DNA of 32,000 bases from Candidatus Saccharimonadota bacterium. GTDB taxonomy: Bacteria > Pseudomonadota > Gammaproteobacteria > Enterobacterales > Enterobacteriaceae_A. The translations under genes and the position numbers were made by a program. Shown piece by piece: positions 1-32,000 of the stretch (position 1 is the stretch's first letter; each line of letters begins with the position of its first letter). The DNA lies in NCBI GenBank assembly GCA_030849405.1, contig CP116499.1, positions 60,001 to 92,000 on the forward strand. Direction: 5' to 3'. The notes under the pieces were generated by a model, which saw nothing but the letters and a program-made list of their open reading frames with translations, had not been told where the DNA came from and ran no database searches.

Positions 1-193
1 AATATTAGGTGCAATAGGAATTATAGAAACTATTAATTTTATTGATATTAATAAAATACAAAATTTTTTAATTAATAATGGTGTTTGGATAAGACCTTTT
101 AGAAAATTAATTTATTTAACACCTCCATATATAATTAAAAAAAAAGAATTAAATACTTTAATTAATTCAATTATATCTATATTTAATAATTAG
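1..193 (+). CDS. bioA: adenosylmethionine-8-amino-7-oxononanoate aminotransferase (BioA), 3' end only; the 5' part lies upstream of the window
   Basis: Frame 2 is open from the window edge to TAG at 191-193. The translation ...NNGVWIRPFRKLIYLTPPYIIKKKELNTLINSIISIFNN matches the BioA C-terminus as recalled from E. coli (GVWIRPFGKLIYLMPPYII). It is absent from the ORF track because there is no start codon in the window. Confidence 0.8.
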   Translation, partial: ILGAIGIIETINFIDINKIQNFLINNGVWIRPFRKLIYLTPPYIIKKKELNTLINSIISIFNN

Positions 194-285
194 TATAAAT
201 ATAAAATTAATTAATTTAAATTAAAATATTTAAATAATTTTTAAAATAAATAAAATGTAATTTAATAATATATTTTAAGAATATA

Positions 286-2793
286 ATGATTAAAAATTTA
301 AATGAAATTCGTGAAATTTTTTTAAAATTTTTCAAATTTAAAAAACATAAAATTATAAAAAGTAGTAAATTAATTCCAAAAAATGATAATACTATACTTT
401 TTACTAATTCAGGTATGAATCAATTTAAAAATGTTTTTTTAGGTTTAGAAAAAATAAAATATTCTAGAATTGCAACTTCACAACGTTGTATACGGGTAGG
501 AGGAAAACATAATGATTTTAAAAATGTCGGTAAAACTTCTAGACATCATACTTTTTTTGAAATGTTAGGTAATTTTAGTTTTAATGATTATTTTAAGTTT
601 GATGCTATTAATTATGCTTGGGAATTATTAACTAGTCAAAAATGGTTTAATTTACCTAAAAATAAATTATTAGTTACTGTATATTCTTCTGATAAAGAAA
701 CATATAATATATGGAATAAATGTATTAAAATTCCTAAAAATAAAATTATAATAATTGGTGATAATAAAAATATTCCATTTAAATCAGATAATTTTTGGCA
801 AACAGGGAAAAATTATCCATGTGGACCTTGTACTGAAATTTTTTATGATAAAGGTTGTCATATTAATGGAAATTTACCAGGTCAAAAAAATATAGGTGAA
901 AGATATATTGAAATATGGAATATTGTGTTTATACAATTTATTCTTCAATATAATGGTAATATTAAACCTTTACCTAATTTATCTATAGATACAGGAATGG
1001 GTTTAGAAAGAATAACTTCTATATTACAAGGAGTAAATTCAAATTATGAAATTAATTCATTCAAAAAAATAGTAAATAAAATAAAAAAAAATTCAAATAA
1101 TAAAAATATTAATATACAATCAGTTTATATTATATCTGATCATATTAGAGCAATAGTTTTTTTAATTTTAGATGGTATTATACCATCTAATGAAAAAAGA
1201 GGTTATGTATTAAGGAGAATAATAAGAAGAGCATTAAGACATGGTAATAAATTAGGTATTAAAAATTTTTTTTTATATAAATTAATAAATTATTTATCAG
1301 ATTTTTTTGGTGATCAATATACAAAATTTATTACTAATAAAAAAAAAATACAAAAAATAATTAAATATGAAGAACAAAAATTTATATATTCTTTAAAAAA
1401 TGGTTTAAAATTATTAAATTTAGAATTTAAAAATATTAAAAATGGAATATTAAATGGAAAAATAATATTTAATTTATATAATACATATGGTTTTCCTATT
1501 GATTTAATTGAGGAAATTTGTATTGAAAAAAATATAAAAATTGATAGAATTAAGTTTAATTTATTAATGAATGAACAACGTTTAAAAACAAAAAATATAA
1601 ATAAATTTAAAATAAAACATAAAAATATAATTAATTATAATTACTATAATATTTTAAAAAAAAAAAATTTAAAAATAATAGCTATTTTTTATAAATTTAA
1701 TTTAATAAATAAAATTTATTATAATGAAAAAGCAATTATAATATTAAATAATAATTATTTATATTATAAAAAAAAAATACAAATTGGAGATCAAGGTATA
1801 TTAATAAAATTAAATAATATGTTTTTAATATATAATATTAAAAAATATAATAAAACAATTTTATATTTTGGTATTTTAATTAAAGGAAAATTTAAAAATA
1901 ATGATTATATTAAGATTATTATTAATAAAAAAAACCATTATAGTATTTTAAAAAATCATTCAGTTACTCATTTATTATATAATAATTTAAAAAAAATTTT
2001 AAATAATAATATTAAAAAAAAAAAAATAAATATTAATTATAAATATATAGTGTTTGATTTTTTATATAATAGTATTAATATAAATAAAATTAATAATATT
2101 GAAAAATCAATTAATAAACAAATAATATTCAATTTTCCTATTTATAAAAAAAAAATGTTAATAAAATTTTGTAAAAAAAAACATGTTAATTATATAAATG
2201 AAATAGGAATATTTCATATAAAAAAAAAATATTATATTAAAAAAAATATCTATAGAATTATAGCAAATACAGGTATATATGCATTTAAAACTTTACAGTC
2301 TAATAATAATATATTTAAAAATATTGTTAAATTATTTAATGTTAATAAAAAAAATATTAATAATATTTTAATAAATTTATATAAAAAAAAAAAAAAAAAT
2401 AAAATTAAAATAAATAAATATAATAATTATATATGTAATAATATTATATTTTTAATATCAAAAAAAATTTTTTTATTCAATAAAATAAATTTAATAATAA
2501 ACAATATTAAAATTTTTGATATAAATTTATTAATTAATATTATAAATAATTTTAAAAAAAAAATAAATCCATTAATAATTATTTTAATAATTAAAAATGA
2601 ATATAAAAATTATTTAATAATTAATACTACATTAAATTTAATAAAATACATAAGATTAAATTTAATAATGAAAAAAATAATTAATAATATAGGTGGTAAT
2701 GGAAAAACATCTAAAAATTTATTGAAAATAGAAATAAATAATATAAATATAATAAAAAAAATTTTAAAAATTATAAAATTTATATTTATTTAA
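286..2793 (+). CDS. alaS: alanine--tRNA ligase (AlaRS), 835 aa
   Basis: The N-terminal catalytic core is near-colinear with E. coli AlaRS (FTNSGMNQFKNVFLG, SQRCIRVGGKHND, HHTFFEMLGNFSF, PCGPCTEIFYD, DTGMGLERI, RGYVLRRIIRRA). The editing-domain zinc motifs HSVTH (1957-1971) and CKKKH (about 2170-2185) are retained. The rest of the C-terminal half is almost pure K/N/I. Confidence 0.95.
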   Translation: MIKNLNEIREIFLKFFKFKKHKIIKSSKLIPKNDNTILFTNSGMNQFKNVFLGLEKIKYSRIATSQRCIRVGGKHNDFKNVGKTSRHHTFFEMLGNFSFNDYFKFDAINYAWELLTSQKWFNLPKNKLLVTVYSSDKETYNIWNKCIKIPKNKIIIIGDNKNIPFKSDNFWQTGKNYPCGPCTEIFYDKGCHINGNLPGQKNIGERYIEIWNIVFIQFILQYNGNIKPLPNLSIDTGMGLERITSILQGVNSNYEINSFKKIVNKIKKNSNNKNINIQSVYIISDHIRAIVFLILDGIIPSNEKRGYVLRRIIRRALRHGNKLGIKNFFLYKLINYLSDFFGDQYTKFITNKKKIQKIIKYEEQKFIYSLKNGLKLLNLEFKNIKNGILNGKIIFNLYNTYGFPIDLIEEICIEKNIKIDRIKFNLLMNEQRLKTKNINKFKIKHKNIINYNYYNILKKKNLKIIAIFYKFNLINKIYYNEKAIIILNNNYLYYKKKIQIGDQGILIKLNNMFLIYNIKKYNKTILYFGILIKGKFKNNDYIKIIINKKNHYSILKNHSVTHLLYNNLKKILNNNIKKKKININYKYIVFDFLYNSININKINNIEKSINKQIIFNFPIYKKKMLIKFCKKKHVNYINEIGIFHIKKKYYIKKNIYRIIANTGIYAFKTLQSNNNIFKNIVKLFNVNKKNINNILINLYKKKKKNKIKINKYNNYICNNIIFLISKKIFLFNKINLIINNIKIFDINLLINIINNFKKKINPLIIILIIKNEYKNYLIINTTLNLIKYIRLNLIMKKIINNIGGNGKTSKNLLKIEINNINIIKKILKIIKFIFI

Positions 2794-2814
2794 ATATTTA
2801 ATTAAAATTAATTA

Positions 2815-2899
2815 TACCCGGAGCGGGAATTGAACCCGCATAACTATTTATGTTGAGGGATTTTAAGTCCCTTGTGTATACCAATTTCACCACCCGGGC
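2815..2899 (-). tRNA. leuZ: tRNA-Leu (anticodon UAA), class II with long variable arm; no encoded CCA
   Basis: The reverse complement GCCCGGGTGGTGAAATTGGTATACACAAGGGACTTAAAATCCCTC...GCGGGTTCAATTCCCGCTCCGGGTA folds as a cloverleaf with anticodon loop CTTAAAA. It is near-identical in its stems to E. coli leuZ as recalled. It forms a GC island in AT-rich DNA. Confidence 0.9.
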
Positions 2900-2906
2900 T
2901 AAGATA

Positions 2907-2977
2907 AAGCGCGTTCCGGAATTGAACCGGACTACACGGATTTGCAATCCGCTACATAACCACTTTGTTAACGCGCT
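2907..2977 (-). tRNA. cysT: tRNA-Cys (anticodon GCA); no encoded CCA
   Basis: The reverse complement AGCGCGTTAACAAAGTGGTTATGTAGCGGATTGCAAATCCGTGTAGTCCGGTTCAATTCCGGAACGCGCTT has anticodon loop TTGCAAA and discriminator U, as expected for tRNA-Cys. It closely matches E. coli cysT, and the cysT-leuZ order is as in E. coli. Confidence 0.9.
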
Positions 2978-3172
2978 ATTTTAAATAATATTAAATAATT
3001 TATATTATTTGAATAAACAAAAAAATATTTTTATAAACTATATTATTATTTTATAAAAATATTTACATGAATAATTTTATATGATTTAAATAAATAATAA
3101 AATACAATAATTTTTTAAAAAATATTAAATATTTAATTTATTTTTAAAAATTTTTATTTATTAAGTAATTAT

Positions 3173-3601
3173 ATGAAAACTTTTATAATTAAAAAAAAAC
3201 ATTTAAAAAATAAATGGTATATTATTAATGCAAAAAATAAAATTTTAGGTCGTTTATCAACTGAAATAGCTAAAAGATTAATGGGAAAACATAAATCAGA
3301 ATATACAACACATTTAGATAATGGTGATTATATTATTGTTTTAAATGCTAAAAAAATTTTAATTACAGGTAATAAAAAAAATAATAAAATATATTATAAA
3401 CATACTGGATATCCTGGGGGTATTAAAAAAAAAACATTTAAAGAAATACTTTTATGTAATCCAGAAAAAATAATTAAAAACGCAGTAAAAGGAATGTTAC
3501 CTAAAAATATATTAGGTAAAAGAATGTTAAAAAAATTAAGAGTTTTTGCAGATAATAAACATTATCATGATGCTCAAAAACCTAAAAAAATTAATATTTA
3601 A
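3173..3601 (+). CDS. rplM: 50S ribosomal protein L13
   Basis: 142 aa. WYIINAKNKILGRLSTEIAKRLMGKHK...YTTHLDNGDYIIVLNA...YYKHTGYPGG is the L13 signature. The rplM-rpsI pair is conserved. Confidence 0.95.
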   Translation: MKTFIIKKKHLKNKWYIINAKNKILGRLSTEIAKRLMGKHKSEYTTHLDNGDYIIVLNAKKILITGNKKNNKIYYKHTGYPGGIKKKTFKEILLCNPEKIIKNAVKGMLPKNILGKRMLKKLRVFADNKHYHDAQKPKKINI

Positions 3602-3619
3602 TATATTGAGATTTATTAA

Positions 3620-4012
3620 ATGAATAACTATTTATATTATGGTACAGGTAGACGTAAAACTTCAACTGCACGTGTTTTTATGAAACCTGGTGATGGTAAT
3701 TTTATTATAAATAATAAAAAAATAAAAAAATATTTTACTAATAAAAATATACAATTAATGATTTATAAACCATTAAATTTAGTAAAATTAAATAATATTA
3801 TGGATTTATATATTACAGTTAAAGGTGGTGGTACAACAGGTCAATATGAAGCTATAAGACATGGTATTAGTAGAGCTATTTTAAATTATAATAAAAACTT
3901 AAGAAATATATTAAAAAAAGAAGGATTTATTAGTAGAGATTCTCGTAAAGTAGAAAGAAAAAAACCTGGATTTAAAAAATCAAGACGTAAACCACAATTT
4001 TCAAAACGTTAA
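3620..4012 (+). CDS. rpsI: 30S ribosomal protein S9
   Basis: 130 aa. YYGTGRRKTSTARVF, the GGG..GQ..A.RHGISRAL-like block and the C-terminal RKPQFSKR are typical of S9. It starts 18 nt after rplM. Confidence 0.95.
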   Translation: MNNYLYYGTGRRKTSTARVFMKPGDGNFIINNKKIKKYFTNKNIQLMIYKPLNLVKLNNIMDLYITVKGGGTTGQYEAIRHGISRAILNYNKNLRNILKKEGFISRDSRKVERKKPGFKKSRRKPQFSKR

Positions 4013-4038
4013 TAACTAAAATAAAAAATAATATTTTG

Positions 4039-4057
4039 ACCCGGTATATAACCGGGT
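4039..4057. terminator. GC-stem hairpin between the convergent rpsI and clsA genes (candidate bidirectional intrinsic terminator)
   Basis: ACCCGGT (4039-4045), loop ATATA, then ACCGGGT (4051-4057) form a perfect 7-bp stem, extendable to 9 bp with a G-T and a T-A pair. It is followed by TATTTATATT on the + strand and by CAAAATATTATTTTTT on the - strand. It is one of only two GC-containing intergenic hairpins I could find. Confidence 0.5.
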
Positions 4058-4111
4058 TATTTATATTAAATAAAATAATTTAATTAACTATAAAATTTAT
4101 ATTATTTTAAA

Positions 4112-5566
4112 TTATAATATTGGATTAAATATAAAAAAAAAAAATTCGAATAATTTATTAAAATATGATCTTTTTTTCCATTTTTTAAATTTAATTAATT
4201 TAGATTTTTTAATATATTTTTTTTGAATTTGAGATATAATATTACTAAAATTATTGTCTTCAATTATTAAAGTAATTTCAGAATTTAAAAAAAAACTTCT
4301 AATATCAAAATTAACAGTACCTATTATGCTAACTTTATTATCTATTACTAAACTTTTAGTATGTAATAAATTATTTTTAAATTCATAAATTTTAACACCT
4401 GATTTTAAAAGATCTATATAAAAATATTTACTGGCCCATAAAACCATTAATGAATCATTTTTATTAGGTATAATAATAATTACTTTTACTCCTCTTAAAG
4501 AAGCATTACAAATTTCTTTAATTAATTTATTTGTTGGAATAAAATAAGGAGTAGTTATTACTATTTTTTTTTTAGCTGAATATAATGCATTCAAAAAAAT
4601 TTTATGTATTAATTTATTTGAAATATATGGAATAGAAGAAATAACATGAAAATTTTGATTTTTTTTATGATAATAAGTTTTTTTAATTTTTATATAATTT
4701 TTTTTTAAAATAATTCTTTTACCAGTTTCCATTTCCCATTCTAAAGCATAAATAATACTAATAATATTAGATATTATACCAGTAAATCTTATCATTATAT
4801 CAATATATTTTTTATTAATATGAAAATTAATATCAATCATATTCATACTTCCAGTATATACTATATAATTATCAATTAATATTATTTTTTTATGTTGTCT
4901 AATATCAATACGTCTTATTAAAAAATCAAATATATTTAATTTAAAAGCTTTTATTATTTTAATACCAGCATTTTTCATAAGTATATAATATTTACTATTA
5001 AAAAAACTAAAACAACCAATTGAATCTAAAATAATACGACAACATATACCACGTTTTGAAGCATTTATTAAAGATTCTATTATTTTATTAACTATACCTC
5101 CTTGTTTCCAAATATAAAAAACAATTTCAATTTTATACTTTGCTTTTTTAATATCATAAATTATTTTTTTAAATATTTTTTTATTATTAGAAAATATTTT
5201 AAAATCACTTTTTTTAAAAAAAATATTAATACTATTAATATTATTTTGTTTAATTAAAAATTTAAATAATTTTGTAGTAACTGTATATTTTTGACTATAT
5301 GATTTTTTTTGTTTTTTTTTAATTTGTTTTATTATATTATTTATTAAAGATTTTGTAAATTTTATTCTTTTAGTTCTTAATTTACCTAAAGATAATTCAA
5401 CTATTAAAACAAAAAAAAAAATACTTAACATAGGTAAAGTATAAATTAAAGATAATAATATTATAACATGTATTTTATAAATAAATTTCATTAATATAAA
5501 TTCTATTATTATTATTATTATTAAAAATATTAATAATATTTGTAAATTTAAAATATTAAATTGCAT
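4112..5566 (-). CDS. clsA: cardiolipin synthase A (phospholipase D family)
   Basis: 484 aa. There are N-terminal hydrophobic helices and two HKD motifs (RQHKKIILIDNYIVYTGSMN and LLHTKSLVIDNKVSIIGTVN). The length matches E. coli ClsA (about 486 aa). Confidence 0.85.
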   Translation of the reverse strand: MQFNILNLQILLIFLIIIIIIEFILMKFIYKIHVIILLSLIYTLPMLSIFFFVLIVELSLGKLRTKRIKFTKSLINNIIKQIKKKQKKSYSQKYTVTTKLFKFLIKQNNINSINIFFKKSDFKIFSNNKKIFKKIIYDIKKAKYKIEIVFYIWKQGGIVNKIIESLINASKRGICCRIILDSIGCFSFFNSKYYILMKNAGIKIIKAFKLNIFDFLIRRIDIRQHKKIILIDNYIVYTGSMNMIDINFHINKKYIDIMIRFTGIISNIISIIYALEWEMETGKRIILKKNYIKIKKTYYHKKNQNFHVISSIPYISNKLIHKIFLNALYSAKKKIVITTPYFIPTNKLIKEICNASLRGVKVIIIIPNKNDSLMVLWASKYFYIDLLKSGVKIYEFKNNLLHTKSLVIDNKVSIIGTVNFDIRSFFLNSEITLIIEDNNFSNIISQIQKKYIKKSKLIKFKKWKKRSYFNKLFEFFFFIFNPIL

Positions 5567-5658
5567 TATTTTATTCTTATTAAAATATTTAAATAATATT
5601 AATAAAATTTATTATATTATTTATAATATAAATTAATATTTTATTTTAAAAGGATTTT

Positions 5659-7392
5659 ATGCGTACTAAATATTGTGGTGATTTAAATTTATCATATATT
5701 AATAAAAAAGTTACTTTATGTGGTTGGGTTGATAAAATAAGAATTTTCCGTAATGTAATATTTATTAATATAAGAGACTATAAAGGTATAACACAAGTAG
5801 TATTTAATTCTATTAATAAAATTATATTTAATAAAGCTTTAAAATTACGTAATGAATATTGTATTCAAATAAAAGGTATTGTTAGAAAAAAATTAAAAAA
5901 ACAAATTAATCAAAAAAAAAATAGTGAAATTGAAATTATTTGTTATTCATTAAATATATTTAATATTTCACAAAAAATACCTATAAATTTTGAAAAAAAA
6001 AATTTAGAAAAAATAAGTTTAAAATATCGATATCTTGATCTAAGAAAACCAGAAATGATAAATCGTTTGAAATTAAGAGCTAAAGTTTGTAATTATATTA
6101 GAAATTTTTTAAATATAAAAAATTTTATTGAAATTGAAACACCAATATTAACTAAATTTACACCTGAAGGATCTAGAAATTTTTTAGTTCCAAGTAGAAT
6201 AAATAAAGGTAAATTTTATGCATTACCTCAATCACCTCAAATATTTAAACAATTACTTATGATATCAGGATTTGATCGTTATTATCAAATTGTAAAATGT
6301 TTTAGAGATGAAGATTTAAGATCAGATCGTCAACCTGAATTTACACAAATTGATATAGAAACTTCATTTATGAAATATAAAAATTTAATTAAATTAATGA
6401 AAAAAATGATATATAATTTATTTTTAAAAATTAAAAAACAAAATATTGGTAAAATTAAAACTATTACTTTTTCCGAATCATTAAGACGTTATGGTTCTGA
6501 AAAACCAGATTTAAGAAATCCAATAGAATTAATTGAAATAAAAGATATATTTTTAAAAATGAATAAATTAAATTTTTTACCTATTGATTTTTATAAATAT
6601 AATAATAATATTATTTGTATTTGCATACCTAAAGGTACAAAAATTAATATAAATTATATTTATAATTATAATAAAATAATAAATAATAATAATTTATTAT
6701 GGTGTAAAATATATGATATAAATAAAAATTTATTATATATAAAAGGAAACATTAAAAAATATATAAATAAAAAAACTTTAAAATTAATATTGAAACGTGT
6801 TAATGCAAAAAAAGGGGATATGATTTTAATTGGAAGTAATGTTAAAGAAAAAATTTATAATATAATGGGTAATTTAAGAAAAAAAATAGGAAATAAATTA
6901 AACTTAATAAATTTAAATTATTGGTCAATAATATTTATAATAAATTTTCCATTATTTAAAAAAAATAAATATAATAAAATTTCTTCTAAACATCATCCTT
7001 TTACAAATTTAAATATAAATAATATTAATAATTTATATAATAACCCCCTTTTTTTTTTTTCAAATTCTTATGATATAATATTAAACGGTTATGAAATTGG
7101 AGGAGGTTCAGAAAGAATTTATAATATAAAAATACAAAAAATTATTTTTGAAATTTTAAATATTAAAAAAAAAGAAATTAATAATTTAAATTTTTTATTA
7201 GAAGCGTTTAAATATGGAGTCCCTCCACATGCAGGTATTGCTTTTGGTTTAGATAGGTTAATTATGTTATTAACAAATACTAAAAATATTAAAGATGTAA
7301 TTGCTTTTCCAAAAACAACATCAGCTAAATGTTTAATGACTGAAGCACCAAGTAAAATAAATTTAAATATTTTAAAAGAATTATTATATTAA
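5659..7392 (+). CDS. aspS: aspartate--tRNA ligase
   Basis: 577 aa. MRTKYCGDL..., LKYRYLDLRKPEM, FYALPQSPQIFKQLLMISGFDRYYQIVKCFRDEDLRSDRQPEFTQID, GVPPHAGIAFGLDRL and AFPKTTSAKCLMTEAPS are colinear with E. coli AspRS. An AAGGA Shine-Dalgarno motif lies 4 nt upstream. Confidence 0.95.
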   Translation: MRTKYCGDLNLSYINKKVTLCGWVDKIRIFRNVIFINIRDYKGITQVVFNSINKIIFNKALKLRNEYCIQIKGIVRKKLKKQINQKKNSEIEIICYSLNIFNISQKIPINFEKKNLEKISLKYRYLDLRKPEMINRLKLRAKVCNYIRNFLNIKNFIEIETPILTKFTPEGSRNFLVPSRINKGKFYALPQSPQIFKQLLMISGFDRYYQIVKCFRDEDLRSDRQPEFTQIDIETSFMKYKNLIKLMKKMIYNLFLKIKKQNIGKIKTITFSESLRRYGSEKPDLRNPIELIEIKDIFLKMNKLNFLPIDFYKYNNNIICICIPKGTKININYIYNYNKIINNNNLLWCKIYDINKNLLYIKGNIKKYINKKTLKLILKRVNAKKGDMILIGSNVKEKIYNIMGNLRKKIGNKLNLINLNYWSIIFIINFPLFKKNKYNKISSKHHPFTNLNINNINNLYNNPLFFFSNSYDIILNGYEIGGGSERIYNIKIQKIIFEILNIKKKEINNLNFLLEAFKYGVPPHAGIAFGLDRLIMLLTNTKNIKDVIAFPKTTSAKCLMTEAPSKINLNILKELLY

Positions 7393-7426
7393 TAAATAAA
7401 AATATTAAATATTAATAAAATTAAAA

Positions 7427-7454
7427 TTGACATTTTTTTTTTTATTATTAAAAT
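7427..7454 (+). promoter_or_regulatory. candidate sigma70 promoter for gapA: TTGACA-16 nt-TAAAAT
   Basis: A perfect TTGACA sits at 7427-7432, which is notable because G and C are rare here. A 16-nt T/A spacer follows, then TAAAAT at 7449-7454, about 30 nt upstream of the gapA ATG with a GGAG Shine-Dalgarno motif in between. -10-like hexamers occur by chance everywhere in this DNA. Confidence 0.4.
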
Positions 7455-7463
7455 TAATTTTAA

Positions 7464-8477
<1,014 letters not shown>

Positions 8478-8556
8478 ATTAATTATTTTATAAAATATAA
8501 ATTATTTTTAAATATTATTAATATTATTATATTATTAATTTATAATAAGGTATAAA

Positions 8557-8880
8557 ATGGAAAATATAATTAATATAAATAAAGATAATTTTGATGTAAA
8601 TGTAATACAATCTAAATACCCTGTTTTAGTTGATTTTTGGGCAGAATGGTGTGGTCCATGTAAAATGATGTCACATAATTTAAATGAAATATATAAAGAA
8701 TTTATTAATAAAGTTATATTTGCTAAAATTAATATTGAAGAAAATCAAGATTTTTTACAAAAATATGAAATTAGAAGTATACCAACATTAATTTTATTTA
8801 AACAAGATATTATTATAGGTAAAATTATGGGAGTTATATCTATAGAACAAATTAAAGAATTTATATATAAAAATATTTAA
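8557..8880 (+). CDS. trxA: thioredoxin 1
   Basis: 107 aa with the active site WAEWCGPCK. It sits immediately upstream of rho, as in E. coli. Confidence 0.95.
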   Translation: MENIININKDNFDVNVIQSKYPVLVDFWAEWCGPCKMMSHNLNEIYKEFINKVIFAKINIEENQDFLQKYEIRSIPTLILFKQDIIIGKIMGVISIEQIKEFIYKNI

Positions 8881-9025
8881 ATAATTATATTTTATAATGT
8901 TTTTAAAAAAATAAATAATTTAAAATTTTAATTAATTAAACATTTTTTTAATATATTAATTTATTATAAGTTTTTAAAATATAATAAATAATTTTCAATA
9001 AAACTTTATAAAATTTGGAATTTAA

Positions 9026-10198
9026 ATGTTTAAAAAAAAAATTTATTTACCTATTTTTAAAAATTATTCAAAAAATATTACAAATATTTATAGTAATGGT
9101 GTTTTAGAAATATTTAGAAAAGGATACGGATTTTTAAGATCTTTAAATAATTCTTATGTATCTAATAATAACGATATTTATGTATCACCTAAACAAATTA
9201 GACGTTTTAAATTACGTACAGGTGATACAATTTTTGGTAAAATTCGTTTTTATGATAATAAAAATTTTTACCCATCTTTATTAAAAATAAAAAAAATAAA
9301 TGATGAAAAACCAAATATTAAAAAAAAAACTATTTATTTTAAAAATTTAACTCCATTACATACAACTAAAAAATTATATATGGAAAGAGGTAATGGTTTA
9401 ATTTCTGATTTAACATCTCGTATTTTAGATCTTGCTTCACCTATTGGTAAAGGTCAACGAGGATTAATTGTAGCACCTCCTAAAGCAGGTAAAACAATGT
9501 TATTAAAAAGTATTGCACAAAGTATAGTACATAATCATCCAGATTGTTTTTTGATAGTTTTATTAATTGATGAAAGACCAGAAGAGGTAACTGAAATGTT
9601 AAGATCAGTAAAAGGAGAAATAATAGCATCAACATTCGATGAATTACCAACAAGACATATTTATATTTCAGAAATGGTATTAGAAAAAGCAAAAAGATTA
9701 GTTGAATTAAAACATGATGTAGTAATTTTATTAGATTCAATAACACGTTTAGCTAGAGCATATAATTCAATAGCCCCAGTATCTGGAAAAATATTAACAG
9801 GTGGAATAGATTCAAAAGCATTGCATAGACCTAAAAGATTTTTTGGAACTGCTAGAAATGTTGAAGAAGGAGGTAGTTTAACTATTATTGCAACAGCTTT
9901 AATTGATACTGGTTCTAAAATGGATGAAGTAATATATGAAGAATTTAAAGGTACAGGTAATATGGAATTACATTTATCACGTAGAATATCAGATAAAAGA
10001 ATTTATCCTGCTATTAATTATAATAGATCTGGAACTAGAAAAGAAGAATTATTAACTACAATAGAAGAATTAAAAAAAATGTGGATATTAAGAAAAATTG
10101 TAAATATGATGGATGAAACAGATGCGATAGAATTTCTTTCAAAAAGATTATCAATGACTAAAACAAACAGAGAATTTTTTGAAATAATGAAAAAATAA
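9026..10198 (+). CDS. rho: transcription termination factor Rho (N-terminally shortened, 390 aa)
   Basis: It is near-identical to E. coli Rho from GVLEI onward ([25 protein letters not shown], Walker [62 protein letters not shown]). Only 24 aa precede GVLEI, versus 52 in E. coli. Confidence 0.95.
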
Positions 10199-10254
10199 AT
10201 TTATAAATTTTAAAGTAATGTTTAAAATAAAATAAAATAAAATATTTTTTAAAA

Positions 10255-10665
10255 TTATAAATTATTATCATTAATCCAACTTTTTAAAATTAATTTAGAT
10301 GATATAGAATCTAAATAAATATTTTTAATTTTATGTTGTTTTTTATAAATTAAAATAAAATATTTTGCTTCTTTTGTACTTAAAGATTCATTATGAAATA
10401 AGACTTTAATATTAAATTTATTATAAAAAATTATAGAAAATTTTAAAATTATATATAAAAATAATAAATTTTTATTATTTAAATTTATTGGTAATCCAAT
10501 AATAATTAAATTAGGATTCCAATTTTTAATTAAATATTTAATTTTATTCCAATTAATTTTATTATTATTTATTTTTAAAGGCTTTAATAAAGATATAGTT
10601 TTTGTTATTTTTTGACTAATTGATATTCCAATTTTTTTAATTCCAAAATCAAATGATATAAACAT
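10255..10665 (-). CDS. ruvX: putative pre-16S rRNA nuclease / Holliday-junction-resolvase-like protein YqgF (RuvX)
   Basis: 136 aa. The N-terminal FDFGIKKIGISIS matches the YqgF D-x-G-x-x-R/K-x-G motif and the size matches E. coli YqgF (138 aa). The remainder is degenerate. Confidence 0.7.
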   Translation of the reverse strand: MFISFDFGIKKIGISISQKITKTISLLKPLKINNNKINWNKIKYLIKNWNPNLIIIGLPINLNNKNLLFLYIILKFSIIFYNKFNIKVLFHNESLSTKEAKYFILIYKKQHKIKNIYLDSISSKLILKSWINDNNL

Positions 10666-10708
10666 TATAAATAAAATAATTTAATTTTTAAACAATATAA
10701 AATAATTT

Positions 10709-12238
10709 TTAAAAAAATATTATTTTATTATTTTTAATTTCAATAAATTTTACTTTAATTATTTTATTAATTTTAAATAAATTTAATTTGTTTTTATTTT
10801 TTTTAATAAAAATTATTAAATTATTACCTAAATTTATTTTTATTTTTTTTTTTTTTATTAAAATTATTTTACCATATATAAAATTATTTTTTTTATATAT
10901 ATTAAAAAAAATATTAAATTGATTTTTATGAATTTGTTTAATTCCTAATGATATTTTTTCATTTTCAATATCTACATTTAAAATAATACCTTTTATTAAA
11001 TATCCTTGATAATATTTATTTAATTTTTTTTTTTGTAATAATTTCCATGAAATATCAGTTAAATGTATTAAACCATCAATACCTCCGAATAAACCTACAA
11101 AAATACCAAAATCAGTAATAGATTTAATTATACCTTTAATAATTTTTTTTTTTTTTTTAATAATTAAAAATTTTTTCCATGGATTAATTTTACATTGTTT
11201 AATACCTAAAGAAATTCTACGTCTTTTTATATCAATATTTAAAATCATTACTTTTATTTTTTTATTAATTTTTATAATTTTAAATGAATTTATGTTTTTT
11301 TTATTCCATACCATTTCTGAAGTATGTACTAAACCTTCTATTCCATCTTCTATTTCAACAAAACAACCATAATTAGTTAAATTACTAATACGACCTTTTG
11401 TAATAAAACCTTTAGGATAACGTTTCATAATATTATTCCATGGATCAATAATTCTTTGTTTTAATCCTAAAGAAACACGTCTATGTAATTTATCAAATTT
11501 AATAATTTTTAAAAAAATTTCATCTCCTATATTAATAATATCACTAGGATGATTTATTCTTTTCCAAGATATATCAGTTATATGTAATAAACCATCTAAA
11601 CCACCTATATCAATAAATGCACCATAATCTGTTAAATTTTTAACTATACCTTTAACATTTAATCCTTCTTTTATTATTTTTATAGGTTTTTTAATTTTAT
11701 AATTATATATTAATTTAATTGTTGCTTTACGAGAAACTACAATATTATTTCTTTTTTTATCTAATTTTATAATTTTAAATTTTAATTTTTTACCTTCTAA
11801 ATATTTAATATCTTTAACAGGTTTTAAATCTACTAATGAACCAGGTAAAAAAGCTTTTACATTATTTAAATTAACATTAAAACCTCCTTTAGTTTTTCCA
11901 TTTATTATTCCATAAATATTAGTCGAATTTTTAAGAACATTTTTAAAAAATAACCATTCTTGATTTTGTTTTGCTTTTTCATATGATAACATAGTAATAC
12001 CAAATCCATTATCAACAGTTTCTAAAATAACATTAATTTTATCACCTAATTTAACAATTAATGAATTTTTTTTATCTTTGAATTCATTAATAGATACAGC
12101 TGATATAGATTTTAAACCAGTATCTATATAAACAAATTCTTTATTAATATATATAATATAACCTTTTAATAAAGATCCAGTTTTAATTGTTTTTTTATCA
12201 TAAATTTTTTTAAAAATTTTATTAAATTTTTTTAACAT
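10709..12238 (-). CDS. rpsA: 30S ribosomal protein S1
   Basis: 509 aa. It contains repeated S1 domains (VKGIVKNLTDYGAFIDIGGLDGLLHITDISW, GRISNLTNYGCFVEIEDGIEGLVHTSEM, GIIKSITDFGIFVGLFGGIDGLIHLTDISW). The last domain is degenerate. Confidence 0.95.
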   Translation of the reverse strand: MLKKFNKIFKKIYDKKTIKTGSLLKGYIIYINKEFVYIDTGLKSISAVSINEFKDKKNSLIVKLGDKINVILETVDNGFGITMLSYEKAKQNQEWLFFKNVLKNSTNIYGIINGKTKGGFNVNLNNVKAFLPGSLVDLKPVKDIKYLEGKKLKFKIIKLDKKRNNIVVSRKATIKLIYNYKIKKPIKIIKEGLNVKGIVKNLTDYGAFIDIGGLDGLLHITDISWKRINHPSDIINIGDEIFLKIIKFDKLHRRVSLGLKQRIIDPWNNIMKRYPKGFITKGRISNLTNYGCFVEIEDGIEGLVHTSEMVWNKKNINSFKIIKINKKIKVMILNIDIKRRRISLGIKQCKINPWKKFLIIKKKKKIIKGIIKSITDFGIFVGLFGGIDGLIHLTDISWKLLQKKKLNKYYQGYLIKGIILNVDIENEKISLGIKQIHKNQFNIFFNIYKKNNFIYGKIILIKKKKIKINLGNNLIIFIKKNKNKLNLFKINKIIKVKFIEIKNNKIIFF

Positions 12239-12655
12239 TTTTTATAACTTAATAATTATTAATAATTTATAAAATATAAATTTATTTATTATTTAAAATT
12301 TAATTTTTATTAAAAAATATTAAAATAAAGTATATATTTTAATTTAAATTTATAAATTATTTTAAAATTAATATTTTTATTTTAAATTTATTGAATTTAT
12401 AATATAAATTTTTTTAAAAAAATAAATAAAATAAATATTTGAAATAATTTAAATATTTAAATTAATTTGTATTTTAATATTATTTATTAATTTTAATAAT
12501 TTTATATTTATTTTAATTTTAAAAATATTAAATTTTATTTTAAATATATAAATTAAATTATAATTTATATTTTAAAATAAAATTTAAAATATAATTTTTT
12601 ATTTATTTTAATTATAATTATAATAAATATAATTAAATTTAAAATATTATAATAA

Positions 12656-14107
12656 TTATGTTACATATAAAATTCTACTAGTATTAGTATTACCAGAAGT
12701 ACCTATAATATCACCATTAGTAAATACTACTAAATCTCCAATAACTAATAATTTTATTGTTAATAAATGTTTAATAATATTATTAATAACGAATAAATGA
12801 TTATTATTATTATTATTATTATTATAATATATTGGTGTTACTCCTCTATATAAAGAAGCTAATCTTAAAGCATTTTTATTACGTGAAACAGCTAAAATTG
12901 GAATTTCAGAAATAATACGTGACATCATAAAAGCAGTTCTTCCAGATTCAGTTATAGTTATAATTGCAGTAACTCCTTTTAAATGATTTGCTATATAAAC
13001 TGAAGATATAGCAATTGCATCAGATATACAGTTAAATTGAATATTTAAAAATTTTTTATAATCATTAAAACTAGGTATTTTTTCAGCACCTATACATATA
13101 TTAGACATAACTTTAACAGTTTCAATAGGATATTTACCTGTTGCTGTTTCAGCAGATAACATAACAGCATCTGTTCCATCTAAAACAGAATTTGCAACAT
13201 CCATAACTTCAGCTCTTGTTGGTATAGAATTAATAATCATTGAATCCATCATTTGAGTTGCTGTAATAACTGCTCTATTTAAAAAACGAGCTCTGTTAAT
13301 TATTTTCTTTTGAGCTCCAATTAATTCTGAATAACCAATTTCAACACCTAAATCTCCTCTTGCAACCATTACTGCATCTGAAGATAATATAATATCATCT
13401 AAAATTTCATTATTTTTAACTACTTCTGCTCTTTCTATTTTTGAAATAATTTTAGCTTTACAACCTGCTTTTTTAGATAAATAACGTGCTTTTTTTAAAT
13501 CAGAACTACTATTAGGAAAAGATACAGCTAAGTAATCAAAACCGATTTCTGAAGCAATAATAATATCTGTTTTATCTTTTTCTGTTAAACTATTAGCTGA
13601 AATTCCTCCTCCTAACTTATTAATACCTTTATTATTTGATAAAATACCACCAACAATAACTTTAGTAAATATTTTATTACCAATAATTTTAATAACTTTA
13701 ATTTGTATATGTCCATCGTCTAAAACTAAAATATCACCTGGAACTACATCATTAATTAAATTTTTATATTCAAAACCTACTGTATTTATATTACCTTGAT
13801 TTTTTTTTAAATTATAATCTAATATAAAAATATTATTAATACTTAATTTAATAAAATTATTTATAAATGAAGATATTCTTATTTTTGGACCTTGTAAATC
13901 TACTAAAATTGAAATATATTTATTTAATTTTTTTGATATTTCTCTTACTTTTTTAGCTCTTATTATATGTTCATTTATTGAACCATGTGAAAAATTTAAT
14001 CTAACAACATTTACACCAGCTAATATTATTTTTTTTAAATTATTTTTTTTATCCGTTGCTGGTCCTAAAGTTGCAATTATTTTTGTTTTTCTTAAAAAAT
14101 TGATCAT
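12656..14107 (-). CDS. pykA: pyruvate kinase II
   Basis: 483 aa, colinear with E. coli PykA ([69 protein letters not shown]). It carries an internal Asn8 insertion. Confidence 0.95.
12800..12823 (-). repeat. (ATT)8 / (AAT)8 trinucleotide microsatellite encoding Asn8 inside pykA
   Basis: Eight perfect ATT units on the + strand are read as AAT x8 on the coding strand ([13 protein letters not shown]). Confidence 0.95.
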
Positions 14108-14173
14108 TTTAATTCCTTAAATTTTAAATAAAATTAAATAATATATATTTATTAAATTAATATTTAAATTAAA

Positions 14174-15442
14174 TTAATATTTATAAATTAATTTTGGTTT
14201 TTTAATTTTAGAAACAATTTTTTTATCTATTATTAAAGTAATATTATTATATTTTATTGAAGGTAAATCATACATAATATTAAGTAATATTTCTTCAACA
14301 ATAGTTCTTAATCCTCTTGCTCCAGTTTTTCTTTTAATAGTTTTTTTAGCAATTTCTATTAAAGCACAATCAGTAAATATTAATTTTACATTATCCATAT
14401 ATAATAAAACTTGATATTGTTTAATTATTGAATTTTTAGGTTTCTTTAAAATTTGTGCTAATATTTTTTCATCTAAATCATTAAGAGTAGCTATAATTGG
14501 TATTCTTCCAATAAATTCAGGTATTAAACCAAATTGAATTAAATCATTAGGTTCAATTTTTGGAAATAATGTTTTTTTTTTAATTTCATTAATATTTTTT
14601 TTAATATTAGCTACGAATCCAATACCTGTATTTTTATTAATACGTTGTTCAAGTATTTTTTCTAATCCAGAAAATGAACCTCCACAAATAAATAATATTT
14701 TTGATGTATCAATTTGTATAAACTCTTGATTTGGATGTTTTCTTCCTCCTAATGGAGATATAGAAGCAATTGTACCTTCAATTATTTTTAATAAAGCTTG
14801 TTGTACACCCTCTCCTGAAACATCTCTTGTGATTGATGGATTATTTGTTTTTTTGGCAATTTTATCAATTTCATCTATATAAATAATTCCATGTTGCGCT
14901 AAATCTATATTATAATCACATTTAATTAAAAGTTTTTGTAATATACTTTCAACATCTTCTCCAACATAACCTGCTTCAGTTAATGCAGTAGCATCAGCTG
15001 TAGCAAATGGTACAAATAAAAAGTTAGCTAAAGTTTCAGCTAATAAAGTTTTACCACTACCAGTTGGTCCTATTAATAATATATTACTTTTTTTTAATTC
15101 TAATAAATTTGAATCAGCATTATTTTTTAGACGTTTGTAATGATTGTATACTGCAACAGATAAAACTTTTTTAGCTTCATTTTGACCAATAATATAGTTA
15201 TTTAAATGCTTACATATTTTATAAGGTGTAGGTAATTTTAATTTTATAGTTTTAAAATTAATATATTCTTCAAATTCTTTAAATATCATTTTACTACAAA
15301 TATTAACACATAAATCACATATATATACAGATGGTCCAGAAATTAAAATATTTAATATTTTTTTATTATCGCCACAAAAAGAACAATTAGGTATAAAATT
15401 GTATTTTTTATATTTTATATATTTTCTATTTTTTCTAACCAT
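14174..15442 (-). CDS. clpX: ATP-dependent Clp protease ATP-binding subunit ClpX
   Basis: 422 aa. It has the N-terminal zinc-binding CSFCG...CDLC, Walker [19 protein letters not shown] and GARGLR. An AAGGA Shine-Dalgarno motif lies 6 nt upstream. Confidence 0.95.
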
Positions 15443-15465
15443 TTATTATCCTTAAAGTGTTTTTA

Positions 15466-15627
15466 AAAATTATTTACTAACTTAATTAAAAAATTAAATT
15501 AGTAAATAAAATTATTTACTAACTTAATTAAAAAATTAAATTAGTAAATAAAATTATTTACTAACTTAATTAAAAAATTAAATTAGTAAATAAAATTATT
15601 TACTAACTTAATTAAAAAAATTAAATT
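15466..15627. repeat. tandem array of a 42-bp unit (3 identical copies plus 1 truncated), each unit an 18-bp inverted repeat
   Basis: 15469-15510, 15511-15552 and 15553-15594 are identical base for base. A fourth copy (15595-15627) has one extra A in the loop and is truncated where it overlaps the clpP stop codon. Each unit reads TTATTTACTAACTTAATT-AAAA-AATTAAATTAGTAAATAA. Confidence 0.95.
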
Positions 15628-16247
15628 CTATGTGTAAAAATTTTATCTATTATACCATAATTTAAAGCTTCTTTAGCATTCATAAAAAAATCACGTTCAG
15701 TATCTAAATTTATTTTTTCTATAGTTTGACCTGTATGTTTAGAAATTAATTTATTTAATTTTTTTTTTGTTTTTAAAATTTCTTTAGTATGTATTTCAAT
15801 ATCACTTACTTGACCTTGACAACCTCCTAATGGTTGATGTATCATAATAGAAGAATTAGGAAGACAAAAACGTTTTTTTTTAGTACCTGCCATTAATAAA
15901 AACGATCCCATTGAACAAGCTTGACCTATACACATTGTACTTATATCTGATTTTATAAATTGCATAGTATCATAAATTGACATTCCTGAAGTTATAATTC
16001 CACCTGGTGAATTAATATACATATAGATATCTTTTTCTGAATTATTTGATTCTAAATATAATAATTGTGCTGTTATTAAATTAGCAACATAATCATCTAT
16101 TATTCCAGTTAAAAAAATAATTCGATCTTTTAATAAACGAGAAAATATATCGTATGTTCTTTCACCTGATAAAGTTCTTTCTGATACTATAGGAATTAAT
16201 GACGATATTTTATTAAAATTGTTAAAATCAAATTTATTATAAGTCAT
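15621..16247 (-). CDS. clpP: ATP-dependent Clp protease proteolytic subunit ClpP
   Basis: 208 aa. [18 protein letters not shown] is present, with catalytic Ser in [11 protein letters not shown] and His in MIHQPLGG. Confidence 0.95.
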
Positions 16248-16270
16248 AAATAATCCTTTTTAAAAATTTA

Positions 16271-16298
16271 ATTATATTATATTATTTTTAAAAATCAA
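16271..16298 (-). promoter_or_regulatory. candidate sigma70 promoter for clpP: TTGATT-16 nt-TATAAT
   Basis: The - strand reads GTACTTGATT(16298-16293)-TTTAAAAATAATATAA-TATAAT(16276-16271), ending 23 nt upstream of the clpP ATG with an AAAGGA Shine-Dalgarno motif in between. The TACTTGATT -35 context is shared with the tRNA operon promoter candidate at 23114. Confidence 0.4.
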
Positions 16299-16320
16299 GT
16301 ACTTTATAATTTTAAAATTT

Positions 16321-17055
16321 TTAAAAAAAACGTTGTCGTATAATTTCAAATAATATTATTCCTACAGCAACTGATACGTTAAGTGATTTAATATTACTAA
16401 ATAATGGAATACTTATTAATTTATCACATATTTTTTTTGTTTTTTTTTTTAATCCCTTGTTTTCAGAACCAAAAATTAAAACTAATGGAATATTAAAATT
16501 ATTTTTATAAAATATGTTATTATAATTACATACAGTTCCTATTATATTAATATTAATTTTTTTTAAAAAAATTAAAATATTAAATAAATTAACTACTTTA
16601 ATAATTGGTATATTATCACAAGCACCACATGAAGTTTTTTTAACTAAAACATTTAATTTAGCTGTTTTTTTTTTAGGAATAATTATTATATTTACTCCAG
16701 CAGCATAAGCACTTCTTATACAAGCTCCTAAATTTCTAGGATCTGTAATATTATCAAAAACTAATATTATAGGATTTTTAAAGTATTTTAAAATATTACA
16801 AATATCTTTTTCAGAATATTTTTTTAATTTATATATTTCAGCAACTATTCCTTGATGAACTAAACTATTAAAATTTTTATTAAAAAATTTTTTATTACAA
16901 AATTCTATTGGTATTTTTTTTTTTTTAAAATTATTAATAATTTTATTTATTTTTAAATCATTTCTATTTTTATAAATAAAAACTTTAATAAATCTTTTAT
17001 ATGAAAAGTATAATAAATTTTTAATAGGATTAATACCATAAATTAATTCTTTCAT
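16321..17055 (-). CDS. rlmB: 23S rRNA (guanosine-2'-O-)-methyltransferase RlmB (SpoU/TrmH family)
   Basis: 244 aa, colinear with E. coli RlmB (IYGINPI, VHQGIVA, DNITDPRNLGACIRSAYAAGV, LIFGSENKGL, IPLFSNIKSLNVSVAVGIILFE). Confidence 0.85.
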   Translation of the reverse strand: MKELIYGINPIKNLLYFSYKRFIKVFIYKNRNDLKINKIINNFKKKKIPIEFCNKKFFNKNFNSLVHQGIVAEIYKLKKYSEKDICNILKYFKNPIILVFDNITDPRNLGACIRSAYAAGVNIIIIPKKKTAKLNVLVKKTSCGACDNIPIIKVVNLFNILIFLKKININIIGTVCNYNNIFYKNNFNIPLVLIFGSENKGLKKKTKKICDKLISIPLFSNIKSLNVSVAVGIILFEIIRQRFF

Positions 17056-17200
17056 TTTTTTAAAATAACATTAAATAATAAATTTTTTTATTTAAAAATA
17101 AAATTTTAAAAAAAATTAAAAATAAAATATAAATATTTATAAAATTATAAATAATAAAATATTTTTAAAATATTAATATTTAATATAATAATTTAAATAA

Positions 17201-18421
17201 TTATTTTTTTAAAAACTTATTGTTTGGAAATTTATCAGGTAAGAAAATTGCTAAAATTCCGATTAAAGGTAAGAAAGAACATATTTTATAAACAAAATTA
17301 ATATTAGTAGAATCAGCAATATATCCTAATGTAACTGCTCCTAAACCACTAATAGCAAAAGCACAACCAAATAATATACCTGAAATAGTACCAAATTTAC
17401 CAGGTATTAATTCTTGAGAATATATTAATATTGAAGAAAAAGCAGAAGCCATTATAAAACCAATAATCATTGTTAAAATGCCTATCCAATTTAAAGAAGT
17501 ATATGGTAAAATAATTGTAAATGGAGCAGCTCCAAAAATAGATGTTAAAATAACATATTTTCTACCAAATTTATCTCCTAAAGGTCCTCCAATCATACTA
17601 CCAAAAGTAATAGAAGATAAAAACATAAATAAATGCATTTGAGCACTTTGTACAGAAATTCCAAATTTGTTTATTATATAAAATGTATAATAACTACTAA
17701 TACTAGTTAAATAAAAATATTTTGAAAATAATAAAAAAAATAAAATTAACATTGGGAAAAAAATTTTTTTAATTGAAAAATTAAATTTATTTTTAGTTAT
17801 ATTTTTAATTATAGATTTATAATGTTTTTCTTTATACCATTTTCCTACACGAAATAAAATAATCATAGATATTAAAGCAATAAAATTAAACCATATTACA
17901 TGTTTTATACCATATGGGACAATAATAATAGCAGCAAGTAATGGTCCAAAAGCACTACCTAAATTACCACCAACTTGTAATAAAGATTGAGCTAATCCAT
18001 ATTTACCTCCTGAAGCCATGCTAGCAACTCTTGCTGATTCAGGATGAAATATTGAAGAACCAGTACCTACTAATGCTGCTGCTACTAAAACTAAATAAAA
18101 TACATTAGCAATAGAAAGTATTAATAAACCAAAAAACATAAAACTCATTCCTATTAACAAAGAAAATGGTTGTGGATATTTATCAATATAAAAACCAATA
18201 ATTGGTTGTAATAAAGAAGCAGTTAATTGATAAGTAAGAGTAATAAAACCAACTTGTCTAAAACTCAACCTAAAATTTTTTTGTAAAATAGGATAAATTG
18301 ATAATAATAAAGATTGAATTATATCATTAAAAAAATGAGAAACAGCAATTGCACATAATATATAAAATACTGGTTTTATTGAAATTTTTTTTTTATTATT
18401 TTTTTGTTTATTTATAATCAT
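17201..18421 (-). CDS. fsr: MFS transporter, fosmidomycin-resistance protein (Fsr) family
   Basis: 406 aa with long colinear identity to E. coli Fsr as recalled (SHFFNDIIQSLLLSIYPILQ, TLTYQLTASLLQPIIGFYIDKYP, AAALVGTGSSIFHPESARVASMASGGKYGLAQSLLQVGGNLGSAFGPLLAA, FSKYFYLTSISSYYTFY, GDKFGRKYVI, YKICSFLPLIGILAIFLPD). Confidence 0.85.
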   Translation of the reverse strand: MIINKQKNNKKKISIKPVFYILCAIAVSHFFNDIIQSLLLSIYPILQKNFRLSFRQVGFITLTYQLTASLLQPIIGFYIDKYPQPFSLLIGMSFMFFGLLILSIANVFYLVLVAAALVGTGSSIFHPESARVASMASGGKYGLAQSLLQVGGNLGSAFGPLLAAIIIVPYGIKHVIWFNFIALISMIILFRVGKWYKEKHYKSIIKNITKNKFNFSIKKIFFPMLILFFLLFSKYFYLTSISSYYTFYIINKFGISVQSAQMHLFMFLSSITFGSMIGGPLGDKFGRKYVILTSIFGAAPFTIILPYTSLNWIGILTMIIGFIMASAFSSILIYSQELIPGKFGTISGILFGCAFAISGLGAVTLGYIADSTNINFVYKICSFLPLIGILAIFLPDKFPNNKFLKK

Positions 18422-18540
18422 TAAAAATCCCTTTTATAATTATTATTTTAAAATATATATTATTATTATATAAATATGTATACAATAAATATATTTTATA
18501 AAATTAAATATAAAATTAAAAAAATTTATAATAAGTTATT

Positions 18541-19752
18541 ATGATAAAACCAAACTTTTTAAAATATAATAATTTAATAAAAACAAAACAAAAATTAAAA
18601 TATAAAAATTTTAATTTAAATATAGAATTTTTAATGTTTATTAGTAAATATAAAAAAATAATACAATTAAAACTAGAAAATATAAATATAAATAAAAAAA
18701 AAAATAATAAAATAAAAAAAAAAAAAAAAAAAAAAATAAATTATATAAATATTAAAATTATTAAAAAAAAAAAAAATTATTTATCTATTATACCAAATTT
18801 ACCTGATAATTCAACATTAAATAATAAAAATAAAATAATAAAATTATGGGGAAAACCTATAATTATTAAAAATAAAAAATATAATCATATTAAAATAGGT
18901 GAAAAATTAAACGGTTTAGATTTTAAAACATCAATAAAATTAAGTTGTGCACGTTTTGTAATAATGAAAGGTAAAATTGCACAAATGCATAGAGCACTTA
19001 TTCAATTTATGATAGATTTTCATATAGAAAAACATAATTATTTAGAAATATATGTACCATATTTAGTTAATCAAAATACTTTATGGGGAACTGGACAATT
19101 AAATAATTTTAATAAAAAATTAATACATGTTAAATTTTATAATAAAAAAAAAAAAAATAATCAATATACTTTAATTCCTACAGGTGAAGTACCATTAACA
19201 AATTTATTTAATAATAAAATTATTAAATATAAAATGTTACCTTTAAAGTTAATTACTCATACCCCATGTTTTAGAGCAGAAAATATATCATATGGTAAAA
19301 AAAATCAAGGATTAATTAGAATGATACAATTTGATAAAGTTGAAATAATGCAAATAACATCAAATAAATTTTCTATGAATATTTTAGAAGAAATTACTAA
19401 AAATGCTGAAAAAATTTTACAATTATTAAAATTACCATATAGAAAAAATTTATTATGTGCTAAAAATTTAGGTTTCAGTGCTTCTAAAACATATGATTTA
19501 GAAGTTTGGATGCCTTCAAAAAAAAAATATTACGAAATATCTTCATGTTCTAATATGACAGATTTTCAATCTAGAAGAATTAACATTAAGTATTTAAAAA
19601 AAAAAAAAAAATTAGTACATACATTAAATGGTTCAGGATTAGCTATTAGTAGAACTTTAGCTGCAATTCTTGAAAATTATCAAAAAAAAAATGGTATAAT
19701 AAAAGTACCTAAAATATTATATCCTTATATGAAAAATTTAAAATATATATAA
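18541..19752 (+). CDS. serS: serine--tRNA ligase
   Basis: 403 aa. The catalytic domain is colinear with E. coli SerRS (RFVIMKGKIAQMHRALIQFMID, YVPYLVNQNTLWGTGQL, LIPTGEVPLTNL, HTPCFRAE, GLIRMIQFDKVE, KTYDLEVWMP, EISSCSN, HTLNGSGLAISRTLAAILENYQ). The N-terminal coiled-coil arm is shortened and K/N/I-degenerate. Confidence 0.95.
   Translation: MIKPNFLKYNNLIKTKQKLKYKNFNLNIEFLMFISKYKKIIQLKLENININKKKNNKIKKKKKKKINYINIKIIKKKKNYLSIIPNLPDNSTLNNKNKIIKLWGKPIIIKNKKYNHIKIGEKLNGLDFKTSIKLSCARFVIMKGKIAQMHRALIQFMIDFHIEKHNYLEIYVPYLVNQNTLWGTGQLNNFNKKLIHVKFYNKKKKNNQYTLIPTGEVPLTNLFNNKIIKYKMLPLKLITHTPCFRAENISYGKKNQGLIRMIQFDKVEIMQITSNKFSMNILEEITKNAEKILQLLKLPYRKNLLCAKNLGFSASKTYDLEVWMPSKKKYYEISSCSNMTDFQSRRINIKYLKKKKKLVHTLNGSGLAISRTLAAILENYQKKNGIIKVPKILYPYMKNLKYI
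18714..18736 (+). repeat. 23-nt poly(A) homopolymer inside serS (encodes I-K7-I)
   Basis: I counted an uninterrupted run of 23 A. It is in frame (ATA AAA x7 ATA). Further runs lie at 18694-18704 (11 A), 18763-18776 (14), 19144-19156 (13) and 19596-19611 (16). Confidence 0.95.
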
Positions 19753-19772
19753 ATAAATAAATTATATTTAAA

Positions 19773-20519
19773 TTACCAATATCTTTCAATTGTTATATTT
19801 CCTTTTTTAAAATGTAAATGTTTTTTCATATTTCTAAATTTAATTAATATATTTTTTATATCTTTAATCATAAAAGGATTTCCACAAATCATAACATGAC
19901 TATTTTTATAATTTAAACTTAAACCAATATTTTTTTCTAAAAAACCATTCATAATAAATTTACCTATACGACCATTTAGTGTACCATAAATTTTTTCTTG
20001 ACTAATAATATTTAAAATATATAATTTACCATAATAATTATTTCTTAAATTTTTAATTTCAAAATTATAATTACAATTAATAAGAAATTTATTAATATAA
20101 ATTAAAATTAAATTTTTAAATCTTTCTAAATTTCTATTTTCATTTAATATTGATAAATATGGTCCTATCCCAGTATTAGTACAAATCATCCATAATGTTT
20201 TACATTTAGGTATTTCATCTAGTATAAAAAAACCAAATGAATTTTTAGAAATATTAATTTCTTTATTAACTGTTAAATTTAATAATTGATAACTAAATTT
20301 ACCATTTGGAATAAACAAAATATAAAATTCTAAAATTGAATTTTCTGAACTATTAACAAATGAATAAGCTCTTTGAATATATTTTTTTTTAATTTTCATA
20401 GATATTTTTGTAAATTGTCCTGATATAAATTTATTAATAGATGCTTTAATAAAAATTTTAAATAAATTATTTGGATATTTTTTAATATTTAAAACTTTTC
20501 CAATAACCCAATTAACCAT
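19773..20519 (-). CDS. fpr: flavodoxin/ferredoxin--NADP+ reductase
   Basis: 248 aa, colinear with E. coli Fpr (NWVIGKV, SGQFTKI, QRAYSFVNS, LEFYILFIPNGKFS, TLWMICTNTGIGPYLSIL, SHVMICGNP, C-terminal ERYW). Confidence 0.9.
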   Translation of the reverse strand: MVNWVIGKVLNIKKYPNNLFKIFIKASINKFISGQFTKISMKIKKKYIQRAYSFVNSSENSILEFYILFIPNGKFSYQLLNLTVNKEINISKNSFGFFILDEIPKCKTLWMICTNTGIGPYLSILNENRNLERFKNLILIYINKFLINCNYNFEIKNLRNNYYGKLYILNIISQEKIYGTLNGRIGKFIMNGFLEKNIGLSLNYKNSHVMICGNPFMIKDIKNILIKFRNMKKHLHFKKGNITIERYW

Positions 20520-20556
20520 ATAAATACCTTAATATTTTATAAATTTATTTTAAATA

Positions 20557-21648
20557 TTATAAATATGTTTTAAAATCAATAATACCTCCTCCTAAACAAA
20601 ATTTTCCTAAATAAAAAACAACAAATTGACCTTTAGTTATAGATATAATTGGTTTTATAAATTGAACTAAAATATATTTTACATCAATAGGTATAATAAT
20701 ACAAGGAATAATTTTTTGTTTATAACGAGTTTTAACATAACATAAAAAAGATTTAATTAAAAATTTATTTTTATTCCAATAAATTTTTTTAATTATTAAA
20801 TTTTTATACATTAATAAATAATGTTTATTGTTTTGAACAACAATAATATTTTTTTTTTTTTTTTCAATTACATATAATGGATTTTGATTTTTAAAAATTC
20901 CTCCAATACCTAAACCTTTTCTTTGACCTATTGTAAAATATATAATACCTTTATGAGTACCAATAATTTGACTATTTTTTGTAATTATAAAACCTGGATT
21001 AATATATAAAAAAAAATTAATAAATTTATTAAATTTTCTTTTACCAATAAAACAAATACCAGTTGAATCTTTTTTGTTAAAATTAATTAAATTAAGCTTT
21101 TTAGCTATATAACGTAATTCTTTTTTTTTTAAAAAACTAATAGGAAACAAAATTTTTTTTATTTTTTTATTATTTAAATTATGTAAAAAATAACTTTGAT
21201 CTTTATTTTTATCAAAAGCACATAAAATATAAAAATTTTTTTTAATTTTTTTTATATTAGTATAATGCCCAGTAGCAATATAATTTGAATTTAAGTAATT
21301 AATAGCATAATCATAAAAAAAATTAAATTTTATTTTTTTATTACATAAAATATCTGGATTAGGAGTATTACCTATATTATATTCTTTTAAAAATAAAATA
21401 AAAACATTTTCCCAGTATTCATATGAAAAATTAATTTTTTTAAAAATAATTTTAAAAAAATTACATATTTTTTTAGAATCATTAAAATCTTTATAAAATG
21501 TACATTTTTTATTTACAATATTTTCTTCCCAATTTTTCATATAAACACCTATTACAAAATAACCCATTTTAATTAATATATATATTGCAATAGATGAATC
21601 TACACCACCAGATATACCAACAGTTATTTTTTTTTTATTTAAAATCAT
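20557..21648 (-). CDS. mnmA: tRNA-specific 2-thiouridylase MnmA
   Basis: 363 aa. It has the PP-loop GISGGVDSS plus TPNPDILCNKKIKF, IATGHY, KDQSYFL, KDSTGICFIG, GQRKGLGIGG and VKTRYKQ. Confidence 0.9.
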   Translation of the reverse strand: MILNKKKITVGISGGVDSSIAIYILIKMGYFVIGVYMKNWEENIVNKKCTFYKDFNDSKKICNFFKIIFKKINFSYEYWENVFILFLKEYNIGNTPNPDILCNKKIKFNFFYDYAINYLNSNYIATGHYTNIKKIKKNFYILCAFDKNKDQSYFLHNLNNKKIKKILFPISFLKKKELRYIAKKLNLINFNKKDSTGICFIGKRKFNKFINFFLYINPGFIITKNSQIIGTHKGIIYFTIGQRKGLGIGGIFKNQNPLYVIEKKKKNIIVVQNNKHYLLMYKNLIIKKIYWNKNKFLIKSFLCYVKTRYKQKIIPCIIIPIDVKYILVQFIKPIISITKGQFVVFYLGKFCLGGGIIDFKTYL

Positions 21649-21866
21649 ACTAAAAAATCTTAAAATATTTTAAAAGAAATTTATAATTATATTTTAATAA
21701 ATATTAAAATATTTATAATTTAATAATTAATTATATAAAATTATAATAATAATATTTATTATAAAATAAATTTCAAATAAATTAAAATATCTAATATATA
21801 AATTATTATATTAAAATAATAAATAAATTTATCAATTTAATAATAAAAATTTAAAAATGGAAATAA

Positions 21867-22454
21867 ATGCAAATTAAAAAAATTATAGAAACTAAACTCC
21901 CAACTAAATGGGGTGAATTTTTAATGATAGGATTTAAAGAATTAAAAACAAACAGAGAACATTTAGCTTTAATTTTAGGTGATATAAAAAAAGATAAACC
22001 AATATTATCTCGTATACATTCAGAATGTTTAACTGGAGATGCTTTATTTAGTTTAAGATGCGATTGTGGTTTTCAATTAAAATGCGCATTTGAAAAATTA
22101 AAACAAGAAGGTAATGGTATATTATTATATCATAGACAAGAAGGAAGAAATATAGGATTATTAAATAAATTAAAAGCATATTCTTTACAAGATAAAGGTT
22201 TTGATACAGTTGAAGCTAATCATAAATTAGGTTTTTTAGATGATGAAAGAGATTTTTCGATATGTGCAGATATATTAAAATCAATTAATGTATATAAAAT
22301 TAAGTTATTAACAAATAATCCTAAAAAAGTTAAAATTTTATCAAATTTTGGTATTATAGTTACAGAAAGATTACCTTTAATAACAAAAATAAATCAAAAT
22401 AATAAAAAATATTTAAAAATTAAAAAAAAAAAAATGGGACATTTATTTAAATAA
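21867..22454 (+). CDS. ribA: GTP cyclohydrolase II (riboflavin biosynthesis)
   Basis: 195 aa. [23 protein letters not shown] (zinc cysteines), [32 protein letters not shown] and LLTNNPKK are present. Confidence 0.95.
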
Positions 22455-22502
22455 ATATTTAAATATTTATTAAATATTATTTTAAAATAAAAATATTATA
22501 AA

Positions 22503-23027
22503 TTAAATAGATATATTATGTTTTTTTAAATCCTTTTTTAATTTATTTATCCATTTATTAATTCTAATATTAGTTAATTCCGATTGTCTATCTTCATCAA
22601 TTATTAATCCTATAAATTTATTATTAAATAATAAACTTTTTGATTTTTCAAAAAAATAACCCTTATTTTCCCAATAACCTATTATATTTGCTCCAAGTGG
22701 ATATATAATATCATATATATATTTAATAGCGTCACAAAAGTATTCTGAATAATCTTCTTGATCACCACAACCAAATAATCCAACATATTTTTTTTTAAAA
22801 TTTATTGTTTTTAAAATAGGATAAAAATTAAACCAATCATTTTGAGATTCTCCATAATACCAAGTAGATATTCCAAATAACAATATATTATATTTTTCTA
22901 TTTCTTTTTTATTTATTTTAGAAATATCATAAATTTTTGCATGTGTTCCTAATTTATTTTTTATTTTTTTAGCTATTTTTTTTGTATTACCTGTTTCACT
23001 ACCAAAAAAAATACCTACATTATGCAT
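22503..23027 (-). CDS. fldA: flavodoxin 1
   Basis: 174 aa. GIFFGSETGNT (FMN phosphate loop), GISTWYYGE, LFGCGDQEDYSEYFCDA and GLIIDEDRQ are colinear with E. coli FldA. Confidence 0.9.
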   Translation of the reverse strand: MHNVGIFFGSETGNTKKIAKKIKNKLGTHAKIYDISKINKKEIEKYNILLFGISTWYYGESQNDWFNFYPILKTINFKKKYVGLFGCGDQEDYSEYFCDAIKYIYDIIYPLGANIIGYWENKGYFFEKSKSLLFNNKFIGLIIDEDRQSELTNIRINKWINKLKKDLKKHNISI

Positions 23028-23116
23028 TTAATATTCTTATAAAATTAAATAATTTTGATTTTATTAAAGTTTATTTAATTTTAATTATTTATTTAAATTA
23101 AATTTAAATATTATAC

Positions 23117-23144
23117 TTGATTATTTTAAATTACTAAATATAAT
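23117..23144 (+). promoter_or_regulatory. candidate sigma70 promoter of the metT-leuW-glnU tRNA operon: TTGATT-16 nt-TATAAT
   Basis: TTGATT lies at 23117-23122, followed by a 16-nt spacer and a perfect TATAAT at 23139-23144. The mature tRNA-Met 5' end is at 23157, so the leader would be short. The -35 context TACTTGATT is identical to that of the clpP candidate. Confidence 0.5.
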
Positions 23145-23156
23145 AATTTTAAAAAT

Positions 23157-23229
23157 GGCTACGTAGCTTAGTAGGTAAAGCACATTATTCATAATGATGA
23201 AGTCACTGGTTCAAATCCAGTCGTAGCTA
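23157..23229 (+). tRNA. metT: elongator tRNA-Met (anticodon CAU); no encoded CCA
   Basis: GGCTACGTAGCTTAGTAGGTAAAGCACATTATTCATAATGATGAAGTCACTGGTTCAAATCCAGTCGTAGCTA. The acceptor and anticodon arms match E. coli metT (GGCTACGTAGCTCAG...CTCATAATGATG...CGTAGCC) rather than ileX or the initiator, since positions 1 and 72 are paired. Confidence 0.85.
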
Positions 23230-23235
23230 AATTAA

Positions 23236-23317
23236 ACGGGAGTGGCGAAATTGGAAGACGCATCAGATTTAGGATCTGACACTTTATAGTATACGAGTTC
23301 AAATCTCGTCTCCCGTA
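23236..23317 (+). tRNA. leuW: tRNA-Leu (anticodon UAG), class II; no encoded CCA
   Basis: ACGGGAGTGGCGAAATTGGAAGACGCATCAGATTTAGGATCTGA...CGAGTTCAAATCTCGTCTCCCGTA has anticodon loop TTTAGGA and closely matches E. coli leuW. Confidence 0.9.
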
Positions 23318-23322
23318 TAAAT

Positions 23323-23394
23323 TGGGGTGTAGCCAAGTGGTTAAGGCATCGGTTTTTGATACCGACAACCCTGGTTCAAATCCAGGCACCTCAG
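23323..23394 (+). tRNA. glnU: tRNA-Gln (anticodon UUG); no encoded CCA
   Basis: TGGGGTGTAGCCAAGTGGTTAAGGCATCGGTTTTTGATACCGACAACCCTGGTTCAAATCCAGGCACCTCAG has anticodon loop TTTTGAT and a U1-A72 pair with G73 as in E. coli tRNA-Gln. The order metT-leuW-glnU matches the E. coli metT operon. Confidence 0.9.
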
Positions 23395-24734
23395 TTTTTT
23401 ATAATATTTTTTTTAAAAGGATTATTATTTTCTTTAAATTTTAATAAAATTTTAGTTCCTAAAATATTTAATTTTTTTTTAAAATAATTAATTAAATATT
23501 TTTTATATAAATTATTTATATTTTTAACTTTATTACCATGTATAATAATTGTAAATGGATTATGATTTCCTAAATGAGCATATTTTAATGTAATATATTT
23601 ATTATTAAATAAATTAGGTTTATGTTTTAAAATAGCATTATTCATTACTTTATTTAAAAGAGATGTATTTATTTTTTTAATAGAAGAAAAATAAGTTAAT
23701 TCTATTGATTTAAATAAATTATCTATACCTAAACCATATAAACCTGATATAAATTTAATGTAAATATTTTTAATAAATTTTAAACGATTTATAATAAAAT
23801 TTTTAATTTTAATATATTTTAATTTATTTACTTTATCTAATTTATTAAATATAATAATTATTGAATTTCCATTTTTAATAATAAAATTAATTAACAATAA
23901 ATCTTTATTTGATATTTTTTCATTTATATCAAATAAAAGTAATATTATATGAGTTTGTTTAATAATTTTTAAAATTTTTATTAAAATTATTTTTTTTTTT
24001 TTAATACTATTAATATTTATAATTCCAGGTGTATCTGTAATAATATAATTGATATTATTATAAACAAATGGTATATATATACAATCATTAGTGGTACCTG
24101 ATATATTATGTACAATCATTCTTTCTTCATTTAAAATATAATTTACTAAAGTCGATTTTCCAACATTTGGTTTACCTATAATAGTAAGTTTTATTATTTT
24201 TTTTTTTTTATCTTTTTTTTTTTTAATAATTATTTTTTTTTTATTAATAAATATTAAAATTTTTTTAAATAAAAAATTAATACCATAACCATTATAAGCA
24301 GAAATAGGAAATATTTCTTTAGTTAAACCTAAAGAAAAAAAGTTTAAATTTAATGTTATATAATTTAATTTATCAATTTTATTAACAACTAAAAAAATTT
24401 TTTCTTTAAATTCATAAATATATTTATTTAATATTTTATCTTCTAACATTAAACCATCATAAGCATTTACTAAAAATAGTATAATATTACTTTTTTTAAT
24501 TGATAAAAAAGTTTTAGCTGCTACTTTAATTTGAATTTCATTTTTAAAATTATCAATACCTCCGGTATCAATAATAATAAAATTTATGTTTTTAATTTTT
24601 ATATAACCATAATTTATATCTCTAGTTAAATTTTTATAATTATTAACTAAAGATTTTTTTTTACATATTAAATAATTAAATAAAGTAGATTTACCAACAT
24701 TAGATCTTCCAACAATTGTTATAATATATATCAT
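23391..24734 (-). CDS. der: ribosome-associated GTPase Der (EngA)
   Basis: 447 aa with two tandem GTPase domains (GRSNVGKSTLFN...DTGG...NKID and GKPNVGKSTLVN...DTPG...NKLD) and a C-terminal KH-like region. It is the only gene in the window ending in TGA. Confidence 0.9.
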   Translation of the reverse strand: MIYIITIVGRSNVGKSTLFNYLICKKKSLVNNYKNLTRDINYGYIKIKNINFIIIDTGGIDNFKNEIQIKVAAKTFLSIKKSNIILFLVNAYDGLMLEDKILNKYIYEFKEKIFLVVNKIDKLNYITLNLNFFSLGLTKEIFPISAYNGYGINFLFKKILIFINKKKIIIKKKKDKKKKIIKLTIIGKPNVGKSTLVNYILNEERMIVHNISGTTNDCIYIPFVYNNINYIITDTPGIININSIKKKKIILIKILKIIKQTHIILLLFDINEKISNKDLLLINFIIKNGNSIIIIFNKLDKVNKLKYIKIKNFIINRLKFIKNIYIKFISGLYGLGIDNLFKSIELTYFSSIKKINTSLLNKVMNNAILKHKPNLFNNKYITLKYAHLGNHNPFTIIIHGNKVKNINNLYKKYLINYFKKKLNILGTKILLKFKENNNPFKKNIIKN

Positions 24735-24808
24735 TATAATTCCATTAATAAATATTTAAAAATATAAATATAAAAGCATATAATTTAATAATTTAATAAT
24801 TTAATAAT

Positions 24809-26095
24809 TTATAATTTTTTTTTAAAAAAAATTTTTAAAAAAAAAATAATTTCATTTATAGGTAACATTAATTGTATTTTATTATTTATATTTTTAATTA
24901 TTAAAATTTTATTATATATTTCATTATCTCCAATTATTATAACTAAAGTAGTAAAAATATTATTAGAATTAATTAATTGTTTTTTAATATTTAAATTATT
25001 ATAATTATTTAAAATTTTAAGTTTTGGTAATTTATTATGTATATATTCAATTAATTTAATCGAATTAAATTTTATATTAAAATTATTAAATGAAATTATA
25101 TTAATATCTATTTTAAATTTATATTTTGAAATATCTTGAATTTTTTTAATTAATAATATTAATCTTTCTAATCCTATTGCACAACCTATAGCCGAAGTTT
25201 TATTTCCACCTAATTGTTCAATTAATTTATCATATCTACCACCACCACAAATAGTAATATTAAAATTAACATTTTTAGTTATCCATTCAAAAACTGTATA
25301 ATTATAATAATCTAAACCTCTTACAATACTTTTATTAATATTATATTTAACACCTATTTTTTTTAAAATTTTACATAATTGATAAAAATGTATTTTAGAT
25401 TTCATACTTAAATATTTTGTAATGCATGGTGCTTTATTAATTATTTTTTTAATTTTAATATTTTTAGTTTCTAATATACGTATTGGATTTTTATATATTT
25501 TTTTGATGTTTTCTAAATCTAATATATTAATATTTTTAATAAAGAATTTTTTTAAAATATTATTATATTTTATTCTAGTTTTAATAGAACCTATTGTATT
25601 TATTTCTAAAGTAATATAATTAGATAAACCTAAAATTTTCCATAATCTATAAGTTATTAAAATTATTTCAGCATCAATTTGTGGTCCTTTTAATCCAAAT
25701 ACTTCAATACCTATTTGATTAAATTGACGATATCTACCTTTTTGAGGTCTTTCATAACGAAACATAGGACCAATATACCATAAACGTTGTTCTTTATTAT
25801 ATATAAAATTATGTTCAATACCAGATCTTACACAACCAATTGTAGCTTCTGGCCTTAAAGAAATATTTTTCATATTACGATCATTAAAACTAAACATTTC
25901 TTTTTTAATAATATCAGTTTGATTACCTATTGTTTTTTCAAATAAAATAGTTTTTTCTATAATAGGTAATCTAATTTCATTATAACCATAAGAAATAATT
26001 AAATTTTTAATAATATTTTCAATTTTTTGCCATAAATTAATATCTATAGGTAATAAATCATTCATTCCACGTATAGATTTTATTTTTTTAATCAC
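24809..26095 (-). CDS. hisS: histidine--tRNA ligase
   Basis: 428 aa. IRGMNDLLP, LRPEATIGCVRSGIEH, RLWYIGPMFRYERPQKGRYRQFNQIG, VRGLDYYNYTVFEW, CGGGRYD and GCAIGLERL are present. Confidence 0.95.
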   Translation of the reverse strand: MIKKIKSIRGMNDLLPIDINLWQKIENIIKNLIISYGYNEIRLPIIEKTILFEKTIGNQTDIIKKEMFSFNDRNMKNISLRPEATIGCVRSGIEHNFIYNKEQRLWYIGPMFRYERPQKGRYRQFNQIGIEVFGLKGPQIDAEIILITYRLWKILGLSNYITLEINTIGSIKTRIKYNNILKKFFIKNINILDLENIKKIYKNPIRILETKNIKIKKIINKAPCITKYLSMKSKIHFYQLCKILKKIGVKYNINKSIVRGLDYYNYTVFEWITKNVNFNITICGGGRYDKLIEQLGGNKTSAIGCAIGLERLILLIKKIQDISKYKFKIDINIISFNNFNIKFNSIKLIEYIHNKLPKLKILNNYNNLNIKKQLINSNNIFTTLVIIIGDNEIYNKILIIKNINNKIQLMLPINEIIFFLKIFFKKKL

Positions 26096-26217
26096 TTTAT
26101 TTAATTATATAAAATTGATTAAATTAATTAATTTTTAAAATAAAATTTATATTATTTAAGTAAAATTATTTATAAATAAAATATTTATATTTATAAAATA
26201 TTAAAATTTTAAAATAA

Positions 26218-27276
26218 TTAAAATTTAATTCGATTAAATACTTTACCAGATAATTGTCCACATGCTGCATTAATATCAATTCCTCTATTTTTTCTAATAG
26301 TAACAATAAAACCATAATTTAATAATATATTATAAAATTTATGTATTTTATTATTAGAACTACATAAATATTTAGAATAAGAAAATTTATTAAATGGTAT
26401 TAAATTAATTTTACATAATAAATTTCTTAAAATATAAGCTAATTGATGTGCATATTTTTCTTTATCATTAACATTTTTTAACATAATATATTCAATTGTA
26501 ACACCATTTTTATTTGCTTTAGATTTATAAATATAATTTTTAATTGATTTTAAAATATTTTTAATATTATATTTTATATTTAATGGAATTATTAAATTAC
26601 GAATTTTATTATTAGAAGCATGTAAAGATAAAGCTAATTTAATATCTAAATATTTTTTTAAATTATTAATTGCTGGTATTATACCAACAGTAGATAAAGT
26701 TATTTTACGTTTTGAAAAATTAAAACAATATTTATTAAGCATAATTAATATAGAATTTACAATATTTTTAAAATTTAACAATGGTTCCCCCATACCCATT
26801 ATTACTATATTTGTTATAAAATGCAATTTTTTAATTTTAATAAATTTCATAACATTTAAAATTTGACTAATAATTTCAAAAGTATATAAATTTCTATTAA
26901 AACCTTGTTTACCAGTAAAACAAAATTTACAACCTAATGAACATCCAATTTGAGATGATATACATAATGTAGCACGATTATATTCAGGTATATAAATAGT
27001 TTCAATTTTTTGTTTATCTATTTCCATAATAAATTTAATTGTACCATCATATGAATAATTTAATTTAAATAAATTTAAAGTATTTATATAAATAATTTTT
27101 TTTATTTTAATTAAAGTATTTTTATTTAAATTATTAAATAAATTGAAATTATTACTTTTAAAATTATATATTTTTTTAATTAACTGTTTTGCTCTAAAAG
27201 ATTTTTCACCTAAAATAATAAAAATTAAAAAAATTTCTTTATAACCTATATTTAATAAATTAATTTTTTTAATAAT
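26218..27276 (-). CDS. rlmN: dual-specificity 23S rRNA/tRNA adenine-C2 methyltransferase RlmN (radical SAM); model extended 83 codons upstream of the track ORF, start codon non-canonical or unresolved
   Basis: The track ORF (26218-27027) holds the radical-SAM core (SSQIGCSLGCKFCFTGKQGFNRNL, MGMGEPLLN, LSLHA, INLIPFN, DINAACGQL). The 83 in-frame codons upstream (27276-27028) read IIKKINLLNIGYKEIFLIFIILGEKSFRAKQLIKKIY...YSYDGTIKFI and align with the E. coli RlmN N-terminal domain ([34 protein letters not shown]...SSDGTIKWAI). This stretch contains no ATG, GTG or TTG. AAGG (27284-27281) lies 4 nt upstream of the first ATT (27276-27274). Confidence 0.75.
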   Translation of the reverse strand: MIKKINLLNIGYKEIFLIFIILGEKSFRAKQLIKKIYNFKSNNFNLFNNLNKNTLIKIKKIIYINTLNLFKLNYSYDGTIKFIMEIDKQKIETIYIPEYNRATLCISSQIGCSLGCKFCFTGKQGFNRNLYTFEIISQILNVMKFIKIKKLHFITNIVIMGMGEPLLNFKNIVNSILIMLNKYCFNFSKRKITLSTVGIIPAINNLKKYLDIKLALSLHASNNKIRNLIIPLNIKYNIKNILKSIKNYIYKSKANKNGVTIEYIMLKNVNDKEKYAHQLAYILRNLLCKINLIPFNKFSYSKYLCSSNNKIHKFYNILLNYGFIVTIRKNRGIDINAACGQLSGKVFNRIKF

Positions 27277-27409
27277 TTAACCTTAAAATAAAATTTTAAA
27301 TTATTTAAATAATAAAATTACTTTACAATTAATTAAAATTAAAACATTAATAATTTTTTATAATATTAATAAATTAAAATTTAAAAATAAATACTTTATT
27401 AGGAATTAT

Positions 27410-28816
27410 ATGTTTAAACAACAAGTAGGTGTTATTGGAATGGCTACTATGGGTAAAAATTTAGCTTTAAATATAGAAAATAAAGGTTATACAGTTTCAA
27501 TATTTAATAGAACTCCTAAAAATACTAATGAAGTAATTTTAAATAATCCTAATAAAAACATAAAACCATATTATACACTTCAAAGTTTTGTAAATTCAAT
27601 AATACAACCAAGAAGAATTTTTATTATGGTAAAATCAGGAAAAGCTACAATAGAAGTAATTAATTGTTTAATTAAATTTATAAATAAAAAAGATATAATT
27701 ATAGATTGTGGAAATACATATTACAAAAATAGTATTAAAATAAATAATAAATTAAACAAAATGGGATTTTATTATATTGGAGCAGGAATTTCAGGAGGAG
27801 AAGAAGGAGCATTAAAAGGACCAGCAATTATGCCAGGAGGAAATTTAAAAGCATATAAATTAATTTTACCAATTTTAAAAAAAATATCTGCTTTATATAA
27901 AAATGAACCATGTGTAAATTATATTGGTAAAAATGGTTCAGGGCATTATGTTAAAATGATACATAATGGTATAGAATATAGTAATATGCAATTAATATCT
28001 GAAACTTATTTTATATTAAAAAAAGGATTAAATTTAAATAATAAACAAATAAACAAAATTTTTGAAAATTGGAATAATGGAGAATTAAATAGTTATTTAA
28101 TTGAAATAACAAAAAATATTTTAATTAAAAAAGATAAAAATAAAAAATATTTAATTGATGCAATATCAGATGAAGCAAATAATAAAGGAACAGGAAAATG
28201 GATGTGTAAAGAAGCATTAGATTTAAAAGAACCATTATGTTTAATTACACAATCTGTTTTTATAAGATATATATCAAATATAAAAAAACAACGTTTAATA
28301 GCATCAAAAAACTTAATTGGACCAAAAAAAATATATAAAATTAAAAATAAAATAAATTTTATTAAAAAAATTCAGAAATCACTTTATTTTAGTAAAATAA
28401 TTTCTTATGCACAAGGTTTTTCTCAATTAAGTAAAGCATCTAAAAAATATAAATGGAATTTAAATTTTAGTAATATAGCTAAAATTTTCAGATCTGGTTG
28501 TATTATAAGAGCTAAACTTTTACAAAATATAATAAATTCATATATTAAAAATCCAAATATTGAAAATATTTTATTAACAAAATATTTTATTAATATTACA
28601 AATAATTATCAAAACTCTTTACGTGATGTTATTACATTTTCAATACAATTAGGGATACCAACTCCAGTATTTAATGCATCAATAACTTATTATGATAGTT
28701 ATAGATGTTCAAATTTATCAACTAATTTAATACAAGCGCAACGTGATTATTTTGGTGCTCATACTTATAAACGTGTTGATAAAAATGGTATTTATCATAC
28801 TAAATGGATAAAATAA
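27410..28816 (+). CDS. gnd: 6-phosphogluconate dehydrogenase, decarboxylating
   Basis: 468 aa. GVIGMATMGKNLALN, GAGISGGEEGALKGPAIMPGG, GSGHYVKMIHNGIEY, NKGTGKW and AQRDYFGAHTY are colinear with E. coli Gnd. Confidence 0.95.
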   Translation: MFKQQVGVIGMATMGKNLALNIENKGYTVSIFNRTPKNTNEVILNNPNKNIKPYYTLQSFVNSIIQPRRIFIMVKSGKATIEVINCLIKFINKKDIIIDCGNTYYKNSIKINNKLNKMGFYYIGAGISGGEEGALKGPAIMPGGNLKAYKLILPILKKISALYKNEPCVNYIGKNGSGHYVKMIHNGIEYSNMQLISETYFILKKGLNLNNKQINKIFENWNNGELNSYLIEITKNILIKKDKNKKYLIDAISDEANNKGTGKWMCKEALDLKEPLCLITQSVFIRYISNIKKQRLIASKNLIGPKKIYKIKNKINFIKKIQKSLYFSKIISYAQGFSQLSKASKKYKWNLNFSNIAKIFRSGCIIRAKLLQNIINSYIKNPNIENILLTKYFINITNNYQNSLRDVITFSIQLGIPTPVFNASITYYDSYRCSNLSTNLIQAQRDYFGAHTYKRVDKNGIYHTKWIK

Positions 28817-28917
28817 ATATTATAAATTCTTAAAATTTAATAAAATTATTTTATAAATAAATTAAATAATAGTTTTAAAAAAATAATATAAATATTAAAA
28901 TTTAATTTAGAACATTT

Positions 28918-30033
28918 TTATTTTAAATTATTTAAAAAAATTTTAATCTTTTTAATAAAATTGTTTATTTTTGGTGTATTTTTATTTAAATAATTATTAA
29001 AATTTTTATCAAAATTATAAATAATTTCTTTTTGTTTTTCAGTTAAATTTATTGGAGTCTCTATAAAAATTTTACATAACAAATCTCCTCTGTATTTATT
29101 ATTTAAAGATTTTATTCCTTTACCTTTAATTTTAAATAATTTACCAGTTTGTGTTTCAGGGGGTATTCTTAATTTTATACGTCCATCTAAAGTAGGTACT
29201 TCTATATCACCACCTAAAACTGCAGTCGAAAAATTAATTGGTATTTCACAATACAAATTATTATTATCTCGTTTAAAAATTGAATGTTCTTTAATTTTTA
29301 TTTGAATATATAAATCTCCAGATATACCTCCTCTTTTTCCTGCTTCACCTTCACCAGTAATACGAACTGTATCACCATCATTTAAATTTTTAGGAATTTT
29401 AATTGAAAGATTTTTAAATTTTCTAATTCTACCATGACTTTTACAATAATTACATGCATTTTTAATTATTTTACCAATACCATTACATTTTGGACATGTT
29501 TGTTGAAATGTAAAAAAACCTCTTTTAATTTGAATTTGACCATTTCCATGACATGTTAAACAATTATTAAGTGAACTTCCTCTTTTTGTCCCTTTTCCAT
29601 TACAATATTTACATTTTATTAAAGTTTGTATATTAATTTCTTTTTTAACACCTTTAATTATTTCTTCTAAATCTAATTCTATATTATATTTTAAGTCAGA
29701 ACCTTTATCAACATTTTTATTACGATTATCCCCGAAAATATCCCCAAAAACATCACCAAAAATATCGCTAAAACTAGTTTCAGATCTAAAATTATTATTA
29801 ACATAAGATTGATCAAATGCTTCATGACCATATTGATCATATGCATTTCTTTTTTTTTTATCACTTAAAATTTCATAAGCTTCTTTTATTTCTTTAAAAC
29901 GTTTTTCGGCATTTTTATCTTTATTTCTATCAGGATGGTATTTAATAGCTAAACGTTTATATGCTTTTTTTATTTCTGTATTATTTGAATTTTTAGATAT
30001 TCCAAGTAAAGTATAGTAATCTTTTTTTGACAT
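28918..30033 (-). CDS. dnaJ: chaperone DnaJ (Hsp40)
   Basis: 371 aa. It has a J domain (DYYTLLGI...YHPDRN), a G/F region (DIFGDVFGDIFGD) and four CxxCxGxG zinc-finger repeats (CKYCNGKG, CLTCHGNG, CPKCNGIG, CNYCKSHG). Confidence 0.95.
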   Translation of the reverse strand: MSKKDYYTLLGISKNSNNTEIKKAYKRLAIKYHPDRNKDKNAEKRFKEIKEAYEILSDKKKRNAYDQYGHEAFDQSYVNNNFRSETSFSDIFGDVFGDIFGDNRNKNVDKGSDLKYNIELDLEEIIKGVKKEINIQTLIKCKYCNGKGTKRGSSLNNCLTCHGNGQIQIKRGFFTFQQTCPKCNGIGKIIKNACNYCKSHGRIRKFKNLSIKIPKNLNDGDTVRITGEGEAGKRGGISGDLYIQIKIKEHSIFKRDNNNLYCEIPINFSTAVLGGDIEVPTLDGRIKLRIPPETQTGKLFKIKGKGIKSLNNKYRGDLLCKIFIETPINLTEKQKEIIYNFDKNFNNYLNKNTPKINNFIKKIKIFLNNLK

Positions 30034-30053
30034 TTTTTTACCTTAAATAATTA

Positions 30054-30078
30054 TGGGTATAGATTTTTTCTATACCCA
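30054..30078 (-). promoter_or_regulatory. 10-bp GC-containing stem-loop in the dnaK-dnaJ spacer (mRNA structure or attenuator candidate)
   Basis: TGGGTATAGA (30054-30063), loop TTTTT, then TCTATACCCA (30069-30078) form a perfect inverted repeat. On the sense (-) RNA it sits about 47 nt after the dnaK stop and 20 nt before the dnaJ ATG, just upstream of the AAGG Shine-Dalgarno motif. No U-tract follows it on the - strand. Confidence 0.5.
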
Positions 30079-30125
30079 ATAATTAATTTTTTTTTAAAAA
30101 ATTAAATTTTTAATAAAAAATAAAA

Positions 30126-32000
<1,875 letters not shown>

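Follow-up and report, generated by a model that had tools for sequence, protein, structure and literature searches.

Imperfect palindromes of the REP/BIME type, which serve enterobacteria as stabilisers of mRNA between cistrons (for example between malE and malF), are 35-42 nucleotides (nt) long, lie within operons, and are thought to block 3'-to-5' exonucleases. Inverted repeats at the 3' ends of chloroplast mRNAs and the intercistronic hairpins of the Rhodobacter puf operon serve as elements of 3'-end processing or stability, not as terminators. PNPase stalls at stable stem-loops, and RNase III cuts long double-stranded RNA. Another kind of palindrome, the CIRCE operator (HrcA), has the consensus TTAGCACTC-N9-GAGTGCTAA and is located upstream of chaperone operons. 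REPs are GC-rich, dispersed in tens to hundreds of copies, marked by a GTAG/CGTC head and linked to RAYT transposases (PMC3733652). Tandem repeats have proliferated in the spacers of the tiny genome of Portiera of Bemisia; they are short repeats whose lengths peak sharply at 7 bp, and they occupy many spacers, and the account does not mention hairpins (PMC3673631).

Genomes of ~220 kb are usually assumed to have lost nearly all gene regulation, and their spacers are taken to be decaying filler. We describe herein a tandem array of hairpin-forming units in the spacer between clpP and clpX of such a genome. It is a noncoding element that appears to be under purifying selection and yet is a hypervariable repeat, against a background of ~95% G/C turnover. 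With moderate confidence, we regard it as an intercistronic stem-loop that has turned into a lineage-persistent, selected VNTR in a 221-kb genome. No relevant report of a clpP-clpX intergenic stem-loop was found in the literature, and two Psyllophila genome papers mention no tandem repeats, intergenic regions, palindromes, clpP or clpX.

Repeat structure and folding of the clpP-clpX spacer

ClpX, ClpP and DnaJ of the 32-kb stretch of DNA analysed here (the window) match proteins of 'Enterobacteriaceae bacterium PSpyr' at 100% identity, and the source of the window, judged by sequence, is 'Ca. Psyllophila symbiotica' PSpyr, the symbiont of the psyllid Cacopsylla pyri. The PSpyr genome (host C. 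pyri) comprises 221,413 bp (~221 kb) with ~205 CDS (PMC10654072, Table 1). Its GC content is 17%, and that of the window is 17.5%. The gap between clpP and clpX in PSpyr is 178 nt, and the array within it lies ~5 kb from a GC-skew switch at ~10.0-10.7 kb. Positions of the features are collected in Table 1.

Table 1. Features of the clpP-clpX locus and the dnaK-dnaJ spacer, numbered along the window
Feature	Position	Strand	Remarks
clpX, 422 aa	14174-15442	-	NCBIfam ClpX, 1.7e-177; 100% identical to WMC20312.1
clpX leader	15443-15465	-	Shine-Dalgarno AAGGA at 15449-15453, read from sequence
Exact period-42 identity, full extent	15466-15619	.	154 bp
Three 42-nt units	15469-15510, 15511-15552, 15553-15594	-	base-for-base identical, ATTATTTACTAACTTAATTAAAAAATTAAATTAGTAAATAAA
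26-nt core GTTAGTAAATAATTTTATTTACTAAT, three copies	15498-15523, 15540-15565, 15582-15607	-	sequence search
Truncated fourth copy	15595-15627	-	one extra A in loop; overlaps clpP stop
Mini-hairpin of truncated copy	15605-15627	-	AAUUUAAUU-UUUUU-AAUUAAGUU, 9 bp, one G.U; holds clpP stop codon
clpP stop codon	15621-15623	-	inside 5' arm of first (truncated) hairpin
clpP, 208 aa	15621-16247	-	NCBIfam ClpP TIGR00493, 1e-93
Promoter-like site upstream of clpP	16271-16298	-	TTGATT-16-TATAAT, consensus match alone
dnaK-dnaJ spacer hairpin	30055-30077		single copy, GC-rich 9-bp stem

Each 42-nt unit is composed of an L arm and an R arm of 18 nt, and each arm can pair with the neighbouring arm on either side. 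Forty of the 42 nt belong to an inverted repeat of 18 bp with one imperfect position, which is C-A on the + strand and G-U on the - strand, and the stems hold a single G-C pair per 18 bp. The 26-nt core lies at the apex of the R-UU-L hairpin, and the three G/C positions of the unit all fall within it; it matches three times in the window, each time inside the array, against an expectation of 0. TRF assigned the array a period of 42, 3.8 copies, 99% matches and a score of 315. The other arrays in the window that scored at least 100 had 62-81% matches, which makes the clpP-clpX array the most perfect by far. It is also the sole multi-copy array of at least 85% identity in the 32 kb. The units follow one another head-to-tail, an arrangement that, together with their length, places them among the minisatellites or VNTRs (head-to-tail repeats of roughly 10-100 bp). 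A CRISPR array is ruled out, since the units abut directly without unique spacers.

A single hairpin in the sense RNA has a predicted energy of -14.9 kcal/mol in the register L-UUUU-R and of -13.5 in the register R-UU-L, and the corresponding antisense values are -10.6 and -9.6. For three hairpins in the sense RNA the energies are -46.8 and -42.0, so that the two registers are nearly equal in energy. The global minimum of the sense fold is nested (-61.2, z = -9.2). With a folding z of ~ -10 in the sense and ~ -7 in the antisense direction, this spacer is extreme among the 22 of the window, the remaining 21 ranging from -5.5 to +2; two others, rpsI-cls and dnaK-dnaJ, are also strongly structured. 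A search for known RNA families (Rfam 15) gave no match at E<=1 in 15350-15750, and in the whole window it matched tRNAs only. The anatomy given in the preliminary description is borne out by these analyses: three identical 42-bp units and a truncated fourth with an extra loop A reaching the clpP stop, an 18-bp inverted repeat with a single C-A (+) or G-U (-) position, and two alternative hairpin registers, now found to be close in energy. The 9-bp mini-hairpin around the stop codon, also proposed there, is predicted in the MFE folds.

Copy number and sequence turnover among sister lineages

The comparison set comprised six Cacopsylla lineages (PSpyr, PSpyc, CP181165.1, PSpic1/2, PSmel and PSpru), with the symbiont of Anomoneura mori as outgroup. 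A tandem hairpin array with a period of 42, 37 or 38 nt occupies the same spacer in 6/6 of the Cacopsylla-associated lineages fetched. PSpyr (C. pyri) has 3.8 copies of 42 nt; PSpyc (C. pyricola) has 2.9 copies of the identical unit; and CP181165.1 (222,480 bp), which is probably a C. mali strain, has 2 copies of 42 nt, both perfect. A 37-nt unit recurs 7.1 times in PSpic1 and 10.1 times in PSpic2 (both from C. picta). PSmel (C. melanoneura) contains about 3-4.6 degenerate copies of 37-38 nt with 69-77% matches. In PSpru (C. pruni), 8.9 copies of 38 nt at 99% are adjoined by a 7-bp microsatellite, (ATTTATT) x 24.6, and then by a 10-mer x 5.3, in a spacer of 611 nt. Spacer lengths across the Cacopsylla clade thus run from 108 to 611 nt, and the outgroup has a plain 42-nt spacer with no array. 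A TTAG...CTAA core is common to the units across lineages. The two fetched melanoneura strains have identical degenerate arrays, whose units align both with those of 42 nt (z 3.1-3.5) and with those of 37 nt (z 6.2).

We conclude with high confidence that the Cacopsylla-associated strains inherited the array from their common ancestor, that it is specific to this locus, and that units have been gained and lost by slippage. The array is not the recent expansion that had been suggested earlier, because each of the six Cacopsylla-symbiont lineages fetched has a homologous array. Nor did the dispersal of the unit that had been considered come to light: in a pattern scan that covered one genome per species, the hairpin motif occurred nowhere outside the clpP-clpX spacer of the complete PSpyc genome, which also rules out a dispersed REP-like family. 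The scan gave a second match, in a Bacillota MAG: a single hairpin-like site, in sequence richer in GC, that looks like chance. In the 8-9-kb sister loci, too, no multi-copy array reaches 85% identity outside the clpP-clpX spacer, and the outgroup locus has none. Inheritance from free-living relatives was considered and rejected, the clpP-clpX spacer of E. coli (125 nt) folding no better than its shuffles (z -1.4) and that of the outgroup being unstructured (z 0.2). On the sense strand of every lineage with an array, z ranges from -7.4 to -32 against shuffles.

SPAdes uses k = 127 by default, and the 154-bp stretch of perfect periodicity lies within the 127-168 bp of a minimal path through a repeat collapsed at this k. 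PSpyr was assembled with SPAdes from Illumina 2x250 reads alone, and the sister genomes from Nanopore and Illumina reads (PMC10654072). Because of the short-read assembly and the length of the perfect stretch, the copy number of PSpyr may be a lower bound. That the array as such is a repeat collapsed or invented by the assembler is scarcely credible, since the identical unit occupies the same place in the Nanopore-hybrid assembly of PSpyc and arrays are present in seven other independent assemblies. Its existence is backed by the Nanopore-hybrid assemblies of sister strains, and doubt is confined to the copy number of PSpyr. Short-read assemblies of Psyllophila genomes are likely to be wrong at the array, which otherwise offers a ready-made strain-typing marker for Psyllophila of pear and apple psyllids.

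The array is a VNTR, because its copy number varies (2 to 10) among lineages and within C. picta. Over 9.1 kb, PSpic1 and PSpic2 differ by 13 substitutions and by three 1-2-bp indels, and within the array by unit indels of 74 bp and 37 bp. Such free drift is what would be expected of the main rival to a function in RNA, a neutral or self-propagating palindromic minisatellite, in which a chance palindrome slipped and hairpin-forming units were re-amplified with no benefit to the bacterium. Gain and loss of units would be promoted by hairpins that form in the nascent strand or in the lagging-strand template. Several further observations favour this rival, and some of them also count directly against an RNA module. 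Copy number (2-10) differs even within one host species; turnover has left the lineages with units of different sequence and period; the array of C. melanoneura shows decay, with 69-77% identity and two A.C mismatches; and the outgroup, which has no array, manages with an unstructured 42-nt spacer. Because plain, non-hairpin microsatellites adjoin the array of the C. pruni strain, the spacer evidently tolerates junk. Other spacers (rpsA-pykA) have expanded through degenerate repeats, and the tandem repeats of Portiera provide a precedent for such proliferation in a tiny genome (PMC3673631). Moreover, DNA-level maintenance of palindromy and of covariation is possible in principle. We consider the minisatellite possible, if on balance rather unlikely, in view of the constraint described below.

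Constraint on the unit, strand asymmetry and helical phasing

Between PSpyr and PSpyc the 42-nt unit shows 0/42 differences. The two share 90-94% of positions in coding DNA, 88.5% of synonymous third positions and 73-88% of spacer positions, and the probability of 42 unchanged neutral sites is ~0.885^42 = 0.006 (hand calculation). The two arrays differ by one unit fewer in PSpyc and by the loop of the truncated copy (UUUUU vs UUAA), and by nothing else; the 9-bp stem of that copy is identical. Of the G/C at synonymous third positions in PSpyr, 2/44 are kept in PSpyc, about 95% having turned over, and the counts for the other five genomes are 4/36, 4/33, 2/33, 0/31 and, for CP181165.1, 2/37. 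In the array, 8/8 aligned G/C positions are kept in PSpyc, or 3/3 per unit (3/3 against 2/44, Fisher p = 6e-4). Spacers besides the array have 2.9% GC, and the other spacer G/C retained between PSpyr and PSpyc belongs mostly to Shine-Dalgarno sequences, that of clpX among them. The CP181165.1 unit is identical to that of PSpyr at 38/42 positions, including the whole 26-nt core with all three G/C positions.

Pairing was examined in 12 distinct hairpins, drawn from four lineages and aligned. In this alignment 95.4% of cells are paired, compared with 40-57% for slid partner columns, and double-sided changes occur at 7/15 pairs compared with 2.3+-1.1 in shuffles (0/500 reach the observed value). 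Substitutions in the stems across lineages are compensatory or wobble-compatible. The preliminary description had set free drift of copy number against conservation of the stem. Both are observed: copy number drifts freely (2, 2.9, 3.8, 7.1, 8.9, 10.1), while the stems and the G/C positions are conserved.

These data weigh against the neutral minisatellite. A unit identical in two species, with all of its G/C kept while 95% of neutral G/C turned over, is not easily accounted for by concerted evolution. Species diverge no more slowly where the copies of an array are homogenised, and identity of the unit across species thus points to constraint. In addition, the unique truncated copy keeps its stem and changes its loop only, and the DNA sampled contains no comparable array elsewhere. 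The array, though a VNTR, therefore appears to be NEVERTHELESS constrained. By these comparisons, the sequence of the unit, its G/C positions and its base pairing are under measurable purifying selection.

The sense strand folds better than the antisense strand in all lineages, and the imperfect stem positions of the sense strand comprise 12 G.U cells (about 9 events) against 2 A.C. The preference for G-U over C-A had been put forward as evidence for a structure at the RNA level. It fails as such, because the sense strand is G-rich anyway, with a G/(G+C) of 0.69 at third codon positions and of 0.60 in spacers, and given this excess of G a 9:2 split has P = 0.12-0.31. The sense (G-rich) strand is also the lagging-strand template. 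Single-stranded DNA of that template would form G.T wobbles as well, so the asymmetry cannot tell an RNA from a DNA reading. For the minisatellite, strand skew thus suffices to explain it.

An element acting at the level of DNA would consist either of phased sites for a palindrome-binding protein or of a site near the replication terminus at which a cruciform forms or the fork pauses. The palindromic units, the distance of ~5 kb to the GC-skew switch, and a period of 42 bp, equal to four helical turns, could all be read in this way. The four turns of B-DNA and the phased binding sites of the preliminary description do not survive the comparison, since the period is 37 or 38 nt in sister lineages, which breaks the phasing. 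Furthermore, the complete PSpyc genome contains the motif at this one locus only, and there is no obvious candidate protein among the ~205 genes. Resemblance to CIRCE is limited to TTAG..CTAA. No more than this motif is shared, the spacing here is 9-6-9 or 9-2-9, and the element is downstream of clpP; a CIRCE/HrcA site was accordingly rejected. A DNA-level element of either sort is very improbable.

Transcription, mRNA decay and relation to known systems

A promoter scan found no sigma-70-like site within or after the array in PSpyr. For that reason, clpX is probably transcribed through the array, as far as promoter-like sequences can tell. The array was also considered as a set of promoters for clpX and rejected: a weak TTTGCA-18-TAGAAT is present in the C. 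picta units alone, and there is none in the PSpyr and C. pruni arrays.

If clpX depends on read-through, the units might be leaky intrinsic terminators in tandem, a rheostat in which copy number sets the output of clpX. Like Rho-independent terminators, both registers of PSpyr are followed by U-rich runs on the sense strand (UUUUAUUU and UUUUAAUU). The missing promoter-like site downstream and the different copy numbers of the host lineages would suit such a device. The stems, with one G-C pair each, are not GC-rich, whereas the genome keeps GC-rich terminator-like hairpins elsewhere (in the window, one separates the convergent genes rpsI and cls). Nor is the U-run conserved: AAAUAAAU follows the hairpins of C. 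pruni. A terminator scan returned 0 terminator-like sites in the clpP-clpX spacers of PSpyr, PSpic2 and PSpru, and nusA is not listed for the clade. Finally, 7 versus 10 copies within C. picta would amount to a large multiplicative change in an essential unfoldase. A classical intrinsic terminator was rejected on the empty scan and the near lack of G-C pairs in the stems, and the rheostat is improbable. Of the functions listed in the preliminary description, a stabiliser or processing site and a slippage minisatellite are both still alive, and the terminator fits less well.

The machinery on which a stabilising or processing stem-loop would depend appears to be present in the clade. In a table of A. 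mori symbiont genes and their PSmelET orthologues, pnp (PSCM_0080, dN/dS 0.035), rnc (PSCM_1310), rnpA and rho are entered, and none of rne, rnb, rnr, hfq and nusA is given by name (PMC11427311 supplement 3). Orthologues of pnp and rnc are thus found in Psyllophila PSmelET, and rho is encoded in the window as well. Because pnp and rnc are listed while rne, rnb and rnr are not, RNA turnover in these cells would rest largely on PNPase and RNase III.

A second hairpin, in the dnaK-dnaJ spacer, is conserved in the outgroup as well as in PSpyc, PSpic2 and PSpru; three of its pairs have changed in a compensatory way, and none is broken. Like the array, it lies in the spacer of a stress operon whose first product is needed in excess, shows compensatory changes and retains its G/C. 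Unlike the array, it has a GC-rich 9-bp stem in a single copy, is present in the outgroup, and does not vary in copy number. Because it is conserved with compensatory pairs, intercistronic hairpins in stress-protein operons are, by the pattern of substitutions, under selection in this clade.

Our best explanation, on which we are evenly divided, is that the array is a selected intercistronic RNA stem-loop, serving as a block to PNPase and/or as an RNase III site, that was amplified to an array with neutral copy number. What would be expected of a stabilising or processing element was found: a stable stem-loop on the sense strand, a structure conserved in six lineages, and no promoter-like site before clpX. 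The array would be transcribed within the clpP-clpX message, as the lack of a promoter-like site in it suggests. Its RNA would fold into hairpins of 17-18 bp or into longer nested helices; folding potential and conservation are observed, and folding in vivo is presumed from them. The clpP segment would then be shielded at its 3' end by hairpins that stop the 3'-to-5' exonuclease PNPase, and/or the hairpins would offer a double-stranded RNase III site at which clpP is split from clpX. Stems of 18 bp are slightly short for a classical RNase III site. In either case clpP mRNA would outlast clpX mRNA, which fits a greater need for ClpP. ClpP works as a 14-mer with hexamers of ClpX. Selection would retain at least a few strong hairpins, and copy number would be free to drift, because only the hairpin nearest to the attacking end counts. 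Under a mutation bias that erodes G-C pairs, long AU stems in several copies may replace one GC-rich stem.

The last point can be carried further. The array as a whole may be an adaptive answer to extreme AT pressure, in which redundant AU/G.U stems are kept in tandem and renewed by slippage, and copy number may tune ClpP:ClpX according to host lineage. In this form the idea builds on the neutral GC of the spacers (~3%), because of which a GC-rich stabiliser hairpin would be hard to hold. We put it forward tentatively and regard it as unlikely. If true, it would mean that a noncoding RNA element of a 221-kb symbiont genome survives by the birth and death of its units. If the selected stem-loop is the right explanation, the strains offer a natural series of 2-10 hairpins in which the effects of PNPase and RNase III on operon stoichiometry could be tested, in a clade for which RNase E, Hfq and NusA are not listed. 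They would also provide a test of how structured RNA survives under extreme AT bias.

Among described systems, bacterial minisatellites and VNTRs resemble the array in the head-to-tail arrangement of their units and in a copy number that varies between close strains. The repeats of Portiera, like it, occur in spacers of a symbiont genome that is tiny and AT-rich (PMC3673631). Unlike them, the array is confined to one locus, is made of palindromic units and shows constraint at the level of sequence. The array resembles REP/BIME elements in setting: its unit is an extragenic, intra-operon, imperfect palindrome (40/42 nt in an inverted repeat), and both are arranged in tandem, with a gene needed in excess on one side and a gene needed less on the other. 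In contrast to REP/BIME elements, it is AU-rich, restricted to a single locus and strictly head-to-tail; neither end of its unit shows a GTAG or CGTC tetranucleotide, and a RAYT gene is unlikely in a genome of 205 CDS. In its proposed role the array parallels REP/BIME stabilisers and also chloroplast mRNA 3' inverted repeats and the puf hairpins. The last two likewise act in processing or stability and in a small genome or a polycistronic setting. Those elements are usually single stem-loops whose function was shown by experiment, whereas the clpP-clpX hairpins come in tandem, and a role in processing or stability is suggested for them by their folding, their conservation and their place in the operon.

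GC retention and folded spacers

Among the minus-strand genes and spacers of the window from 10 kb on, spacer GC content was 2.9%, and the G or C residues at synonymous third positions of the genes were almost never common to the sister genomes (L001, L003, L005, L007, L008 and L010), with 2 of 44 being shared with the closest one. Because synonymous G/C is almost never shared between sisters, its retention provides a sensitive test of constraint in these genomes.

The spacer between dnaK and dnaJ folded with a z-score, relative to shuffled sequence, of about -4 to -5. Its stem-loop (GGGUAUAG/CUAUACCC) was kept in PSpyc, PSpic2, PSpru and the symbiont of Anomoneura mori (loci L011-L014), where three pairs had undergone compensatory changes and none was broken. 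The stem-loop is probably an intercistronic hairpin under selection. In the spacer between the convergent genes rpsI and cls (z = -3.4 in the window), AUUU comes after a GC-rich hairpin (GACCCGGU...ACCGGGUU), and the arrangement resembles a terminator working in both directions. GC-rich stems are thus still held at some sites despite a genomic GC content of 17%.

Coordinates of the features discussed
Feature	Location	Strand	Remark
rpsI-cls hairpin	window 4038-4058	+	
Putative replication terminus	window ~10000-10700		between rho and ruvX
rpsA-pykA spacer	window 12239-12655		417 nt
ClpP C-terminus	window 15624-15629		
rlmN	window 26218-27280	-	first ATG at 27027
dnaK-dnaJ spacer	window 30034-30125		
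dnaK-dnaJ stem-loop	window 30055-30077	-	
rpsA as called in PSmelST17	L006 7294-8830		316 + 184 aa
Repeats in clpP-clpX spacer, C. pruni strain	L007 3717-3952		(ATTTATT) x 24.6; 10-bp repeat x 5.3

Starts, ends and apparent interruptions of genes

In rlmN, about 84 conserved N-terminal codons (KINLL..GEKSFRAKQ..) lie in frame upstream of the first ATG, and no ATG, GTG or TTG follows the preceding stop codon there. Either a non-canonical codon is used for initiation, or the start codon has been lost.

The C-terminal residues of ClpP are THRI in PSpyr and PSpyc (L001); they read THRE in the strains from C. picta, C. melanoneura and C. pruni (L003, L005 and L007) and THRK in the further lineage CP181165.1 (L010). 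In PSpyr and PSpyc, the first hairpin arm of the array in the clpP-clpX spacer contains the last codon and stop codon of clpP, so the array boundary has shifted 7 nt into the gene.

Separately, rpsA was called as two pieces in PSmelST17 and as a single gene of 511 aa in PSmelAO1. Since these loci are distinguished by indels of one base, the apparent split is due either to a frameshift or to a sequencing error in a homopolymer.

Probable replication terminus and expanded spacers

Between rho and ruvX, the GC skew changes sign, the cumulative skew reaches its maximum, and gene orientation turns from plus to minus. This region, ~5 kb away from the array, is probably the replication terminus.

The rpsA-pykA spacer is built of degenerate repeats of 95-105 nt and 31-51 nt (matches of 62-78%), and showed no excess folding in the window (z = -0.5). 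Its length is 328-438 nt in the Cacopsylla-symbiont strains versus 100 nt in the outgroup; it appears to have expanded and now to be simply decaying.

In the C. pruni strain, a 7-bp microsatellite and a 10-bp repeat directly follow the hairpin array. This ATTTATT microsatellite is reminiscent of the spike of 7-bp repeats reported for Portiera of Bemisia.
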